From positions 273,747 through 337,746 of the forward strand of contig CAWBWB010000005.1 in the NCBI GenBank assembly GCA_963792495.1: a stretch of 64,000 nt of DNA, given 5' to 3'. Every line of letters begins with the position of its first letter. Position 1 is the stretch's first letter. A program made the position numbers and the translations under genes. Origin of the DNA: an uncultured Acidobacteriaceae bacterium. GTDB lineage: Bacteria; Acidobacteriota; Terriglobia; Terriglobales; Acidobacteriaceae. This document shows positions 1 to 64,000 of the stretch, one piece after another. The notes beneath the pieces were generated by a model, which was given only the letters and a program-made list of their open reading frames with translations, was not told the origin of the DNA and did not search any database.

Positions 1-1
1 G

Positions 2-214
2 CCGGGTGTGGAGGTGTTTCACTCGGGGACGGTGCTGAAGGATGGGCAGATTGTGACTGCGGGCGGGCGCGTGCTGGCGGTTTCTGCTTTGGGCGAGAGC
101 CTGGAGGTGGCGCTGGAGCGGGCTTACCTGGCTATGGGAGAGATTGGGTTTGAGGGGATGTATTTCCGGCGGGATATTGGGCATCGGGCGGTGAATAAGA
201 GTGGGGATAGGTGA
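2..214 (+). CDS. purD: Phosphoribosylamine--glycine ligase, C-terminal end (gene runs off the window's 5' edge)
   Basis: VFHSGT...VTAGGRVLAVSA...YFRRDIG is the GARS C-domain signature; stop TGA at 212-214. Confidence 0.93.
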   Translation, partial: PGVEVFHSGTVLKDGQIVTAGGRVLAVSALGESLEVALERAYLAMGEIGFEGMYFRRDIGHRAVNKSGDR

Positions 215-263
215 TGGGTGTCCGGTTATTCTTGCGAAAGTGGGATGTGGGGCGCATGGGAAA

Positions 264-795
264 GCAAAAGCGGGTCCTTCCCCCCTTCTCCACCCCAGCG
301 ACGAAGACCTGTCGCCGGGGACCCCGGGCTGAAAAGCGCCTACGGTCAGGATGACGGGTCTGCTCAGAGATTTAGATTGGCCATCCCACCCATGCGCGGT
401 ACTGCTGCGCATGGATGGGGCACAGCGTTTTTTGTGGGGGTGCCTGCGAAAAACAAAGACTAACGGCAAAAGCGGGTCCTTCTCTCCGGCTGAAAGACGC
501 CTATGGTCAGGATGACGGGTCTGCTCAGAGATTTAGATTGGTTATCCCACCCATGCGCGGTACTGCTGCGCATGGGTGGGGCACAGCGTTTTTTGTGGGG
601 GTGCCTGCGAAAAACAAAGACTAACGGCAAAAGCGGGTCCTTCCCTCCGGCTGAAAAGCGCCTACGGTCAGGATGACGGGCTTTTTGTGGGGGTACCCGC
701 ATCTTGGTTGTGCTGGCGAAAGGCAAGAACAAGGCTGCTATCGAGGCTCTGGTTATCCCACCCATGCGCGATAGTGCTGCGCATGGATGGGGCAC
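264..795. repeat. BIME-like array of alternating REP palindromes with 161-bp tandem units
   Basis: Units start at 327, 488 and 649 (GGCTGAAA..GCCTA.GGTCAGGATGACGG). Palindrome ATCCCACCCATGCGC..GCGCATGG(A/G)TGGGGCAC at 383-423, 544-584, 755-795. Confidence 0.9.
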
Positions 796-855
796 CCTTT
801 GTGGTGGTTGTGCGGGCGAAAAGCAACGGCAAGAACAACCGCTGAGGCGCTGGGG

Positions 856-1137
856 TCAGGCGCGGACGCTTTGGAAACATGATCGGCAGAGTACCGGACG
901 GCCCTGCGTGGGACGGAAGGGTACGGTTGTCTCCATGCCGCACTGGGAGCAACTGGTTCGGGTTTCAGAGCGCACGCGGCCGTTGCCGTTACCCCGTTTG
1001 GATTTGCATGGTTTGCAGCGTTTGGGGTCGTTCTGAAACTGCTTGTCGTGAAAAAAGAGCTGTTCGCCGGCTGTAAAGACGAAATCTGCTCCGCAATCTC
1101 CACACTTTAGTATTCGATCCGTATATTCCATGGCCAC
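856..1137 (-). CDS. Zinc-ribbon protein (zf-trcl plus CxxC-x17-CxxC domain)
   Basis: CGDC..FVFTAGEQLFF..KQF.N.PKRCKPC followed by CSQC-x17-CRSC. Confidence 0.88.
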   Translation of the reverse strand: MAMEYTDRILKCGDCGADFVFTAGEQLFFHDKQFQNDPKRCKPCKSKRGNGNGRVRSETRTSCSQCGMETTVPFRPTQGRPVLCRSCFQSVRA

Positions 1138-1212
1138 TGTCCCGTACGCAGGGAAATCACAGTGACTCGGCCATTCGCACGCGCGGGCCGGTTCCGTTTC
1201 CCTGTCTTTTTT

Positions 1213-1386
1213 GTTTACATCTGGATTGCAACGGGCATTCTCAGGGAAGGGATGGCTCTAAAAGGCCGCTGACGGGGTTGGCAGTCCACAGAATTCCTGA
1301 CGGGCGATTGAGTCGCCTGCGGTGAATCGGGGACGGCACCCATACAGCTTGGCCGCTTTAGATGACAGCTTCTCCAGAGATGCAAC
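1213..1386. ncRNA. Candidate structured RNA (long imperfect rod); identity and strand uncertain
   Basis: Ends pair (1213-1225 with ~1373-1386); 1257-1271 pairs with 1345-1362; apical hairpin 1303-1317; no credible CDS in this interval. Confidence 0.4.
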
Positions 1387-1610
1387 GAGGGCCCGGCCGC
1401 AAAAGAAAGAGCGGCTAAAAGATGGTCTTCCTTACGGAAGACTGAAGCCAGCGGAACGGGATCCGCTGTTCGGAGGTGAGTGCTGCAGGTGTTACGCGCT
1501 ACATTTCTCTGCCGCAGATTTTTCACGCGGAATCGCGCGGCAGTGGAAATTCAAAGCCTGGTACGTGCAGATTGCAATCTGGGATACGGGAAAGTGGTGC
1601 AATGTTGCTG

Positions 1611-1657
1611 CGCCGCCGGAGTGAGCTGGAGGGGGATTCCATGCTCCTCCGGCGGCG
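1611..1657 (-). terminator. Strong GC-rich hairpin just downstream of rpsU (terminator or mRNA stabiliser)
   Basis: CGCCGCCGGAG 1611-1621 pairs with CTCCGGCGGCG 1647-1657, plus inner GAGC/GCTC and TGGA/TCCA; no clear U-tract. Confidence 0.45.
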
Positions 1658-1666
1658 ATATTTATG

Positions 1667-1864
1667 TTAGTCCTGCTCTTTACGGGCCTTTTTGCGATTG
1701 CGCTTGCGGGCCAATGCGGCCTTGACGCGCTTCTTTTCGCCCGGCTTGAGGTAGTAGGAGTGACGCTTTACTTCCTTGATGATGTCTTCCTGCTGAACCT
1801 TACGCTTGAAACGGCGCAGCGCGTTTTCTAACGGCTCGCCTTCTTGTACACGAACTTCTGCCAA
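1667..1864 (-). CDS. rpsU: 30S ribosomal protein S21
   Basis: EPLENALRRFKRKV....IIKEVKRHSYYLKPGEKKR; TTG start at 1864 preceded by GGAGGT Shine-Dalgarno. Confidence 0.97.
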   Translation of the reverse strand: MAEVRVQEGEPLENALRRFKRKVQQEDIIKEVKRHSYYLKPGEKKRVKAALARKRNRKKARKEQD

Positions 1865-2036
1865 AGTAATCACACCTCCAAACCTGCCAAAGGGCAACCT
1901 TTATGATACCGGATTTTTGTTCGATTGGGTACATAGTTTGACTGGCGGACAGAAGGCGAAGAAAAGGTACAATCGAACCAGTTTTTTCTGCCCGGGAAAC
2001 TTCTGCATGGATTTTGCAAGAGAAAGGTCTGTTTTT

Positions 2037-4187
2037 ATGCGTATGCGCGTCGTGTTGTCGTGTGTTTTGGTATTTGGGGCTTTGCTGCCGGTGGGGGGTG
2101 GGCGGGTTGTGGCGCAGGAGACTGCGCCTGCGGCCAGCGTGCCGGGCGACTACAGGGATGTGACTGATCCGGACAACATTCAGACCTTTTATGTGCAGGA
2201 TGGCGCGCTGATGATGGAGTCAGACCGCGGTGTGCCCGAGAAGCTGAAGGCGATTTCCGCGAGCGAGTTTGGGATGGAGAAAGAGAAGTACCGGTTCCGC
2301 TTTGCGGGGAGCGGGGCGGATGCGACGCTGACGATTCTGGATGAGAAGGGCGAGCCGGCGCAGAGCTTCAAGCGGGTGGGCGATGCTACGCATCGGGTGT
2401 TCCATGACTATCAGCGCTCGGAGGCGATGATTCCGGCGCGCGATGGCGTGAAGCTGCACGTGGTGGTTCTGAAGCCTGCGGATATTACGACGCCGCTGCC
2501 GTTTTTGATTCAGCGGACGCCTTATGGATGCGATGAGACGAACCGGGCTTCGTTTCACGGCGGGCGGCCGGAGCTGGCGCGCGAGGGCTACATCTATGTG
2601 TGCGGCGATATTCGCGGGCGGTATAAGAGCGAAGGCACGTTTGTGATGAGCCGGCCGATGGTGGCGGATCATAAAGACCCGAAGAGTATTGACGAGAGCA
2701 CGGACACCTACGACACCATTGCGTGGCTGCTCAAAAATGTGCAGGGCAACAATGGGCGCGCGGGATTTGTGGGCACGAGCTATCCCGGATTTCTGGCGAT
2801 GGCGGCGGGGATTGATCCGCACCCGGCGGTGAAGGCGATTTCTCCGCAGGCTCCGATGATTGATGTTTGGATGGGCGATGATTTCTTTCATAACGGCGCG
2901 TTCCGGCAGACGTATGGGTATGACTACGGGCTGATGATGGAGTCGAGCAAGGAGAATACCGAGGTCAGCTACGGGAAGGATGCGGCGGGGAAGCCTCGGG
3001 ATGGGTTTGATTATTTTCTGGAGCGCGGGAGCTTTGAGCAGGATGTGAAGCAGTCCGGATCGCCGGTGCTGCCGACGTGGAAACTGTTCCTGGAGCACCC
3101 GGCGTATGAGTCGTATTGGAAGAGCCGCGGCGTGGAGTATTGGCTGACGAAGGTGACGGTGCCGACGCTGAGTGTGGGCGGTTATTACGACCAGGAAGAT
3201 ATGTGGGGACCGCAAGAGGAGTACTCGACGCTGGAGCCCCATGACGAGAAGCAGGAGAATTTTCTGGTGCTGGGGCCGTGGCGGCATGGCTCGTGGGCTT
3301 CGACGACGCGGCACCTGGGCAATGTGCAGTATGGCGAGCCGATTGGGCAGGAGTTTCGGCGGCAGATTGAGGCGAAGTTCTTTGCGCATTATCTGAAGGA
3401 TGCTTCAGGTTTTGATCTGGAGGATACGGCCAGCTTTCAGACGGGATCGAATACGTGGAAGCGGTATAAGCATTTTCCTCCGGAAGAGGCGCAGGTGACG
3501 GCGCTGCATTTGCGCGGAGACGGCAAGGCAAGCTGGGGCGATGTGAAGACGGCTGAGAAGACGAGCTATACGAGCGATCCTGCGAACCCGGTGCCGTACC
3601 GGCACAGGCCGATTCAGCCTACGTATGGCGAGGGTTCGCAGTGGTACAACTGGATGACCGAAGACCAGCGCTTTGTGACGGACCGCAAGGATGTGGCGGT
3701 TTGGAAGCTGCCCGTGCTGAAGAAGGACATGGTGGTTACGGGCGAGGTGCTGGCGGATCTCTTTGCTTCGACTACGGGTACGGATGGGGACTTTGTGGTG
3801 AAGCTGATCGACCAGTTTCCCGAGGACGATGCGGATGCGAAGATGCGCGGCTACCAGTTGATGACGAATATGGAGATTTATCGCGGGCGGTATCTGGATG
3901 GGTTCGACAAGCCGCGGGCGATCAAGGCTGGGGCTGTGCGAGAGTACAAGTTCAGCCTGCATGATGTGGATCATGTGTTCAAGGCGGGGCATACGGTTGT
4001 GGTGGAGGTGCAGAGCACGTGGTTTCCGCTGTATGACCGGAATCCGCAGACGTATGTGGCGAATATCATGACAGCCAAGCCGTCGGATTACAAGCCGGCT
4101 ACGATTACTGTCTATTCGGATACGGAGCATGATTCGAATTTGCAGGTGCCGCTGATGAATCAGTGCGATGTGGTGGATTGCTTTTAG
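2037..4187 (+). CDS. Exported CocE/NonD-family serine hydrolase (alpha-amino acid ester hydrolase / glutaryl-7-ACA acylase-like)
   Basis: Signal peptide; IPARDGVKL, RTPY, DIRGRYKSEG, nucleophile GTSYPG, GPWRHG, QSTWFPLYDRNPQ. Confidence 0.9.
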   Translation: MRMRVVLSCVLVFGALLPVGGGRVVAQETAPAASVPGDYRDVTDPDNIQTFYVQDGALMMESDRGVPEKLKAISASEFGMEKEKYRFRFAGSGADATLTILDEKGEPAQSFKRVGDATHRVFHDYQRSEAMIPARDGVKLHVVVLKPADITTPLPFLIQRTPYGCDETNRASFHGGRPELAREGYIYVCGDIRGRYKSEGTFVMSRPMVADHKDPKSIDESTDTYDTIAWLLKNVQGNNGRAGFVGTSYPGFLAMAAGIDPHPAVKAISPQAPMIDVWMGDDFFHNGAFRQTYGYDYGLMMESSKENTEVSYGKDAAGKPRDGFDYFLERGSFEQDVKQSGSPVLPTWKLFLEHPAYESYWKSRGVEYWLTKVTVPTLSVGGYYDQEDMWGPQEEYSTLEPHDEKQENFLVLGPWRHGSWASTTRHLGNVQYGEPIGQEFRRQIEAKFFAHYLKDASGFDLEDTASFQTGSNTWKRYKHFPPEEAQVTALHLRGDGKASWGDVKTAEKTSYTSDPANPVPYRHRPIQPTYGEGSQWYNWMTEDQRFVTDRKDVAVWKLPVLKKDMVVTGEVLADLFASTTGTDGDFVVKLIDQFPEDDADAKMRGYQLMTNMEIYRGRYLDGFDKPRAIKAGAVREYKFSLHDVDHVFKAGHTVVVEVQSTWFPLYDRNPQTYVANIMTAKPSDYKPATITVYSDTEHDSNLQVPLMNQCDVVDCF

Positions 4188-4249
4188 CACACACAAGTAA
4201 TGCTGAAGTAATCTTGACGGAGAATAACCAGTTACACATACTCGCAAAA

Positions 4250-4456
4250 ATGGAATATCGAGTGTGTGTAACCGATGAAGTTGCGTGGCAAGTCGAGGAA
4301 AGGGCTAAATCCGTTGGACTATCTGTCGAGCAAGCGCTTGCAGCGTATCTTATGCGTATTGCCGAAAACACCGAGCCATTAGACAACGAATATCTGCCCG
4401 ACGGTACGTTGCGTCGCCGAACCCTTCGGCAGCAACTTTACCGTTTTGGTGGATAG
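4250..4456 (+). CDS. Small ribbon-helix-helix / antitoxin-like protein with no adjacent toxin
   Basis: MEYRVCVTDEVAWQVEERAKSVGLSVEQALAAYL has an RHH-like pattern; TTGACG-17bp-CATACT promoter at 4214-4242, 7 nt before ATG. Confidence 0.55.
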   Translation: MEYRVCVTDEVAWQVEERAKSVGLSVEQALAAYLMRIAENTEPLDNEYLPDGTLRRRTLRQQLYRFGG

Positions 4457-4613
4457 ATAAGAATCGCGGTAGAATAGATAACGTAGTGGCGTTGCATCAG
4501 CCCATCCCGGCGCTTCTCTAGCGGCTCCCGCCGCTATACTTCTTTGCGCCCTTTTTTCCTTCGAGACAATGTTTGAATTTGCGCCGCGATGATTTGCGGC
4601 TGAGGAGTACGTT

Positions 4614-5690
4614 ATGCAGGATCGTTTGGAGCAGATGGAGCAACGCTATACCGAGCTGCAATCGCAGTTCGCGTTGCCAGAGGTCTTGAACGACCACGAG
4701 CGGTATCAGAAGACTGCGAAGGCGATTCGCGAGCTGGAAGAGACGGTCGAGAAGTATCGCGAGCTGAAGCAGGCTAAGACCGGGCTGGCGGATGCGCAGG
4801 TAATGCTGGAGGAGACAGACGCCGATCTGCGCGCAATGGCGGAAGAAGAGATTGCCTCGCTGGAGCCGAAGGTGGTGGCGCTTGAGGAAGAGATCAAGGT
4901 GTTGCTGCTGCCGAAGGATCCGAATGACGAGAAGAACGTGATTCTGGAAATTCGCGCGGGCACGGGCGGCGATGAGGCTTCGCTGTTTTGCGCGGAGGTC
5001 TTCCGCATGTATACGCGCTTTGCCGAGCAGCACCGCTGGAAGGTGCAGGTGACGGACCTTTCCGAGAGCGGCGTGGGCGGTTACAAGGAAGTGATTGCGA
5101 TTATTGAAGGCGACCGCGTGTACTCGCAACTAAAGTATGAGAGCGGCGTGCACCGCGTGCAGCGTGTGCCGGCGACGGAGACGCAGGGGCGTGTGCATAC
5201 TTCGGCGATTACGGTGGCGGTGCTGCCGGAAGCGGAAGACGTGGACGTGAAGATTGAGGCGAAGGATATTCGCATTGATACGTTTTGTTCTTCGGGGCCG
5301 GGCGGGCAGAGTGTGAACACGACGTACTCCGCGGTGCGCATTACGCACCTGCCGACGAATACGGTGGTGAGCTGCCAGGATGAGAAGTCGCAGATCAAGA
5401 ATCGCGAGAAGGCGATGCGAGTGCTGCGTACGCGGCTGTATGAGGTGGAGCTGGAGCGGCAGAATGCGGAGCTGGCGGCGGCGCGTAAGTCGCAGGTGGG
5501 AAGCGGCGACAGGAGCGAGAAGATTCGCACGTATAACTTTCCTCAGAACCGGCTGACGGATCATCGCATTGGGCTGACGCTGCACCAGCTGGACCTGATT
5601 ATGGAAGGCAGGCTGCAGTCGATTGTGGATGCGCTGGTGGCGTATTACCAGGCGGAGCAGTTAAAGGCTGAGACGAGCCAGGCGGCTTGA
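4614..5690 (+). CDS. prfA: Peptide chain release factor 1
   Basis: GGQ motif ([10 protein letters not shown]), PAT anticodon-mimic tripeptide (RVQRVPATE), [11 protein letters not shown]. Confidence 0.98.
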
Positions 5691-5693
5691 GCG

Positions 5694-6542
5694 ATGCCGA
5701 CGATTGCGCAGTTTCTGTCGCGGGCAACGGGCCAGTTGCAATCCGGCCCGCATGCTGAGCGGGCGCGTGCGGATGCGGAGACGCTGCTGCTGCATGTGCT
5801 GGAAGCGAATCGGGCGTGGCTGATCTCGCACGGCGAAGATGGGATTGGCGAAGAGAGCGCGAGCCGCTATACGGAACTGGTGGAGCGGCGCTTTCGCGGC
5901 GAGCCGATCCAGTACATTACAGGCGAGACGGAGTTTTACGGGCTGCCGTTTCGCGTGACGCCGGATGTGCTGATTCCGCGGCCTGAGACGGAACATCTTG
6001 TGGAGCAGGCCATTGCGGTGGCGCGCGAGTTTGCGGAGCCGCGCATTGTGGATGTGGGCGCGGGATCAGGCGCGATTGCCGTGGCGCTGGCTGTGCACCT
6101 GGCGGATGCGTGTGTTACATCGATCGATGTATCCGCGGATGCGCTTGCGGTTGCACGTGAGAATGCTGCGCGGAATGCTGTGAGCGAGCAGGTGCGGTTT
6201 CTTCACGGCGATCTGCTGGCGCCTGTGGCCGGCGAAGCATTCGACCTGGTGGTATCGAATCCGCCGTATGTGCCGGAGAGGGATCGCGAATCGCTGAGCG
6301 TGGAGGTGCGCGAGTATGAGCCGCCACAAGCGCTCTTTGCCGGCGAAGATGGACTGGATGTGTATCGACGGCTGATTCCGGCTGGGTACGCGGCGTTGGC
6401 GCCGGGCGGATACATGCTGCTCGAGATTGGTTATGGGCAGGCGGAGGGTCTGCGGGCGCTGCTGGGCGGGAGCGGATTTAAGGAGATTGATTTTGTGCCG
6501 GATCTGCAGGGGATTGCGCGGGTGGTTTGTGGGCGGCGGTGA
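5694..6542 (+). CDS. prmC: Release factor glutamine methyltransferase
   Basis: EPIQYITG, VLIPRPETE, DVGAGSG, NPPY; immediately follows prfA. Confidence 0.97.
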   Translation: MPTIAQFLSRATGQLQSGPHAERARADAETLLLHVLEANRAWLISHGEDGIGEESASRYTELVERRFRGEPIQYITGETEFYGLPFRVTPDVLIPRPETEHLVEQAIAVAREFAEPRIVDVGAGSGAIAVALAVHLADACVTSIDVSADALAVARENAARNAVSEQVRFLHGDLLAPVAGEAFDLVVSNPPYVPERDRESLSVEVREYEPPQALFAGEDGLDVYRRLIPAGYAALAPGGYMLLEIGYGQAEGLRALLGGSGFKEIDFVPDLQGIARVVCGRR

Positions 6543-6570
6543 AAGGATTTCGATCCGTTGGTGCGATTCG

Positions 6571-6723
6571 CTAAACGTGTAGCTCGGGAAGGTCTAAATC
6601 AAGACCCTGCTCAAGGCCTGCAAGCCAGGAATCCACTTCTTCTTCATCCAGATGCAGTCCTGTGGTCTGATAGCGCTCCCAGTCCATGTTTAGTTCATTG
6701 CGGAATTGAACTGTCATTTCCAT
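6571..6723 (-). pseudogene. 50-aa ORF (below ORF-track cutoff): C-terminal half of a CopG-family RelE/ParE-partner antitoxin
   Basis: Manual translation MEMTVQFRNELNMDWERYQTTGLHLDEEEVDSWLAGLEQGLDLDLPELHV*; W..YQ.TGLHL...EVD.WL motif; no RHH domain and no toxin downstream. Confidence 0.7.
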
Positions 6724-6796
6724 GTTCGAACTCTAACACTCCCGGCGGTTGAGTAAAATAGCTGTTGGTAACAAGCAATTTGCGAGGAAAGAATTT

Positions 6797-7384
6797 ATGG
6801 CAGTCTCAGCGATGGCCGGTATTCCGGCGCTTAAGGATCTCTCGGCGGATGTGAAGCGCCGCATGGACCAGGCGGTAACGGGCTTTCAGACGAACCTTGG
6901 TTCGATACGCACGGGTCGCGCCAGTGCGCACATGCTGGACCAGGTGAAGATTGATTACTATGGCACGCCGACGCCGGTGAGCCAGATGGCGCAGGTTTCT
7001 ACGCCTGAGGCGCAGCTGATCGTGATTCAGCCTTATGATCCGAGCGTGGTGAAGGAGATCGAGAAGGCATTGCAGACTTCCGATCTTGGCTTGAATCCGC
7101 AGTCCGATGGCAAGATCATCCGCGTGCCGATTCCTCCCATGACGGAAGAGCGGCGGCGCGATGTGGTGAAGCACCTGAACAAGGTGCTTGAAGACCAGCG
7201 CACGGCTGTGCGGAATGTTCGCCGCGATGGCAATGACACGCTGAAGAAGCTGGCGAAGGATAAGAAGATCAGCGAGGACGAGGAAAAGCGCGCGCTGGAA
7301 GAAATTCAGAAGATGACGGATGAAGAGATCAAGCGCATGGAAGAGATGGCCAAGCGCAAAGAGGCTGAAGTGATGCAGGTTTGA
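6797..7384 (+). CDS. frr: Ribosome recycling factor
   Basis: IRTGRAS..LD.V..DYYG.PTP, IRVPIPPMTEERRR, RNVRRD. Confidence 0.97.
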   Translation: MAVSAMAGIPALKDLSADVKRRMDQAVTGFQTNLGSIRTGRASAHMLDQVKIDYYGTPTPVSQMAQVSTPEAQLIVIQPYDPSVVKEIEKALQTSDLGLNPQSDGKIIRVPIPPMTEERRRDVVKHLNKVLEDQRTAVRNVRRDGNDTLKKLAKDKKISEDEEKRALEEIQKMTDEEIKRMEEMAKRKEAEVMQV

Positions 7385-7480
7385 GGCATTGCATGCAGCG
7401 GCTGCGGCCTGATGGCCGCGCTGCGGCTTTTGTGGCGCTCCCGTTGGTCGCGGTCTGTACTTCAGGCTGGAGATAAAGCG

Positions 7481-7678
7481 ATGGAAGCTGAGCTTATCTT
7501 TGAAATTGTGCAGGAGGCTGACGGTGGTTTCACTGCTGAGGCTCTTGGTGAGAGCATCTTTACGCAAGCCGATACGGTGGATGAGTTGAAGGCCAACGTG
7601 CGAGAGGCTGTGCAGGCTTTCTATTTTGATTCTGTGCCACCTGCGTCGATTCGATTTCAGCTCGAAGCATTCGCGTAA
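7481..7678 (+). CDS. HicB-like antitoxin-fold small protein, probably C-terminally truncated orphan
   Basis: ELIFEIVQEADGGFTAEALGESIFTQADTVDELKANVREAV; no hicA nearby. Confidence 0.65.
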   Translation: MEAELIFEIVQEADGGFTAEALGESIFTQADTVDELKANVREAVQAFYFDSVPPASIRFQLEAFA

Positions 7679-7708
7679 TTCTGACTTCGAAGTGCATACG
7701 AGGCGACC

Positions 7709-8251
7709 ATGGAGCACAATCTTGATCATGCAGTAGCTTTGTTGTCGCGTACGCCTGCGGCGTTGAATACTTTGCTGCGGGATTTGCCTTCGGCCTGGAC
7801 TGAAAGCAATGAGGGTGACGGTACGTGGAGTGCGCGGGAGGTGATTGCGCATCTGATTCACTGCGAGCATACGAACTGGGTGCCGCGAGCGAAGCGGATT
7901 CTGGAGTCGGGTGAGAGCAAGCCGTTTGACTCGCTGAATCGTGAGGCGCATCTCAAGGAGAATCCTGATACGCCGCTGCCGGAGTTGCTGGATGAGTTTG
8001 CCCGGCTGCGTGCGGCGAATCTTGAGGAGTTAAGAGCGCTTCAGATTGGGCCGCACGAGCTTGCGTTGAAGGGAAAACATCCCGCGCTGGGCTCGCTTAC
8101 GCTGGCGGAGCTGCTTTCAGCATGGACCGTGCATGACATGACGCACCTGCATCAGATTTCGCGGATTCTTGCGCATCAGTATCGCGAGGCGGCGGGGCCG
8201 TTTGCGCGATACCTCGGCGTGTTGAAGTGCGATGGGCACAGCGGATCGTGA
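7709..8251 (+). CDS. DinB-family protein
   Basis: WSAREVIAHL and HDMTHLHQI metal-binding His pattern. Confidence 0.85.
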   Translation: MEHNLDHAVALLSRTPAALNTLLRDLPSAWTESNEGDGTWSAREVIAHLIHCEHTNWVPRAKRILESGESKPFDSLNREAHLKENPDTPLPELLDEFARLRAANLEELRALQIGPHELALKGKHPALGSLTLAELLSAWTVHDMTHLHQISRILAHQYREAAGPFARYLGVLKCDGHSGS

Positions 8252-8279
8252 GCGCTTGGTGAAAGCTGAAAGCCATCAA

Positions 8280-8624
8280 CCTCAGGGCTAAAGCCCAGAT
8301 GCTTTTTGCTTGTCTTCCGGCACGACTCAACAGTTTGCTGAAAAAGTCAGTGTTTGCATTCGGAAGCCGCAAAACCATCCCTCAGCGGCTAAAGCCGCGT
8401 TTTATTTGCGGCATTTATGGCACGACTGAAGTCGTGCCCTTTCAAAGCTAAAACGGCGCGTGTTCGAAACCTGAGATTCGGTTTTGAATTTCTCAAGACA
8501 GAAAACCAGCCCTCAGCGGCTAAAGCCGCGTTTTCTTTGCGGCATTTATGGCACGACTGAAGTCGTGCCCTTTCAAAACATCGAGTTTTTCAGCAAGCTG
8601 TGAAGTCGTGCCCTGTTACAAAAC
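8280..8624. repeat. REP unit (CCTCAG.GGCTAAAGCC...GGCACGACT-GA-AGTCGTGCCC) split by an internal insertion
   Basis: Left half ends GGCACGACT at 8319-8327; right half resumes AAGTCGTGCCC at 8603; intact copies at 8371-8446 and 8502-8577. Confidence 0.8.
8330..8601. mobile_element. MITE-like element (~272 bp, no transposase) carrying two REP units
   Basis: Terminal inverted repeats ACAGTTTGCTGAAAAA (8330-8345) and TTTTTCAGCAAGCTGT (8586-8601), 15/16 match. Confidence 0.7.
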
Positions 8625-8651
8625 GCCGGGTGGTGGTTCGTCAGACTCTGC

Positions 8652-9284
8652 CTAGAGGCCGGATGGGAGATGCCAGTTGCGCCATACGCTGATGACGCGC
8701 AAGAGGAAGCAGGCGGTTCCGCCGATGAGCGCGGAGTAGGTGTCTTTCATGCCCAGCCTGCGGCAGAGAATCATGGTGGCGGCTCCGGCGAGAGCTGCGG
8801 TTGCGTAGATATCGGTCTGGAGAACGCGGGGTACGCGGGCGAGGCATATGTCGCGGATGGTGCCTCCGCCGACACCGGTGATGCCGCCGAGCATGACGGC
8901 TACGAGCGGCGACATTTTGCGCAGAAGAGCTTCTTCTGTTCCGGAGACGGCGAAGAGGGCGAGGCCGCCTGCATCGAGGACCATGATGAGCTGCTGCGGA
9001 ATCTCCTCCACATACCTGTGAAATAAGAAGGCGACAGCCGCGCCGGTGAAGGCTACGGCTGGATAGTGCCAGTTGCGCAAGGCGTTGGGAGGGGTTGCGC
9101 CGAGGAGCACGTCGCGGATGATGCCGCCGCCTACGGCTGTGGCGAAACCGAGGATGAGGATGCCGAGCAGATCGAGGTGATTGGCGAGCGCGGTGTTTGC
9201 GCCTTCGATGGCAAAGAGCAGCGTGCCGGCCAGGTCGACGAGATAGAGCATTCGCGTCGGCGAGAGCTGAAATTTCTTTGCCAT
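8652..9284 (-). CDS. TRIC cation channel-family / UPF0126 membrane protein
   Basis: DL.GT..FAIEG, TAVGGGIIRDVLLG..PP and repeat ITGVGGGTIRD; directly downstream of gcvT. Confidence 0.9.
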   Translation of the reverse strand: MAKKFQLSPTRMLYLVDLAGTLLFAIEGANTALANHLDLLGILILGFATAVGGGIIRDVLLGATPPNALRNWHYPAVAFTGAAVAFLFHRYVEEIPQQLIMVLDAGGLALFAVSGTEEALLRKMSPLVAVMLGGITGVGGGTIRDICLARVPRVLQTDIYATAALAGAATMILCRRLGMKDTYSALIGGTACFLLRVISVWRNWHLPSGL

Positions 9285-9308
9285 GCTATTGAAGATACAT
9301 GCCGGAGG

Positions 9309-10463
9309 TTACTTTTTCGGCCGCTTGTAGAACGGGATGGGGACCTGCTTTGCGCGGACCTGGTTGGCTCGGCACTGCACGATGAGATCACTGCCACTGG
9401 CGGCGATTTCTGTGGGGACGAGCGCCAGGGCGATGTTGGTTTTGAGGAAGGGCGCGGGTGAGCCGGAGGTGACTACGCCGATTTCTTTTCCTTCGAGGTC
9501 ATGGACGGAGTAGCCGTCACGGCCTATGCCGCGGTCGATCATTTCAAGGCCGATGATTTTGCGTTTTGGGCCGCCTGCCGATTGCACGGCGAGTAGGGCT
9601 TCGCGGCCGATGAAATTGCCCTTGTCGAGCTTGAGCCAGCGGTCGAGGCCGCCTTCAAAGACGTTGATTTCTTCACTGATTTCGTGGCCGTAGAGGCTCA
9701 TTCCGGCTTCAAGCCGCAGCGTGTTGCGCGCGCCCAGGCCGCAGGGGCGGATGCCGAACTCGGAGCCGGCTTCCATGAGCGCGTCCCACATTTTTACCGT
9801 GGTGGCTTCGTCGGAGGGGATGTAGACTTCGAAGCCGTCTTCACCGGAGTAGCCGGTGCGGGCGATGAGTACGTTGGGAATGTTGGCGACGGTGCCCCAT
9901 GTGAACCAATAGTTTTTGATGGCTGCGAGGTCGACCTTGGTGAGCTTTTTGAGTGTTTCAAGCGCACGCGGGCCCTGCACGGCGAGCTGCGAGTAGTGCG
10001 GCGAGTAATCGCTGATGTGGACGCTGGGGAAGCTGCCGACCTGCTTGCGGATCCATGCATAATCTTTCTCGGTGGTACCGGCGTTGACGACGAGGAGATA
10101 GTCGTTTTCGCTGAGGCGGTGGACGAGAATGTCATCGACGAATGTGCCGGAGGGTGTGAGCAGGGCGGAGTAATGCGCCTGGCCGTCTTTGAGCTTCGAC
10201 GCGTCATTCATGGTGATGTGCTGCACGGCGGCGAGTGCGCCGGGGCCGCGGAACTGAATTTCGCCCATGTGGCTGACGTCAAAGAGGCCTACGCCGGTGC
10301 GGACGGCGAGGTGCTCGGCGATGAGGCCACCGCCGTTGCCGGGATACTCGACCGGCATGTCCCAGCCGCCGAAGTCGACCATGCGGGCCTTGAGGGCGCG
10401 ATGGGTGGCGTTGAGTGCGGTTTTCTTGAGTGCGGGCGTGGCTGGAGTGGCGGGGGTGGTCAT
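9309..10463 (-). CDS. gcvT: Glycine cleavage system aminomethyltransferase T
   Basis: MVDFGGWDMPV.Y, GLFDVSHMGE, ARTGYSGEDGFE, GLGARNTLRLEAG. Confidence 0.97.
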   Translation of the reverse strand: MTTPATPATPALKKTALNATHRALKARMVDFGGWDMPVEYPGNGGGLIAEHLAVRTGVGLFDVSHMGEIQFRGPGALAAVQHITMNDASKLKDGQAHYSALLTPSGTFVDDILVHRLSENDYLLVVNAGTTEKDYAWIRKQVGSFPSVHISDYSPHYSQLAVQGPRALETLKKLTKVDLAAIKNYWFTWGTVANIPNVLIARTGYSGEDGFEVYIPSDEATTVKMWDALMEAGSEFGIRPCGLGARNTLRLEAGMSLYGHEISEEINVFEGGLDRWLKLDKGNFIGREALLAVQSAGGPKRKIIGLEMIDRGIGRDGYSVHDLEGKEIGVVTSGSPAPFLKTNIALALVPTEIAASGSDLIVQCRANQVRAKQVPIPFYKRPKK

Positions 10464-10702
10464 GCGGTAGATCCTTTCGGGCAGGGCGACTCTACATGCG
10501 GTTCAATGCTTACGATAGGGAGTGAGCGGCGCTGGGGTCAAACCGTGCGGAAAAGAGAAACAGGAATGCGGAGATGGATTCCGTGGTGGATGGAGATGTT
10601 TCGGCTGCTGCTGGCGGCGCGTGAAGCGGTGGTGAGGGGAACTGATTGTGCGGCGGCGCGCTGGCGTAGCATAGATAGAATTACGAATCAGGAGATGCGG
10701 GG

Positions 10703-10891
10703 ATGACTGTCTTTCGCGGCATTCTTATGTTGGCCGCCGGCGTGTTTGTGATTGTTCAAGGCTGGCGGATGCAGACACATCAAATTCCGTCTGGTCATTG
10801 GCCTGTCTCAGTGTTTTACGTGATGGGTGTGCTGGCAATTGGGTTGGGCGTGTGGCGGCTGACGAAAAAACCGCCGAAGCCGCTGGTGTAG
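10703..10891 (+). CDS. Small two-TM hypothetical membrane protein
   Basis: Two hydrophobic segments; Shine-Dalgarno GGAG; tightly linked to next gene. Confidence 0.6.
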   Translation: MTVFRGILMLAAGVFVIVQGWRMQTHQIPSGHWPVSVFYVMGVLAIGLGVWRLTKKPPKPLV

Positions 10892-10904
10892 CGAGACGGC
10901 GGCG

Positions 10905-11537
10905 ATGGCGCTTCTCTACAACAAAATTCAGGGGCGGAACCTGGAGCGGCTGGCTGCGCTGAGCGACGGCATCTTTGCCGTGGCCATGACGCTGCTGGTG
11001 CTGGACCTGCATGTGCCGGCGGCGGCGCAGGTGCACTCCGAGAACGACCTGCTGATGGCGCTCTGCGGCATGATGCCGCAGTGGATTACTTACGGCATGA
11101 GCTTTCTGACGCTGGGCATCTTCTGGGCCGGGCAGCAGACGCAGCTGAATCATATTGCCGAGGGCAATCGCGACCTGACCTGGATTCATTTGGGATTTTT
11201 GTTTGCTACGACGCTGATTCCGTTTTCAACGCGGCTGCTGGCGGAGTTGATTACTTACAAGGTGGCGCTGGGCGTTTACTGGCTGAATATCCTGGTGCTG
11301 GGCGCGATGTTGTATTGGAGCTGGATGTATGCGGCGGGCAACGGGCTGGTGAAGGCTGACGTTCCGCGGGAAGTGCAGCTGAGCGTGTGCCGGCGGATAC
11401 TGATTGCGCAGTCGCTGTATGCGGTGGGCGCGGCGCTGTGCTTTGTGCGCGTGTGGCTGAGCATTGCGGTGATTGTGGTGGTGCAGCTGTATTATGCGGT
11501 GGCGCCGCGGCTGGGGCGGAGCAGTGCTGCCGGCTGA
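10905..11537 (+). CDS. TMEM175/DUF1211-family potassium channel
   Basis: RLAALSDGIFAVAMTLLVL; YGMSFLTLGIFW; IPFST. Confidence 0.9.
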   Translation: MALLYNKIQGRNLERLAALSDGIFAVAMTLLVLDLHVPAAAQVHSENDLLMALCGMMPQWITYGMSFLTLGIFWAGQQTQLNHIAEGNRDLTWIHLGFLFATTLIPFSTRLLAELITYKVALGVYWLNILVLGAMLYWSWMYAAGNGLVKADVPREVQLSVCRRILIAQSLYAVGAALCFVRVWLSIAVIVVVQLYYAVAPRLGRSSAAG

Positions 11538-11540
11538 GTG

Positions 11541-11954
11541 TTAGCGTTTGCGCGCGCGCCAGAAGGAACTGGCGCTCAGATAGACGAAGATGAGAGCAAG
11601 CGCGATTGCTGCGAGGAACTTCCAGTGGTCGGGGCCGGTGGCGTAGCTGGAGCGCATGCGCCAGGCCATCTGGCCGAAGAGCAGGACGAAAAGCAGGAAG
11701 AAGGCTCCGGTGACTTCGAGGAAGACTGCTCCGCCGACGCGCTGAAATGGCCGGAAAAAGCCGCCCAGGCCGCGGGTGAGGCTGCCGGATGGGCGCTGGG
11801 GTTTGCGGGACGATTGCGGCTTGGCGGGTTGCGCTGGATAGGGCTGGGCAGCGACAGGCTGGCCGGGGCGTTCGCCGGTAAGGCGTTCATTTGCCATGCG
11901 CCCGGCGACTCGCACGCCAACGCCAAGCATGCGGCCGATGGTTTGCGGTCTCAT
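11541..11954 (-). CDS. Hypothetical membrane protein (two C-terminal TM helices)
   Basis: Coherent 137-aa ORF filling the gap; Pro-rich linker then two TM segments. Confidence 0.7.
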   Translation of the reverse strand: MRPQTIGRMLGVGVRVAGRMANERLTGERPGQPVAAQPYPAQPAKPQSSRKPQRPSGSLTRGLGGFFRPFQRVGGAVFLEVTGAFFLLFVLLFGQMAWRMRSSYATGPDHWKFLAAIALALIFVYLSASSFWRARKR

Positions 11955-12134
11955 TCCTTTAAAATGGTATCAGGCACCTCGGGTGCGGCCGGCTGCGCTT
12001 CTGGGCGCGTGAAACGGAGGATTTTCCGGAGCCTGGCTGAGCCGAGAGTTGCCGTTGAGCCGCGCTGGCAGTAAGGTATAGAAATCCAAGCCGAAATGCA
12101 CTACGAAGCCGGCCCCGTTTTCCGGAGGTAACCT

Positions 12135-12425
12135 TTGACATCCCGTCTACGTGAACTGATTCAGCAACTCGGAGAAGCCATCCACGAGTCGGTCATTGAG
12201 AGCGAACAGATTGCCGGCGTTGTGCAGGATATCCGCAAGCACGGTTTTGACGTGCTGCTCATGCTCGAGGCGACGATTGGCCTGAATGAGGTGGTCGAGG
12301 GAGACTCCGAGGAGACCGAAGAGACGGAGGACGGCGAGCCCTTTACGAAGAATGACCGCGACTGGCTGAAGCGGCTGCGGATCTCGGTTGAGGGTGAGGA
12401 CGGCGAGGATACGATCGAGGGTTAG
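12135..12425 (+). CDS. Hypothetical acidic protein
   Basis: TTG start after GGAGGT; coherent sequence GFDVLLMLEATIGL. Confidence 0.7.
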   Translation: MTSRLRELIQQLGEAIHESVIESEQIAGVVQDIRKHGFDVLLMLEATIGLNEVVEGDSEETEETEDGEPFTKNDRDWLKRLRISVEGEDGEDTIEG

Positions 12426-12467
12426 CAAGTTGCACAGGGTTTGATCCATCGAGGGGCAAAAGGTTCT

Positions 12468-13019
12468 ATGAAACTGCAGCTTGCCGAAGAAGATCGCCCT
12501 CCTGCTGAACTTTCACTCGACGAGTATCTGCATGGAAGCTGGGGTCCCGACTGCGATTTTGTTGACGGTCGCACCGTGGAGCGCAATGTCGGCACCTTTA
12601 CTCATTCCACGGTGGTTTCATTTCTGATTTGGGCGTTGCCGGGTAAAGAGAAGGGGGAACGGTCTGACCTTTTGTCCCTTCCAAGTCTGCGAATTCAGGT
12701 TTCGCCTATGCGAATTCGCGTTCCCGATATTTGTGTCGTCCCTCGAAGCGGACCGCATGAGCGGATTCTGACGCATCCTCCACTTGCCGTCGTAGAGGTT
12801 CTCGATGAGGAGGATCCATTCGGCGCGATGATGGAAAGACTTGCTGACTTCAGGCAATTCGGAGTGCAAAACATCTGGGTTATCGATCCGGAACGGCGGA
12901 TTGCTTACACGTACAACGGCTCGGCGCTGGAAGAGGTGACGACCGGCGAGCTGGTCGTTGGGGACACGCCGATTCGCGTGTCGCTGAGCGAGATGTTTGC
13001 GGAGCTGGATCGGGCGTAG
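12468..13019 (+). CDS. Uma2-family (PD-(D/E)xK) endonuclease-fold protein
   Basis: DEYLH.S..PD.DFVDG..VERN, RIRVPDICV, IWVIDP. Confidence 0.9.
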   Translation: MKLQLAEEDRPPAELSLDEYLHGSWGPDCDFVDGRTVERNVGTFTHSTVVSFLIWALPGKEKGERSDLLSLPSLRIQVSPMRIRVPDICVVPRSGPHERILTHPPLAVVEVLDEEDPFGAMMERLADFRQFGVQNIWVIDPERRIAYTYNGSALEEVTTGELVVGDTPIRVSLSEMFAELDRA

Positions 13020-13037
13020 GGCGGGCTCGTTCTACTT

Positions 13038-13289
13038 TTATATGCCATCAACTTTTTGATTCTTATAGACAGGCCTAAAAACGCTCTGGTCGATCACTCT
13101 GCGCCCACTAGCAAGTGCTTGGGATATTGCCTCTGTTTTCGTCTTAAACACGATTCGAAAATTTATCGGCAAAACCGTAACCCCCTTTTGATCGTGACAT
13201 TCAATGTCGAGTTGGGGTATCCATCCGGTCTTGTCTCCAAGTTCTGACGCACGTGCATCTAAATAAAATCTCTTATATTTTTCTCGCAT
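13038..13289 (-). CDS. Hypothetical low-GC small protein
   Basis: MREKYKRFYLDARA...; AGGAAG before ATG; AT-rich relative to flanks. Confidence 0.5.
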   Translation of the reverse strand: MREKYKRFYLDARASELGDKTGWIPQLDIECHDQKGVTVLPINFRIVFKTKTEAISQALASGRRVIDQSVFRPVYKNQKVDGI

Positions 13290-13380
13290 AATGTAGACTT
13301 CCTCGGAAGCACCCAATATTAGATGTTCGCTTTGTATATTATATGCCTCAATTGTGTTTGACCGGATAAATGGAGGGGGG

Positions 13381-13806
13381 ATGTCCAAGAAGTCTTGGCT
13401 ATTTGCTGCGTGCGCTCTATTGCTTGGTCTGGTCGTAGGTGCAGGCGGAAATGAAATGATTCACAGGGTTAGCAAAGCTCATTCAAAAGAAGTGTTTGCC
13501 GAAAAAATCAAGTGCAATGCCTTGGCAAAAAGATACATAGAATCGCAATCTTCTAGTTCAATCTTCATGTCCAATGTGTTGGCTCTCAATGCCGTGGATT
13601 ATTCTCCATCCAGGAATTCCTGCATTGCCTTATTGGACCAGAGCATGATGACACCTAGCCGCCCAGATCTGCCAATACATACCATTCAGGTCGTCGATAT
13701 CGGTACCGAAGAGGTCTTAAAATCTCTCCCCTGCCCCAAAGATGGAGCCTGTCTGGATTACCGGAACCAAGCTCATACCGAGTTCGAAAAGGCAGTTAAG
13801 AAGTAG
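13381..13806 (+). CDS. Hypothetical low-GC exported/membrane-anchored protein with four Cys
   Basis: N-terminal hydrophobic segment, GGAGG Shine-Dalgarno, AT-rich codon usage. Confidence 0.65.
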   Translation: MSKKSWLFAACALLLGLVVGAGGNEMIHRVSKAHSKEVFAEKIKCNALAKRYIESQSSSSIFMSNVLALNAVDYSPSRNSCIALLDQSMMTPSRPDLPIHTIQVVDIGTEEVLKSLPCPKDGACLDYRNQAHTEFEKAVKK

Positions 13807-13838
13807 ACCTGTCCTAGTGAGGGAGCATATTGTAGCTT

Positions 13839-15710
13839 TCAGCTCTTCAGCGCGATGCGAATATGCAGCTCTTTGAGTTGCTCCTCGGTGACTGTCGTTG
13901 GTGCTTCGGACATGAGGTCGAGCGCCTTTGCTGTTTTTGGGAAGGCGATGACTTCGCGCAGGCTGGGCGCGCCGGTGAGCAGCATGACGATGCGGTCGAG
14001 GCCGAGCGCGATGCCGCCGTGCGGGGGCGTGCCGTACTCGAGCGCGTCGAGGAAGAAACCGAATCTTGCTTTGGCTTCTTCTTCGCTCATGCCGAGCGAG
14101 GCGAAGATCTGCTGCTGCACGTCTTTGCGATGGATACGGATGGAGCCTGAGCCCAGCTCGAGGCCGTTCATCGCGAGGTCATAGCAGTTGGCGCGGACTG
14201 AGGCCGGATCGGACATGAGGTTCGGCATGTCATGCTCGTGCGGCGCGGTGAAGGGATGGTGCGCGGGGACCCACTTGCCGCTGGCAACCTCGTACTCGAA
14301 CATGGGGAAGTCGACGATCCAGATGGGCTGGAAGGCCTTTGATCCGTCGATGTGCCCGCTCCGCGGTTCGGCGTTTTGAACGACCTCGTTTGTGACTTCG
14401 AAGGCCTTGTGGCGATCTGCGTATTTCTTTGCAAGCTCAGAGCGGAAGTTGCCTGCGGCGGCGTAGACGTTGATCTCGCGCTCGGAGAGGCGACCTTCAA
14501 ACTTGGTGTCACTGGCCTTGATGTGGTGTGCGGGGTCGCCGGCGACGATGATGACGAAGTCCGCGTCAGACGCGCCTGCAAGCTCGCGTACCTTGGCTGC
14601 CGACTCTGGAAAGCCTTTGGCGAGGCGCTTGAAATCGTCAATAAACTTGGCGCCCTTCTTCGTATCAAAGGTCGGATGATTGTCTTCGCGTTCTTTGCGG
14701 GAAAGCTCGCCGACGTTTGGGATGCGCAGTGCGACGACGGGCAACGCGGGATCGATTTGCAGAGTAGCGAGCTGCTCATCGGTGAAAGCGGAGCGCACGT
14801 CAGTGAGGCCGGGCAGGCGCATGTCCGGCTTGTCGGAGCCGAAGCGGCGCATGGATTCGTCGTAGGTGATTTTGGGGAACGGCGTGGGCAGAGTGACGCC
14901 CGCCGCGGCGAAGGCGGCCTTGAGGAAATGCTCGACTACGGCGAAGACGTGCTCCTGCCGCGGGAAGCTCATTTCGAGATCGATCTGCGTGAACTCAAGC
15001 TGACGGTCGGCGCGGAGGTCTTCATCGCGGAAGCAGCGCGCGACCTGGAAGTAGCGGTCGAAGCCGGAGATCATGAGGATCTGCTTGAAGATTTGCGGCG
15101 ACTGGGGCAACGCGTAAAAGCTGCCCGGATGGACGCGGCTGGGGACGAGGAAATCGCGCGCGCCCTCTGGCGTGGACTTGTTGAGGATGGGCGTTTCGAT
15201 TTCGAGGAAGCCCTGGGCGCTGAGCGACTCGCGGATGGCGCGGGTGATCTCATGGCGCAGCCGGAAGTTGCGCTGCATTTCGGAGCGGCGCAGGTCTACA
15301 TAGCGATACTTGAGGCGTGTTTCCTCGTTGGCAATGGAATCTTCCGCGGGCGAAAACGGCGCGAGGCGCGTGTCATTGAGAATGAGCAGCTGGGTGGCTT
15401 CGATTTCGATTTCGCCGGTGACCATTTTGGGGTTGATGGCCTCAGGCGCGCGCAGGCGCACTTTGCCTACGGCGGCGACAACGTACTCGGGGCGGACGGC
15501 CTCACCCTTTTTGTGGCCTTCGGGCACGAGGTCGTGATCGAGCACCACCTGGCAGATGCCGGTGCGGTCGCGCAGGTCGAGAAAGATGAGGTTGCCGTGG
15601 TCGCGGCGGCGGTTGACCCAGCCCATGACGACTACGTTTTTGCCTGCATCGGAGGCACGGAGGGTGCCGCAGAGATGCGTCCGTTCGAGATTGCCTAAAA
15701 AGTCGAGCAC
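13839..15710 (-). CDS. aspS: Aspartate--tRNA ligase (possibly non-discriminating)
   Basis: [53 protein letters not shown]. Confidence 0.97.
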
Positions 15711-15725
15711 TGATGCGTCCTTGTG

Positions 15726-17018
15726 TTATTCGCCGGCGGGCTTGCGAAGATGAGCAACAAGCTCTGCGCGCGGAACCTTGGTTTGTGTGCCGGTTGCGAA
15801 GTCCTTGACTGTCAGGATACCGGATTGGAGCTCGTCTTCGCCGAGGATGACGATGCTGCGGGCGGCTTTGTCGGCGGCGTCGAAGCTCTTTTTGAGCCGG
15901 AAGCTGCCATCGCCCAATTCGGCGCGGACGCCCTGACGGCGCAGCTCGCGGGCGAGAGCTAGAGCGGCGGCGTTGAGGTTTTCACCGAGCGGCGCAATGT
16001 AGGTGTCTACCTTTTCGGCCTGGGCTTCGGCTTGCGCCTGCAGAGTGAGGACGAGGCGATCTTCGCCCATGGCAAAGCCGATGCCGGGGGCTTTGGGCCC
16101 GCCGATGGCTTCGCTGAGGCCGTCATAGCGGCCGCCGCCGAGTAGTGCATTCTGCGCGCCGAGACCGCCGTGCGTGAACTCGAAGGTGGTGCGGGTGTAG
16201 TAATCGAGGCCGCGGACGAGGCGGTGATTGCGCGTGTAGGGCACACCTGCGGCGTCCAGCGCGGCGGTGACCTGTGCGAAGTGGGCCTTCGTCTCCTCGT
16301 TCAGGCTATCGGCGATTTTGGGCAGCGCTTCAATGTACGGCTGATCTTCGGGTACCTTGCAATCGAGCACGCGCAGAGGGTTGGTGACGGCGCGGCGCTG
16401 GCAATCGACGCACATCTTTGGAGCGACATCGACGAGCGCTGCGCGCAGCACTTCGTTATAGTGGGCGCGCTCGGCGCTGGAGCCGACGGAGTTGATGTGC
16501 AGCGTCCAGCCGGTGATGCCGAGCTCGTCGAGGAGCGTGGCGAGCATTTCGAGCACTTCGGCGTCGCGCAACGGCGACTCGCTGCCGGAGGATGGCGGGC
16601 CGATGACTTCCGCGCCGATCTGCGAGAACTGGCGGTAGCGGCCCTTCTGCGGGCGCTCGCGGCGGAACTGCGGGCCTATGTAATAGAGCTTCTGAAGCTG
16701 GCCGGTTTCGCCGAGCTTGTGCTCGATGTAGGCGCGGACCACGCCGGCGGTATTTTCCGGGCGCAGGGTGAGGGACTGCGGCTTCTCGCTGGCAGCGCGG
16801 GCGCGGTCTTCCCAGGTGTACATTTCCTTGGAGACGATGTCGGTTTCTTCGCCTACGCCGCGGGCGAAGAGCGAGGTGTCCTCGAATACGGGCGTGCGGA
16901 TTTCGCCGAAGTTGTAGCGGGCGAAGACGGCTCGGGCGGTGGCTTCGATGCGGTTCCAGAGCGCGGTTTCAGGCGGTAATAGATCGCGCGTTCCGCGCAC
17001 GGCTTTCAGTGTGCTCAT
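15726..17018 (-). CDS. hisS: Histidine--tRNA ligase
   Basis: RGTRD, LRPENTAG, FRRERPQKGRYRQF.Q, LVRGLDYY, GGGRYD. Confidence 0.98.
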   Translation of the reverse strand: MSTLKAVRGTRDLLPPETALWNRIEATARAVFARYNFGEIRTPVFEDTSLFARGVGEETDIVSKEMYTWEDRARAASEKPQSLTLRPENTAGVVRAYIEHKLGETGQLQKLYYIGPQFRRERPQKGRYRQFSQIGAEVIGPPSSGSESPLRDAEVLEMLATLLDELGITGWTLHINSVGSSAERAHYNEVLRAALVDVAPKMCVDCQRRAVTNPLRVLDCKVPEDQPYIEALPKIADSLNEETKAHFAQVTAALDAAGVPYTRNHRLVRGLDYYTRTTFEFTHGGLGAQNALLGGGRYDGLSEAIGGPKAPGIGFAMGEDRLVLTLQAQAEAQAEKVDTYIAPLGENLNAAALALARELRRQGVRAELGDGSFRLKKSFDAADKAARSIVILGEDELQSGILTVKDFATGTQTKVPRAELVAHLRKPAGE

Positions 17019-17057
17019 ACTTATCCAGTTTAAACGGCATTCGGAAAGGAATTTCGG

Positions 17058-17399
17058 TCAGGAGTGCTCTTCAGGCGGATACTCCAGAAGCACCGCTTCC
17101 AGATTGCGCGCTCCATGCAGTACCTGAACTATAAGCAGAACGCCTTGTTCCCGCTCGTAGCTGTAGAAGATCATGTGCTTTGGAAATTCAGTGACGAATA
17201 TCCAGCGTAGATTCGTGAGAGATGCGGAGCGGAAACGACACGGCGCGCCGCGCTCCGGGAATTGCAGAAGTGAGCGAATCGCCGCGTCGACGGCTGATTC
17301 CCATCGCTCGGCCAGAGCATCATCCAGAGTGGCGCGATAATAATCAGCTTGTTCGATGATTGAGAGAGCGGCTATTTCCGATATACGAAGTTCGATCAC
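17058..17399 (-). CDS. RelE/ParE-family toxin
   Basis: LRISEIAALSI, FPKHMIFY, IVQVLHGARNL; GTGA overlap with upstream antitoxin. Confidence 0.88.
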   Translation of the reverse strand: MIELRISEIAALSIIEQADYYRATLDDALAERWESAVDAAIRSLLQFPERGAPCRFRSASLTNLRWIFVTEFPKHMIFYSYEREQGVLLIVQVLHGARNLEAVLLEYPPEEHS

Positions 17400-17653
17400 T
17401 TGTGCGCGAGCTTCTTCCGCAAGATCGAAACCAGATTGCCCGTCCGCAACTCCTGCGGCGAAATGACTATCTGTTTTGTTTCGAGCGCTTCCAGTAGTTC
17501 GGCTTCCAGTCGAGTTTTCCGTTGCTCCTTATCCTGTCGGATGAGATTACGGATAAATTCGCTTGGCGTTCCGAAGTCGCCGGAAGAAACGCGGTCTTCG
17601 ACATAAGCCTTGAGCGGATCGGGCAGCGAAATATTGAGGGAAGTCATTGCCAT
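17396..17653 (-). CDS. ParD-family (CopG/Arc/MetJ) antitoxin
   Basis: MTSLNISLPDPLKAYVEDRVSSGDFGTPSEFIRNLIRQD. Confidence 0.9.
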   Translation of the reverse strand: MAMTSLNISLPDPLKAYVEDRVSSGDFGTPSEFIRNLIRQDKEQRKTRLEAELLEALETKQIVISPQELRTGNLVSILRKKLAHK

Positions 17654-17674
17654 ACCTTCATATTATGACATTTT

Positions 17675-19012
17675 ATGTACGGTATCTCCTTGTTTCAGTC
17701 GGGAACTATTCATTTTCGTCCGGTGTCTAATGCAGCAGTGGCACGGTTCAAAAATATCTCTCGTGTGCTGGTGCGAGCGGCATTTGTGCTGCTTGGCGTG
17801 CTTTTATCTGCGGCTGCGGTCATTCCGATTCAACAGCAGCTTTTTCGATCTCGCGCAGAGCATCTTCTGGCCGACATGCAGGCCATCGAGCTGCACCGCA
17901 CATCATGGACTCAGGCACAGGTTCTTATGCACCGCTGGGGTAGATGGGGTCATTATGACGGTGCCTGCACGGCTGAAAACTGCAAATACACCATTACGCT
18001 TTCTGACATGGGGTCGGGGTCCATCCGCCCGGACGACTATGGATGGACTCTGCACGTAATTAGCTTGTTTGTGGGATCACCCATGTATCGCTGGCTTGGC
18101 GGTCGGGAAGGAACGGTCTATGCCGGATTTATTGTTCAGGATGGCACGATATGGCGTAGGGTGATGCAACTCAACGTTCAGGTTCCGCCGCGCGCAGCAT
18201 CTCGTGACGATACATGGGGCTATGGCTTGATTGTGAGAGTACAAAGTCGCTCCTCGCTGAATCCTGAGGCAAGGAAAAAGCATGACCACTGGATACTTGG
18301 AGAGGATGAGCAGCTTGCGGAACACCCCTATTACAAAGCTGGACGTCCGGGCGGCTGCGAAATCTGCATGGCAGCCGAAGTAACCTATGCTACGGATACA
18401 CCGCAGTCAGAGATTCGCGGCTTAACCTCGTTCGATTTCTCATGTATGACACGATGGCATCCATGTCTTCGCGTGGAAGAATTGCTTCCCGCGGCGAAGC
18501 CATGGCATTTGTATCAGCTTGATGGTGATCCACCGGAACCAAAGCTACCAAAAGGCTTGCCGGAGTCATGCAAGACCCAACTATGGGCAATTGGCCGGGA
18601 TGCACTCTGGGTCTTCGCTGTGGATACATTAGCCACAACTGAGAGGAAAAGATTCTATGACGGATCGCCATATCAGGAAGCTCAAGTGCGGCTTGTGGAG
18701 ACATTAAAAGGTCCGAAGCCCTGGCCGGCGGGCACGGTATTGACTGCAGATCCCTTTTCAGGCGAATCCACTAACCCGCCGTTGTTTCTGGCTGAGCCTA
18801 TGGATGCAGGCAAACGATACCTTGCCGTAGTAATGGACCCGGAATACTCGTTTCACCAGAACGATGCACATGCTCTGCCTGCTGGCAGTCAAGATGGGAT
18901 TCGTGGTATTAAGATGACGCGCTGCGGCGTATTCGAAGATACACCCCGGAACCGGCGTGAACTTGAACGTGGCTACGAAATGAATGACCTGCTGCGTATC
19001 GATGAGTTTTAA
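17675..19012 (+). CDS. Hypothetical membrane-anchored, Cys-containing protein (start uncertain)
   Basis: 445-aa ORF with N-terminal TM and several Cys pairs; no family recognised. Confidence 0.7.
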   Translation: MYGISLFQSGTIHFRPVSNAAVARFKNISRVLVRAAFVLLGVLLSAAAVIPIQQQLFRSRAEHLLADMQAIELHRTSWTQAQVLMHRWGRWGHYDGACTAENCKYTITLSDMGSGSIRPDDYGWTLHVISLFVGSPMYRWLGGREGTVYAGFIVQDGTIWRRVMQLNVQVPPRAASRDDTWGYGLIVRVQSRSSLNPEARKKHDHWILGEDEQLAEHPYYKAGRPGGCEICMAAEVTYATDTPQSEIRGLTSFDFSCMTRWHPCLRVEELLPAAKPWHLYQLDGDPPEPKLPKGLPESCKTQLWAIGRDALWVFAVDTLATTERKRFYDGSPYQEAQVRLVETLKGPKPWPAGTVLTADPFSGESTNPPLFLAEPMDAGKRYLAVVMDPEYSFHQNDAHALPAGSQDGIRGIKMTRCGVFEDTPRNRRELERGYEMNDLLRIDEF

Positions 19013-19013
19013 T

Positions 19014-19346
19014 TCAAGCGCGCTTTTTGATCGCGGCCACGAGCGCAGAGTCGATCCGCGTCTGCCAGCCCGGGCCACCCGCCTTGAAGTGCTCAATGAC
19101 TTCCGGTGAGAGGCGTAGCGAGACTAGCTTTTTGGTAGGGGTCTTCTGCGGGCCGCGCTTGCCGCGCCGGATCACTTTGCCCTTGTAGATCACATCGGCC
19201 CGCTCCAGCCACGCCTTGGTTGCTTCGGCATCGTTCGGATCGTAGGGCCCATCTTCCGGGTCATACGGAATTGGATCCTCTTCCTTCTGCGCAAGTACAC
19301 GCGCCCAGTCCGTCTTACTTTCCATTTTGCGTTCGGACTTGTTCAT
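19014..19346 (-). CDS. brnA: BrnA antitoxin
   Basis: TDWARV; RGKRGPQKTPTKKLVSLRLSPEVIEHFKAGGPGWQTRID. Confidence 0.9.
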   Translation of the reverse strand: MNKSERKMESKTDWARVLAQKEEDPIPYDPEDGPYDPNDAEATKAWLERADVIYKGKVIRRGKRGPQKTPTKKLVSLRLSPEVIEHFKAGGPGWQTRIDSALVAAIKKRA

Positions 19347-19599
19347 ATAACTCACGCTCCTCTCTGCTGGCGGCACGAAACGAGATGACTCGTACATCTC
19401 CGCCGCGTTCGGTATAAATCAGAGACAGGACTCGTCCTTTCACTTTCACCAGGGCAATGTCCATCAGCCGCAGCTCATCCTGCCGGCTCGTATTCAATGT
19501 GTACTTTTCAGGGTCTTCATAAACCATCCACGCATCGGCAAAGTCGAGCCCGTGCTTCTCAAGATTCGACTTGCGCTTGGCCTCGTCCCAGACGTAAAC
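19315..19599 (-). CDS. brnT: BrnT toxin lacking a canonical start codon (in-frame GTT)
   Basis: Manual extension gives (V)YVWDEAKRKSNLEKHGLDFADAW...RVISFRAASREERELY; in-frame TAA lies two codons upstream of the GTT. Confidence 0.8.
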   Translation of the reverse strand, partial: VYVWDEAKRKSNLEKHGLDFADAWMVYEDPEKYTLNTSRQDELRLMDIALVKVKGRVLSLIYTERGGDVRVISFRAASREERELYEQVRTQNGK

Positions 19600-19601
19600 A
19601 G

Positions 19602-19623
19602 TTTAATTGTAGCTACAATTAAA
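19602..19623. promoter_or_regulatory. Perfect 22-bp palindrome TTTAATTGTAGCTACAATTAAA: probable BrnA operator overlapping the TACAAT -10
   Basis: All 11 pairs match; directly upstream of brnT. Confidence 0.8.
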
Positions 19624-19642
19624 ATGAAATGCAAGGAGATTT

Positions 19643-21190
19643 CTATACCGCCAGCTGCACGAGCGCGGCGCTTGCTGCTGGTACGTGAATCTGAGCAGAG
19701 GAGCCATTCCCTTCGAGGCGTTCGGTAGTGCGCGGGCTCCAGTGGGCTTGCGGATCGACTTCGGAGCCGGCGAGGGTTACGCCTTCGGTTGAGTCGAGTG
19801 CTGAGGCTTGCAGCCGCCATGCGCTGGCGGAGCGGATGCGCTGCGGTGACTGGATCGTAAGGTCGAGCGACTGCGACGCATCTTTATTGAAGATGGCGAC
19901 CTTAATCGTCTTGCCGGTTCTGGTGGCGTAGGCTGTGGCGTTTACGCTGCCCGCGTTGAGATTGGCGTCGAGCAGTGTGCCGCCTGCGAGCTGGTTGGCC
20001 AGCATCATTCCATAAAAGATGGGCATGGCTTTCACAGGCGTGCCCGGTTCTACGCGGATGGGTGTGTAGTAGCCGGCGCGCATGGTTTGCGGCTTTTTGG
20101 CTACGTCCATGCCGGGGGTGTGGTCGCCGAGGCTGGCGCTGAGGAAGGCTCCGCTGCCGCCGTGGAAGTTGATGCCGCTGCAACCGAACCCAGCCAACTG
20201 CAGCATGTAGTCGCCGCCCCAGAGTGCTGCGGCGAAGGCGTCGCTCATGCCGGGTTTGCCGCCGCGGTAGCAGGAGTTGCCTTCCGTCATGCGATAGACG
20301 ATGCCGCGCGGCTGCGTGACAGCTTCAATGCGCTTCATGTCTTCGGCGATTTTCAGGTTGGGCTGGAGCAGATGTTCGATGGTGACGCGGGGATCGTTCG
20401 GCGGGCCTGAGGCGTAGTAGTGTCCGGTGACGGCTGCGATCTTTCCCGGCAGCTCGGTGGTCATGCGCTCGCCGAAGCGCGTGACCCAGTCGGATGAGCC
20501 GGCTACATCCGGTCCGGCGAACTTTGCATTCGGCACCTTCGCCGCGACCGCGCGTGCGAAGCCTGCCCACTCGCGTACATAATCGTCGAAGTCCCAACCC
20601 GGTGGACGTGTGCCGTTCGAGGCAGTGCGATAGAGATCGGGCTCGTTGCCAATCTGGAAGTACTCAATGCGGTCCCCGAGTTTTGACGCAACATACGCGG
20701 CTTCTGTGGCTGCGCGTTCCGGCGTGTTGTTGCCAAAGTTAATTCCGTAGATGATGCGCCAGCCGGTGGCCTTAAGAAAGCCGGCCATGTTGTCAATGGC
20801 CTGCGGTGTGATGCGGAAGAGCCGGTGCGGCATCCAGTTGGCGGCGAGATCGCCGGAGGGTACATGCAGTTTTGGTTCGGGCGTAGAGGCATCGGCCTGG
20901 AACCAGCAGAACTCGCTGCTGTTGCCGCCAACGCGCAGCACACCATTTGCGCTGAGGATGCGGCAGTGTGCGATCAGGCCGGTGTTGGCGGCGGAGAAGA
21001 AGTCAGGCTCGCTCAGCTGCGCAAGCTCAAAGCTCAGGCCTGTATAGGTGAGTGGAATACGGGATGCGACAGCCCGTTCTGTGAGTTGCAGCTGTGCGTT
21101 TGCCGCACTGGAAGCGAAGCCATGTGCAGGCCACGCCGCAGCGGTTGCAGTGACTGCGCCGGTTTGGAGGAGGAATGAGCGCCGGTTCAT
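19643..21190 (-). CDS. Tat-exported glycoside hydrolase, GH79-like (beta-glucuronidase/heparanase clan)
   Basis: MNRRSFL Tat motif; LRVGGNS, QIGNEPD (acid/base), MTEGNS (nucleophile). Confidence 0.82.
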   Translation of the reverse strand: MNRRSFLLQTGAVTATAAAWPAHGFASSAANAQLQLTERAVASRIPLTYTGLSFELAQLSEPDFFSAANTGLIAHCRILSANGVLRVGGNSSEFCWFQADASTPEPKLHVPSGDLAANWMPHRLFRITPQAIDNMAGFLKATGWRIIYGINFGNNTPERAATEAAYVASKLGDRIEYFQIGNEPDLYRTASNGTRPPGWDFDDYVREWAGFARAVAAKVPNAKFAGPDVAGSSDWVTRFGERMTTELPGKIAAVTGHYYASGPPNDPRVTIEHLLQPNLKIAEDMKRIEAVTQPRGIVYRMTEGNSCYRGGKPGMSDAFAAALWGGDYMLQLAGFGCSGINFHGGSGAFLSASLGDHTPGMDVAKKPQTMRAGYYTPIRVEPGTPVKAMPIFYGMMLANQLAGGTLLDANLNAGSVNATAYATRTGKTIKVAIFNKDASQSLDLTIQSPQRIRSASAWRLQASALDSTEGVTLAGSEVDPQAHWSPRTTERLEGNGSSAQIHVPAASAALVQLAV

Positions 21191-21232
21191 ATGCCCACTC
21201 ACTTTATCATCGCGAGCACAGCGAATGGCCAG

Positions 21233-22831
21233 CTAGAACTTTGCTTCAAATGCATGGAAGCGGCGTTCCTGCTCCCATTGCGCGGCGGCCTTCTGGCTGT
21301 TTGTGAGCAGCACTTTGCATGTGGCGGATGGAGTTTCGCCGCCGAGGGTTTGCCCCTTGCAGGCGCCGGCGGGCGCATAGAAATCGTCCTGCGTGGCCCA
21401 GAGGCTGGGGCCGGGCAGAAAGTTGTGTTCCATGCCGGTGCGCGCAAGCTGCTTCATCCCCGCATAGGTGAGTCCATATTCAAGCGCGGCGCGCACATAC
21501 TCGTTGGTGAGATTGATGCGGCTTACGCCTTCGTCATCGGTAGAGAGCGCCACGGGCACGTGCGCGGCGCGATAGTACATGAAGGGATGCTGCGCGCCGG
21601 CAATGCCGAGGATGCCATCGTTGGAGGTGAGATTGATCTCGACCATGATGTGCTTTGCGGCCAGCTCTTTGAGCAGCTCCTGCGCGTTGTCTTCGTAGAG
21701 CGCATCTACCCCGTGACCGATGCGCTCGGCGTGCGCCAGCTCAACGGCCTGGCGGATGTGAAAGCGCAATCCCTCCGGTGGAACCTGGCCCGGCGCCAGC
21801 TCGCCCGCATGCAGGCTGATGTGCACTGTGGGATACACGGAGTGGAGATACTCGACCATCTTCATCTGCAGCGTGTAGTCGCGCATGGAGATGAAGCCGT
21901 CTTCGGGCTGCACAAAGTTGATGCCTACAAAACCGGGCTCGCCTGCGGCAATGGAGTCCTTTGCCGTTTCAAAGCCGAGAAGGGTTTGCGCAAAGACCTG
22001 CTCCGGCGCAAAGCCGCGCAGGACCTGATAGATGTAGCGCACGGTGACGGCGCAGGCGGCGGCGGGCTGGGGTGTGTCGCAATGCTCAAGCTGGCGGCGG
22101 CTGGCTTCGTTCGTGCGCGCGCGCTCGCGATCGACGGAGACTTCATCCCGCAGATTCGCTTTGAGCAGCGCGTCGCGGTAGGCTGCGAAATCAGGATGTG
22201 CCGGATCGATGGTGATCTTCTTCGAGAGCTGGATTGCGTTGCCGAAGGGCGGGGTGTCCATCAGCTCCAGATACTGCTCGTTCTGCGCGGCGGCGCGGCT
22301 GGCCACTTCGTCCACCCATTCGCCGCCGTGACTCTTGTCCAGTCCGCCAAAACGCGCAAAGGTGGCAAAGAACTGGTCGTGACCGCTGAAGCCGTTGGTG
22401 GGCACAAAACTGCGCATGGAAAAGGAGTCGATGAGCCGGTCGTAGAGATCCTGGTCGGCGGAGGTGATGTTGCCGCTGAGGCGCTTTGCGGAAATCCGCG
22501 AGCCGGCGCACGGCGGTTCTGTAAACTTCAGCTCTACCGTATCGACGCACTTGCCGTCCTCGGCGGCGTCGCGAATGAAGGTCTCGGCATAAATGGCACC
22601 GGAGAGATGCACGTGGAGGTCGGCACCTTTGGGAAACTGTGCAAGAAAGGCCTGCATGGCGAGCGGCCCTTGCTTCAGGGCGGCCTCATAGGCGCGGGCC
22701 GTGCGCTGTTCTGCCGGCGTGGACGCCGGAGAAGCCTTGGGAGAGCGGACCGGAACGGGTTGCGCCGCGACAGCCGGGACAACGGCGGCGGCAAGCAGGC
22801 AGGCAGAAAGCGTGCGCATGAGCTTGATCAT
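21233..22831 (-). CDS. Secreted adenosine deaminase-family protein
   Basis: Signal peptide; DLHVHLSG, HAGE, RIGHG, STDDEG. Confidence 0.88.
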   Translation of the reverse strand: MIKLMRTLSACLLAAAVVPAVAAQPVPVRSPKASPASTPAEQRTARAYEAALKQGPLAMQAFLAQFPKGADLHVHLSGAIYAETFIRDAAEDGKCVDTVELKFTEPPCAGSRISAKRLSGNITSADQDLYDRLIDSFSMRSFVPTNGFSGHDQFFATFARFGGLDKSHGGEWVDEVASRAAAQNEQYLELMDTPPFGNAIQLSKKITIDPAHPDFAAYRDALLKANLRDEVSVDRERARTNEASRRQLEHCDTPQPAAACAVTVRYIYQVLRGFAPEQVFAQTLLGFETAKDSIAAGEPGFVGINFVQPEDGFISMRDYTLQMKMVEYLHSVYPTVHISLHAGELAPGQVPPEGLRFHIRQAVELAHAERIGHGVDALYEDNAQELLKELAAKHIMVEINLTSNDGILGIAGAQHPFMYYRAAHVPVALSTDDEGVSRINLTNEYVRAALEYGLTYAGMKQLARTGMEHNFLPGPSLWATQDDFYAPAGACKGQTLGGETPSATCKVLLTNSQKAAAQWEQERRFHAFEAKF

Positions 22832-22909
22832 GGTAGGGATACAGTTTATGGCAGAATCGGGGCGATGAGGCGAAAATTGCGGATGGGGGGCCGCAAAGCG
22901 GGCGGCGGG

Positions 22910-22938
22910 TTGGCCGCAGAGCAAAGGCTTGCTATACT
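22910..22938 (+). promoter_or_regulatory. Sigma70-type promoter for tRNA-Phe
   Basis: TTGGCC-17bp-TATACT. Confidence 0.55.
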
Positions 22939-23041
22939 AAACAGGTTGTTGCAGCTGTTCGAGGGAACTCCTACCCGATCCTGGCCACTGTTCCAGTTGG
23001 CCGGATTCCCGCACAGAAATTGCAACGTTAGTCTGCTCTGA

Positions 23042-23116
23042 GGCCAGATAGCTCAGTGGTAGAGCGCGGCCCTGAAAAGGCCGGCGTCGGCGGTTCAATC
23101 CCGTCTCTGGCCACCA
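23042..23116 (+). tRNA. tRNA-Phe(GAA)
   Basis: Cloverleaf GGCCAGA/TCTGGCC, anticodon loop CTGAAAA, TTCAATC T-loop, encoded CCA. Confidence 0.97.
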
Positions 23117-23156
23117 CTTTTAAATAGACAGATAGTTTGAGGCGCGCTCGGTGTTT

Positions 23157-23230
23157 CTGGGCGCAGCTCAGTGATTGTAGTCCGCGGCGATGCAAAGGCC
23201 GGCGTCGGCGGTTCAATCCCGTCTCTAAGA
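23157..23230 (+). pseudogene. Degenerate tandem copy of tRNA-Phe / att remnant
   Basis: 23194-23226 is identical to 23076-23108 (33 nt); AGCTCAGTG and CGCGGC also retained; acceptor stem does not pair. Confidence 0.75.
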
Positions 23231-23240
23231 GCGAATCCGT

Positions 23241-24050
23241 CTATGAGCGTTCTGCATACTGGCGTTTGATGTCCGCATCTATCTGGTCGCTCGGCACAAG
23301 GCGGTAATGGCGCTCTTCGACAATTAGCGCACGTCCGGCTTCGACCGTAAGCTCGAAGAGGGCAATAACATCGTCCTCCATAAATTGAGCTGAGACTGGG
23401 CGGCAGATCAAATCGGGGAACTTCGCTTGACAACATGCGATGTCCTGCATCGTTTGAACGGGCGATAGCTTGTCCGATCCTCCCTTCGCTTGAACGGGAA
23501 TCACATACTGCGCGCCGTTCCTGTTCAGACCGACATATATCTCATCGATTTCAATCTGCCCCATCCCCTTTACATGCGTCCGCAGATGGTTCTGGAGAGA
23601 GTACGTCGTTAGACAAAGAAAAATATCGATGAGCCGGTTGTAGCGCACTTGCGCCAGTAGAGCCTGTTCGTCGCCGAGGGCGTAGGCTGCAATGATTTCA
23701 GGCGTGGAATCCGGAATTTTGATGGCGGCTATGTCTTCGCGGGGTTTGATCGTCGTGCCACCGACCTCGACGAGCCGGAACCGATAACGGCTCCGTCCAG
23801 CACCCACGATCATCCACGCCTTTCCTTTCGGTGCCGTTTTCAGTATCTCGTTTGGCAAATCACGTCTGAACTTAAAGCTGTAAATCACGTCTCCGAGATT
23901 GTCGGGCCGTTCTACGCCAACGGCTTCAGCGGCTTCAACCAACTCGTCGCGGTGGAACTCGAATTCCTCTGTCCCTTTCGTCCAATGCTTTTGGAATACA
24001 TGAGCAATGATCGGGACGTATTGAGCCGATTTATCCGCCTTTTTTACCAT
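23241..24050 (-). CDS. Putative type II restriction endonuclease (PD-(D/E)xK variant)
   Basis: 269 aa, QIEIDEIY...PVQAK motif; co-transcribed behind the C5-MTase. Confidence 0.72.
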   Translation of the reverse strand: MVKKADKSAQYVPIIAHVFQKHWTKGTEEFEFHRDELVEAAEAVGVERPDNLGDVIYSFKFRRDLPNEILKTAPKGKAWMIVGAGRSRYRFRLVEVGGTTIKPREDIAAIKIPDSTPEIIAAYALGDEQALLAQVRYNRLIDIFLCLTTYSLQNHLRTHVKGMGQIEIDEIYVGLNRNGAQYVIPVQAKGGSDKLSPVQTMQDIACCQAKFPDLICRPVSAQFMEDDVIALFELTVEAGRALIVEERHYRLVPSDQIDADIKRQYAERS

Positions 24051-24060
24051 CGAATTTCCT

Positions 24061-25401
24061 TTAGGCCATCGCAAAAGCCATTTGTTCTGTAATGGCAAGC
24101 TGGGCTTCGATTTCAAGTTGCTTCCTCTTCTTCGCACCGCTTTTGCGGTCACGCTTGCCAATAGGAACCGGAATACCGAAATACTCCGACGCTTCGGACA
24201 TATTCCAGCGAAGCAGCGAAGGATTGCCGAGCGAAACCGGTTCCTCTGGAAGTTCGACGGCAACACCTAAAACTTGAAAAATCTGGCTTGCAATCGCCCT
24301 TGCAAAAGGTGGAGGAACGGCGTTTCCAATCTGCCGGGCTCCATGCCATTTTGTAGCGTGGAACCTGAACCAATCGGGAAAGCCATGCAAGCGTGCCATT
24401 TCGCGTACCGTCACACAGCGCGGATGGGCATAGTGGATCGGTCGCGGACTGGTGAATGCACCTCGCGCTGAATCTGTCCCTGCCCTAAGGGTGTTGCTGA
24501 GACCGTTCGGGGAAAGTTTGAAGAAGCGTGAAATCGGCTCGACCTTACCCGGTTCGGTTCCCACAAACCTGCGCTGCGAGATCGGAGTGTGTATGGTTCG
24601 GAGACTCGATGTGAGAATGCTAGGATTCCAACGGCGGCGATAGCCGTTGTACCAGCCGTGGTTTCCAGTACAACGCATATTCCTGGCATATTCGCTCGGA
24701 TTGCCGAAGGCCCCGGCCTGAGTGGCATCTCTTTCGAGCAGCTCCTCGAACCGATCCGCATCGGGCAAATCGCCGAGCGCATCGCGGCAGGTTGGCCCGG
24801 TAGGTAGAGGGACATCATCGGTGCTATCGGCAGGACGGAAAAGCGCTGTTGGATACTCGGGTAGCGTCCTCCCCTTTCGAGCACCTATGATGATGAGGCG
24901 TTCACGGTGCTGGGGAACCCCGAATTCGGCCACGTCAACCACCTTCCAGGGTAGACGTACTTGATAACCGGATTCATCGAAAGCCCGAATCAGCTCTTCG
25001 AGAAATAGACGGTGCTTACCAAAGGTCAATCCCTTGACGTTCTCGAAAACAAAGTATGAAGGCCGAAGTTCGGTAACGATGCGGACGAAATCGCGTACAA
25101 GACTGTTGCGGGGATCGTCCAAAGCCCGTTGGCCCATCATCGAAAAGCCCTGGCAAGGAGCGCCGCCGAATACGACATCGATCCTGCGGCGACCGATACC
25201 GGCATTTTCTCGGATTTCTTCTCCGGTCAAAGCGGAGATGGACTTTGGTAGAACGGCACAATTCGGAAAATTGAACTTGTGAACAGCGCAATGGATCGGG
25301 TCGATCTCGACTGCGGCGACGACATCGAAGCCGGCCTGCTCGAAACCAAGGCTGAGACCGCCAACACCTGCAAACAAGTCGATTCCAATAGGGCGCGACA
25401 T
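24061..25401 (-). CDS. dcm: DNA (cytosine-5)-methyltransferase
   Basis: Motifs I FAGVGG, IV GAPCQGFS, VI ENV, VIII QHRER, IX-X REMARLHGFPD / QIGNAVPP. Confidence 0.96.
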   Translation of the reverse strand: MSRPIGIDLFAGVGGLSLGFEQAGFDVVAAVEIDPIHCAVHKFNFPNCAVLPKSISALTGEEIRENAGIGRRRIDVVFGGAPCQGFSMMGQRALDDPRNSLVRDFVRIVTELRPSYFVFENVKGLTFGKHRLFLEELIRAFDESGYQVRLPWKVVDVAEFGVPQHRERLIIIGARKGRTLPEYPTALFRPADSTDDVPLPTGPTCRDALGDLPDADRFEELLERDATQAGAFGNPSEYARNMRCTGNHGWYNGYRRRWNPSILTSSLRTIHTPISQRRFVGTEPGKVEPISRFFKLSPNGLSNTLRAGTDSARGAFTSPRPIHYAHPRCVTVREMARLHGFPDWFRFHATKWHGARQIGNAVPPPFARAIASQIFQVLGVAVELPEEPVSLGNPSLLRWNMSEASEYFGIPVPIGKRDRKSGAKKRKQLEIEAQLAITEQMAFAMA

Positions 25402-25424
25402 AAATTTTTTATCCTACACCCAGA

Positions 25425-25871
25425 TTACCCGTTGTCCTTTCGAATGTCGATCGGATTTTGGCCCACTGGCCCCAGGAACGATACGAGTTTTGTGGATAAC
25501 ATGTCCGGCTTTCTGGTTTGGCACTGCCACACCGTCAGCACAGCCCAACCCATAGCCCGAAGTTCCGACTTGTTCCGCTTGTCGCGGGCGCGATTTCGGT
25601 CCAGCTTCGGCCTCCAAAACTCGGGTCGAGATTTGGGAGGACGCCCAATGCGGCATCCATGTGCGTGCCAGAAGCAGCCGTTGACGAAGATCGCCTTCCG
25701 GCGTGATGGAAAGACAATGTCCGGTGTACCTGGCAGCTCGCGCCGGTGCAGTCTGAACCGATAGCCCAATGAGTGCAAAAGACGCCTCACTGTCAGTTCC
25801 GGGGCGGTATTCTTGCCGCCGATCCGAGACATGAGAGCACTGCGGCTTTCGGGCGTTCTGTTGTCGGCCAT
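25425..25871 (-). CDS. vsr: Very short patch repair endonuclease
   Basis: RSALMSRIGGKNTAPE, LPGTPDIV, FVNGCFWHAH, VWQCQ. Confidence 0.96.
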   Translation of the reverse strand: MADNRTPESRSALMSRIGGKNTAPELTVRRLLHSLGYRFRLHRRELPGTPDIVFPSRRKAIFVNGCFWHAHGCRIGRPPKSRPEFWRPKLDRNRARDKRNKSELRAMGWAVLTVWQCQTRKPDMLSTKLVSFLGPVGQNPIDIRKDNG

Positions 25872-26089
25872 GATCGATAGCCTTACGCATCAGAATAAAT
25901 CCCGAATCGTCCGATACCCATGTAGAGCTGGTCAGACTCGAACGAAACAGCCGTAGCTATTGAAGGCCTGATGCTTAAATACGAAGGAAGAGCGCAAATC
26001 ATTGCGAGAGCGGAGTCTTGCCCGGATGATAGAATCCGGCTGGCGAACCGGGAGGTGAACGGATTCGCAGAGCACGACTTGAACGCCTA

Positions 26090-28075
26090 ATGAAAATACT
26101 GATCGCGGTTCTGCTGTTGCTCGGAGTATCGACGCACATAGCGGCAATGAGAGATGCGGCGGCTGTGGATGAAGCCCAGCTGAGCGGTCCCGATGGCATC
26201 CTCCAATCAATCGAAAATGCGAACGTGACTCGTGCCGGAGATGCGCTTCTGGTTACGGCAAAGGATGCGCGTGCGCCGGTTGAGATGGTGTTCGCTCGTT
26301 GCCAGGGGCTGGGGCTTCAGTATGAGAAGAATCAGTGGTGGGTTCTGCCTGTGAGCGAGACCGGTGCGAAGGTGAATGCGAATCGCGGGCTGTGGATTCT
26401 GCCGCTGGATGCGACGTCGACGGATCACTCCTGGCATTTGGCGCTGGATGATGGTGAGCTGAGTGCGAAGAAGACTGACGGCGGACTGACAGTGACTTTG
26501 CATGCAAAGCGTGTGACTCTCACCCAGGCGGAGGCGCGGCCGCACAGCGATCCCTTCGGTCATCGATTTTCTTTTGAGATTGCCGATGGCGCCGAGCTGG
26601 AACAGACGCTAGCTGCGTTCTATTGGGGCACCATTCTGCCATCGGTTGTGGAGAAGACGATGGCGGCAAATTTTCCGTACCACGATGGATATGTTCTGAG
26701 CACGCTGAATGTGAAGGCGTACGCGGGCTCGTATCCGGCTGTCGATCATGAGTTTCAGATCAAGGGTCGTCTTGCAATGGCTTCAGAGGCCGATCTCGAT
26801 GTTGTGAGGCGCATGATCGAGCTTCAGTTCCAGTTGATCAACGATGATCCGGAACATCTTTATCGCATGCCTACATCGGTGCAGCCTGACGGAAGACGCG
26901 AGTATCACATACGCAGGAACAGCGAGGATAACCGGCAGAATGCGGCCATGTTTCCTGTGACCGGAAATATGGAAGTGATGGAAGAAGCCTGGCGCTATTA
27001 CGAGGCCAGAAAAGATGCAGCGTGGCTGCATGCGAATATCGAGAACCTGGAACACGCGGCTGGATGGGTTTTGGCGAACACGGATCAGTACGGGCGCGTC
27101 TGGTCGGATGTGTATTACGAAGACCAGGTGATCAAGGATGGACGCGTGACGCAGGCACAGGCGTTTGCGGCGCGTGCGTTTGCGTTGCTGGCCGGCATGG
27201 AGAATCTGTTGGGGCGGCATAGTGAGGCAGCACGGTTTGACGCAGCCGCAAAGAAGATGGCAGGCGCGTTGATTGTGCCTCTTCCCATGGGATATTGGGA
27301 TGCGGAGAACGGGCGATTCGTCGATTGGGTTGACCGTGATGGAAAGGCTCACGATCACATTCATCTGCTTGCCAATGAGCTGCCCGTGGCGTTTGGATAT
27401 GCAACTGCGGAGCAGGCAGAACAGGTGCATCGCGTGCTCGAGAGGAATCGCGATGAGTTCGAGCGATTTCCCAGCTTTGTTTCGGCGCGAATTGCCGACT
27501 ACGATACGAGCGAAATTGGCTCCGGCGGCCCGTATGACCTTTGCGCCGCGGGCAGATATTGGTATTGGGATGCGGCATTTCGTGCGTCGCAGGGGCAGAG
27601 CGGAATGGTGCTCGATCAATTGAAGACGGTGGCCGCCGAGGCCGCGAAAAACGGTTACTTCATGAGCGAACGGTACGACATGGATCATGTGTATTACATC
27701 GACGGCAAGAATGCGCATGGGGCTGAGAAGTATTACGAGTATCCCAATGTCTTTGCGGCGGTGCTGATCGACAAACTGCTGGGCCTGAGTGTTCCTGCGG
27801 ATGCGGATGTATCCCTGGCGCCTGAGCTTAAGAGCTACGGCAGCGTGGAGTTTGGGACACCGGAGTATGCGTTGCGTTACAGCTATCACAAGGATGGATT
27901 TGTGCTGAAGAATCTGTCGGACAAACCGCGGCACTACAAGGTGGACTTGTCAGGGCTTGGTTTTTCTGCCACGCACTACCGCCTGACCGGTCAAACGCAA
28001 AGCGGAGTTGTCGAAGCTCACTCCACAGTGACGTTGCCTGCACACGGAGAGGCGCGCTGGACTCCGGTGCAATAA
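26090..28075 (+). CDS. Secreted (alpha/alpha)6-barrel glycosidase-like protein, family unassigned
   Basis: Signal peptide; helical core with YYEDQ, SERYD, YYEYP acidic/aromatic motifs; beta-rich termini. Confidence 0.6.
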   Translation: MKILIAVLLLLGVSTHIAAMRDAAAVDEAQLSGPDGILQSIENANVTRAGDALLVTAKDARAPVEMVFARCQGLGLQYEKNQWWVLPVSETGAKVNANRGLWILPLDATSTDHSWHLALDDGELSAKKTDGGLTVTLHAKRVTLTQAEARPHSDPFGHRFSFEIADGAELEQTLAAFYWGTILPSVVEKTMAANFPYHDGYVLSTLNVKAYAGSYPAVDHEFQIKGRLAMASEADLDVVRRMIELQFQLINDDPEHLYRMPTSVQPDGRREYHIRRNSEDNRQNAAMFPVTGNMEVMEEAWRYYEARKDAAWLHANIENLEHAAGWVLANTDQYGRVWSDVYYEDQVIKDGRVTQAQAFAARAFALLAGMENLLGRHSEAARFDAAAKKMAGALIVPLPMGYWDAENGRFVDWVDRDGKAHDHIHLLANELPVAFGYATAEQAEQVHRVLERNRDEFERFPSFVSARIADYDTSEIGSGGPYDLCAAGRYWYWDAAFRASQGQSGMVLDQLKTVAAEAAKNGYFMSERYDMDHVYYIDGKNAHGAEKYYEYPNVFAAVLIDKLLGLSVPADADVSLAPELKSYGSVEFGTPEYALRYSYHKDGFVLKNLSDKPRHYKVDLSGLGFSATHYRLTGQTQSGVVEAHSTVTLPAHGEARWTPVQ

Positions 28076-28257
28076 GGATCAGCAGCTAAGGTCTTCGTTG
28101 ATGATCTCGGCGTGACGCATTTTGATTGGAAGTGCTGAAGCGACCGGCGTTGGCTCTCTTCTTTCGCGGAATCTTTAGCCGAAGCTGAGAGGCGTTCCAG
28201 ACAAAGCCGGAACGCCCCTCAAGCGCGCTGATATTTCCGCTTCAAGTTGACCGAAAC

Positions 28258-31200
28258 TTACTCCACCGAGAGCGGGACCTGGGCCGATGCCGTGACCGTT
28301 CCGCTGGTGGCGGTCACGGTAACGCTATAGTTTCCCGTAGTGGTGCCTGGATTGGTATGTGTGGTGCTGATGGTCGCCTTGCCGCACCCGGAGAGACAGC
28401 CTATGGCAACTATCCCCAGGACAATAAGAAATCCAATGCTCCGCCATCTCCTGCGCCGCGCGGCTCCGAAGAAAAGAAGCGCAGCGAGAGTTCCTTCACC
28501 TCCGCGCAGCCAGGCATTCGCTGCCCGAACCGCTGCGCTGCTGGCGGCTGTTGTGTTCACGGTGAGTACGGGCGTGGCCGGATTTCCGCTGGATACCTGC
28601 ACTTGTGCAGGATTCAGGCTGCAGGTCGGCGCGTCCGTGGCTGCTCCTGCGCCTTGATACGAGACGGAGCAGGTCAGGTTCGCGGTTCCCGAAAATCCGC
28701 CCACAGAGGTCACCTGAATGTTCGCGGTTGCGGAACCGCCGGGGGAGCTGATCATCATTCCCGTAGCGGGTGGCGTGACCGTGAGAGTTGCTCCCGTGCC
28801 GGTCAGCGCCACGGATTGCGGCGAGCTGGGGGCACTGTCGGTAATGGTGATGGTGCCGGTAAGGCTGCCTCCAGCCGTTGGCGCAAACGTTACAGAGATG
28901 GTGCAACTGGCGCCCGCTGCCACGCTGCTGCCGCAGGTGTTGGTTTCGGCAAAGTTTGTTGAGGCGGCAACAGAAGTCATCGAAAGCGCAGCCGTCCCCG
29001 AGTTGGTCAGCGTTACCGTCTGCGCGCCGCTCGTGGATCCCGTGTTCTGCGACGCGAAGGAGAGGCTGGCTGGAGAAACGGTGACAGCAGACACAACGAC
29101 GGTAACGGAGGCAGTTCCCGCTGCTGGTGCATAGGTACTGTCTCCGGAATACGAAACCGTGAGCGTGTCATTGCCCAGCGCGAGCGATCCGGCCGGGATG
29201 GTAATCGTGGCGCTGCCGCTGCTCAGAGTGGTAGCCACTGATGTGTAACTGCCGCTGGTGAGTGTCACCGTTCCTGTCGGCGTGGCATTTCCGCTTCCTC
29301 CGCTCACCGTGATTGCTACAGGCAGTGCCTGCGTGGTGGAGATGCTGGAAGATCCCGGCTTCACCGTGACGCTGGGCGTCAGGAAAGACAATAATGTCGC
29401 GGCAAGTGCTACGACATTCTGATTATTCGGCATCGCCAGGCTTTTCAGAGTCTTACTGGAGTCCAACGCAAAGGAATAACTGTAGAGGTAATAGATGCTG
29501 TCCACTCGGGGATATTCGTATGCGTTATCGATATAGGGCATCGCCACCGCTACCGATTCTCCGTCAGCGCACGGATAGGAAGGCGTGCAGCTATAGGTGC
29601 TCGACCAGTCATCAAAGGTTTGTGTGAATGTCTGCGTGGTGTTGTCTGCATAGGTCACAGTGATGGTTTGCGCCGGCTGCACTCCGTTCACGGCGGTTCC
29701 CAGTATTTGCAGAACCGGGGAACGAACGGCCGGCAAGGAAATCACATTCGAATTGATTCCGCTCACCGCATTGGCTTCATTGGGCTTTCCAAAATTGAAT
29801 TGAACACCCTTCACATTGATGCCCATTGGAGTCAGGCCCGGCGGGTTGAGCTGATTTGCGGAGTACACATCGGTGCTGCCATCCAGGCTGTTTGCATAAT
29901 TCAGCGTAGGCCAGCCGACGGAGTCATCGTAGAAGCTATACACGTTGAATGCGCTGGACAGATCGACGGCTGTGCCGGTGCCGCCTGTGAGCGGCGGGTT
30001 CACAATCACATTTACGGGAAAGGTCTGCGTGGTGACTCCGGAACCCGTTGCGGTCAGTGTCAAAGCAGCCGGCTGATTTGCGCCGGTAATTGCGGCAGTG
30101 CTGGAAGCAGTGAGTGTGAGCGTGTAGGTGTTGGGAGTTGAACCTGCGGCCACCTGGGCCGTGATTCCAGAAGGAAGATTCGATGCAGCAACGTCCACGG
30201 TGCCGGTAAATCCGTTGATGTCGGTAATCGTGATGGTGCCGCTGGCGCTGCTGCCCTGGTTCACTGCAATGGCGGCCGCCGGCATAATTCCCAGGCCAAA
30301 GCTGGGATTGGTTGTGCCGTAGGTGAGTGTGGTCGCCGTCGCTGTCGTTGTTACGTTGTAATCGCATTGGGGCTGCGTGCTTGAATCTGTATTGACCGCA
30401 TTTGCCCATGAAGGTGAGGAAACCTGATTCAGGTTGGAGTCATACAGCAGGGACGTAATCGTTAACGATCCGTCTGGCGGGTAATCGAGACACTGATTCA
30501 CGCTGTAGACTTCGAGCACGCCACCGAAGCCCCAGTTGAATGTCTGGCCCTCACTTGGCGATGCGCTTAGCTCGGTGCTCTGGTTGATGGTGGTGTCCTG
30601 GGTGATGACATTCCATGTAGCGCAGGAAACTGTGCCTGCTGCGCAGGTCATCACCGAGGTCCCCACAATGCTGTCACCGGGATTGATGGCGACCGGGGTG
30701 CTCTCGGCTGTGACACCCACCATGCAGCAGTTCCAGCTGGACATGGTCCATTGGTCGCCGTTGTATGACCCGATTACGGGTTGAAGGATGCTGGTTGCCT
30801 GGTCGCTATAGTCTTCAAACCCGGGAAAGAAATAGATTGTCTGGCCATCATGCGTGAGCGGCAACGGCGGCACCGTCCACGTGCTGACCTCTTTTCCATA
30901 CGCTGACGTGGGTGATGTAACGGTATTCGAGTCTTCGATCCAGGCATGGCCGATGGACGGCTGTTCTGCCGGTCCGTCTGTCTTATTTGTATTTCCTGTG
31001 CCGGAGATAAGCTTTCCAAGAGCATTGAAGCGAGGATAGCGGCAGGGGCTGATCTGAGTAGTGGAGCCATTTGCCTGATGGAGCACTCCCTTAGCATCCA
31101 AGGATTCACCCTTGCGGACCTGCAGCACGCACGATGGATGAAAGTAGCCAAACGGTGTGACGACATAATCCGCGGGAACGCCGGTTGGCCGATGCGGCCC

Positions 31201-31296
31201 GGCAGGCGGGAGCATGGAAGCTCTCTGTTGCGCCTTCAAGAAGGCACTACAAACTCCCAGCAAAAGTAGCAGCAGAAACAGCGCTCGCGATTTCAT
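28258..31296 (-). CDS. Large exported modular protein: G1/A4-peptidase-like domain, Ig-like repeats, glycosidase-associated beta-sandwich, Big_3/ASH domains, C-terminal TM hairpin with lipobox
   Basis: Signal peptide; VTPFGYFHPSCV, WTVPPLP, ILQPV; Thr/Ser-rich Ig repeats; tail LAALLFFGAARRRRWR-hydrophobic-LSGC. Confidence 0.8.
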   Translation of the reverse strand: MKSRALFLLLLLLGVCSAFLKAQQRASMLPPAGPHRPTGVPADYVVTPFGYFHPSCVLQVRKGESLDAKGVLHQANGSTTQISPCRYPRFNALGKLISGTGNTNKTDGPAEQPSIGHAWIEDSNTVTSPTSAYGKEVSTWTVPPLPLTHDGQTIYFFPGFEDYSDQATSILQPVIGSYNGDQWTMSSWNCCMVGVTAESTPVAINPGDSIVGTSVMTCAAGTVSCATWNVITQDTTINQSTELSASPSEGQTFNWGFGGVLEVYSVNQCLDYPPDGSLTITSLLYDSNLNQVSSPSWANAVNTDSSTQPQCDYNVTTTATATTLTYGTTNPSFGLGIMPAAAIAVNQGSSASGTITITDINGFTGTVDVAASNLPSGITAQVAAGSTPNTYTLTLTASSTAAITGANQPAALTLTATGSGVTTQTFPVNVIVNPPLTGGTGTAVDLSSAFNVYSFYDDSVGWPTLNYANSLDGSTDVYSANQLNPPGLTPMGINVKGVQFNFGKPNEANAVSGINSNVISLPAVRSPVLQILGTAVNGVQPAQTITVTYADNTTQTFTQTFDDWSSTYSCTPSYPCADGESVAVAMPYIDNAYEYPRVDSIYYLYSYSFALDSSKTLKSLAMPNNQNVVALAATLLSFLTPSVTVKPGSSSISTTQALPVAITVSGGSGNATPTGTVTLTSGSYTSVATTLSSGSATITIPAGSLALGNDTLTVSYSGDSTYAPAAGTASVTVVVSAVTVSPASLSFASQNTGSTSGAQTVTLTNSGTAALSMTSVAASTNFAETNTCGSSVAAGASCTISVTFAPTAGGSLTGTITITDSAPSSPQSVALTGTGATLTVTPPATGMMISSPGGSATANIQVTSVGGFSGTANLTCSVSYQGAGAATDAPTCSLNPAQVQVSSGNPATPVLTVNTTAASSAAVRAANAWLRGGEGTLAALLFFGAARRRRWRSIGFLIVLGIVAIGCLSGCGKATISTTHTNPGTTTGNYSVTVTATSGTVTASAQVPLSVE

Positions 31297-31582
31297 CGGT
31301 GGACCTTTCACGTGGGGATACGAACCTGATCGGAGAGGAAGAGATTCATGCCAAGGCTCAAATTCCGACGTCTTCAGGTTCCGGGGCCTTCAATAGATAT
31401 AGCGTAAAAAAAGAAAAAAGAGTGTCATGATCCGGAGTCAGGGCGTGGCGTCAGTTCCGTTTTGACAAAGGTATTTTCATCCTGACCGCTTCGTGCTGCA
31501 GATACGATCCCAACCCGAAACTCAAAAGGATTGACCTTATCTTTGTGCCAGGCGAAGGAAAGGAGATTCGGTGGTGAGCAGA

Positions 31583-34500
31583 TCAGAATTCCAGGCGTAG
31601 CGCGAACTGTATCTCGCGCGGTGTGCCCGATCCAACAGGCGTGACGGGCGATACGATGCTCGTGTTCACCGTATTGATAATGCTGCCAAAGCCTGTCGTA
31701 TTGGACGGATTAAAGACAGCCTGAGGCTGGCCCAGCTGCGGGTGATTCAGGATGTTGTAGAACTCCGAACGGAATTGCAGCCGCGCGCGCTCTGACAACG
31801 GAAACGTCTTGCCGGCGCCGAGATCCATTTGCCATGTGCCCGGTCCGGCAAGCAGGTTGCGCGGCGCGGTGCCGAATTCTCCAGCCGGAGCAGTAAACGC
31901 TGCTGGATTGATCCATTGGTTTACGTTCCTGCCTCCCGGCGGCGTTAGAGAAACACCCACAACCCGGTCAGGACGCTGCGTGCCGGCGTTGTTGCCATCC
32001 GGCGCGGTGTAGCTGCTGGGCAGAATCACATTGACCGGGAAGCCGGTGCGAGCCAGCGCCGTCGTAGTCAGCTCCCAGCCTCCGGCGATAGCATCCACAA
32101 ATCCGCCCTGGTTCAGCATCTGCTTGCCCCGGCCAAATGGCAGCTCATAGACGGCATTCGCATTGAATACATGGCGCGCATCCCAGTTGCCGCTGGCCCT
32201 GTCGCACGACGGGCAGGCCACATTCTGCGGCACCTGCGAGTCGCCGTCGCCGCTGCCGGCAGAGTCGTCATCGATTCCATGCGTATAGGCATAGTTGGCC
32301 GCCAGCAGAAGCCCGTTCGAGAACGGCCGCCGTAACGATGCAAGAAGTCCGTTGTAACTGCTGCTGAGCTTGGTGCCGCGCCAGGCAATCGCCGGTGCAA
32401 AGTCGGGATACGGAACCTTTCCGGTAAGCGGATCGATCATGTTCACCAGCGAAAGAGTCAGCAGATGCACGCCGCGGCTGCCTGCATAGGAGATGGTGCT
32501 CACCAGATTTGCCGGCAGAGTCTGCTGCACAGAGGCGCTCCACTGTTCCGTGTAGGTGTCTTTGCGGCGGCGGTCCTGCGCGGCTGGAGAAATGGTTCCA
32601 GGGCCGGTGTAGCAAGAGGAATCAATCGGATACGTGAGCGATGCACCGAGGCATTTTGTCAGCGAATAAGCGCCGACTTCATTGCTCTCCGGCAGGTTCT
32701 GGTCGTCCAGCTGTCCGTCTTCGTGATACATGCCGAAGCCGCCGCGCAGCACGGTGTGGCCGCTTCTGCCGGGGGACCAGGAAATCCCGGCGCGGGGATC
32801 AAAGTCGCCGAAATTCTGATACCCGAAACTTGCTCCCACGCCGCAGAAACCCTGCGGTCCGCAGGTGGCAAAGTCGAAGGGATTCGGCTTGCCGTTCACT
32901 TCGCTGAAAAGCTGGAGAAAGGTGTAGCGCGCACCAAGGTTCACTGTGAGGTTAGGCAGCCAGCGGAACTCGTCCTGGATGTAGCCAATATCCCACCATT
33001 TGCGCAATCCATTCATCGGCAAAGCATCGCTGAGGGAAGCTTTGCTGATCTTATTTGCTGCCAGATTCTCGACGGAAGAAAAGGTGATCTTTCCGCTGAT
33101 CGTTTTTCCCTGGTTCATTTGAATGCGGCGGAACTCGACGCCTGTCTTCACCGTATGCCGCCCATGAATCCACGTCAGGTTGTCGAGATAAGAAAACGCA
33201 TTGCCGGCGCCAATGCTGATGCGGTTGTAATTCTGCGTGCTGAGGCCCGTCACGGCAATCTGGTAAAGATTATCGGTCTGGCTGGAGTTGTAGCTGTTCG
33301 ACGTGGAGCGATTGAAACCGACTTCGGCCTCGTTCACCAGGTTTGCATTAAACACATGGAGCAGTTCGAGCGCTCCATTGATGGGATTCGATACCGACTG
33401 CTGCAGATCGGACGCAGTGACCGCAAACGGCTGCGTGTTGACTGACCTGTCGTAGTTGAATCGCATGAAGCCGGTTGTCCTGCTGGAAAAATGCTGGTCG
33501 ATGCGGATCATCGCCGAGCTTTCATTCACCACCTGCTCGCATGCGCAGACAAGCTGGTCAATGTTCGGGTCCTGGTCCACTCCGGGAATCAGAATGGTTC
33601 TCGGTCCGGCCACCGGATAAGCATTCATGATCGGATAAATCGGCGACGAACTGGGAACGGTAGCGCGATAGGCCGGAGTGGGCACGTAGCCAATGACCGG
33701 ATATCCCCAGTTTTGCCGGTACGCTTCAGAAGCAAGAAAGAAGAAGGTCTTGTCGCGCACTATGGGGCCGCCGAGCGATCCGCCGAATTGATTCAGACGA
33801 AGCGGCTGCTGAGCTTCTCCGCCAGAGGCCCAGGCGGGCTCAGTGGCGTCAAAGGCGTCGTTGCGCAAATACTCAAAAGCGCGTCCGTGAAAGCGGTTTG
33901 TGCCCGTGGAGGATGTGACGCTCAGCTGAGGCCCTGCAGTGCCTCCGGTCTCTGCGGGCGAGAGCAGAGAATCGACGCGAAACTCCTGAATCGCATCCAG
34001 CGGAATGGCAAGCCGCACATAGGCGCGCTGAGCCTGGTTCACAATGTTGGTGGCATCCACTCCGTCGTAAGTGAAGTTGTCGTCGTCAGTGCCGCGCCCC
34101 GCAAAGCGCACAGACCGCTGGTTGCTGCCGCCGATATCCACTACGCCGGGAACAAAGGCTGTGAGCGCGGCCCAGTTGCGGCCATTGAGCGGCAATTCAT
34201 CCGCCTGCTCTTTTTCCACCAGGCCGGTGATTGCGATGTTACTGCGATCCATGAGCGCGGAGCTGGCCGAAATCCTGACTGTCTCCTCGCCACCAGCAAC
34301 CTGCATGGCTGCATCCAGGGTGCGCGTCCTGCCGATCACCTGGTTCACGTTGGTGAACTTCAGAGTCTTGAAACCAGAATGGGTAATGGTGACGACATAC
34401 ATGCCCACCGGCAGCTCTGGAATGGCGTAGCTGCCACGCGAGTCCGAAATGGTTTCGCGCCGCAGACCGGTGGAATTTTGTTCCGCGATAATGTGCGCCT

Positions 34501-34687
34501 GCCCGAGCAGCGCGCCGGATGAGTCCGTGATAGTGCCGTTCAATCCGCTGCGGTCCACCTGCGCAAGAGCGCTGCCGGCAAAGAAGAGGACTGCGCAAAG
34601 TGCAATGGAAGCACGCAAGGCTGCACAAAAAGCACGAAGCGCATCAGGGCTTTCAGGGAACCGGAGATTTTTCTTTATCGTTTGCAT
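31583..34687 (-). CDS. TonB-dependent receptor (Oar-type, carboxypeptidase-regulatory-like N-domain)
   Basis: LPLNGRNW, DAIQEFRV, LNQFGGSLGGP, C-terminal PREIQFALRLEF. Confidence 0.93.
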   Translation of the reverse strand: MQTIKKNLRFPESPDALRAFCAALRASIALCAVLFFAGSALAQVDRSGLNGTITDSSGALLGQAHIIAEQNSTGLRRETISDSRGSYAIPELPVGMYVVTITHSGFKTLKFTNVNQVIGRTRTLDAAMQVAGGEETVRISASSALMDRSNIAITGLVEKEQADELPLNGRNWAALTAFVPGVVDIGGSNQRSVRFAGRGTDDDNFTYDGVDATNIVNQAQRAYVRLAIPLDAIQEFRVDSLLSPAETGGTAGPQLSVTSSTGTNRFHGRAFEYLRNDAFDATEPAWASGGEAQQPLRLNQFGGSLGGPIVRDKTFFFLASEAYRQNWGYPVIGYVPTPAYRATVPSSSPIYPIMNAYPVAGPRTILIPGVDQDPNIDQLVCACEQVVNESSAMIRIDQHFSSRTTGFMRFNYDRSVNTQPFAVTASDLQQSVSNPINGALELLHVFNANLVNEAEVGFNRSTSNSYNSSQTDNLYQIAVTGLSTQNYNRISIGAGNAFSYLDNLTWIHGRHTVKTGVEFRRIQMNQGKTISGKITFSSVENLAANKISKASLSDALPMNGLRKWWDIGYIQDEFRWLPNLTVNLGARYTFLQLFSEVNGKPNPFDFATCGPQGFCGVGASFGYQNFGDFDPRAGISWSPGRSGHTVLRGGFGMYHEDGQLDDQNLPESNEVGAYSLTKCLGASLTYPIDSSCYTGPGTISPAAQDRRRKDTYTEQWSASVQQTLPANLVSTISYAGSRGVHLLTLSLVNMIDPLTGKVPYPDFAPAIAWRGTKLSSSYNGLLASLRRPFSNGLLLAANYAYTHGIDDDSAGSGDGDSQVPQNVACPSCDRASGNWDARHVFNANAVYELPFGRGKQMLNQGGFVDAIAGGWELTTTALARTGFPVNVILPSSYTAPDGNNAGTQRPDRVVGVSLTPPGGRNVNQWINPAAFTAPAGEFGTAPRNLLAGPGTWQMDLGAGKTFPLSERARLQFRSEFYNILNHPQLGQPQAVFNPSNTTGFGSIINTVNTSIVSPVTPVGSGTPREIQFALRLEF

Positions 34688-35025
34688 ATTATGACGCCAT
34701 CACCCTGGTGAAATACTGTAAGACTCCAGCCTTTGAAGATTACAGTTTTGTAATGGCGAATCGTTACCGCTGGTTCGCGCGTTGGTTAACGCTGCGTCAA
34801 AATGACTGCCGCGCCCTGTCTATCTTGGGCTATCGCGAACAACTGCGCGCGAAAGCGTATCTCACAGTCTCTACAATTTCGATCATCAGTTCAAGGAACC
34901 AGGGGAGTCCTCAGGTGCTGAGTTGCTTTGGGAACACGAATGTTTCATAAGTCTGACGGGCCGCATAGCCGGATCCTGTAGCCTCAATCCAGCCGCTCAA
35001 TCTCCAGATCGGCTGGAGAAAACAG

Positions 35026-35469
35026 GTGCCGAAAAAGCAGCCAACAGAAAAGCCTCAATCGAAAAACAAAAAGCCCATGCCCGGCTTCGCATTCAATCAA
35101 CTCTCCGTTGAAAAAGCCCGGCGAAGCCTGCTGCGGGATGCACTGCGTCCCAACGAGCAACGCGATCTCGCATTCCGCCGCATCATCCTCTCGATTCCCG
35201 CCGGCAAAGTCAGCACCTACGGCCAGGTGGCAGCAGCCGCGGGTTATCCGCGCTACCATCGCGCCGTTGCGCGCCTTCTGCGCACAGAAGCGGTAGATCA
35301 ACTGCCCTGGCATCGCGTCCTGGGCGCGGGCGGCGAGATCAAACTGCGCGGGGCGCCGGCCCACGAACAGAAGGCGCGCCTCAAACTCGAAGGCGTGAAA
35401 TTCCTTGGTAAGCGAGTGGATATGGAAAGCTTCGAACATCCGCTCAAACCATGGGAGGTCTACGAGTGA
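35026..35469 (+). CDS. Alkyltransferase-like (ATL/YbaZ-type) MGMT-family protein
   Basis: IPAGKVSTYGQVA; PWHRV (Trp in place of the catalytic Cys). Confidence 0.9.
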   Translation: MPKKQPTEKPQSKNKKPMPGFAFNQLSVEKARRSLLRDALRPNEQRDLAFRRIILSIPAGKVSTYGQVAAAAGYPRYHRAVARLLRTEAVDQLPWHRVLGAGGEIKLRGAPAHEQKARLKLEGVKFLGKRVDMESFEHPLKPWEVYE

Positions 35470-35479
35470 TTGCCAGGCC

Positions 35480-36364
35480 TTAGAACCACCTGAATCGACG
35501 CAGCAGGTAGAGTAGCGCGGATGTTGCGACGATAGTGATGCCCGCGACCCATTCGGCCCCGTAGGGAGAATCTTCGAAGGGCAGGCCTTTGAGGTTCATG
35601 CCGTAGATGCCGGAGATGCAGAGCGCGGGCAGCGCGATAGTGCCTAGTATGGTGAGAACCTTCATGACCTCATTGGTGCGATTCGCTACTGAGGAGAGGT
35701 AAATGTCGAGGGTATTGTTGAGAAGGTCGCGCTGTGTCTCTACGGAATCGAGGAGGCGTGTGATGTGATCGTACGTATCCCGGACGTAGGCTTGATGGTC
35801 GCTGTCAATGGTGGTGTCGGGATCGCGTTGCAGGTGCAGTGAGGCGTCGCGCGTATTGACCAGAACGCGGCGGAGCGCAATGAGTTCGCGCTTGATGGCG
35901 AAGATGCTTTGCAGAATCTCTGGTGACGGGTTGCTGAAAACTTCGTCTTCAAGAACGTCAATGCGGTCGTCGAAGTGATCGATAGCCGGAAAGTAAAGAT
36001 CGACGACGGTATCGAGAATGAGATACAGAAGCTTTCCGGGATGCTCGTCATCGCCATCCCGGCGAGCGCGCTCGAGAGCCTGGGCAGTCGTGGGACAGTT
36101 GGGATCAGAGATGGTGATCATAAAATTCTTGCCCGCAAAGATGTCGATGGTGGAGAAGACCGGAGTCTGCTCGCCGGGACGATCAGGATTGGGCACTAAG
36201 CGGACGGGCTTGAGTACGGCGAAGGTATAACGTGGCGTGGTATCCACCTTGACGCCTTCCTCCTCGCTGCGGGCGTCTTCAATGTGCAGGGGATGAATCT
36301 GGTACTGGCTGGCAAGCTCATCGAGTCGGGTGTCGTTGGCATCGTCAAGTTGGTACCAGGGCAT
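35480..36364 (-). CDS. corA: CorA-family Mg2+ transporter
   Basis: IHPLHIED, NEVMKVLT, GIYGMN signature, two C-terminal TMs. Confidence 0.9.
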   Translation of the reverse strand: MPWYQLDDANDTRLDELASQYQIHPLHIEDARSEEEGVKVDTTPRYTFAVLKPVRLVPNPDRPGEQTPVFSTIDIFAGKNFMITISDPNCPTTAQALERARRDGDDEHPGKLLYLILDTVVDLYFPAIDHFDDRIDVLEDEVFSNPSPEILQSIFAIKRELIALRRVLVNTRDASLHLQRDPDTTIDSDHQAYVRDTYDHITRLLDSVETQRDLLNNTLDIYLSSVANRTNEVMKVLTILGTIALPALCISGIYGMNLKGLPFEDSPYGAEWVAGITIVATSALLYLLRRFRWF

Positions 36365-36529
36365 TGCGCCTCCCGTAGCTGGTTCCGGTTGCGAATCTGA
36401 TTTTATCGTTCTGAAGCGTTGATAGAAGAAGGGGCGGCTAGCATCGAAAAGCGGCTGCGTGACCAGCCTCTGCGGTGTTACGCTGGATGGCACAATTTAG
36501 TCCGCATCCGTAGTGTGTATGGGAATGGA

Positions 36530-37693
36530 ATGATGAAATTTCCCGCTGATTTTTTATCTCGCAATCAGGCTTCTCTCGTTCCTAGTCGTCGGGAGTTTCT
36601 TCGGCTCAGTTCGGCCTGCGCGGTCGCTTCGGCCACTCTTCCATCTCTGCGGCTGAATGCTCTCAGCCAGACTCCTGCGCGAAAGGTAGTGATCGTTACC
36701 TTTGGCGGCGGCGCGCGAGATGAAGAGACCTTTGCACCGGATGGCCACGAAAACATTCCAGGTATGCTGAACACGCTTCTGCCGCAGAGCACGTTCTTCG
36801 GGCAAGTTATCAATCGCGGCATTCTTGGCCACTATGTTGCCACCACAAGCCTTGCCACGGGAATCTACGAGACCTTCAATAACTTCTCGGGTGTTCCGTC
36901 TCCCAATCCGACACTCTTTGAGTACTTCCGCAAGGGCCTTAATCGCAGCGAAAACGACGCATGGCTTATCTCACCCAGCAATGGCTTTCGCAATATGGGT
37001 TGCGGCACGCATCGCTCTTTCGGAGCGCAGTACGGCGCCAATGTGATTCTGCCGAAACAGTTACTGCAGGCCACGGATTCGCGTCGCAGCACCGACAACC
37101 TGGACCGCCTGTTACGCGACACCTATGAAGAGCCGCATCTCGCTGCCGGAGCTTCGCCATCCGAGGCGCAGTTCTATCAAATTGAGAAATCACTGGGAGT
37201 GACCGGCAAAGAATTTGCGCGCAAGGCCCTGGAGATGCAAAGCGCTGACGAGCTCTCGACGTATGCTGCGACGCAGCTCATGCAGCATTCTGCGCCAAGC
37301 CTGCTGTGGATTACATTGCACGATATCGATATGGCGCACTCGGGTGCGTATTCGCTCTATATCGATGGAATCCAGCGTACAGATCGTCTTTGCGTGGAGA
37401 TATGGAATCACATCCAGAGCAATCCGGAATATTCCGGTAAGACTACCCTCTTCATCCTGCCGGATTTTGGCCGGGACTCAGACACAGACCCATCAGGAAA
37501 CGGCTTTCAGCATCACCGGACCGGGGATGCTGCATCGCGCACCACATGGATGATGGTGCTTGGCCCGCATGTGCGGCAAGGCGTCTTTATCGAGCGCGCC
37601 GTTGACTCGCGCGATCTTGTCCCCACAGTGGGGCGGCTGCTTGGCTTTCCCACGCTGCTTGCGGAAGGCGCCGTCCTTCCAGAGGTGGTGTGA
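36530..37693 (+). CDS. Tat-exported alkaline-phosphatase-superfamily protein, DUF1501-like
   Basis: SRREFL Tat motif; VVIVTFGGG..DEETF, HDIDMAH, PDFGRD, QHH. Confidence 0.65.
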   Translation: MMKFPADFLSRNQASLVPSRREFLRLSSACAVASATLPSLRLNALSQTPARKVVIVTFGGGARDEETFAPDGHENIPGMLNTLLPQSTFFGQVINRGILGHYVATTSLATGIYETFNNFSGVPSPNPTLFEYFRKGLNRSENDAWLISPSNGFRNMGCGTHRSFGAQYGANVILPKQLLQATDSRRSTDNLDRLLRDTYEEPHLAAGASPSEAQFYQIEKSLGVTGKEFARKALEMQSADELSTYAATQLMQHSAPSLLWITLHDIDMAHSGAYSLYIDGIQRTDRLCVEIWNHIQSNPEYSGKTTLFILPDFGRDSDTDPSGNGFQHHRTGDAASRTTWMMVLGPHVRQGVFIERAVDSRDLVPTVGRLLGFPTLLAEGAVLPEVV

Positions 37694-38898
37694 TGCAGCC
37701 GCGGGATCTGACAGAAGCCAGCTTTCAACTGTATCCACCACTCGGACGCAAAGTCGCAGTGGCGCACCTGGGCCTGCTACGTGAGCTGCCGCTTGTGCTG
37801 GACGCAATCCTTCTGCATGAACTGCTGGGATATGACACCAGTTTTCCCGCGGAGCGATCTGCGATTGACGCGCGCTTTACCTATCTTGAAGGGCTTTCGC
37901 CGGATTCGCGTCAAACGCTTACGAGTGGATTTGCCAATCTGAAACTTTCTCCTGGGCTGATGGCAGAGGATTGGGCGCGCTCGCCACGCAAATTTGAAGA
38001 AGATTTGAACGCGCATCTATGGGCTACGCACCAGATGGACGCCTTCCGTTCGGTAGGGGAAGAGTTTGTTCACAAGGTTGTGGACGGAATTCACACGCCG
38101 AATGCCGCCGCTCCGCGGCTGGTTGTGGTGGCAGTTCCCGGCGAGTTGTACAAGCCGGACTACACCATGTTTCGTAAGCTTGTGCCCAACGGTACGCTGT
38201 TCTTGCATGTCGAATCCGCCGGCGGCATGATACCCATCCTCCAACGGCTTGCTCAGCGTGCGGATAAAACGCCGGTGCCTTATGGACATTGGTACATTGA
38301 CGGAGACAAGCCGGAGCGATGCCCCTCGGCGCAGGTATGCAACGTCAGTTGGGCTGCATCGGAGCCGACCCGAACTGCGGTGCTGAATAAAGTTCAATCC
38401 GTGATTGGCAGCGGCTCTGCCGGCCCCGAGATGCTGCGCAGCGTAATGGCCGGATGGGATCATCCCGCGCAGGGTTCAGAGCCCGGAGATCCGCTGCTGG
38501 ATGCATTTGTGCAGCGAGTATACGGAGAAGGCGCGGGTACGCAAATCTTCAGCACCACCTTCGTACAGTGGTCTGCTCGCGAGATATTGAAGCGCGCCGA
38601 GCCCGTAACGCTGGTGGCTCGCTTCGGTGCGCGGCAGCGGCAGCGCAGCATGAATGAGATGTTTGCGGCTTCTGCAACGGAGATGGATTTTGCAGGCTCC
38701 GCTGTCGATGCTGATTTTGCTGCGTATTACACATGGATCAATCTTCAGCGCCTGCCTGGTAAAGAGAAGGCCACATTTATAGCCTGGTCACAACACGATG
38801 GCCGGGCTGTTGCAATCGGTCCGGGATTTCCGAGAGGTGCTGAATCTGCCGGCAATATTTCTATGGAGAAGTTGCTCGGCCTGGTAGCGCAAGGCTGA
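37693..38898 (+). CDS. Hypothetical protein translationally coupled (TGATG) to the preceding gene
   Basis: ~401-aa coherent ORF; overlap at 37691-37695. Confidence 0.8.
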   Translation: MQPRDLTEASFQLYPPLGRKVAVAHLGLLRELPLVLDAILLHELLGYDTSFPAERSAIDARFTYLEGLSPDSRQTLTSGFANLKLSPGLMAEDWARSPRKFEEDLNAHLWATHQMDAFRSVGEEFVHKVVDGIHTPNAAAPRLVVVAVPGELYKPDYTMFRKLVPNGTLFLHVESAGGMIPILQRLAQRADKTPVPYGHWYIDGDKPERCPSAQVCNVSWAASEPTRTAVLNKVQSVIGSGSAGPEMLRSVMAGWDHPAQGSEPGDPLLDAFVQRVYGEGAGTQIFSTTFVQWSAREILKRAEPVTLVARFGARQRQRSMNEMFAASATEMDFAGSAVDADFAAYYTWINLQRLPGKEKATFIAWSQHDGRAVAIGPGFPRGAESAGNISMEKLLGLVAQG

Positions 38899-38901
38899 TG
38901 C

Positions 38902-40302
38902 TCAGTGTGTATCCACAACCAGGGTCGTGATCTGGCTCAACCTGCGATCGCGGTCGTCCAGCTTTTTGGCCCGATACGTCCGATAGAGATCCATCTGCGT
39001 CTCTGCATCTGCCGGACGCTTGACATGCCAGTACGCCTGACCCAGTCTGTAGTGCGCTTCAGCCATTTCGGCATCAAGCTTTACCGCGGCTTCAAGGTGC
39101 GGAATGCTGGGTTCCCATTGACCCTCTTCCTGCAGTAGGAAGCCCATGCGGTAGTGTGCTTCGGCCGATCCTAGATCGGCCGCAATTGCGTTCTCCAGAA
39201 GCGTTCTTTCCGTCTTTTGCCGCTCGTCTGTATGAGCTTCTTTCTCGATCCATGCTGCCGTATGGACGGCGGTGGAAGCATCTTTTGGATGCGCCAGTGC
39301 ATATGGGATCAACATTGCGCATCGCTGTTGCTCTTCCTGTGTTCCGTTGCTGCAGGCCACGCCCAACAGCTGCGCATACAAAACGTTATTGCTGTCTGCC
39401 GTCAGCAGGTCAGCAAATACCTGGATGGCTCGCGGAACGTCCCCATTGCCGAAAGCAGCTACTCCAAGGCCGAGCTTCATGCGTGTGCTCTCCGGGAACT
39501 TGATCGTGGCGGCCTCAAACTCTTTGACTGCGGGTTCAAATGTCCAGTGCCGCAGGAACTCCAGTCCCAGCGTCCAGACATTCTGCTCACTCGGATCCAG
39601 CTGAACGGCGCGTACATAATGTTCTCCCGCGCCGCGAAAATCTCGCGCCTTCTCGTCCAGATCGCCCAGAAGCGATTGTGCCATCGCGGAATGTTCTGAG
39701 TCTGGTATGGCGCTCAACTGTTCCCGTGCCTGCGGAAGTTGTCCAGCATCCATCAACGCTTGCGCGCGTGCCAGTATCAAGTCGGTATCGCCGGGCTTGA
39801 GCGCAATCGCCGCGCGGAAGGCATCCGCTGCACGTGCCGGATCGTGCATCTCCATCTGAAGCCGCCCCAGCGCCTCCTGCGTAGAAGGATTTTGTGGATT
39901 CAAGCGGGCCGCAGTCTCAAATGCTTTGAGAGCCTCTGCGTTACGGTGCAATTTATAGTAGGCCGCTCCAAGATTTGCCTGCGCTACATCCGAGCGCGGG
40001 TCTTCCTGTGCAGCGGCTTGCAGAACCGGTAGCGCCTCGCCGTACTTCTCGCGCGTAACGTAAACCAGTCCGAGTGATTCATCCACAGCAAATATGCCGG
40101 GGTGGTGTGCATGCAGTGAGGCCAGCATGGCTTCCGCTTTATCCAGATCGCCGGCATCCTGTGCGGCCATTGCGGCCTGAAATTCTTTTTCCAGTGCGGC
40201 ACTGCTGCTCTGTGGACCTGCTTGTGCCACAACGCATTGCGCCAGAATGACGGCACTGAATAACAACAAGGCCTTGCCCGCGGCTTGTTTTGCACGTCTC
40301 AT
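38902..40302 (-). CDS. Exported tetratricopeptide-repeat protein
   Basis: Signal peptide; repeated A..NLG.AY / A...LG helices. Confidence 0.88.
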   Translation of the reverse strand: MRRAKQAAGKALLLFSAVILAQCVVAQAGPQSSSAALEKEFQAAMAAQDAGDLDKAEAMLASLHAHHPGIFAVDESLGLVYVTREKYGEALPVLQAAAQEDPRSDVAQANLGAAYYKLHRNAEALKAFETAARLNPQNPSTQEALGRLQMEMHDPARAADAFRAAIALKPGDTDLILARAQALMDAGQLPQAREQLSAIPDSEHSAMAQSLLGDLDEKARDFRGAGEHYVRAVQLDPSEQNVWTLGLEFLRHWTFEPAVKEFEAATIKFPESTRMKLGLGVAAFGNGDVPRAIQVFADLLTADSNNVLYAQLLGVACSNGTQEEQQRCAMLIPYALAHPKDASTAVHTAAWIEKEAHTDERQKTERTLLENAIAADLGSAEAHYRMGFLLQEEGQWEPSIPHLEAAVKLDAEMAEAHYRLGQAYWHVKRPADAETQMDLYRTYRAKKLDDRDRRLSQITTLVVDTH

Positions 40303-40375
40303 AGCATCTCAGCCAGCGTAGATGGCCCGTTTGCCATACTACCGGAGCACTCCTTCATGGAAAGCAATCTCGTCA

Positions 40376-40414
40376 GAAAAAAATTGAGGAGATCCGCTTT
40401 TCGGATCTCCTCAA
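40376..40414 (-). terminator. Intrinsic terminator after the TonB receptor gene
   Basis: TTGAGGAGATCCG / CGGATCTCCTCAA stem followed on the minus strand by a T8 run. Confidence 0.85.
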
Positions 40415-40462
40415 AGGAGACGTATGTTCAGTAGATTATTTTTTTAACTATCTCGGTCAGGT

Positions 40463-43400
40463 CTAGAAGGCATACCTGAGTGCAAGCTGGAAGAAGCGCG
40501 AGTCAGGAGCCAGATGCTGCAGGTTTCGCGGACCCGTAATGGCGCCGCCCTGACTGTTGATGTTGGTGCTGCTCGGTTGGCCGAGTGATGGCGTGTTCAA
40601 CACGTTGAAGCCGTCAGCCCGGAACTGCAATGTGTGTTCACGGAAGAGATGAAAGTCCTTGAAGACCGACATATTCAGCCGCTGATATCCAGGACCCACA
40701 ACATCGTCGCGCTTCCCGCCAAGGTATCCGAGAACGGAGTGCAGATCGGTTACATACACGGGCATGGTGGCCCCGGTTGCTTCCGCATCGGCTGCGCTCT
40801 TGGGGATATAGTGATTCAGTTCGTATGTGGTGTCGTTCGTATTCCACGGGTTGATGAACGAGCATGAGTTAAACCAGTGGGCACGATTGCGCGTTTTCTG
40901 TGCGCAGTCTACGCTGGCGGCAAGGCTTGGATCCGGAGCAGAGAACGACCCACCCGATGCAAACGGGTCCTTTACCTTGATAGCCCGCGTGCCGCCGTTG
41001 TTCGGACCGCTGATGCCGGATGGATACACCGTGAACGGGTTACCGCTCTGTGCTACCCAGGTGGCATTCATGCTCCAGCCGCCAATGATGATATCTGCAA
41101 ACGTGTTGGAGTTGGCCCACTTGCGCCCTCTGCCAAACGGGAGATCATAGTTGCCGGTAAAAGTGAAACGGTGGCGGGTGTCATAGCCTGGCTCAGCGTA
41201 GTCCATGCTGATCGGCACCAGCGTGGACTGCCTGTATCCGCCGTCTCCGGTGGTGCCCAGTGGTGTGGGAGCATCATCGAAAGCATGGCTGTAAGTGTAC
41301 GTTGCCAGGAAGCTGGTTCCGCTTGAGAACCGCTTCTCCATTTTCGTCTGCAGTGAGTTGTAGTTGCTGCTACCGGCATAGGCAGTGTAGGACGACCCAC
41401 CGAAATGCGGCAGCGGCCGTGAATTCTGTGAGCTGTTGCTGGGGTTCTGCAGGGCCAGCGGATTGTTGGGATCCGGGAAGACCTGCAGGTGACGCGACAC
41501 GTTGCCAACATAGCTTATGGTGGCCACCATGTTGTTGCCGATACCGCGTTCAACGGAAAGGTTGTAGTCCTGCGTATACGGGGTCTTGGCATTTTGATCG
41601 GAACCGCGCAACGTCAGGTTCGTCACGTTGCTGGCGAAGCCATTCGCAATGATGGTTGCAAATCCATTCCCAATGGTGATTCCATCTGTGGGGCAGCTGT
41701 AGGTTCCGCAACTGGCGGAAGGGAAGTTGCCTACATATTGGAATGGATAGTTCTCGCCAAGGTTGGGATAGTATCCAGTGCTTTCAAGACCGCCGAAGAA
41801 CATGCCGTAGCCGGCACGGATGGCGGTTTTGTCATTGATCGAATACGCAATGCCTACGCGCGGAGCAAAGTTTCCCTTCTGTCCGTTAATGAGGCGGTCG
41901 TTGTCGGTCCACACAAGCTTCACGTTGTCTTCCGCCAGCACATCTCCAAAGTTTGGATCGTAGCTTGTGCTGTTGATGATCGGATTGGCATAGTCGTACG
42001 ATTCTTTGGGTACGAGATACTGCGCAGAGCCGCTGCCATAGCCAGTCGTGGTGTTCAGAGATGCCGGCCCCGTCATGTTGTAGGCTGCCTGTGCCCCGCC
42101 CACATCCTTGTACGGCTGGAAATACTCCCACCGGATTCCAAGATTGAACGTGAGCTTGGATGTTGCGCGCCAGTCGTCTTGTATATAGGCAGCATCATCC
42201 CAGCGAGCATCCCCGTTGGTGACTTCGTTGGACAGGCCCGCGCTGTTCTGCGAATCCAGCAGGAAGTCCGCAACGCCGTAGCCGGTGTTTGGCGCATTCA
42301 GATTGCTGGTGTATACGCCGTTATAGGTGTACGTTCCGCGAGACTGCTGCGGTTGCAGTGTGGAGAAGCGGAGGCTCTGGAAGCTGACACCTGCTTTCAG
42401 AGCATGGTTGCCCGCGATCTTCGTTACGTTGTCCAGGATCTGATACACATTCTCATGCTCGTCCGTTGTGGACCAGGTAGGGCTGCCGAAGTTCGAGATT
42501 CCACTGAGCGTGACGTTCGGTAAGCCGCCATTCAGAGGGGCCTGGGGAATGCCGCCGAAGCCGACCGATGCAGCAAAGTCAAGATTCGAGGCATTCGGGT
42601 GTTTGAACCCTGTATGCAGGTAGTTGAAGCCGAGACGAAACTCATTGGTCAGCGAGGGAGTGAAAACATGCGTTTCGCTGAACATGAAGTTTTCGCCAAG
42701 GTTCTTCTGCGTGCCGTCGTCACCAAATCCGCCGCCGTCCAGAATGTTGCCCAGCGGTGGCGTATAGAAGCCCATTTGATTCCAGTAGCTGAAGCGTGAG
42801 TAAGCGGTGTCCTTCGCGCCGATGCTCCAATCCACACGCGCATCCCACTGGAAGGTGTTATCGACTGCAGGCCGTTGCACCACGTAGTTGTTGTAGAGCA
42901 GACCGCCGTTTGTGTTCGGCATCGGGTACTCGTTCAACACTGCCAGAGCTGTCGCATTCAGCGGTGCTCCGGCAACGTTGCTGGTACATGATGAGCTTGT
43001 GACAAGGCAGTTATTGGTGTACGCCACCGGAGCCGCCTCGGAGGACTGATGATACAGCTGCACCGGAGAATTGCCCGTCAGGCTCCCGTTCAGGATCTCT
43101 GAAAAATCTCCCGCGCGCTCCAGCGCAGTTGGAACCGTGTACGTGCCGGTTTCATTAAAGCTCACGCGATTCGCCTGCGCGTCGCCAAAAAAGAACAGCT
43201 TGTTGCGGAAGATCGGTAGGCCCAGCGTCGCGCCAAACTGGTTCTCGTGATACGGCGGTACGGGCTGACCTTCGTTGTTCCAATCGTGAATGTCAAAGGC
43301 AGTATTGCGCATGTACTCCCACGCGCTGCCATGCAGATGATTGGTTCCCGCCTTCAGGCTGGCGTTCACCACCGCGCCTGCGGAATGCCCGAATTCCGCC

Positions 43401-44095
43401 GAGTAGTTGCTTGTCTGCACCTTGAACTCAGCCAGTGCGTCCGGCGGCGGCTGCGCCACATAACTTGCGCCGTTATAGAAATCCACCACGTTGGCGTTGT
43501 TATCCACGCCGTCGAGAATGAAATTATTCTGCTCTGCGCGCAGGCCATTCGCATTGAAATCGCCTTTGCCCTGGCCGCGAGAGCCCTCAGGCGGCACCGC
43601 GCCTGCGGACAGTTGCGCCATGTAGACCCAGTTACGACTGGCCAATGGCACGCTGTCGATCGTCTTTGTGTCTACGACCTGGCCCACTGAGCTTTCCTGT
43701 GTTTGAATCAGCGGCGGCACGTCGGTGATCGTAATCGTTTGTGTTTCTGCACCGGGCTTCAACTCCACGTTGATGCTCAGCCGTTCCTGCAGGTTCAGCG
43801 TTAGATTTGTCTGGGTTGTATTTTGAAAGCCTGTTGCGCTCACAGAGATGCTGTAGTGACCGATCTTCACTGGCGAAAAAATATAGATGCCAGCGCCATC
43901 GCTCTGTGTCTTCAGTACAAGACCTTCATCAATGTTTGTGAGCGTCACATTGGCCTTTGCGATCACTGCACCGCTGGGATCCTGAATCACACCCGTAATC
44001 GTTCCCTGATCGGTCTGGCCGATCAGGTGATGAGCGGATACAAGCAGGAACACGAGCATCAGTGCAGTGGGCATCCAACGGGGGTGGAATTTCAT
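40463..44095 (-). CDS. TonB-dependent receptor (Oar-type)
   Basis: VPLASRNW, DALAEFKVQ, ENQFGATLG, C-terminal SRFFQLALRYAF. Confidence 0.93.
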   Translation of the reverse strand: MKFHPRWMPTALMLVFLLVSAHHLIGQTDQGTITGVIQDPSGAVIAKANVTLTNIDEGLVLKTQSDGAGIYIFSPVKIGHYSISVSATGFQNTTQTNLTLNLQERLSINVELKPGAETQTITITDVPPLIQTQESSVGQVVDTKTIDSVPLASRNWVYMAQLSAGAVPPEGSRGQGKGDFNANGLRAEQNNFILDGVDNNANVVDFYNGASYVAQPPPDALAEFKVQTSNYSAEFGHSAGAVVNASLKAGTNHLHGSAWEYMRNTAFDIHDWNNEGQPVPPYHENQFGATLGLPIFRNKLFFFGDAQANRVSFNETGTYTVPTALERAGDFSEILNGSLTGNSPVQLYHQSSEAAPVAYTNNCLVTSSSCTSNVAGAPLNATALAVLNEYPMPNTNGGLLYNNYVVQRPAVDNTFQWDARVDWSIGAKDTAYSRFSYWNQMGFYTPPLGNILDGGGFGDDGTQKNLGENFMFSETHVFTPSLTNEFRLGFNYLHTGFKHPNASNLDFAASVGFGGIPQAPLNGGLPNVTLSGISNFGSPTWSTTDEHENVYQILDNVTKIAGNHALKAGVSFQSLRFSTLQPQQSRGTYTYNGVYTSNLNAPNTGYGVADFLLDSQNSAGLSNEVTNGDARWDDAAYIQDDWRATSKLTFNLGIRWEYFQPYKDVGGAQAAYNMTGPASLNTTTGYGSGSAQYLVPKESYDYANPIINSTSYDPNFGDVLAEDNVKLVWTDNDRLINGQKGNFAPRVGIAYSINDKTAIRAGYGMFFGGLESTGYYPNLGENYPFQYVGNFPSASCGTYSCPTDGITIGNGFATIIANGFASNVTNLTLRGSDQNAKTPYTQDYNLSVERGIGNNMVATISYVGNVSRHLQVFPDPNNPLALQNPSNSSQNSRPLPHFGGSSYTAYAGSSNYNSLQTKMEKRFSSGTSFLATYTYSHAFDDAPTPLGTTGDGGYRQSTLVPISMDYAEPGYDTRHRFTFTGNYDLPFGRGRKWANSNTFADIIIGGWSMNATWVAQSGNPFTVYPSGISGPNNGGTRAIKVKDPFASGGSFSAPDPSLAASVDCAQKTRNRAHWFNSCSFINPWNTNDTTYELNHYIPKSAADAEATGATMPVYVTDLHSVLGYLGGKRDDVVGPGYQRLNMSVFKDFHLFREHTLQFRADGFNVLNTPSLGQPSSTNINSQGGAITGPRNLQHLAPDSRFFQLALRYAF

Positions 44096-44221
44096 AACTT
44101 TCCTCCAAAATGCGTTCGTTGAAACCTATGCTTATCCTTGTTTTTGAGAGCTGGAATCTATGCTTCCCTCGAATTTGCTGCACATTCCTTCAGGCCAGTT
44201 ACGCAAAGCTGCGCTCTGAAC

Positions 44222-44237
44222 TGTATACGAATACATT
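44222..44237. promoter_or_regulatory. Probable LacI-family operator (copy 1)
   Basis: TGTATACGAATACATT matches the reverse complement of the 46056 site. Confidence 0.7.
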
Positions 44238-44434
44238 CGATTGGATTCTTCGACCTCGCTGCGAAACACTACGCCGGGTTTGTAAACGTTGTCAATCAAA
44301 AAATCATGCTTCTTTAGATCGCCCGCGAGGACGTGATAACCAACGCTTATTCTTTGAGATAAGCAGGGGCACACTCCTCCCGGACTTCAGGGGAGAACAT
44401 CAAAATGAACCGGGAGGACAGGTGGAAATCCCGG

Positions 44435-46039
44435 TCAAAACTGTCCCATGACTACGTGAACAACCTTTGGTTTTGTATACAAACAAATCCCTCGGTCTGT
44501 TTCGTCGCCATTCAAGAGCCGGGCAGACTTCCATGCGTCGTTGTCATAAGCGCCCTCATCCGCGGTTACAATTTCGCTTCGCATCCAGGCTTTCTTTCCC
44601 GCCAGATGGAAAGTGATGCTGGCATCGAACCCGGTTACCAGGAACTCGTTTGGGCCGAGCTGTGCAACGAGTGCCACTCCATGCAGGTCTTTCGTTCCGG
44701 GAGGCCTCAACCCATCCCGCTGAGGAAAGCCGAAGGCCACAGTCGCCTGCCAATTGCCAAAGTCGAGCTCCTGTGAGGCTTGTCCGTTCTCTTCGATCGC
44801 CGTCTTTAACTTGCCGTCGAATTCAAGCTGCGCAATCTGTCGCTGCATGGGTGCCAGAAGGGCATAGTTTCTTGCATGCATGCTCCATGGTTCATCGCCT
44901 AAAATGTTCCAGCCGGACTGATCCACCCCGAATGGAGAGAACCCGATGGCGCCCCTGCCTAGAGAGGCAAACAGGAACTTTGCATAGCTGTCTCCGCGCC
45001 CCGTTTCTGGAATCCATAACGGATTGTCCGGCCTCTGATAGGTCGCCAGCAGATCGAGGTAAAGTCCGCTGTCATCGGAATAAATATCCGGCCCGATCAT
45101 GTCGATGGAAGGTGCAAGCGCTCTCCATAACCCAACCAGTTTTTGCACCGCTCCACCGCTGGGATACCCGATTCCCGGCAGCGAAATCTGCCGCTGAGAG
45201 AGCTGCGCTACGGGGTAGTCGAACCAGACATTGATGTAGTAAGGAATCGCAAACTCGGCCTTACCTGCGGCGGTAATCTCGTTGATGTACTTCGCCTGGT
45301 AGTACATCTGGAAGAGCTCATCCGCATCGCCGCCAAATACCTCGCGCCATGTACCAGCCTGCTTGTGTGCCGCCGAAACCAGATCCGATGGTGCAGCACC
45401 GGCAATGAGACGATTTGCTTCAGCCGAGTTGTCGCGCACGCTGCCAATGTTGCCCGACTCGTTTTCCACTTGAATCAACAGAACGGTATGCTGCTCGCCA
45501 TCGATCTGTTTCAGATGCCGCATCAAAGTCACGAATGCTTTTTTGTCGGCGTCGAGCGTGTTGCGGCCAAGTGGTGAAAGCACATCAATCGGCTCTCCGT
45601 CCGGCCGAATCACGCGAGGAAACCGTTTCGTATCACCCTTCACCCACGCGGGCGAATAGTGATTATTGCCGTTCTTCCAGGTGCCAAACCAAAGCACAAT
45701 CAAATGCAGATTGTGCGCGCGCGCGCCCTCTACCAACTGGTCTACATTGCTATAGTCGAACCGGCCCTCTTCAGGCTCAAATTGCTCCCAGTACACCGGA
45801 GCTGCCACGGTATTCGCATGGAGCGCCGCCATGGACTGCCATACCTGCGGCAACTCGCTTGGCCACGCGCTTGAGTTATGAATCTGTCCGCCAAGAATCA
45901 GATAGGGGCGGCCATCCACCATAAGGGCGTAGCGGCCATCTTTCTTCACAATCTTTGGGGCGTCGCCGGCAAGCAGGCCTGGAACGCCTGCGATAAGGAA
46001 TACGGCGACACAACAGCACATACGGAACATGAATTGCAT
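44435..46039 (-). CDS. GH35-family glycosidase with DUF5597-like C-domain (beta-galactosidase-like)
   Basis: GGQIHNSSAW, LWFGTWKNG, QVENE (acid/base), WIPETG (nucleophile). Confidence 0.88.
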   Translation of the reverse strand: MQFMFRMCCCVAVFLIAGVPGLLAGDAPKIVKKDGRYALMVDGRPYLILGGQIHNSSAWPSELPQVWQSMAALHANTVAAPVYWEQFEPEEGRFDYSNVDQLVEGARAHNLHLIVLWFGTWKNGNNHYSPAWVKGDTKRFPRVIRPDGEPIDVLSPLGRNTLDADKKAFVTLMRHLKQIDGEQHTVLLIQVENESGNIGSVRDNSAEANRLIAGAAPSDLVSAAHKQAGTWREVFGGDADELFQMYYQAKYINEITAAGKAEFAIPYYINVWFDYPVAQLSQRQISLPGIGYPSGGAVQKLVGLWRALAPSIDMIGPDIYSDDSGLYLDLLATYQRPDNPLWIPETGRGDSYAKFLFASLGRGAIGFSPFGVDQSGWNILGDEPWSMHARNYALLAPMQRQIAQLEFDGKLKTAIEENGQASQELDFGNWQATVAFGFPQRDGLRPPGTKDLHGVALVAQLGPNEFLVTGFDASITFHLAGKKAWMRSEIVTADEGAYDNDAWKSARLLNGDETDRGICLYTKPKVVHVVMGQF

Positions 46040-46055
46040 TCCTGCACCTCGTCAA

Positions 46056-46073
46056 AATGTATTCGTATACATT
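46056..46073. promoter_or_regulatory. Probable LacI-family operator (copy 2)
   Basis: AATGTATTCGTATACATT, CG-centred near-palindrome between divergent GH35 and SSS genes. Confidence 0.75.
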
Positions 46074-46165
46074 ACGCTGCGCAAGAGTACATAAAATGCC
46101 TGCAAATGGGCAAGTGCTAGAATTCATTTTTTCAATCGAGTAAAGAAAGTCTATGCACGAAATCT

Positions 46166-47761
46166 ATGTCAGTCCCTTTCAGACACTCTTCCTCTGACCT
46201 GGGAATCATCATTATTCCCATCTACTTGTGCATCACAGTGTTGATAGGGTTCGTATCCCGTCGTCGCGTCAAGGGCTCCAATGACTTTCTCAACGCAACA
46301 GGCTCACAACCCTTCTGGATCGTAGCGGCGGCTTTCTTTTCGTCCAACTGTGGCGCGCTTGAAATCATCGGGCTCAGTGCCGTGGCCGCGCAGTATGGAG
46401 CGCAGGCTTTCCATTTTTACTGGATTGGCGCCATTCCCAGCATGATTTTTCTCTCGGCAGTGATGATGCCGATCTACATGAACTGCGGCGTTCATAGCCT
46501 GCCGGAGTATCTTGAGCGGCGTTACAGCCCGCGTCTTCGCCTCATCAATGCGTGGCTCATTCTTCTCACCGTGCTCGCGGTATCGGGCATCGGCGTATAC
46601 GCCATGGCCCAGGTATTGCACGTCATCTTCCAGTGGCCGTTTACCGGCGGTGCATGGCTTGCTGCATTGGTGGTGTTGATTTACGTCCTGCTTGGAGGCC
46701 TTCGAGCCACGCTTTACAACGAGGTCTTTCAGCTTCTCATCATTGTGCTCGGCTTGCTGCCGCTTATGTGGCGAGTTCCCATAGCGGCTCATCTCAGGGC
46801 ATCTCTGTCGGACCCTCACTGGCATCTTTGGAGAGATCTGCCGGCTTTCTCACCAGCCGCTCCGCTGGATCTCTTCGGCGTAATTGTAGGGCTCGCATTT
46901 GTGCTCAGCACAAACTATTGGTGTACTGATTTTGTTCAGATCCAGCGAGCACTCACAGCGCGGACATTGGATGCGGGGCGAATGGTTCCGCTCGCAGCAG
47001 GATTTGGCAAGCTCGGTTTTTCACTGCTGGTAGTTCTGCCCGCGCTTGGTGCCACAAGCGTTCTGGGCGCTCACGCACCTGTCTCCTACGACCAGACGCT
47101 TCCTGCTCTCATGGCCGCATCGTACGGCCCATGGCTGCTGGGGCTTGGGCTCACAGCTCTCCTGGCCAGCCTCATGTCGGGCTTGGCTGCGAACGTCTCC
47201 GCCTTCGCTTCCTTGTGGACGGAAGAAATCTATCGCACCTCGCTGCGTCGCAACGCAACAGAAGCGCACTACATGCGCGTCAGCCGCATCGCAATCTTTG
47301 TCGCAGTCATCCTCGGTGTAGGCACGTCCTATCTGGCCTTCTCCTTTCGCGATCTCATGGAGATGGTGCAGATGGTTTTTTCGCTCTTTGGCGCGCCGTT
47401 TCTCGCGGTTCTTCTCCTGGGCTTCTTTTCACGACGTGCCACCACAGTTGGAGTCACAGCAGGACTGATCTGCGGCGTCTTCACTGCCGCATTATTTCAA
47501 TTGCTCGTCTTCCTGAACTGTTTTTCCTACGGCTCCCAAATGAGCGCTAATTTTCACTCCGCAGTGTGCGCATTTGTGGCATCGCTGGGCATCGGCTTTT
47601 TCTTCAGCCGGGAGAAAGAGCGCAAAGGCGAAGATCAATTGCGAGGGCTCGTATATGGCGCGAGAGACATTCGCCGCCTGCTTCCGGCCTCGCCGCTCTG
47701 GTGGATTCTCGCATGCACGCTGATCGGTGTCTGCGCCGCGCTGAATTACTTCTGGTATTGA
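46166..47761 (+). CDS. Sodium:solute symporter-family transporter
   Basis: HFYWIGAIP, SLPEYLERRY, YVLLGGLRA, VQIQRAL. Confidence 0.92.
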   Translation: MSVPFRHSSSDLGIIIIPIYLCITVLIGFVSRRRVKGSNDFLNATGSQPFWIVAAAFFSSNCGALEIIGLSAVAAQYGAQAFHFYWIGAIPSMIFLSAVMMPIYMNCGVHSLPEYLERRYSPRLRLINAWLILLTVLAVSGIGVYAMAQVLHVIFQWPFTGGAWLAALVVLIYVLLGGLRATLYNEVFQLLIIVLGLLPLMWRVPIAAHLRASLSDPHWHLWRDLPAFSPAAPLDLFGVIVGLAFVLSTNYWCTDFVQIQRALTARTLDAGRMVPLAAGFGKLGFSLLVVLPALGATSVLGAHAPVSYDQTLPALMAASYGPWLLGLGLTALLASLMSGLAANVSAFASLWTEEIYRTSLRRNATEAHYMRVSRIAIFVAVILGVGTSYLAFSFRDLMEMVQMVFSLFGAPFLAVLLLGFFSRRATTVGVTAGLICGVFTAALFQLLVFLNCFSYGSQMSANFHSAVCAFVASLGIGFFFSREKERKGEDQLRGLVYGARDIRRLLPASPLWWILACTLIGVCAALNYFWY

Positions 47762-48798
47762 ATCCCTTGTCTCGTTCTCGGCGGAGCCGTTGAACCGCGC
47801 ACCACAAGCGTGCAGCCCACCGACAATCGCATTCCGCGTTTATCAATCCTGCCTCTCATATGATCCAGCGCGTGGATGCACTTTTGCGCCAACTCACTTG
47901 GAGAAACAGCCACCGTTGTCAAAGGTGGATACATGGCAGCCCCCAGTTCGATTCCATCGAATCCGACGATCGACATCTCATCTGGAATTTTTACGCCCGC
48001 TGCATGCAGCGCCCGCATTGCGCCAATCGCCGTGAGGTCGTTGGCGGTCACGATAGCCGTGGGCTTTCGACCGGATCGAAGCAGTGAGCGAATTGCCGCA
48101 TCGCCGCCGTTCACTCGATAGTTTCCGTTACGAACAAAGTCGTCCTGGCACTTCAGGCCGGCAGCCTGCATCGCCCGTTCAAATGCGCGGCGCCGCACAC
48201 GCGAGGTATGAATTCCATCCTCCCCGCCAATAAAGCCAATCTGCTTGTGCCCAAGCATGCGCAGATGTTCCACGGCCTGCCGGTAGGCATCCTCAAAATC
48301 GATTGCCACGTCGCTCGTACCTTCCAGCACATGCCGCCGATCGATGGTCACAATCGGAATCCGATGGTCGAACAGCGGTTCAATGACTCTTGTATCCACT
48401 TCAGAGGCCATGATCAGCACGCCATCCACGCGCCGCATCAACATTCTGCGTACTGACCGGACAAATTTTGCTTCATTGGATTGCGTCGTCGCAATGAGTA
48501 ACTCGAAGTCTTTCTCCACCAGCATTTCTTCAAAGCTATGAATGAATTCAGGAAAAAATGGGTTCGTCAGATCGGGAATAATCACGCCGTACGTCTTGCT
48601 GCGGCCGTACTTTAATGTTGTGGCGCTCGGGTTCGGAATGAAGTTCAACTCATCCATGACGCGGCGCACCCGTGCCGCCGTCTCTTCCTTTACCGGACCG
48701 GAACTATTCAGAACACGCGAAACTGTGGCGCTCGACACGCCCGCCCGCTGCGCGACGATGGACATATTGAGAGGAACCTGTTCGCGCTTTGATCTCAT
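47746..48798 (-). CDS. LacI-family transcriptional regulator
   Basis: VAQRAGVSSATVSRVLN HTH; NPFF, NDLTAIG, SIVGFD. Confidence 0.95.
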   Translation of the reverse strand: MRSKREQVPLNMSIVAQRAGVSSATVSRVLNSSGPVKEETAARVRRVMDELNFIPNPSATTLKYGRSKTYGVIIPDLTNPFFPEFIHSFEEMLVEKDFELLIATTQSNEAKFVRSVRRMLMRRVDGVLIMASEVDTRVIEPLFDHRIPIVTIDRRHVLEGTSDVAIDFEDAYRQAVEHLRMLGHKQIGFIGGEDGIHTSRVRRRAFERAMQAAGLKCQDDFVRNGNYRVNGGDAAIRSLLRSGRKPTAIVTANDLTAIGAMRALHAAGVKIPDEMSIVGFDGIELGAAMYPPLTTVAVSPSELAQKCIHALDHMRGRIDKRGMRLSVGCTLVVRGSTAPPRTRQGIQYQK

Positions 48799-49230
48799 AG
48801 TTGCCGCTGGAGAAAGCCGCCCGGATCTTGCTGGAGAGCACCTCTGCTCGCGTAAGTATAGAGCCGACGGCTCAAAAGCCAGCAGAATACAATGCAATTC
48901 CTCGTCGAGGTAGTACCCACACACCGCAGAAATATGAAGTACGATCCAGCTTCAGCACGCCGCTTCTTCGGGAACTCGCAACAAGGTAAATGCAGCCCCC
49001 CGATCCAACGTTTCATCGACTGAGCCTGTTGCCTTGTGGGAAGCAGATTCCACGAAGTCACGAAGAGCGGAGTCTTCCGCTACACAGGGAGCGTTTCGGA
49101 GGGCACTCAGGATGCCGGCACAGCTGCTGCCTTCACGTATGAGCTCGATTGTGGGCTGGGCTTTAGGGGAGAACGCTGTATCGGCAATTATATACTTGAC
49201 AAATCAAGTCAGGTCTCCTATTCTTAATAC

Positions 49231-50202
49231 ATGAGAGCACCCAAGACACTTCAAGAAGCCATCATCTACTTCGCAAATCCCGATAACTGCGTTGCCTACA
49301 TGGTTGACCATCGCTGGCCGAACGGCGTTGTTTGCCCGACATGTGGACGCCGGGATGTGACGTATCTGGCGACTCAGAAGAAGTGGCAGTGCAAGAGCGC
49401 CCATGCCAAGCGCCAGTTCTCCGCTAAGGTTGGAACGATCTTTGAAGATTCGCCCCTTGGACTTGAAAAGTGGCTTCCGGCAGTGTGGTTGATTGTGACC
49501 GCAAAGAACGGCATCAGCAGCATGGAGATTCACCGCTCCTTGGGAGTCACCCAAAAGACAGCATGGTTCATGCTCCATCGGATTCGTGAGGCCATGAAGA
49601 ACGGTTCCATCCTTAAGATGGGCGGAAACGATATGGGGCCGGTAGAGGTTGACGAGACCTTTGTTGGACCCAAGCCCCAGAAGATGCACCGCGAGCGCCG
49701 CCTGCGGATGCAGAGCGCAGAGAAGGGCAATCAGAAGACCATCGTCATGGGAATGCTGGACCGCGAAAGCCGCCAAGTTCGCGCCAAGGTGGTTCCCGAT
49801 GTGAAGCGCGAAACTCTTCAGTCGGAAATCCTGAAGCAGATTGAGAAGGGCTCTACCATCTACACCGATGGTTACCCCGCCTATGACCGGCTCGCCGCAC
49901 AAGAGTACATCCATGCGACCGTAAACCACATTGAAGAGTATGTGCGTGGGCAGGTCCACACTCAAGGCATAGAGAATTTCTGGTCGCTTCTGAAGCGGAC
50001 CTTGACCGGCACCTACGTTGCTGTTGAGCCTTTTCATCTTGATCGCTATGTCACCGAACAGGTATTCCGCTACAACAACCGCGCTACCAAGACCAACCCT
50101 CTCACCGATGCGGATCGGGTTGCCCTGCTTCTCTCACAAGTCGCAGGCCGTCGCCTCACCTATGCCGAGGTCACCGGCAAGGTTGGAGAAACGATCAACT
50201 AA
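49231..50202 (+). CDS. tnp: IS1595-family DDE transposase
   Basis: Zn-ribbon CPTC...C..H, HTH, VEVDET, YTDG, HTQGIENFWSLLKR. Confidence 0.95.
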   Translation: MRAPKTLQEAIIYFANPDNCVAYMVDHRWPNGVVCPTCGRRDVTYLATQKKWQCKSAHAKRQFSAKVGTIFEDSPLGLEKWLPAVWLIVTAKNGISSMEIHRSLGVTQKTAWFMLHRIREAMKNGSILKMGGNDMGPVEVDETFVGPKPQKMHRERRLRMQSAEKGNQKTIVMGMLDRESRQVRAKVVPDVKRETLQSEILKQIEKGSTIYTDGYPAYDRLAAQEYIHATVNHIEEYVRGQVHTQGIENFWSLLKRTLTGTYVAVEPFHLDRYVTEQVFRYNNRATKTNPLTDADRVALLLSQVAGRRLTYAEVTGKVGETIN

Positions 50203-50402
50203 CCCTTGGCGCTTGAAACGAGGCCGGAAGCGGAAGGTTGAACCTTAGCCTTCCGCCCCCGCTTGCGTTCGCCCCTGGCCGCGCGCTCCGCTGTGTTGGC
50301 CTGTACCTTCGCATCTACATTCGCCTTCACCGTCGCAGGATCGGCGCGAAGGATTGTGGCCATTGCGTCGTTGAATTGGTGGAATTCTTGACTCGTTTTC
50401 AT
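50199..50402 (-). CDS. Small basic passenger protein (67 aa)
   Basis: ATGA-coupled to the upstream DUF3800-like gene; convergent overlap with the transposase stop. Confidence 0.65.
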   Translation of the reverse strand: MKTSQEFHQFNDAMATILRADPATVKANVDAKVQANTAERAARGERKRGRKAKVQPSASGLVSSAKG

Positions 50403-51304
50403 TGCTTCACCTTCTTCGGCTTGAATGTAGCGCGCTTCGCTCTCTTCTTCACATGGCTCGGGTGCGTTTCAAAGAACTTCTTCGCAACAGTATCGATGAA
50501 TTTGAAACTCGACGGATTCACTATCCAGCAATGGTTTAGATCGTGGCCGCTCACTAGCGCAGCGGTGACGCCATCGCTGGAATAGTATCGCTCGAAAGTG
50601 TTCAATCGGGTCCGAGCGAGCCCGTTGTCAAGACTTGGGAAGGCAATGTGCGCACTGCGCACGCAACGCTGGACAATTCCAGCGACCAGATCGGCTGGCT
50701 GGAGTAATGTCGTGCACTTGGGTTCAAAGCTGAATCCTCGAAGCCCGCTCAGTGTGCTTGTCTTGTCGTCAAGATCGGCACATATGTTCATGATCTCGTG
50801 TTCTCGATCACCCTTTTCGAATACATAGTTTACTTTTTGTTGCTGTCTTTTCTCATTTATCAGCATGGTCTCGACGAATGCAAAGGCCGCATAAGCACAC
50901 CCTGAAAACGCCGGTCCAATTTCATTCGCATACGCGACTTCATTGAGTGTCTTATTGAAGGCAGCCACCTCTAGAGACGCACTTACGATGCAACAACCGG
51001 GCCGGTTCACTATCGCCGCGAGCCTTTTGAGAAAGTCTGCTCGCTTGGTCTCATTCCACCCACGAGACCCCAATTTGCAATGGTTGGTTCCGAAGTCCTT
51101 CAGGTGGAATATCTGACCTCCGGTGGCTAGTTCCCAGTCTCGCTCAATGTCCTCGCAGATAGCGGAATCTGCCAAAAATCCCCCGACAGTTATAACGGGG
51201 CAATCGTTCTCATCCCCCGACTTGTCATAGTACACACGGAGAGACACAAGGATTCCCTTCCGAGAGCGACCGAAGGCGATACTCGCCAATTCACGGGCGC
51301 TCAC
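50399..51304 (-). CDS. DUF3800-like (RNase H-fold) passenger protein
   Basis: N-terminal VYYDKSG and late LLQPADLVAG, the two acidic motifs of this family. Confidence 0.7.
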   Translation of the reverse strand: MSARELASIAFGRSRKGILVSLRVYYDKSGDENDCPVITVGGFLADSAICEDIERDWELATGGQIFHLKDFGTNHCKLGSRGWNETKRADFLKRLAAIVNRPGCCIVSASLEVAAFNKTLNEVAYANEIGPAFSGCAYAAFAFVETMLINEKRQQQKVNYVFEKGDREHEIMNICADLDDKTSTLSGLRGFSFEPKCTTLLQPADLVAGIVQRCVRSAHIAFPSLDNGLARTRLNTFERYYSSDGVTAALVSGHDLNHCWIVNPSSFKFIDTVAKKFFETHPSHVKKRAKRATFKPKKVKQ

Positions 51305-51378
51305 AGCACACCCCCTTCACACTCTTTTGGAGATGATTCGTCAAGTATATATTTGCCGCTGTATCTATCTGAAAATAA

Positions 51379-51456
51379 TGGTAGGCACGATTGGACTCGA
51401 ACCAACGACCTCTTCCGTGTCAAGGAAGCGCTCTAACCAGACTGAGCTACGCGCCT
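51379..51456 (-). tRNA. tRNA-Val(GAC)
   Basis: Reverse-complement cloverleaf AGGCGCG/CGTGCCT, loop TTGACAC, TTCGAGT, encoded CCA. Confidence 0.97.
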
Positions 51457-51593
51457 GTGCATACCATGTTGCCGTTCGTATAAGGTGGAAAACGGCCTGA
51501 AACCTAGTTTATCAGCATTGCCGTCTGGAGCAAAATCCGGCAATCCCTCTGCCACGCACACCATGTAATATGGTCCTTGCCGAGCCGCCTGCA

Positions 51594-52211
51594 ATGTCAG
51601 ATCAAGCAAGCGCACCCATCACCAACCCGTTGCGCGCCGCGCCTAACCTGCTCACGCTGGCACGCATTTGTCTGGCCCCGTTTCTTGTTGTGGCCGTGCT
51701 CGAAAACCATTTTGTCACCGGGCTGGCCCTCTTCATCGCGGCGGGGCTCACGGATGCCTTTGATGGGCTTCTCGCAAGATGGCTCAAGCAGCGCACGACA
51801 TTGGGCGCGTACCTCGATCCAGTAGCCGACAAGCTGCTCCTCAGCACGCTCTTTCTCGTGTTCACGCACAAACGCTTGATCCCCGTGCGGATCACGGTGC
51901 TGGTCTTCAGCCGCGATCTTGGCATTCTCATCGTGGCCGCCATCCTCTATGCCTCGGTGGGCCGGCGGGAGTTCAAGCCCAGCCTTCTGGGCAAAGCCAA
52001 TACCGTTGCGCAGATTGTCGCCATCGCCGCCGTGCTTCTCGCGCAGGTCGATGGCCGGCAATGGGTCTCGCAGCTGAGCATGGTGGCGCTGGACGCAACC
52101 ATGGCGCTGACCATTCTCTCCGGCCTGCATTACGCCTGGACGGTGAGCCGCAAAACACCGCACGTCGCAGGCAATAACGGTCACGGCGCGCCGGGAAAAG
52201 GCCCAGGCTGA
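51594..52211 (+). CDS. CDP-alcohol phosphatidyltransferase (PgsA / cardiolipin synthase-like)
   Basis: PNLLTLAR; TDAFDGLLAR......G..LDPVADK. Confidence 0.92.
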   Translation: MSDQASAPITNPLRAAPNLLTLARICLAPFLVVAVLENHFVTGLALFIAAGLTDAFDGLLARWLKQRTTLGAYLDPVADKLLLSTLFLVFTHKRLIPVRITVLVFSRDLGILIVAAILYASVGRREFKPSLLGKANTVAQIVAIAAVLLAQVDGRQWVSQLSMVALDATMALTILSGLHYAWTVSRKTPHVAGNNGHGAPGKGPG

Positions 52212-52238
52212 ATCAGCCGTACACGCCAGGCCCATCCA

Positions 52239-52403
52239 TCAGGATTCCGCGTCCGCTTCTTCGGCTTCCGCGCTCTCCTCGATCGCCATATCTTGAAATT
52301 CTTCCGAATCGAAAACCTCGCCACACTCCAGGCATTCGACAAATTCCGTATCTTCATGCCGCGATACAACGCGGACTCTAGGGTGTTTGCAGATCGTTGC
52401 CAT
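52239..52403 (-). CDS. Small acidic putative zinc-binding protein
   Basis: CKH...ECLECGEVF followed by an acidic tail. Confidence 0.65.
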   Translation of the reverse strand: MATICKHPRVRVVSRHEDTEFVECLECGEVFDSEEFQDMAIEESAEAEEADAES

Positions 52404-52909
52404 AGTTCCCGGGTACGTAATTTGATTTGTTTGGTTCATTTTCGAGGAGTTTTTGTGCGCCGGAAAGTGAAGCGCGGTTCTCCCAGGGTGCAGACGCTAC
52501 CGCAAATTCCAAAATCATCTTTGCGCCCGATTGTAGCGAGTGTTTGCGCAATTGAAAACGGGATTTTGGTGAAAAAATGCATTCCCGCGGCGTGTTTCTC
52601 TTCTAATGGATGGCCCACTCACTTCACACGCCGCCGGAAATCATCCCTCCTTTCTGAAGTCCAGAAAAAACGCCGGATTTTCGCGGATCACCACAAGGTG
52701 TTGATCCCGCAAAGTCCTTTGTATTTTGCCGCTTGACAAGCGAATTCAAGCAAGCCTATAGTTCGGGTCGCAAATTAAACCACCCCTCCGGCAGGCATTG
52801 GCGGCAACGCGTAAATGTGTCCGGCGAGTGGTTCGTGCTCGTATCGAAGCGGTTCAGGCGCGGGACAGCGCTGCCGCAAGGCAAGTATGGGAACTTCAGG
52901 GAGGCAGTT

Positions 52910-55900
52910 ATGACAGGGAAGGCATTCCGCAGTATTGGCAACATTCGTCTGTTTCGCCACACCGTATTCGCAATGTTGGCAGCGGCCTTGCTGTTCTTAG
53001 TCGCCAGCAGCGCTCATGCTCAGGTTCTCTACGGCTCCATCAGCGGCGCGGTCACAGACAAAACTGGCGCCGTTGTGCCCAACGCGGCCATTACGCTTAC
53101 CAGCCAGGACACCGGCTCTACGCGCAGCACAACAGCCAGTGCTGACGGCTCCTATAACCTACTCGATGTTCTGCCGGGAAATTACTCGGTAGCCGTGCAG
53201 GTAAGCGGTTTTGCCGCATACCGGGTCCGCGACGTTCACGTAGAAGTCAACGCGAAGGTCCGTGTGGATGTAGTCCTGCAGCCTGGAGCCGTCACAACGG
53301 AAGTTACCGTCACCAGCTCTGCAGCTGCCACGCTGCAAACGGAATCTGCCGAGGTCAACTCCGAGCTCACGCAGACGCAGATCGGCTCGCTTCCCATCAC
53401 CTCCAGCGCCGGCCGCAACTATCAGGCGCTCTACACCATCATCCCCGGCGCATCCGCCGTGCAGGAGAAGAACTCCACCTCGGCCAATCCCTCGCGCTCC
53501 ATGTCCGTCAACATCAACGGCAACTCTTACAACGGCAACACCACCCGCATTGACGGCGCGGTCAACTACTACGGCTGGCTGCCCTACATCATTGCCTACG
53601 TTCCGCCGGCTGACGACATCGAAAACGTCAGCTTCACCACCAACGCCTTCAACCCCGAACAGGGCCAGGCCGGCGGCGCAGCCATCAAAATCAGCACCAA
53701 GAGCGGCACCTCGCATTTCCACGGCAGTGCATGGGAGTACTACCAGGACGCCGCCATCAACGCCAAGCCCTACACCTATATCGCCAAGGGCACGCCCCCC
53801 AAGTTTGTCTTCCACGAGTTCGGCTTCAACGTTGGCGGACCGGTTTACATTCCTCACATTCTCACCAGCAAAAAGAAGCTCTTCTTCTTTGAGAACTTTG
53901 AGCGCACCACGCAGCGCAAGCTCATCACAGGCACCTTCTCCGTGCCTGACACCAATATGCTCGGCGGTGACTTCTCAGAGATTCAGGACCTCACACTGAC
54001 AGGAGCGCCCACCAGTTCCACCATTCTGTACGATCCGCAACCCGGTGGCACAGGCCCCTTTCTCTCCCCGGCAAACCGCACCACCACATTCCTTTCCGAG
54101 TACGGCTGCAACTGCATCCCGAAATCGCGCCTGTCCGCTCCGGCAGCCACCATGCTGGCACTTCTGCAACCCATCTCCAGCAGTCTCGGCACTCCCTCCA
54201 CAAGTCTGTTAGAGGGCCAGCTGCAAAACAACTTTGACGCCATCGGCACCTACGCCTACACCAAGACATCGTCTGACTCCAAGATCGATTACGTTGCCAG
54301 CGACAACAGCCATCTCTTCGGCAAGTACTCCATTGAGCCCTTCAGCATCCTCGATCCGCAGGCCCTCGGCGCGGCTGGCGGAGCCACCATGGATGGAGGT
54401 CAGCCAGGCAATACCGGCGGACGCGTGCAGAATATCGGCCTTGGTTATAGCCGCGTCTTCGGCCCCAGCCTCGTGCTCGATGCGGACTTCGGCTACACCC
54501 GCCAGAACAGCGGCGCGCAATCCACCATCGATCTCGCTGATAAGGACTTCGGCACCGATGTTCTCGGCATTCCCGGAACCAATCAGCCCGTCGGTGACGT
54601 CAGCGCTCCCAAGCCCGACTATTACGGTCAGCCCATCTTCTCTACTAACAACCTCTTCTCCACCCTGGGCAACGCACAGACCGCCAACCCCTTCCACTTC
54701 CGCGACAATCAGTTCACAGGCGATGTCAACCTGAGCTGGGTCGTGCGTCGTCACTCCACCAAGTACGGCTTCACCTACTACCACTTCGATCTCAACCACT
54801 TCCAGCCCAACCTTGGCAGCGGCGTCTCCAACCCGCGCGGCGGCTTCCAGTTCAACGGACAGATGACCAACACCGGCACCAATCCGGTCAACTCCTACAA
54901 CGCCCTGGCCGATTTCCTCCTCGGGCTGCCGAACAACGGTACCGGCTCTGCCGTCTCCAAGGCCGAGCAATCCCTCGATCCCAACTCGCTCCGCTGGACT
55001 ACCTTTGGTGGTTACGCGCAGGACACCTGGGAGGTCACGCCAAAACTCACCATGGTCTACGGCGTCCGCTATGAGTACTACCCCACTCCATATAAGGACC
55101 ACACCGGCATCTATCTCGTGCATCCTGAGCTGCCGCAGACCGGTAACGTAGAGATCGGCGGCGTCGCCGGCAATCCTGAGGCCGCGGGCCTCAAGGTAGG
55201 CTGGGGCAACTTCGTTCCCCGCTTCGGCCTCAACTATCGCATGACGCCTAAGACCGTCGTCCGCACCGGCTTCGGCATGACCACTGACCCGGACAGCTAC
55301 CGCGTCATCCGCGATGCCTATCCCGGCTCCATCACTGTCAGTTACTCCGGCACCGGCAACGGTACGCTCCCCGTCGATCCGGGCAATAACAATTCCCCCA
55401 TGACGCTCTCCTATGGCATTCCGGGAATCTCCTATCCCAGCTTCGCCTCCGGATTCGTTGCATTGCCTGTGGCCGCCAGCACGCAGACCGTGCCGCTCAA
55501 TTATGATCGCGGCTACATCATGAGCTGGAACCTCATTCTCGAACGCGAACTGCCCGGCGGCTGGATCGGCAATATCGGCTACGTCGGCACGGAATACGTC
55601 CGCCAGCCGGCCACCGTCACGCCGTACAACTCCGCGCCGCTGCCGTCCTCTTCCACGCCCTGCATGGCCAACGGCAAGTACAACCCCAGCACCGGCCTTA
55701 CCGGCAACTGCAGTTTCCAGGACAACACCATCATCAACCAGCAGTGGTGCGCAGGAACCACCAATCTCGCCTGCTATAACACCGGCGGCATCAACCTCAA
55801 CAAGCCGCAATTCCGCTCTTTCTATAACGGCCTGCAGTCGCAGCTTCGCAAGAACGCCGGCAAGAACACTTCCATCGGCCTCACCTACACCTTCTCCAAG

Positions 55901-56635
55901 GCCATCGATTTTGAAGACAACGGAGCAGGATCCGGCTCAGGTGGAACCGTCTTCAACTATCCCGCCTACTACCAGTACAACCGCGCTCTTGCCGGCTACG
56001 ACATCAAGCACAACCTGCAGATCTACACCGTCTACAGCCTGCCCTTCGGCTACGGCCAGAAGTGGGCCAACCACGGCGTAGCCGCGTGGATCGTCGGCGG
56101 CTTCCGCCTCAACGGCCAGTTCAGCCACCAGAGCGGCACGCCCTTCTCCGTCTTGGCCAGCTCCAACCTCCTCGGCAACCTCGCCCCCGGCATCGGCAGC
56201 ACTTACGCGCAGCTCGTCAAGCCCTATCACCAGCTCGGCGGCCACAATCGCGGCTCCGCCGGCGGCACGGCTCTCAGCGGCGGCAAAGGATGGTTCGATC
56301 CCACCTCCTTCGCCAATCCCAGCATCGCGGCCACTGCGGACAACATGACTCCGCCCTGGCCCAACACCTACCGCAACGAGTTCCGCGGACCCGGTGCATC
56401 CAACTTCAACGCCAGCATCTTCCGCGCCTTCCACATCTACCGTGAGAGCGAGTTCACCTTCGGCATGGAAGCTTTCAACGTCTTCAATCACGCTCTCCTC
56501 TACGGCACCAACTCCAATGTCCCGGTCAACACCGTAGGCAACGGAAACTTCGGCAACATCACCACCTTCGGCCAACCCTACTCACCCACCCTCGGAGCAA
56601 GAAGCCTCCAGTTCAACGGGCGCTTCAACTTCTAA
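52910..56635 (+). CDS. TonB-dependent receptor (Oar-type)
   Basis: GRNYQAL, DDIENV, HEFGFNVGGP, C-terminal ARSLQFNGRFNF; promoter TTGACA-18bp-TATAGT at 52733-52762. Confidence 0.93.
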   Translation: MTGKAFRSIGNIRLFRHTVFAMLAAALLFLVASSAHAQVLYGSISGAVTDKTGAVVPNAAITLTSQDTGSTRSTTASADGSYNLLDVLPGNYSVAVQVSGFAAYRVRDVHVEVNAKVRVDVVLQPGAVTTEVTVTSSAAATLQTESAEVNSELTQTQIGSLPITSSAGRNYQALYTIIPGASAVQEKNSTSANPSRSMSVNINGNSYNGNTTRIDGAVNYYGWLPYIIAYVPPADDIENVSFTTNAFNPEQGQAGGAAIKISTKSGTSHFHGSAWEYYQDAAINAKPYTYIAKGTPPKFVFHEFGFNVGGPVYIPHILTSKKKLFFFENFERTTQRKLITGTFSVPDTNMLGGDFSEIQDLTLTGAPTSSTILYDPQPGGTGPFLSPANRTTTFLSEYGCNCIPKSRLSAPAATMLALLQPISSSLGTPSTSLLEGQLQNNFDAIGTYAYTKTSSDSKIDYVASDNSHLFGKYSIEPFSILDPQALGAAGGATMDGGQPGNTGGRVQNIGLGYSRVFGPSLVLDADFGYTRQNSGAQSTIDLADKDFGTDVLGIPGTNQPVGDVSAPKPDYYGQPIFSTNNLFSTLGNAQTANPFHFRDNQFTGDVNLSWVVRRHSTKYGFTYYHFDLNHFQPNLGSGVSNPRGGFQFNGQMTNTGTNPVNSYNALADFLLGLPNNGTGSAVSKAEQSLDPNSLRWTTFGGYAQDTWEVTPKLTMVYGVRYEYYPTPYKDHTGIYLVHPELPQTGNVEIGGVAGNPEAAGLKVGWGNFVPRFGLNYRMTPKTVVRTGFGMTTDPDSYRVIRDAYPGSITVSYSGTGNGTLPVDPGNNNSPMTLSYGIPGISYPSFASGFVALPVAASTQTVPLNYDRGYIMSWNLILERELPGGWIGNIGYVGTEYVRQPATVTPYNSAPLPSSSTPCMANGKYNPSTGLTGNCSFQDNTIINQQWCAGTTNLACYNTGGINLNKPQFRSFYNGLQSQLRKNAGKNTSIGLTYTFSKAIDFEDNGAGSGSGGTVFNYPAYYQYNRALAGYDIKHNLQIYTVYSLPFGYGQKWANHGVAAWIVGGFRLNGQFSHQSGTPFSVLASSNLLGNLAPGIGSTYAQLVKPYHQLGGHNRGSAGGTALSGGKGWFDPTSFANPSIAATADNMTPPWPNTYRNEFRGPGASNFNASIFRAFHIYRESEFTFGMEAFNVFNHALLYGTNSNVPVNTVGNGNFGNITTFGQPYSPTLGARSLQFNGRFNF

Positions 56636-56656
56636 CCACATTCCTCCCACCAGAAC

Positions 56657-56687
56657 AAAAGTGGCGGCTCATCCGAGCCGCCGCTTT
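56657..56687. terminator. Bidirectional intrinsic terminator
   Basis: AAAAGTGGCGGCTC-ATCC-GAGCCGCCGCTTT. Confidence 0.8.
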
Positions 56688-56719
56688 GTTTGATCCTCTA
56701 CAGAAACCAATCAGCCAGT

Positions 56720-57193
56720 CTAAGCACTCTTCGCCAGCCGGCTGATTCCATAAGACACCGGCAATCCAAACACAACCATGTGCATCCCCAGTCCCAACGC
56801 CAGCCCGCGAATGCTCACCGGATCTGTCTGATGGAACGCACAGAGCGGCAGCACCACCAGCGTCATAAACAGGTGAACGTAGCCTCCAAAACAAAGGCCG
56901 CACACTAGCGGATACTCGGTCATAAATTTCAGCCTGCGGCTCACCGCATAATAGAAGGCCGCAAAACTTAAAGAGATCAGCACATGCAGCAGCACCCCCA
57001 GCGTGTAATAGCCGGCGCCACCCTGCAGAGCCTTGTCGCCAATCAATCCGTCAGCAATCACCAGGATAATGTCGTGCCCAAACAAGATGGTGGCTTGCAG
57101 CAGATCGAGCGTCGCGCCCGCAATGCCGGCCACCCCGATTGCCAGCAAAGCCCGTTGGATGTTGCCTTTTTGTGCCTCTACAGATTCCGTCAT
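56720..57193 (-). CDS. Four-TM hypothetical membrane protein
   Basis: Hydrophobic helices with conserved-looking G..LH..IS and H...FG.P. Confidence 0.75.
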   Translation of the reverse strand: MTESVEAQKGNIQRALLAIGVAGIAGATLDLLQATILFGHDIILVIADGLIGDKALQGGAGYYTLGVLLHVLISLSFAAFYYAVSRRLKFMTEYPLVCGLCFGGYVHLFMTLVVLPLCAFHQTDPVSIRGLALGLGMHMVVFGLPVSYGISRLAKSA

Positions 57194-57280
57194 TCACTCT
57201 CCTTCGTCACTTCCAGGTTGTTAAGAGCCATGTTGTTGACCAACAACTGGTCGAATCAGCAGCTACCTTAGCCGCCGAGC

Positions 57281-57347
57281 GCCTGAAAGTCCTGAAGAAC
57301 GGCCTGAAAAACTCTGAGGAGTTCTGAAATCAGCCTTTATCCTGAAG
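57281..57347. promoter_or_regulatory. Array of phased CTGA(A) direct repeats, probable winged-helix regulator binding sites
   Basis: CTGA at 57283, 57292, 57304, 57314, 57324, 57342. Confidence 0.55.
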
Positions 57348-57461
57348 GAAACAGGCCGATCCCCCCCTTTTGAGCCCAGGCGGCATCCCCAGTCCTGCTC
57401 GGGATAAAATCGTCAAGCGTCATCTCGTATTCCTCAAGGACACAAGGTAGTAGCCATCCGT

Positions 57462-58415
57462 ATGGAACCCGCCTCAACCAGACTGCTTCGAATTGGCACC
57501 TGGTGCCTCAACCCAATCTCCGGCCAGATTTCGCGAGAGGGAGAAAGCGTCCGGCTCGAAGCGCGAACGCTGCGTCTGCTCGTATGCCTCGCCGACCACG
57601 CGGGCCAGGTCGTAACCTTCGACGACCTCCTCAATCACGTATGGCCCGGAGTCACTGTCTCGCAGGACTCCGTCTACCAGGCCGTTGCCTCGCTGCGCAA
57701 ACTCCTTGGCGACGATCCAAAGCAGCCCGAATACATTGCCACAGTTCCGCGTCTCGGCTATCGCATGGTCGCCACCGTCTCCCCGTGGCAAGAGCAGGCA
57801 GCCGCTCCACCCCTCCCGTTGGCAGCCTCTGAACCCGGCCCCGCGCCCGCTGCACCGGAACATACGCAGAAACAAGAGAGCCGGCGCAACAAAGCTCTCT
57901 GGGCAATCATCCCCATCGCCTGCCTCGCGCTTGTGCTGGTCGCTTACCTCGCTTTGCGCTCCGGCATCGGGGGAGCGGGTCACACACAGCCACCCGTCGT
58001 CGCCGCCCACCAGACGCAGCGCTCCGTAGCAGTACTGCCCTTTCTCGATCTCACCCAGGGCATGAGGCAGGGAGAGTTCGCCGATGGCATGACCGAGGAA
58101 CTCATCGACAAACTCAGCAAGCTCCCCGGAATGCACGTGCCCTCGCCCACTTCGTCTTTCTATTACCGGGATAAGGAGATGCCCGTAGCCGACATCGCCA
58201 AGGCGCTTGGAGTCGCCTACATATTAGATGGAAGCGTTCGCAAATCAGGAGATCGAGTCCGTGTGGCCACGCGGCTCATTCGCGCGGACAATGGATTCGT
58301 CGTGTGGACCGAAACCTATGATCGCCCATTTCACGATCTGCTCATGGTGCAGGACGACATTGCAAGCGAAGTAACCAGGGCCCTCGGAGCATCCACAGAA
58401 CTCAACACCCGCTGA
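57462..58415 (+). CDS. CadC/ToxR-like membrane-anchored regulator (wHTH - TM - TolB-like periplasmic domain)
   Basis: LLVCLA..AGQVV..DDLL..VW, IATVPRLGYR; TM; SVAVLPF.D, GMTEELI, GSVRK.G.RVR. Confidence 0.88.
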   Translation: MEPASTRLLRIGTWCLNPISGQISREGESVRLEARTLRLLVCLADHAGQVVTFDDLLNHVWPGVTVSQDSVYQAVASLRKLLGDDPKQPEYIATVPRLGYRMVATVSPWQEQAAAPPLPLAASEPGPAPAAPEHTQKQESRRNKALWAIIPIACLALVLVAYLALRSGIGGAGHTQPPVVAAHQTQRSVAVLPFLDLTQGMRQGEFADGMTEELIDKLSKLPGMHVPSPTSSFYYRDKEMPVADIAKALGVAYILDGSVRKSGDRVRVATRLIRADNGFVVWTETYDRPFHDLLMVQDDIASEVTRALGASTELNTR

Positions 58416-58449
58416 TCCAATTTGCGTACACTGGCTTATCTCGCAGACC

Positions 58450-58782
58450 ATGAAATACCCCATCACCCCCGACGGCCGCTACTTCGTTGTTCGTGGCCGT
58501 CTCTGGCGCTGCACCAATCCGCATCTTCCCCCGGAACAAAGAGCGCAACTCACCAGCGCGCTCATGCAGGCCCGCCGCAACAAAGGCCGCGCCATGCGCG
58601 CCGGCAATGCCGAAGCCCGCGAGCAGGCTCGCCGGCAAGTCGATCAAGCCAAGCAGGCATTAGGGGAGCGAGGCCCGGTCTGGTGGAAAGACGGTGCCCC
58701 TGATTTCAATCGCAAGATGGCCCGCAACACGCCCTACGCGGCCTGGTTTGAAAGCCTCAATCCACGCAATTCCTCCGCATGA
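58450..58782 (+). CDS. Conserved-looking small hypothetical protein
   Basis: YPITPDGRYFVVRGRLWR..NP...LGERGPVWW.DGAPD. Confidence 0.75.
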   Translation: MKYPITPDGRYFVVRGRLWRCTNPHLPPEQRAQLTSALMQARRNKGRAMRAGNAEAREQARRQVDQAKQALGERGPVWWKDGAPDFNRKMARNTPYAAWFESLNPRNSSA

Positions 58783-58864
58783 ACATGCTCCGCAGGCGTC
58801 GTTCTCAATCAAACGCCTTCATTTCCCCTTTGCGTTCATGCGTAGAACCAAGCAAAATGCAGTC

Positions 58865-59794
58865 ATGGGGAACTCCATGAAATTGGCGGCCGTTCTATTC
58901 GCAGCACTCCTGGCTGCTAGTCCTCTCGTCGCGCAGGATGCCGCATCGCTCAGCCAGTTCTTTGAGGGCAAACAGGTCGTCGTCAAGATCGACATGCCGG
59001 GCACCCAGCAGGGCGTCGACATCTACCCTCAAAAAACCAGCATGCTCGATGCCAAGGCTTACGGAAAACGCATGAAGAGCTTTCCCGCCGCGCTCCACAC
59101 CGGCGACTCCGTCATGATCACCACCGTCAAGGTGAAAGACAAGCTCATTGAGTTTCAGCTTGGAGGAGGCGGCTTCGGCACCCTGGGCGACGATACCGAT
59201 GTCTCCGTCAAGTTCACGCCCGCGCCCAAGAGTGATCGCGAAAAGGACCTCGAGAATCAGCTCACATTCGCCTACGATGACCCCGATAAAAAAGCCGCCA
59301 TCCAGCGCCAGCTTGACGATCTAAGACGCCGCCGCGAGCGAGACGACCAGCGCAACAAAGCCATCGCCGAGCAGGCAGCCCGCAACAAAAAGTATCAGGT
59401 CGACGAAGACCGCAGCAAAGGCGGCTCCCGCTTCAACCTGAAATATGACGGCAAAGTACCCGTCGGCATCACACCCCAGGACATCATGGCTGCGCTGAGC
59501 CAATACGTAACTTTCCCACCAGCATTAACCGGCCAGGCATTAACGGGCCAAGGCCAGCCATCAGCAGCCGCAGCGCCCGCCAGCACAAATCCACCCGCCG
59601 CCAACATCAATGGCCTGCAAAAAGGCATGACCCTGCAACAGGTAAGAGCGCTCCTGGGAAATCCAACTCATGCAGCAGACGCCGAACACGACGGACTTCA
59701 AGTCCACTCAGAAACCTATCAGCATGGAAACTCCACCACCCATGCTGATTTCGTAAATGGCGTCCTGGTCCGTTATTCCGTAGAAGTGCAGTGA
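58865..59794 (+). CDS. Exported hypothetical protein with C-terminal SmpA/OmlA-like domain
   Basis: Signal peptide; GGGGFG; coiled coil; LQKGMTLQQVRALLGNP. Confidence 0.75.
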   Translation: MGNSMKLAAVLFAALLAASPLVAQDAASLSQFFEGKQVVVKIDMPGTQQGVDIYPQKTSMLDAKAYGKRMKSFPAALHTGDSVMITTVKVKDKLIEFQLGGGGFGTLGDDTDVSVKFTPAPKSDREKDLENQLTFAYDDPDKKAAIQRQLDDLRRRRERDDQRNKAIAEQAARNKKYQVDEDRSKGGSRFNLKYDGKVPVGITPQDIMAALSQYVTFPPALTGQALTGQGQPSAAAAPASTNPPAANINGLQKGMTLQQVRALLGNPTHAADAEHDGLQVHSETYQHGNSTTHADFVNGVLVRYSVEVQ

Positions 59795-59816
59795 AGAAAG
59801 AACTTTGATCCACCCT

Positions 59817-59945
59817 TTAGATCCGTACGACCGGAACTTCGGCACCGGTCGTGAAGGTCGCATCGAGCGCGAGGCAGAGGACGGCCTTTGCGATTTCCTC
59901 CGACGTCCCCCAGCGCTTCTCCGGGACACCGCGTTCAAGGATGCC
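59817..59945 (-). pseudogene. Remnant C-terminus of a classical SDR oxidoreductase
   Basis: VPEKRWGTSEEIAKAVLCLALDATFTTGAEVPV resembles the SDR P..R.G.PEE.A...FL....F.TG tail; no N-terminus. Confidence 0.65.
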
Positions 59946-59947
59946 AG

Positions 59948-60898
59948 TTAAGACAAGTCCACGCCGGAGACCTTGACGACGGCCTGCCACGCGGCTTCCT
60001 GACTCGCGCGATCGTGCAGGTGTGGCTGGCGCTGCACCTCGATTGGGCCTGAGAACTTCCCTTTGGCCGAGGCGAAGAATTGCCCTGAGACGTCTGTTCC
60101 GAACTCCGACGCCTGGATGTAGCGACCGGCCGCGGTCTCCGGCGTCTGGTTCATGCCGGGAATGAGGTTCACGATTGGGATAAACAGATACTTCAACATC
60201 GGGCCAGCGCTTCGCACCACCTTGGTTGCGGTCGCCCCACCGGGCGAGACAGCGTACACCGCCATTCCGGAGGGCAGCCGGCGTGCCAGTGCAGCGGTCC
60301 ACCAGGCGATGATGAGCTTCGCGTCGGCGTACGCGTTGTTAGGCACGTACTTCACGTTCGGCCCGTTGCGGATCAGCTCTTCCACAGCGGCGGTCCGGTT
60401 GCCTTCGTGGTATTTGGCCGCGAATTCGGGCAGGTCGGTGTACTGGAACATGGGTACGCCCCCACGGGCAGGCTCGGCGCCGGCGATAACGATCCGGGCA
60501 TTGGGACTCAGCAGGTTGGCATGGAGCAACCCAACAGTCAGTTGATGATGCCCAATGAGCGGAGCCTGAGAAACTTCGACGCCCGCCGCAGTGAGCACGC
60601 GCTGCTTAAAGGGAACCAACCCCGCATTGAGCAGCAGGAAATCGACCGGCCGGCCTTGCTTGACCAGCGCGGCGACGGCGGAGTGAACGTTCACTGGGTC
60701 GTTCAGATCCAACTCCAGCGGCGTGAAGACCTGCCTTTCGGTCTTCGCCGCGAGTTGAGCGGCCGTTTCCTTGATCTGGGCCAGGCTGCGTCCGGTGACG
60801 ATGACCTCGCGGTAGCCCTTTGTGGCGAGTAAGCGGGCTGCCGCATAACCGAGCCCGGAAGTAGCACCGGTGACGAGAGCGATGGAATGTTTCATCAT
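59948..60898 (-). CDS. Short-chain dehydrogenase/reductase
   Basis: TGATSGLG, NAG, YADAK (YxxxK). Confidence 0.9.
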   Translation of the reverse strand: MMKHSIALVTGATSGLGYAAARLLATKGYREVIVTGRSLAQIKETAAQLAAKTERQVFTPLELDLNDPVNVHSAVAALVKQGRPVDFLLLNAGLVPFKQRVLTAAGVEVSQAPLIGHHQLTVGLLHANLLSPNARIVIAGAEPARGGVPMFQYTDLPEFAAKYHEGNRTAAVEELIRNGPNVKYVPNNAYADAKLIIAWWTAALARRLPSGMAVYAVSPGGATATKVVRSAGPMLKYLFIPIVNLIPGMNQTPETAAGRYIQASEFGTDVSGQFFASAKGKFSGPIEVQRQPHLHDRASQEAAWQAVVKVSGVDLS

Positions 60899-60983
60899 AT
60901 TTACGTCCTGCGTATCGGTTTTGATGTATTACATACGCGAGAGTACGATATACAAAGCGACAATGCAAGGAGTTTCGTACGCA

Positions 60984-61601
60984 ATGGTAACTAATATTCC
61001 GAAACGCGCCCTAGGGCGTCCAAAAGGCTTTATCCCCGACGAAGCACTCGACCGTGCCGTGGAGATGTTTTGGGAGCATGGGTATGAGGGAGTCGACGTG
61101 GACAGGATCGCGCGTGCCGTGAACGTCACAAAACCCGCGCTATACCGAGCCTTCGGAGACAAGTCCACTCTGCTGCTGAGGGCCGTCGAGCGCTATGCGC
61201 TGATCTACGGAGCGCCTAAAATGGCAGCGTTTCTTGCGGAGCCTGACATCCACAAGGCCGTGACTGCATTTTGCGAGGCTACCGTCAACACCGCGACAGG
61301 CGACGCTCGTAGCGGCTGCATGTTGGCCGCCGCTGCGCTGGGACATTCGGAGCGGGTAAAAGAAATCCGTTCCTGGCTCGCGAATGGTTTCACAGCAAAC
61401 GCTGATATTTTCGCGAAACGTTTCGAGCAGGAGATAAAGGCGGGGCGACTGACCCGCACGCCCTCTGCCAAGGTACGCGGGCGTTTGCTCGTTGATTTGT
61501 TGCAGGGTGTTCAGCTTCGCGCCAAGGTAGGTATCACTCGCGAGGAACTGCTGAAAGATGTCCGAGGCTATGTGCCCCTGATTCTAGGCGAGCAAATCTA
61601 A
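60984..61601 (+). CDS. TetR/AcrR-family regulator divergent from the SDR
   Basis: GRPK...ALDRAVEMFWEHGYEG....IARAVNVTKPALYRAFGDK. Confidence 0.92.
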   Translation: MVTNIPKRALGRPKGFIPDEALDRAVEMFWEHGYEGVDVDRIARAVNVTKPALYRAFGDKSTLLLRAVERYALIYGAPKMAAFLAEPDIHKAVTAFCEATVNTATGDARSGCMLAAAALGHSERVKEIRSWLANGFTANADIFAKRFEQEIKAGRLTRTPSAKVRGRLLVDLLQGVQLRAKVGITREELLKDVRGYVPLILGEQI

Positions 61602-61706
61602 CGCCTTTGCTGCGCCCCTTGGCGCTGCTTTTGTAGCATTCGCCGAAAAGTAAATCTGATTTTTTTGCATCGGCAAAACTACCAGCGCAATCTCATTGAC
61701 AGAATG

Positions 61707-61724
61707 AGAGTACGGTCGTACTCT
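61707..61724. promoter_or_regulatory. TetR operator overlapping a TTGACA-17bp-TACTCT promoter
   Basis: AGAGTACG-GT-CGTACTCT; same motif recurs at 62331-62352. Confidence 0.85.
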
Positions 61725-61731
61725 TTGGACA

Positions 61732-62316
61732 ATGCGATATTCCCTGGAACATAAAGCGAAGAATCACGAAAACATTGTTTCTGTTGCCGCCCGCTCTTTT
61801 CGCGAACACGGCGGTGACTCCAGCGGCATCGGAACAGTGATGAAGAGAGTTGGCCTTACCAAAGGAGGCTTCTACCGGCATTTCAAGAGCAAGAACGACC
61901 TCTTCGTGGAAGCCATGGCGCGAGCAATTGACGAGACAGGAAACAGCATGGTGCAGGCTGCAAAGGCCGCGCCGGAAGGCGAGGCTCTGCGGGCTATCAT
62001 CGAGCGCTATCTGAGCGTGGGCCACGCCAATTCGCCCGGAAACGGTTGCGTGCGCGCGACCCTCGGGCCGGAACTGGCAAGGAAACCAATCGCAGTGCGG
62101 AGAAAGATCGAAGCGTTGTTAAAGGGATATCGTGAGCGCCTGGTGCCATTCATGCCCGGCCACACGCTGGAAGAAAAGCGGGCAAAGATTCGGTTATTGT
62201 TTCCCAGCATGGCAGGAGTCCTGATGATGTCCCGGGTCATTGCCACTCCTGAAAAACGTCAGCAGTACCTGATGGAGGCGAGAGAGTTTTTCATCCGCTC
62301 CTTCGTCGAGAAGTAA
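61732..62316 (+). CDS. TetR/AcrR-family regulator
   Basis: IVSVAARSFREHG....IGTVMKRVGLTKGGFYRHFKSK. Confidence 0.93.
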   Translation: MRYSLEHKAKNHENIVSVAARSFREHGGDSSGIGTVMKRVGLTKGGFYRHFKSKNDLFVEAMARAIDETGNSMVQAAKAAPEGEALRAIIERYLSVGHANSPGNGCVRATLGPELARKPIAVRRKIEALLKGYRERLVPFMPGHTLEEKRAKIRLLFPSMAGVLMMSRVIATPEKRQQYLMEAREFFIRSFVEK

Positions 62317-62322
62317 TTTTTT

Positions 62323-62360
62323 TTGCGCCGAAAGAGTACGCTCGTACTCTTTTGGCGCAA
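62323..62360. promoter_or_regulatory. Second TetR operator within a 38-bp inverted repeat
   Basis: TTGCGCC.AAAGAGTACG-CT-CGTACTCTTT.GGCGCAA. Confidence 0.85.
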
Positions 62361-62383
62361 CACAACTCCATACTCGCTTCGAG

Positions 62384-62803
62384 GTGAACAAAATGAAATC
62401 GATGATCCCATTTCTCTTTGCAATGATGCCCATGGCGGCGGCGACGCAATCACCCTCCGGCGGTGGCTCAGGCGTGCCCAGCCCGGCCGTTCCTCCAACA
62501 ACCGAAGTGCTGGTCATTGAAACGCCCAGGCAAGGCGTAACTCTCCAGCAGATCATGGCTGTGCTGCCCTCGGAGGTGCGCGCAACTGTGAAGCTCTACC
62601 TCGATGGAAAGATTCGCCAGTGGTATTCGCGCGGCGATGGCAAAGGGGTTGTCTTCTTCGTCGACGCAAAGACCGAAGAGGAGGCGCGCGCCATTATGGA
62701 AACGCTGCCGCTCGCCAAGGAACATCTGATGGATCATCAGTACATTCCACTCGGACCCTTGATGCCGCTCAGAATGTTGATCGGCCCTCCGGCGCAGCAG
62801 TAG
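62384..62803 (+). CDS. Exported muconolactone-isomerase/YciI-like alpha+beta barrel protein
   Basis: Signal-like N-terminus; LYLDGKIRQWY...GVVF..DA...EEARA.M..LPL...PLGP. Confidence 0.65.
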   Translation: MNKMKSMIPFLFAMMPMAAATQSPSGGGSGVPSPAVPPTTEVLVIETPRQGVTLQQIMAVLPSEVRATVKLYLDGKIRQWYSRGDGKGVVFFVDAKTEEEARAIMETLPLAKEHLMDHQYIPLGPLMPLRMLIGPPAQQ

Positions 62804-62952
62804 CTTTGCGCGCTAGGATGCGTCGTCATGCGGCACAACCCGGCAACCGGCGCACCCTCGGCAACCCGTCGCGCCCGCGCGTTACCGGGCCAATATCCGC
62901 GCCACCAGTTACGTCCGCCACAAGCTGAACTTTGAATAAGGAGACGCTCACC

Positions 62953-63471
62953 GTGCCACAACAGATGATCTGGTTTTTCGCAAGCATCGCATTCAGCCTC
63001 ATCGCGTGGAGCATAGTCACCGCGCAATATCTCTGGCCTCAGCTCCGCCTCCGGCCACGCGCTGAAGCCTTGCGGCCTCTGCTCATCCTCCACAGCTTCC
63101 GCTTCATTGGTCTGGCATTTATCGTGCCGGGGGTAGTGTCGCCGGACCTGCCGCCTGTCTTCGCCCATTCGGCCGCCTATGGAGACTTCATTGCAGCCAT
63201 ACTCGCACTGCTTGCGCTGTTATTACTGCCCAGCGCCGCCGGAGTCGCTGTCGCGTGGATCGCAAATCTCTGGGGCGCAGCCGATATCCTCAATGCGTTC
63301 TACCAGGCCAATCACGCCGGACTGTTAGCGGGGCAATTGGGAGCCACATTCTTCCTTCCCACATTGATAGTGCCGCTGCTCCTGATTACGCACCTAATTG
63401 CTTTCCGCATTCTCGTGCAACATCAAAATGTAACCGCAGCCCAGCAAAACCCTCAACAAGCGCTCAACTAA
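62953..63471 (+). CDS. Hypothetical integral membrane protein
   Basis: LHSFRFIG..F..PGVV, AYGD..AA, five hydrophobic segments; GTG after AAGGAG. Confidence 0.78.
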   Translation: MPQQMIWFFASIAFSLIAWSIVTAQYLWPQLRLRPRAEALRPLLILHSFRFIGLAFIVPGVVSPDLPPVFAHSAAYGDFIAAILALLALLLLPSAAGVAVAWIANLWGAADILNAFYQANHAGLLAGQLGATFFLPTLIVPLLLITHLIAFRILVQHQNVTAAQQNPQQALN

Positions 63472-63540
63472 CGCATAGTCTCCACGCGCTCACAAATCGC
63501 CAACACAGGGATAACCATCCCCGCCGGACCCAACCACCGC

Positions 63541-63807
63541 CCGTCATCCTGACCGTAGGCGTTTTTCAGCCGGAGGGAAGGACCTGCTTTTGTCTTTGCC
63601 GTTGTTTTTGCCTTTCGCCAATCCCACCACAAATCCGGGGTGCCCCACATCTCGATTCTGAGATGTGGAATAACCACCCCACCGAACCCAACCACCGTCC
63701 GTCATCCTGACCGTAGGCGTTTTTCAGCCGGAGGGAAGGACCTGCTTTTGTCTTTGTTTTTGTCTTTGGTTTTACGTGTGCCCCACATCTCGCTTTTGAG
63801 ATGTGGG
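63541..63807. repeat. BIME-like REP array, same families as 264-795 but inverted
   Basis: CCGTCATCCTGACCGTAGGCGTTTTTCAGCCGGAGGGAAGGACCTGCTTTT at 63541 and 63699; GTGCCCCACATCTC..GAGATGTGG at 63640 and 63778. Confidence 0.9.
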
Positions 63808-64000
63808 ACCGGCTTCCCTCAACCTGTCAGGGCCGGCAAGCAGGCGGAGCCGGCCCGATCAGATCAAACTCCCCCATTACTTTGGTCCAATCACGCCCAA
63901 TGCCCTTCCGTACCCAAAGCCCACCTCAGATAGTTTGCACCCAATTATGGGGTTTTATGTTCTAATCAATATCAGCAGTCAAAGGCCCGGCTTAAAAAGC

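Follow-up and report, generated by a model that had tools for sequence, protein, structure and literature searches.

A probable IS5-derived MITE that inserts at REP hairpin tips and carries REPs in an Acidobacteriaceae genome

A 272-bp segment of bacterial DNA, located at positions 8330-8601 of the 64,000-nt window (the whole stretch of DNA analyzed here), is best explained, at a probability that we place at roughly 0.8, as a MITE derived from an IS5-family (DDE) IS, which lands in the tips of REP hairpins and itself carries REPs. The window belongs to an uncultured Acidobacteriaceae bacterium (GCA_963792495.1, contig CAWBWB010000005.1, positions 273,747-337,746) whose 4.8-Mb genome is assembled in 16 contigs, denoted below by the prefix C; in this notation the window is C5:273747-337746. 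The spread of REPs is usually attributed to RAYT tyrosine transposases, and ISs are, to our knowledge, known only as users of REPs as landing pads. The element described here would offer a second route, concrete and open to testing, by which REPs are amplified and mosaic repeat clusters grow, as well as a natural system for distinguishing hairpin sensing by a DDE transposase from the reading of a palindromic sequence alone. For the purpose of annotation, nested repeats of this type in Acidobacteriaceae are probably best labeled as IS5-derived MITEs, not as new RNA genes.

In the mechanism that we propose, a transposase encoded elsewhere (seen in a congener and absent here) would bind the 19-nt inverted ends and insert the element at the palindromic sequence GRCT-NN-AGYC, with duplication of the central NN (hyphens in target sites set off this dinucleotide). 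The 10-mer would coincide with the tip of REP hairpins, namely the last stem pairs and the tetraloop, so that insertions would fall at REP centers. With a MITE body made of one or two REPs, each transposition would copy REPs and supply new hairpin-tip targets, from which nested, clustered repeats would arise. In this genome the transposase would by now have been lost, leaving fossil copies behind.

Anatomy of a split REP and its insert

The insert at 8330-8601 splits the second hairpin of a host REP within its tetraloop, in line with the sequence-only reading, which had described a REP cut at its center by an element of ~272 bp. The features of the locus, in window coordinates, are as follows.

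7709..8251, (+) strand: upstream gene, DinB_2 family protein (PF12867, 58.8 bits)
8280-8329 and 8602-8623, (+) strand: host REP, both parts
8280..8318, (+) strand: left part of the host REP, with CCTCAG prefix, hairpin 1 and a 22-nt variable spacer (8297-8318)
8285-8296, (+) strand: host REP hairpin 1, GGGCTAAAGCCC (GGGC-TAAA-GCCC)
8319..8329, (+) strand: host hairpin 2, left stem GGCACGAC (8319-8326) and left loop portion TCA
8330..8601, (+) strand: whole MITE, 272 bp, no coding capacity
8330..8348, (+) strand: left terminal inverted repeat, ACAGTTTGCTGAAAAAGTC
8379..8446, (+) strand: cargo REP 1, subtype A (GCGGC-TAAA-GCCGC; GGCACGAC-TGAA-GTCGTGCC; tag CTTTCAAA)
8447..8509, (+) strand: 63-nt spacer module with its own small hairpin, TTCGAAACC..GGTTTTGAA
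8510..8577, (+) strand: cargo REP 2, subtype A, in the same orientation as cargo REP 1 and the host REP
8583..8601, (+) strand: right terminal inverted repeat, GAGTTTTTCAGCAAGCTGT
8602..8623, (+) strand: host hairpin 2, right part, consisting of GA and A, stem GTCGTGCC (8605-8612) and tag CTGTTACAAAA
8652..9284, (-) strand: downstream gene, Gly_transporter (UPF0126) membrane protein (PF03458, 154 bits)

The left part of the host REP has the architecture of intact solo REPs found elsewhere in the genome (C1:745235, C14:340410, C14:1243175, C15:107207 and C2:325808). What had been described as a junction ambiguous by 1-2 nt is a 2-bp target duplication, albeit an imperfect one in this copy: the left copy is the CA of the loop portion TCA (T plus CA), and the right copy is the GA at 8602. 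The inverted ends, earlier given as 15/16, extend to 19 nt with 17 complementary positions (ACAGTTTGCTGAAAAAGTC and GAGTTTTTCAGCAAGCTGT); when the host stems are included, the inverted repeat reaches 37 nt at 84%. Between them the order is left end and leader (8330-8378), cargo REP 1, spacer, cargo REP 2 and right end. Two direct repeats, 8359-8446 and 8490-8577, are 92% identical over 88 nt at a spacing of 131 bp, and each contains a two-hairpin REP of 68 nt. The spacer module plus one REP makes up a 131-bp unit, which is present in arrays outside MITEs as well; beyond the window, the module is found at C5:90825-91288, C16:1090-1248 and C1:172309-172691.

Folded as single-stranded DNA, the whole structure is predicted to form one long stem, made of the host stem and the element ends, with the REP hairpins inside (computed energy -82 kcal/mol, z = -9.1). 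The hairpin GGCACGACTGAAGTCGTGCC is found four times on the two strands of the window, where 0.01 occurrences would be expected. REP and MITE are situated between the stop codons of the convergent DinB_2 and Gly_transporter genes. The sole open reading frame that overlaps the MITE (8097-8378, minus strand, 93 aa) extends into the neighboring gene and the repeat and is mechanical. A structured RNA was also considered and rejected, the interval 7600-9300 giving no Rfam match at E <= 1. The element thus consists of inverted ends around a short, noncoding body, of which dispersed copies exist in different flanks, as is characteristic of MITEs.

The two internal REPs had been assigned to the family of their host. 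This stands at the level of the superfamily, as does their 131-bp spacing: host and cargo REPs share an identical second hairpin. They are nonetheless different subtypes, the host having a GGGC hairpin 1 and the tag CTGTTACAAA, and the cargo a GCGGC hairpin 1 and the tag CTTTCAAA. Both are short, GC-rich, imperfect palindromes that are extragenic and present in high copy, as expected of REPs; the genome contains 152 hairpin tips with 8-bp stems and 86 two-hairpin units. A conserved GTAG (or CGTC) tetranucleotide at one end has been described for REPs (Di Nocera 2013, PMC3733652). It is absent next to the hairpins here, where the tags CTTTCAAA and CTGTTACAAA (reverse complement GTAAC) are found instead; such an end is a marker of a superfamily and is not needed for REP status.

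A dispersed family and its autonomous relative

The element belongs to a family, as can be directly observed in the genome, where the pair of ends is far from unique. About 37-40 end matches (about 37 by the count that first addressed this point) and a module map of 71 loci include nine complete left-right copies of 142-529 bp, in addition to arrays, remnants and solo ends, and the ends recur genus- and family-wide. Five of the complete copies measure 142 bp and contain one REP, two measure 270-272 bp and contain two, and the remaining ones are 308 and 529 bp long. Every one of the nine sits in the loop of hairpin 2 of a host REP, as had been expected of a non-autonomous, REP-targeting and REP-carrying element whose copies should be flanked by REP centers. 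Seven hosts have a GGCACGAC-type stem and two a CAGTGGCC-type stem; on the left all nine copies are flanked by hairpin 1, spacer, stem and T-N-A, and on the right by R-A-A, the complementary stem and the tag. The spacers of the nine host REPs all differ and are unrelated, and therefore the hosts are separate REPs, not copies of one composite.

The one-REP copies are mutually 92-96% identical, in the REP as well as in the ends. Two two-REP siblings of the window copy, each in another host REP, lie at C14:1163994-1164263 (90% identical) and C14:319081-319388 (88% identical). In general, the copies in this genome are orphaned fossils, 88-96% identical and without a transposase. Recombination also reshapes the MITE loci, as is evident from the remnants, solo ends, REP-plus-spacer arrays and a tandem array of 237-bp units at C4:50005-51034, whose three to four units each comprise a MITE and one CAGTGGCC-type REP; this array implies amplification of MITE-bearing REPs by unequal recombination. 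Several MITE loci have a further palindromic repeat, GGTATCCC(A/C)GGTCTC...GAGACC(T/G)GGGGCACCC, next to or within them, namely at C14:143197-143230 and flanking C14:1163994 and C1:423539 on the right; in another genome, the outer MITE of the nested locus G015:C18 lies in a CCGGTCT/AGACCGG palindrome of the same kind.

A pattern scan with one genome per species recovered the ends in at least 120 loci of Acidobacteriaceae and Terriglobia, including Terracidiphilus, Telmatobacter, Granulicella and others, and matching ends number in the hundreds across the family. The end pairs are mostly 100-250 bp apart. Three pairs, 1.3-1.6 kb apart, enclose an open reading frame of 359-370 aa with the Pfam domains DUF772 and DDE_Tnp_1. 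Against the NCBIfam model NF033581 (IS5 family, cut-off 140 bits), the transposase from the scan scores 225 bits and that of genome G017 250 bits; the IS1182 model gives 195-200 on these proteins, under its cut-off of 270. The earlier suggestion of IS5/IS1182-type ends has thus proved right, with a partner transposase above the IS5-family threshold. The exact 19-nt end motif also appears on Nitrospira-binned contigs (L029, L033, L051, L078 and L085) and in a Deltaproteobacteria MAG (L096), occurrences that could be due to horizontal transfer or to binning error.

Intact IS5-family elements are located at G017:C8:119511-120786 (1276 bp), L080:2571-3872 and L110:1413-2737. The autonomous IS that the sequence-only reading had called for is therefore present in relatives, and it is absent from the window genome. 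G017 is a congener, or sister species, of the window genome. The ends of its IS (left, ACAGCTTGCTGAAAAAGTC; right, GATTTTTTCAGCAAGCTGT / TTTTTCAGCAAGCTGT) agree with those of the window copy at 18 of 19 positions both on the left (ACAGTTTGCTGAAAAAGTC versus ACAGCTTGCTGAAAAAGTC) and on the right (GAGTTTTTCAGCAAGCTGT versus GATTTTTTCAGCAAGCTGT), and some copies in G000 match its left end at 19/19. MITE and IS share no more than the 19 nt of the left end and about 27 nt on the right. The IS occupies the same type of site as the window MITE, in the context CCCTCAGGGGCTAAAGCTCC-N20-GGCACGAC TGA-IS-GAA GTCGTGCC CTTTCA, with a GA duplication; the L080 and L110 elements lie in the loops of REP hairpin 1, with a TC duplication. 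At 1276-1325 bp, with 19-nt ends and a 2-bp duplication at CT-NN-AG, these partners have an IS5-type layout. Such length, ends and duplication are typical of IS5 subgroups as listed in ISfinder. A transposase of this lineage probably moved the particular copies seen here, given the match of ends and sites.

In the window genome, tblastn with the IS proteins found no partner transposase, and none of the local ISs has the MITE ends. Candidate partners of other families were considered and rejected. An IS630/Tc1-like partner, an idea prompted by the CAGT...AAAAAG ends, is contradicted by a genome without a DDE_3 gene and by the unrelated IS630 ends of relatives. The IS1595-type element in the window (49175-51365) has ends (GGGGAGAACGCTGTATCGGCAA...) unrelated to the MITE, and neither a 721-bp IS1595-family IS nor a 1039-bp rve IS carries the MITE ends. 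As an observation in its own right, the 721-bp IS (IS1016-like; ends GGGGCTGTCCTAGATAACTAGC, 226-aa transposase, AT-rich flanks) looks recently active, being present in 12 copies that are at least 98.6% identical: C1:77165-77885, C1:236516, C1:575003, C1:765725, C2:192837, C5:243503, C5:252768, C9:40107, C13:23198, C14:1043309, C14:1155717 and C14:1173907.

Target choice, nesting and the origin of the cargo

Across 206 ends from other genomes, the half-site consensus is G(84%) R C(85%) T(83%) N N, which yields the target GRCT-NN-AGYC, with the 10-mer core GRCTNNAGYC (e.g., GACTGAAGTC). A 2-bp duplication is present in 30 of 44 complete pairs from other genomes (shuffle mean 9.4, maximum 20), and within orientation classes in 25 of 29 insertions outside this genome (p = 5e-5). 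The duplication is thus observed family-wide; among the local copies it matches in 4 of 9, which is chance level, the window copy with its CA/GA being imperfect. A model with a 3-bp TNA duplication fits 1 of the 44 pairs and was rejected in favor of 2 bp.

These data bear on the possibility that the copies spread without any transposase, through gene conversion or recombination between REPs whose halves served as short homology arms, or, in a variant, as a BIME-like mosaic whose modules were assembled by slippage and unequal crossing-over. We regard such a history as highly improbable. It would fit a genome that lacks the transposase and has only four matching duplications among nine copies, as well as the active recombination indicated by the tandem 237-bp and 131-bp arrays, solo ends and deletions between similar hairpins. 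It also predicts a co-orientation of cargo and host REPs, which is seen in 17 of 19 callable insertions (p = 7e-4; the set takes in all nine complete copies and loci L004, L005, L019, L024, L049, L070, L075, L088 and L092). Yet the available homology arms amount to just 8-20 bp, the host spacers are unrelated, and non-REP sites hold insertions as well. Moreover, the ends are those of a bona fide IS5-family IS (18/19 each) found in the same type of site with a clean duplication, and the duplication is real elsewhere (25/29).

Insertion by an IS5-type transposase being the preferred reading, what does the enzyme recognize? The genome contains 16,587 CTNNAG sites, of which 152 (0.9%) are tips of long hairpins. 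Among sites with the full 10-mer core, 95 of 487 (20%) are long hairpins, rising to 69 of 156 (44%) outside long open frames. All nine local hosts are long hairpins (p between 4e-7 and 6e-4, the latter against the 44% expectation). REP tips are therefore preferred beyond the core sequence, and the core accounts for much of the bias; much of the REP preference could be a sequence preference for the 10-bp palindrome found at REP tips.

Taken further, this leads to an account in which the REP association is incidental: the transposase would read the 10-bp GRCT NN AGYC as a duplex and sense no hairpin or cruciform, REP tips being the commonest sites that it tolerates. We consider this possible, though we lean against it; it would refine the targeting and is compatible with the identity of the MITE. 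Other IS5/PIF-type enzymes prefer short palindromes. The information content at the target lies mainly in positions -6 to -3 (G, R, C, T), and the outer stem positions are only GC-rich; REP-type hairpins already make up 44% of the core sites that fall outside long open frames; and insertions occur at weak or non-REP palindromes (G015:C275 with CT-AT-AG, the outer site of G015:C18 with CT-GG-AG, L052, L103 and L122). A cousin IS in G005 (L146-L151; six identical 1288-bp copies, ends GCAGTGTGCTGAAAAAGTC), with a transposase that is 46% identical, is inserted at plain C-TA-G in all six cases and never in a REP, which makes it a natural contrast for studying target choice. Against a purely duplex-based choice, at least 6 of 8 stem positions are complementary in 9 of 9 local hosts and in 27 of 44 elsewhere, and the intact ISs of G017, L080 and L110 all lie within REP loops. 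The hairpin itself, and not merely the 10-mer, may accordingly be what is recognized.

A more far-reaching version of the preferred reading is tentative, and we would not bet on it: an Acidobacteriaceae lineage of IS5 transposases may be specialized on REP tips and sense structure or strand asymmetry, with MITEs as the main vehicle of a REP subfamily in a self-seeding, RAYT-independent loop. The co-orientation of cargo and host is not predicted by a symmetric DDE target; if the extended version were true, sensing of structure or strand asymmetry would account for it, and a DDE transposon would amplify REPs without RAYTs and build nested repeat clusters.

Nesting has been directly observed, in agreement with the earlier proposal that the element creates its own future targets. 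The two hairpin tips of cargo REP 1 present CTNNAG sites as potential targets, and the 272-bp window copy has four target-like hairpin tips compared to 0.10 per kb genome-wide. Four nested MITEs occur in other genomes (G015:C18, L039, L074 and L084); in three, the inner copy splits the hairpin loop of a cargo REP of the outer copy, and in L084 the host is a short GGC/GCC palindrome. At G015:C18 another MITE, flanked by a GA duplication, interrupts the loop of a cargo hairpin 2, and this locus (L019) forms a clean paralogous empty/filled pair with the uninterrupted MITE at L038:4200-4362.

MITE-free states of the kind that the earlier reading had proposed to look for are represented by this pair and by one orthologous REP in G013, the closest relative of the window genome. 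For the window locus itself, no empty site was found: G013 lacks the whole segment, and the metagenome pattern scans contained no near strain. In G013 the stop codons of the DinB_2 and Gly_transporter genes overlap (CTAG, L007 = G013:C2:617566/617567) with no repeat between them, which makes the whole 407-bp segment 8245-8651 lineage-specific, including ~35 and ~30 nt outside the REP. Among the G013 sites orthologous to the eight other copies, five have neither REP nor MITE, and one is informative: the counterpart of C14:142952 is an uninterrupted REP with the same hairpin 1 and position and a different hairpin-2 stem.

How the cargo came to reside in the MITE can be addressed through the distribution of REP subtypes. 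Among 50 cargo-type REPs (A, hairpin 1 GCGGC), 33 adjoin MITE ends and three more lie in spacer arrays; among B-type REPs (hairpin 1 GGGGC), 1 of 34 adjoins a MITE end. The enrichment of one subtype in MITEs is a matter of direct observation. One could suppose that a RAYT system inserted the REPs later into a minimal palindrome of left and right ends, the MITE being a target of REPs and not their vehicle. A precedent exists in REPs enclosed by palindromes that are not known in an empty form (PMC3733652), the MITEs of different genomes carry the REP flavor of their own genome, and three RAYT genes above the NF047646 cut-off are present here (C14:1343099-1343715, C14:1251402-1251893 and C16:19872-20462), one of them, C14:1343130-1343622, flanked by REP hairpins at 1343099 and 1343696. 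Even so, later insertion appears improbable. No REP-free, end-to-end element is seen among the nine local and ~41 foreign MITEs, and the foreign ones without a strict hairpin-tip motif, roughly half, still span 120-250 bp. A-type REPs are mostly MITE-linked. The two-REP form recurs in three different hosts, and the one-REP copies are 92-96% identical throughout, over REP and ends alike, so the REPs moved together with the ends. These observations suggest that the cargo REPs were captured by the MITE. In the RAYT gene at C14 1343099-1343715, the stop-free frame continues through a REP (...TAKAVPFQNK...).

With RAYT genes in the genome, the MITE represents a second, additional route of REP amplification and no replacement for RAYTs. 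Of the RAYT-independent dispersal that the sequence-only reading had envisaged, the additional route therefore stands and the notion of a substitute does not.

Relation to known REP-associated elements

REP-targeting ISs are known in the IS3, IS110, IS4, IS256 and IS5 families (PMC1525189). In the literature that we searched, we did not find a description of an IS5-family IS/MITE pair at hairpin tips with MITEs made of REPs. The closest parallels are IS1397 and ISKpn1 (IS3 family), in which, as here, a DDE element sits in a REP hairpin loop with a short duplication; they use the loops of enterobacterial BIME palindromic units, and their specificity resides in the transposase (PMC1525189). They differ in family (IS3, not IS5), in being autonomous ISs and in the phylum of the host, and the same source mentions no REP-carrying MITE derivative of them. 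Among IS5-family elements, ISNm1106 and IS1106 of Neisseria resemble the partner described here in their association with small repeats, a partial ("type 2") REP association in 4/7 and 7/14 copies (Tobes and Pareja 2006, PMC1525189), and IS1106-related MITE entries exist in ISfinder (PMC11602168). Going by their description, they are set apart by the lack of hairpin-tip CT-NN-AG insertion and of REP cargo.

Site-specific insertion into REPs is likewise practiced by IS110/IS1111 elements such as IS621, ISPpu9, ISPpu10 and ISPa11. These rely on a DEDD recombinase, guided by a bridge or seek RNA, and on no DDE chemistry, and they lack long terminal inverted repeats (PMC11208160, PMC11187229). In contrast, the MITE is bounded by 19-nt inverted ends, its partner is an IS5 DDE element, and its region is without an Rfam match.

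REPIN/RAYT systems (PMC3116915) share with this genome the short, GC-rich, extragenic palindromes in high copy and the presence of RAYT genes. REPINs consist of two inverted REPs, whose movement is ascribed to a Y1 HUH transposase (PMC3116915). A reading of the present repeats as REPINs was rejected: the two cargo REPs, set 131 bp apart, are not inverted but point in one direction, which is also that of the host REP, and, unlike REPINs, they form direct repeats within IS5-type ends. Finally, in Anabaena variabilis and Halothiobacillus neapolitanus, REP dimers lie in long palindromes that are not known in a REP-free form (Di Nocera et al. 2013, PMC3733652). These dimers were interpreted as REPs inserted into palindromic targets, with no transposase partner identified (PMC3733652). 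Their REPs are framed by inverted arms much as in the end-REP-end arrangement seen here; unlike in those dimers, the arms of the present element are the ends of an IS5-family IS.

Follow-up and report, generated by a model that had tools for sequence, protein, structure and literature searches.

A lipo-invert tail and split immunoglobulin-like domain on an exported protein of an uncultured Acidobacteriaceae bacterium

The C-terminal tail of P0001, a 1017-residue protein encoded in a 64,000-nucleotide stretch of DNA from an uncultured Acidobacteriaceae bacterium (the window), is almost certainly a real member of NF058595, the NCBIfam family named "lipo-invert putative C-terminal anchoring domain" (invert_tail). 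The family model matches residues 913–1016 of P0001 (104 residues; model positions 2–112 of 113) with a score of 59.9 bits, and the last 175 residues alone score 64.5 bits; the curated cut-off is 37 bits. P0001 has the features that define the family: a location at the C-terminal extreme, an N-terminal signal, and a transmembrane helix, basic cluster, second transmembrane helix, lipobox cysteine and short β tail in that order. An earlier note on this DNA had presented the arrangement as a candidate undescribed system, a claim contradicted by the NCBIfam entry: the module has already been catalogued and named by NCBI curators. A literature search on lipo-invert and on internal or C-terminal lipoboxes found nothing relevant. 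The best explanation of the tail, with a probability of about 0.6, is a lipo-invert module that would follow a pathway of export, lipidation and strand complementation.

Architecture of P0001

P0001 consists, from the N to the C terminus, of a signal peptide, a peptidase-like passenger, Ig-like and β-sandwich spacers, and a split-Ig anchor. The features, in window coordinates, are:

28258..31311, (-): whole open reading frame of P0001, 1017 amino acids plus stop (translation)
31225..31296, (-): N-terminal Sec-type signal peptide MKSRALFLLLLLLGVCSAFLKAQQ, residues 6–29 (inspection)
30304..31227, (-): passenger domain, residues 29–336, with a glutamic-peptidase (eqolisin/neprosin)-like fold
30001..30288, (-): intact internal Ig-like domain, residues 342–437, homologous to the split terminal domain
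29098..29352, (-): Big_3_5 Ig-like domain, residues 654–738
28825..29109, (-): Choice-of-anchor D/ASH-type Ig-like domain, residues 735–829
28552..28785, (-): N-terminal part (strands A–E) of the terminal split Ig/Fn3-like domain, residues 843–920
28492..28551, (-): periplasmic linker TAASSAAVRAANAWLRGGEG
28459..28491, (-): TM1, TLAALLFFGAA, residues 941–951, stop-transfer helix, N-out/C-in
28441..28458, (-): basic loop RRRRWR, cytoplasmic
28387..28440, (-): TM2, SIGFLIVLGIVAIGCLSG, residues 958–975, h-region with the lipobox L-S-G at its end
28384..28386, (-): invariant lipobox cysteine C976, codon TGC
28333..28383, (-): flexible tether 3' of the cysteine codon, Gly/Ser-rich in most family members
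28261..28332, (-): tail NYSVTVTATSGTVTASAQVPLSVE, strands F and G of the split domain
31583..34687, (-): upstream, co-directional gene for a CarboxypepD_reg plus outer-membrane β-barrel (TonB-dependent-receptor-like) protein

Translation of 28258–31311 on the reverse strand confirms the C-terminal layout described in the earlier note. The chain runs from the Ig strands (LTVTPP...VLTVNT) through TAASSAAVRAANAWLRGGEG, TLAALLFFGAA, RRRRWR, SIGFLIVLGIVAIGCLSG, C976, GKATISTTHTNPGTTTG and NYSVTVTATSGTVTASAQVPLSVE to the stop codon. The cysteine codon had been assigned exactly (28384–28386, TGC, C976), and the intact repeat expected at about 29990–30310 was located at 30001–30288. The linker carries a Trp and a Gly-Gly that recur directly before TM1 family-wide, and TM1 corresponds to helix 102–113 in the AF2 model. 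The RRRRWR loop has two roles, anchoring by the positive-inside rule and forming the n-region of the internal signal. C976 is predicted to be the diacylglyceryl acceptor and the LspA +1 residue, and about 41 residues of P0001 lie downstream of it.

The N-terminal signal itself is not a lipoprotein signal; a lipobox there was ruled out by the Val at position -1. Residues Q177 (ILQPV) and E267 (GGVLE) are invariant in the passenger domain and are a candidate catalytic dyad. Searches with this domain (residues 29–336) against Pfam, NCBIfam and PDB sequences gave zero matches. The tail is retained in P0001 orthologs but missing from many proteins homologous to the passenger domain.

The split terminal domain and its family

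The module is an Ig/Fn3-like β-sandwich with an insertion of about 70 residues in the E-F loop. The clearest view comes from a paralog, C1:798084-802106, in which intact and split Ig copies stand in tandem. Residues 3–84 of the intact copy align with residues 3–83 of the split copy (60% identity, E = 3e-24), alignment resumes between intact residues 88–102 and split residues 154–168 (80% identity), and 70 residues of the split copy are inserted between the aligned parts. The same spacing recurs genome-wide: an HMM of the N-terminal part has 23 matches, each followed 51–82 residues later by a tail match and invariably located 81–111 residues from the C terminus. The functional unit is about 175–190 residues long, since it takes in the first five strands of the split domain; the NF058595 model is limited to the last ~113 positions.

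Structure prediction agrees with this arrangement. The AF2 model has pLDDT values above 93 for the Ig strands, 60–75 for the two helices and 95–98 for the tail strands, consistent with the completion of the sandwich by the tail, the point for which the earlier note had proposed an AlphaFold check. Foldseek alignments to Ig, Fn3, CARDB and MSP folds extend across the insertion. Contacts between the tail and the rest of the domain are suggested by the pLDDT values, the Foldseek span and homology. DUF5980 (Pfam) is matched weakly and collinearly by the terminal domain after splicing and by the intact internal one alike, and the family consensus of the tail, GTPAGTYTVTVTAT...TLTVQ, resembles an Fn3 tyrosine corner. 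Within P0001, BLASTP aligns the internal domain (residues 342–437) with the portion of the terminal domain that precedes the junction (34% identity, E = 1e-4); the tail alone has no collinear placement on the internal domain by BLASTP because of its low-complexity T/V repeats. The idea that the tail supplies the two missing strands of the terminal Ig domain is thus borne out by the tandem paralog copies, AF2, Foldseek and HMM spacing, and the tail very probably completes the Ig fold.

The earlier note was right that related tails exist on other acidobacterial proteins. The genome itself contains 27 matches to the family HMM, 18 over the cut-off and 24 with the full layout, and the P0001 order of transmembrane helix, basic cluster, lipoprotein-type signal, cysteine and β tail matches that of these 24 same-genome members. 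Identity to the P0001 tail ranges from only 22 to 39% across the 24 paralogs, and the lipobox cysteine is one of just two invariant columns (24/24). A survey of this residue, which the earlier note had called for, also found it in 11/11 HMM matches from other genomes and in 23/23 metagenome representatives, counted as those spanning the whole profile and ending at the C terminus. The layout is present as well in P0001 orthologs and other Terriglobia MAGs. It is far beyond chance because it recurs in 24 paralogs, orthologs, Terriglobia MAGs and 23 metagenome representatives. The tail family occurs in all sampled Acidobacteriaceae genomes and is absent from most other Acidobacteriota; the sister family, sampled with 2 genomes, gave 0 matches. 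The module is restricted to Acidobacteriaceae and close relatives. Passengers of the paralogs include FG-GAP propellers, sedolisin peptidases, and BNR and Kelch domains, and the module is used on many different exported passengers.

The internal signal has the composition of a lipoprotein signal throughout the family, as had been read from the RRRR, hydrophobic segment and LSGC of P0001. A PROSITE-like lipobox fits 46/51 tails. Over the 51 tails the motif is [LAM][STA][GAS]C with the invariant Cys, with L/M/A at -3, S/T/A at -2, G/A/S at -1 and G at +2 in 75%. The uncharged h-region/TM2 is 16–21 residues long in the 51 tails, and the loop's net charge has a median of +4. For comparison, one ordinary N-terminal lipoprotein encoded in this genome has the sequence ...AVTGCGSGGSS; this comparison is anecdotal, as the regex-derived set of 174 N-terminal lipoprotein ORFs is too noisy for a clean lipobox comparison.

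Proposed anchoring pathway and alternatives

The proposed pathway begins with the N-terminal signal, which would direct the passenger through Sec. Transfer would be halted by TM1, with the Arg cluster remaining in the cytoplasm, and TM2 would restart export as an ordinary lipoprotein signal, delivering the last two strands to the periplasm where they would complete the sandwich. Lgt would then attach diacylglycerol to Cys976, and LspA would cleave before it, with a third acyl chain possibly added by Lnt. The resulting lipopeptide of about 41 residues would stay bound non-covalently to the passenger as core strands F and G, giving a lipid anchor at the C-terminal end by means of machinery that normally acts at N termini alone. 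An LspA cut would part the lipid from the passenger, and the split domain would therefore be needed to hold both. More speculatively, a protease may remove the leftover TM1-loop-TM2 hairpin and the lipid-anchored complex may be directed to the outer membrane or the cell surface. Such a second cleavage would be required for outer-membrane or surface sorting, since the hairpin would still tie the passenger to the inner membrane after LspA has acted. An outer-membrane or surface location would suit passengers such as acid peptidases and β-propellers.

The steps differ in likelihood. Judged from the sequence, processing of the internal signal by Lgt and LspA is probable. That the lipopeptide is both cut off and retained by strand complementation has an even chance of being correct. 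The proposal that a lipopeptide bound by two strands, combined with hairpin removal, puts acid peptidases and propellers at the outer membrane or surface of Acidobacteriaceae is tentative and leans toward the doubtful.

The genome encodes LspA, three Lgt-like genes and Lnt. Compared with canonical Lgt/LspA/Lnt lipoproteins (PROSITE PS51257), P0001 has the same RRRRWR type of n-region, an uncharged h-region, L-S-G-C and a Gly/Ser tether. The internal signal differs in that it starts at about residue 952 of 1017, behind a stop-transfer helix, and the mature "lipoprotein" would span just ~41 residues; C976 does not lie within the first ~40 residues as in a canonical Lgt/LspA lipoprotein precursor. 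To our knowledge, a lipoprotein signal at residue ~975 is beyond anything demonstrated for Lgt or LspA. A dedicated Lgt paralog was considered and rejected, as Lgt copy number (1–5) does not track the tail family across 301 Acidobacteriota genomes; several tail-rich Acidobacteriota genomes have a single Lgt copy.

The closest characterised analogue is the MYXO-CTERM tag. The published model for Myxococcus and its myxosortase MrtX has the cysteine lipidated, possibly by Lgt, the transmembrane helix cut off, and the proteins exposed at the cell surface through the T2SS (PMC11980579). Both modules are C-terminal, are carried by dozens of exported proteins per genome, and combine an invariant Cys, a transmembrane helix and a cytoplasmic Arg cluster. 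They differ in topology: the MYXO-CTERM cysteine precedes a single helix in the inverted orientation and has no lipobox, whereas the second helix of lipo-invert restores normal lipoprotein-signal topology with a canonical lipobox. The MYXO-CTERM lipid also stays covalently attached to the passenger, and the cut is made by a dedicated CPBP protease.

Two further systems work on a similar principle without homology to lipo-invert. In the donor-strand complementation of chaperone-usher pili, an incomplete Ig-like fold is completed by a strand from another polypeptide. Lipo-invert would differ in that the donor contributes two strands, F and G, instead of a single one, is initially part of the same chain and bears the lipid. 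Viral polyproteins undergo internal signal-peptide cleavage after transmembrane hairpins: a stop-transfer helix with an internal signal behind it yields a cleavage site on the lumenal or periplasmic side.

The strongest alternative, although unlikely, is that TM1 and TM2 form a permanent inner-membrane hairpin holding the uncut protein at the periplasmic face. Cys976 would then carry no modification, or Lgt would lipidate it with no cut by LspA, giving a third anchor point. Two adequately long helices around a positive-inside loop are compatible with such a hairpin, its placement inside a loop would let the domain fold without processing, and the search for a hairpin-removing enzyme found none. 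A permanent hairpin leaves unexplained the invariant cysteine, well-formed lipobox and Gly/Ser tether maintained across paralogs down to 22% identity, and the sedolisin and glutamic peptidase passengers are typically extracellular enzymes. We know of no case in which Lgt-modified substrates escape LspA.

A second alternative sees a tripartite tag like GlyGly-CTERM, PEP-CTERM or MYXO-CTERM in the W/GG motif together with TM1 and the Arg cluster; sorting would then depend chiefly on cleavage by a dedicated intramembrane protease, the lipobox being secondary. It recalls such tags in the recurrent Trp, often with Gly-Gly, before TM1 and the RRRR after it, and a rhomboid and an exosortase-like gene are present in the genome. 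The tag is not C-terminal, however: about 65 conserved residues lie beyond the basic cluster, and there is no PEP motif. The search for a rhombosortase in the genome returned only a generic rhomboid, whose 51 bits fall under the TIGR03902 cut-off of 84, and nothing ties the one exosortase-like ORF (37.8 bits) to the tails. Such enzymes are not neighbours of the tail genes. When the ORFs lying up to 7 kb from the 24 tail genes were compared all against all by BLAST, a sole recurrent neighbour group emerged: Trans_reg_C plus TPR (CadC-like) regulators, along with one protein kinase that has the same C-terminal domain. This group was rejected as a source of the sorting enzyme, as it holds zero proteases, and the search for a dedicated sorting enzyme that co-varies with or neighbours the tails found none. 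A TonB-dependent-receptor-like (TBDT) neighbour occurs at just 2/24 tail genes. Sortase-type cleavage alone does not account for the invariant lipobox and the split domain and is a still less likely reading, but such a cut may complement the lipo-invert pathway through hairpin removal.

An artefact (a frameshift, a fusion of secreted-protein and small-lipoprotein genes, or a chance low-complexity match) has nothing but the unusual layout in its favour and is negligible, given the unbroken frame in 24 paralogs, orthologs from independent assemblies and 23 metagenome representatives and the curated HMM match over the cut-off. Independent translation of the tail, yielding a small lipoprotein, was likewise rejected, there being no in-frame start codon upstream of the Arg cluster in the P0001 gene.

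Implications for Acidobacteriaceae

The P0001 tail is a new member of a catalogued, uncharacterised domain, labelled "putative" by NCBIfam, with an attractive and testable mechanism; it is not a new discovery. If the mechanism is true, the universal lipoprotein pathway would be acting on an internal signal, a use without precedent, and would equip a large exported protein at its C-terminal end with a lipid anchor of the N-terminal type. The module would likewise be a naturally occurring non-covalent lipid anchor built from a split domain, of relevance to protein sorting and surface-display engineering. Acidobacteriaceae are abundant soil bacteria in which the construction of cell-surface proteins is essentially unstudied. 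About 24 large exported proteins of this one genome use the module, among them sedolisin and glutamic-type acid peptidases and FG-GAP, Kelch and BNR propellers, and understanding it would reveal where much of this organism's set of extracellular enzymes is located.

P0001 and the lipo-invert family

The tail of P0001, the split Ig-like C-terminus of a 1017-residue protein, scores 59.9 bits over residues 913-1016 with NCBIfam model NF058595 (invert_tail: lipo-invert putative C-terminal anchoring domain), whose curated cut-off is 37. The claim of an "undescribed" anchoring system in the earlier note is not borne out, since this model already covers the region. A literature search returned no paper with the name lipo-invert and none on lipoprotein signals of this sort placed internally or at the C-terminus. 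The P0001 tail adds one more member to a family that is catalogued but experimentally untouched. Translation shows that the C-terminus had been read exactly, including the Cys codon at 28384-28386; the observation stands and the interpretation placed on it is partly supported.

Features of P0001 and its upstream neighbor (window positions or protein residues)
28258-31311, minus strand: P0001 ORF, 1017 aa
Residues 6-29: Sec-type signal
Residues 29-336 (30304-31227, minus strand): passenger domain, ~300 aa, after the signal
Residues 342-437: Ig-like domain
Between the Ig-like and Big_3_5 domains: unassigned β-rich region
Residues 654-738: Big_3_5 domain
Residues 735-829: choice-of-anchor D/ASH domain
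Residues 843-920: terminal Ig-like strands
Between the terminal strands and TM1: 20-residue linker ending in AWLRGGEG
TM1: TLAALLFFGAA
Loop after TM1: RRRRWR
TM2 and lipobox: SIGFLIVLGIVAIGCLSG
28384-28386, minus strand: Cys976 (TGC)
After Cys976: 17-residue tether
C-terminal end after the tether: NYSVTVTATSGTVTASAQVPLSVE, then the stop codon
31583-34687, minus strand: CarboxypepD_reg + OMP_b-brl_4 gene (TonB-dependent-receptor-like outer-membrane β-barrel), 271 nt upstream of P0001

An imperfect GC-rich inverted repeat without a T run (GAGGGGCGTTCC...GGAACGCCTC, ~28189-28220, minus strand) lies ~40 nt past the P0001 stop codon and could act as a transcription terminator or as a hairpin that stabilizes the RNA.

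The split Ig-like domain

Separate HMMs for the N-part (strands A-E of the terminal Ig-like domain) and for the tail were run on all ORFs of the source genome (labelled by C1: and C14: coordinates). In 23 terminal domains the tail lies 51-82 residues after the N-part and always 81-111 residues from the C-terminus, and a few intact copies of the domain were also found. The cleanest control is the paralog C1:798084-802106, which carries intact and split copies in tandem. Residues 3-84 of the intact copy align with 3-83 of the split copy (60% identity, E = 3e-24), and residues 88-102 align with 154-168 (80% identity). Because the copies align on both sides, the hairpin and lipobox constitute a ~70-residue insertion in one loop. 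The internal Ig domain of P0001 aligns with its terminal domain as far as the junction (E = 1e-4), and the internal domain and the terminal domain with the insertion spliced out weakly match the same Pfam family, DUF5980.

An AlphaFold2 model built from a 24-sequence alignment has a mean pLDDT of 85. Values exceed 93 in the Ig strands, fall to 60-75 in both helices (102-113 and 117-136) and reach 95-98 in the two tail strands (156-166 and 169-179). Foldseek finds that the model resembles Ig/Fn3/CARDB/MSP-type sandwiches in alignments that cross the insertion. The collinear tandem copies, the confident tail strands and these alignments uphold the proposal that the tail supplies the missing last strands of the terminal Ig domain.

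The tail consensus C-G-G-[GS]n-G-T-P-A-G-T-Y-T-V-T-V-T-[AG]-T...T-L-T-V-[QN] resembles the F strand that carries the tyrosine corner in Fn3 domains. This strand is a core Fn3 element, so the N-part should not fold stably without the tail. In P0010, a 3334-residue metagenome representative, the TM hairpin and lipobox sit one loop later, in the F-G loop after ...TPAGTYQITVVFTE, and the G strand alone follows the Cys. The conserved trait is the placement of the final strand(s) after the Cys. The N-part is one of a very large family of Ig-like domains repeated in tandem; at E ≤ 1e-3 this family comprises 34,648 representative clusters. As many as 67 repeats occur within one protein (family proteins P0003-P0152), and Pfam touches the family only weakly (DUF5980, E ~0.01).

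Conservation and distribution of the tail

The 4.8-Mb source genome yielded 27 HMM matches, 18 above cut-off, and 24 of the matches are complete tails, each terminating an ORF (431-3459 aa). The alignment of these 24 (22-39% identity to the P0001 tail) has only two invariant columns, one of them the lipobox Cys. Statistics were collected on 51 tails, these 24 plus 27 from other Terriglobia assemblies. Median values are 19 residues for TM1, +4 for the net charge of the loop and 43 residues for the tail; TM2 plus lipobox spans 16-21 residues. A PROSITE-like lipobox fits 46/51. Over the 51, position -1 is G/A/S, and +2 is Gly in 75%. The regular expression that selected the 27 external tails demanded a Cys, and invariance was therefore counted on non-circular sets only. 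In this HMM survey, which the earlier note had proposed, the Cys is present in 24/24 matches from the source genome, 11/11 from other genomes and 23/23 metagenome representatives with a profile match over positions ~5-177 that reaches the C-terminus.

NF058595 scores above cut-off in 28 of 301 Acidobacteriota genomes, including all 23 sampled Acidobacteriaceae, with many copies apiece, and, outside that family, 2 genomes belonging to two further families of its class (Terriglobia); among the 301, a sister family has none and neither does the bulk of the phylum. P0001 orthologs (~50% identity over their full length) retain both tail and Cys, and many passenger-domain homologs, stand-alone proteins of ~350 residues, lack it. 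The tail is thus a modular element.

Proposed processing and genomic setting

The module carries topology-forming elements, a canonical lipobox and a split fold, and the source genome encodes LspA, Lnt and three Lgt-like proteins.

Genes of the source genome
C14:1169412-1170104: Lgt-like
C1:128905-129654: Lgt-like
C1:177062-177730: Lgt-like
C1:795695-797782: regulator L115, CadC/ToxR-like, winged helix (Trans_reg_C) + TPR
C14:390762-392903: regulator L116, same type
C14:875147-877234: regulator L118, same type

In the proposed pathway, Sec would export the passenger, TM1 would act as a stop-transfer helix, the Arg loop would be retained in the cytoplasm and TM2 would serve as an internal lipoprotein signal. 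The sandwich would then fold, Cys976 would be lipidated by Lgt, LspA would cut just before it, and the lipidated ~41-mer would remain bound to the passenger as strands F and G. We rate this internal processing, together with a non-covalent lipid anchor of two strands, about as likely as not; the full version, with surface sorting of the lipid-anchored passenger, is a more tentative extension and rather less likely than not. The weak point of the scheme is that the TM1-loop-TM2 remnant would keep the passenger tied to the inner membrane. Checks of Lgt copy number, rhombosortase, exosortase and neighboring genes gave no partner enzyme. A dedicated Lgt paralog was rejected because Lgt copies (1-5, several being common across Acidobacteriota) do not co-vary with the tail family. 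The source genome has no rhombosortase, a single exosortase-like gene without a link to the tails, and two secretin-family genes, both under the GspD cut-off.

Sequence searches of Pfam, NCBIfam and PDB matched nothing to the P0001 passenger. AlphaFold2 predicts for it a fold (pLDDT 78) like those of neprosin and of scytalidoglutamic peptidase (2ifw; E = 1.8e-8, TMt 0.69). Glutamic peptidases use a Gln/Glu dyad, for which Q177 (ILQPV) and E267 (GGVLE), invariant among 15 homologs, are candidates; the passenger also has eight conserved Cys. The domain, which many MAGs of Terriglobia also encode by itself as a secreted protein, may represent an uncatalogued branch of these peptidases in bacteria. 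P0001 and the upstream receptor gene may form a peptidase-plus-importer pair, a surface peptidase feeding the importer; a receptor-type neighbor accompanies only 2/24 tail genes of the genome, and the pairing is not general.

Paralog passengers include FG-GAP propellers, sedolisin-type peptidases, BNR/sortilin, Kelch and SBBP propellers, mostly with a Big_3_5 domain directly N-terminal of the anchor. Tail genes also occur in tandem arrays of 2-3 (C14:392937-412426, C14:507129-514469 and C1:798084-805656; L097-L101, L107, L109) in which the tails are joined to FG-GAP propellers and to peptidases of the sedolisin type (Pro-kuma_activ plus S8/S53). The recurrent neighbors are CadC-like regulators, often divergently transcribed; L115, L116 and L118 lie divergent to tail genes at 34-302 nt and probably serve these loci as dedicated transcriptional regulators.

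The Cys of MYXO-CTERM tags sits in an inverted topology compared with that of lipoprotein signals (PMC11980579). The lipo-invert module differs in having a second helix that would turn the chain round, so that the ordinary lipoprotein machinery could act on it; the name "invert" fits this logic. The family was already recognized by curators, yet the mechanistic idea for its tail is striking and testable.
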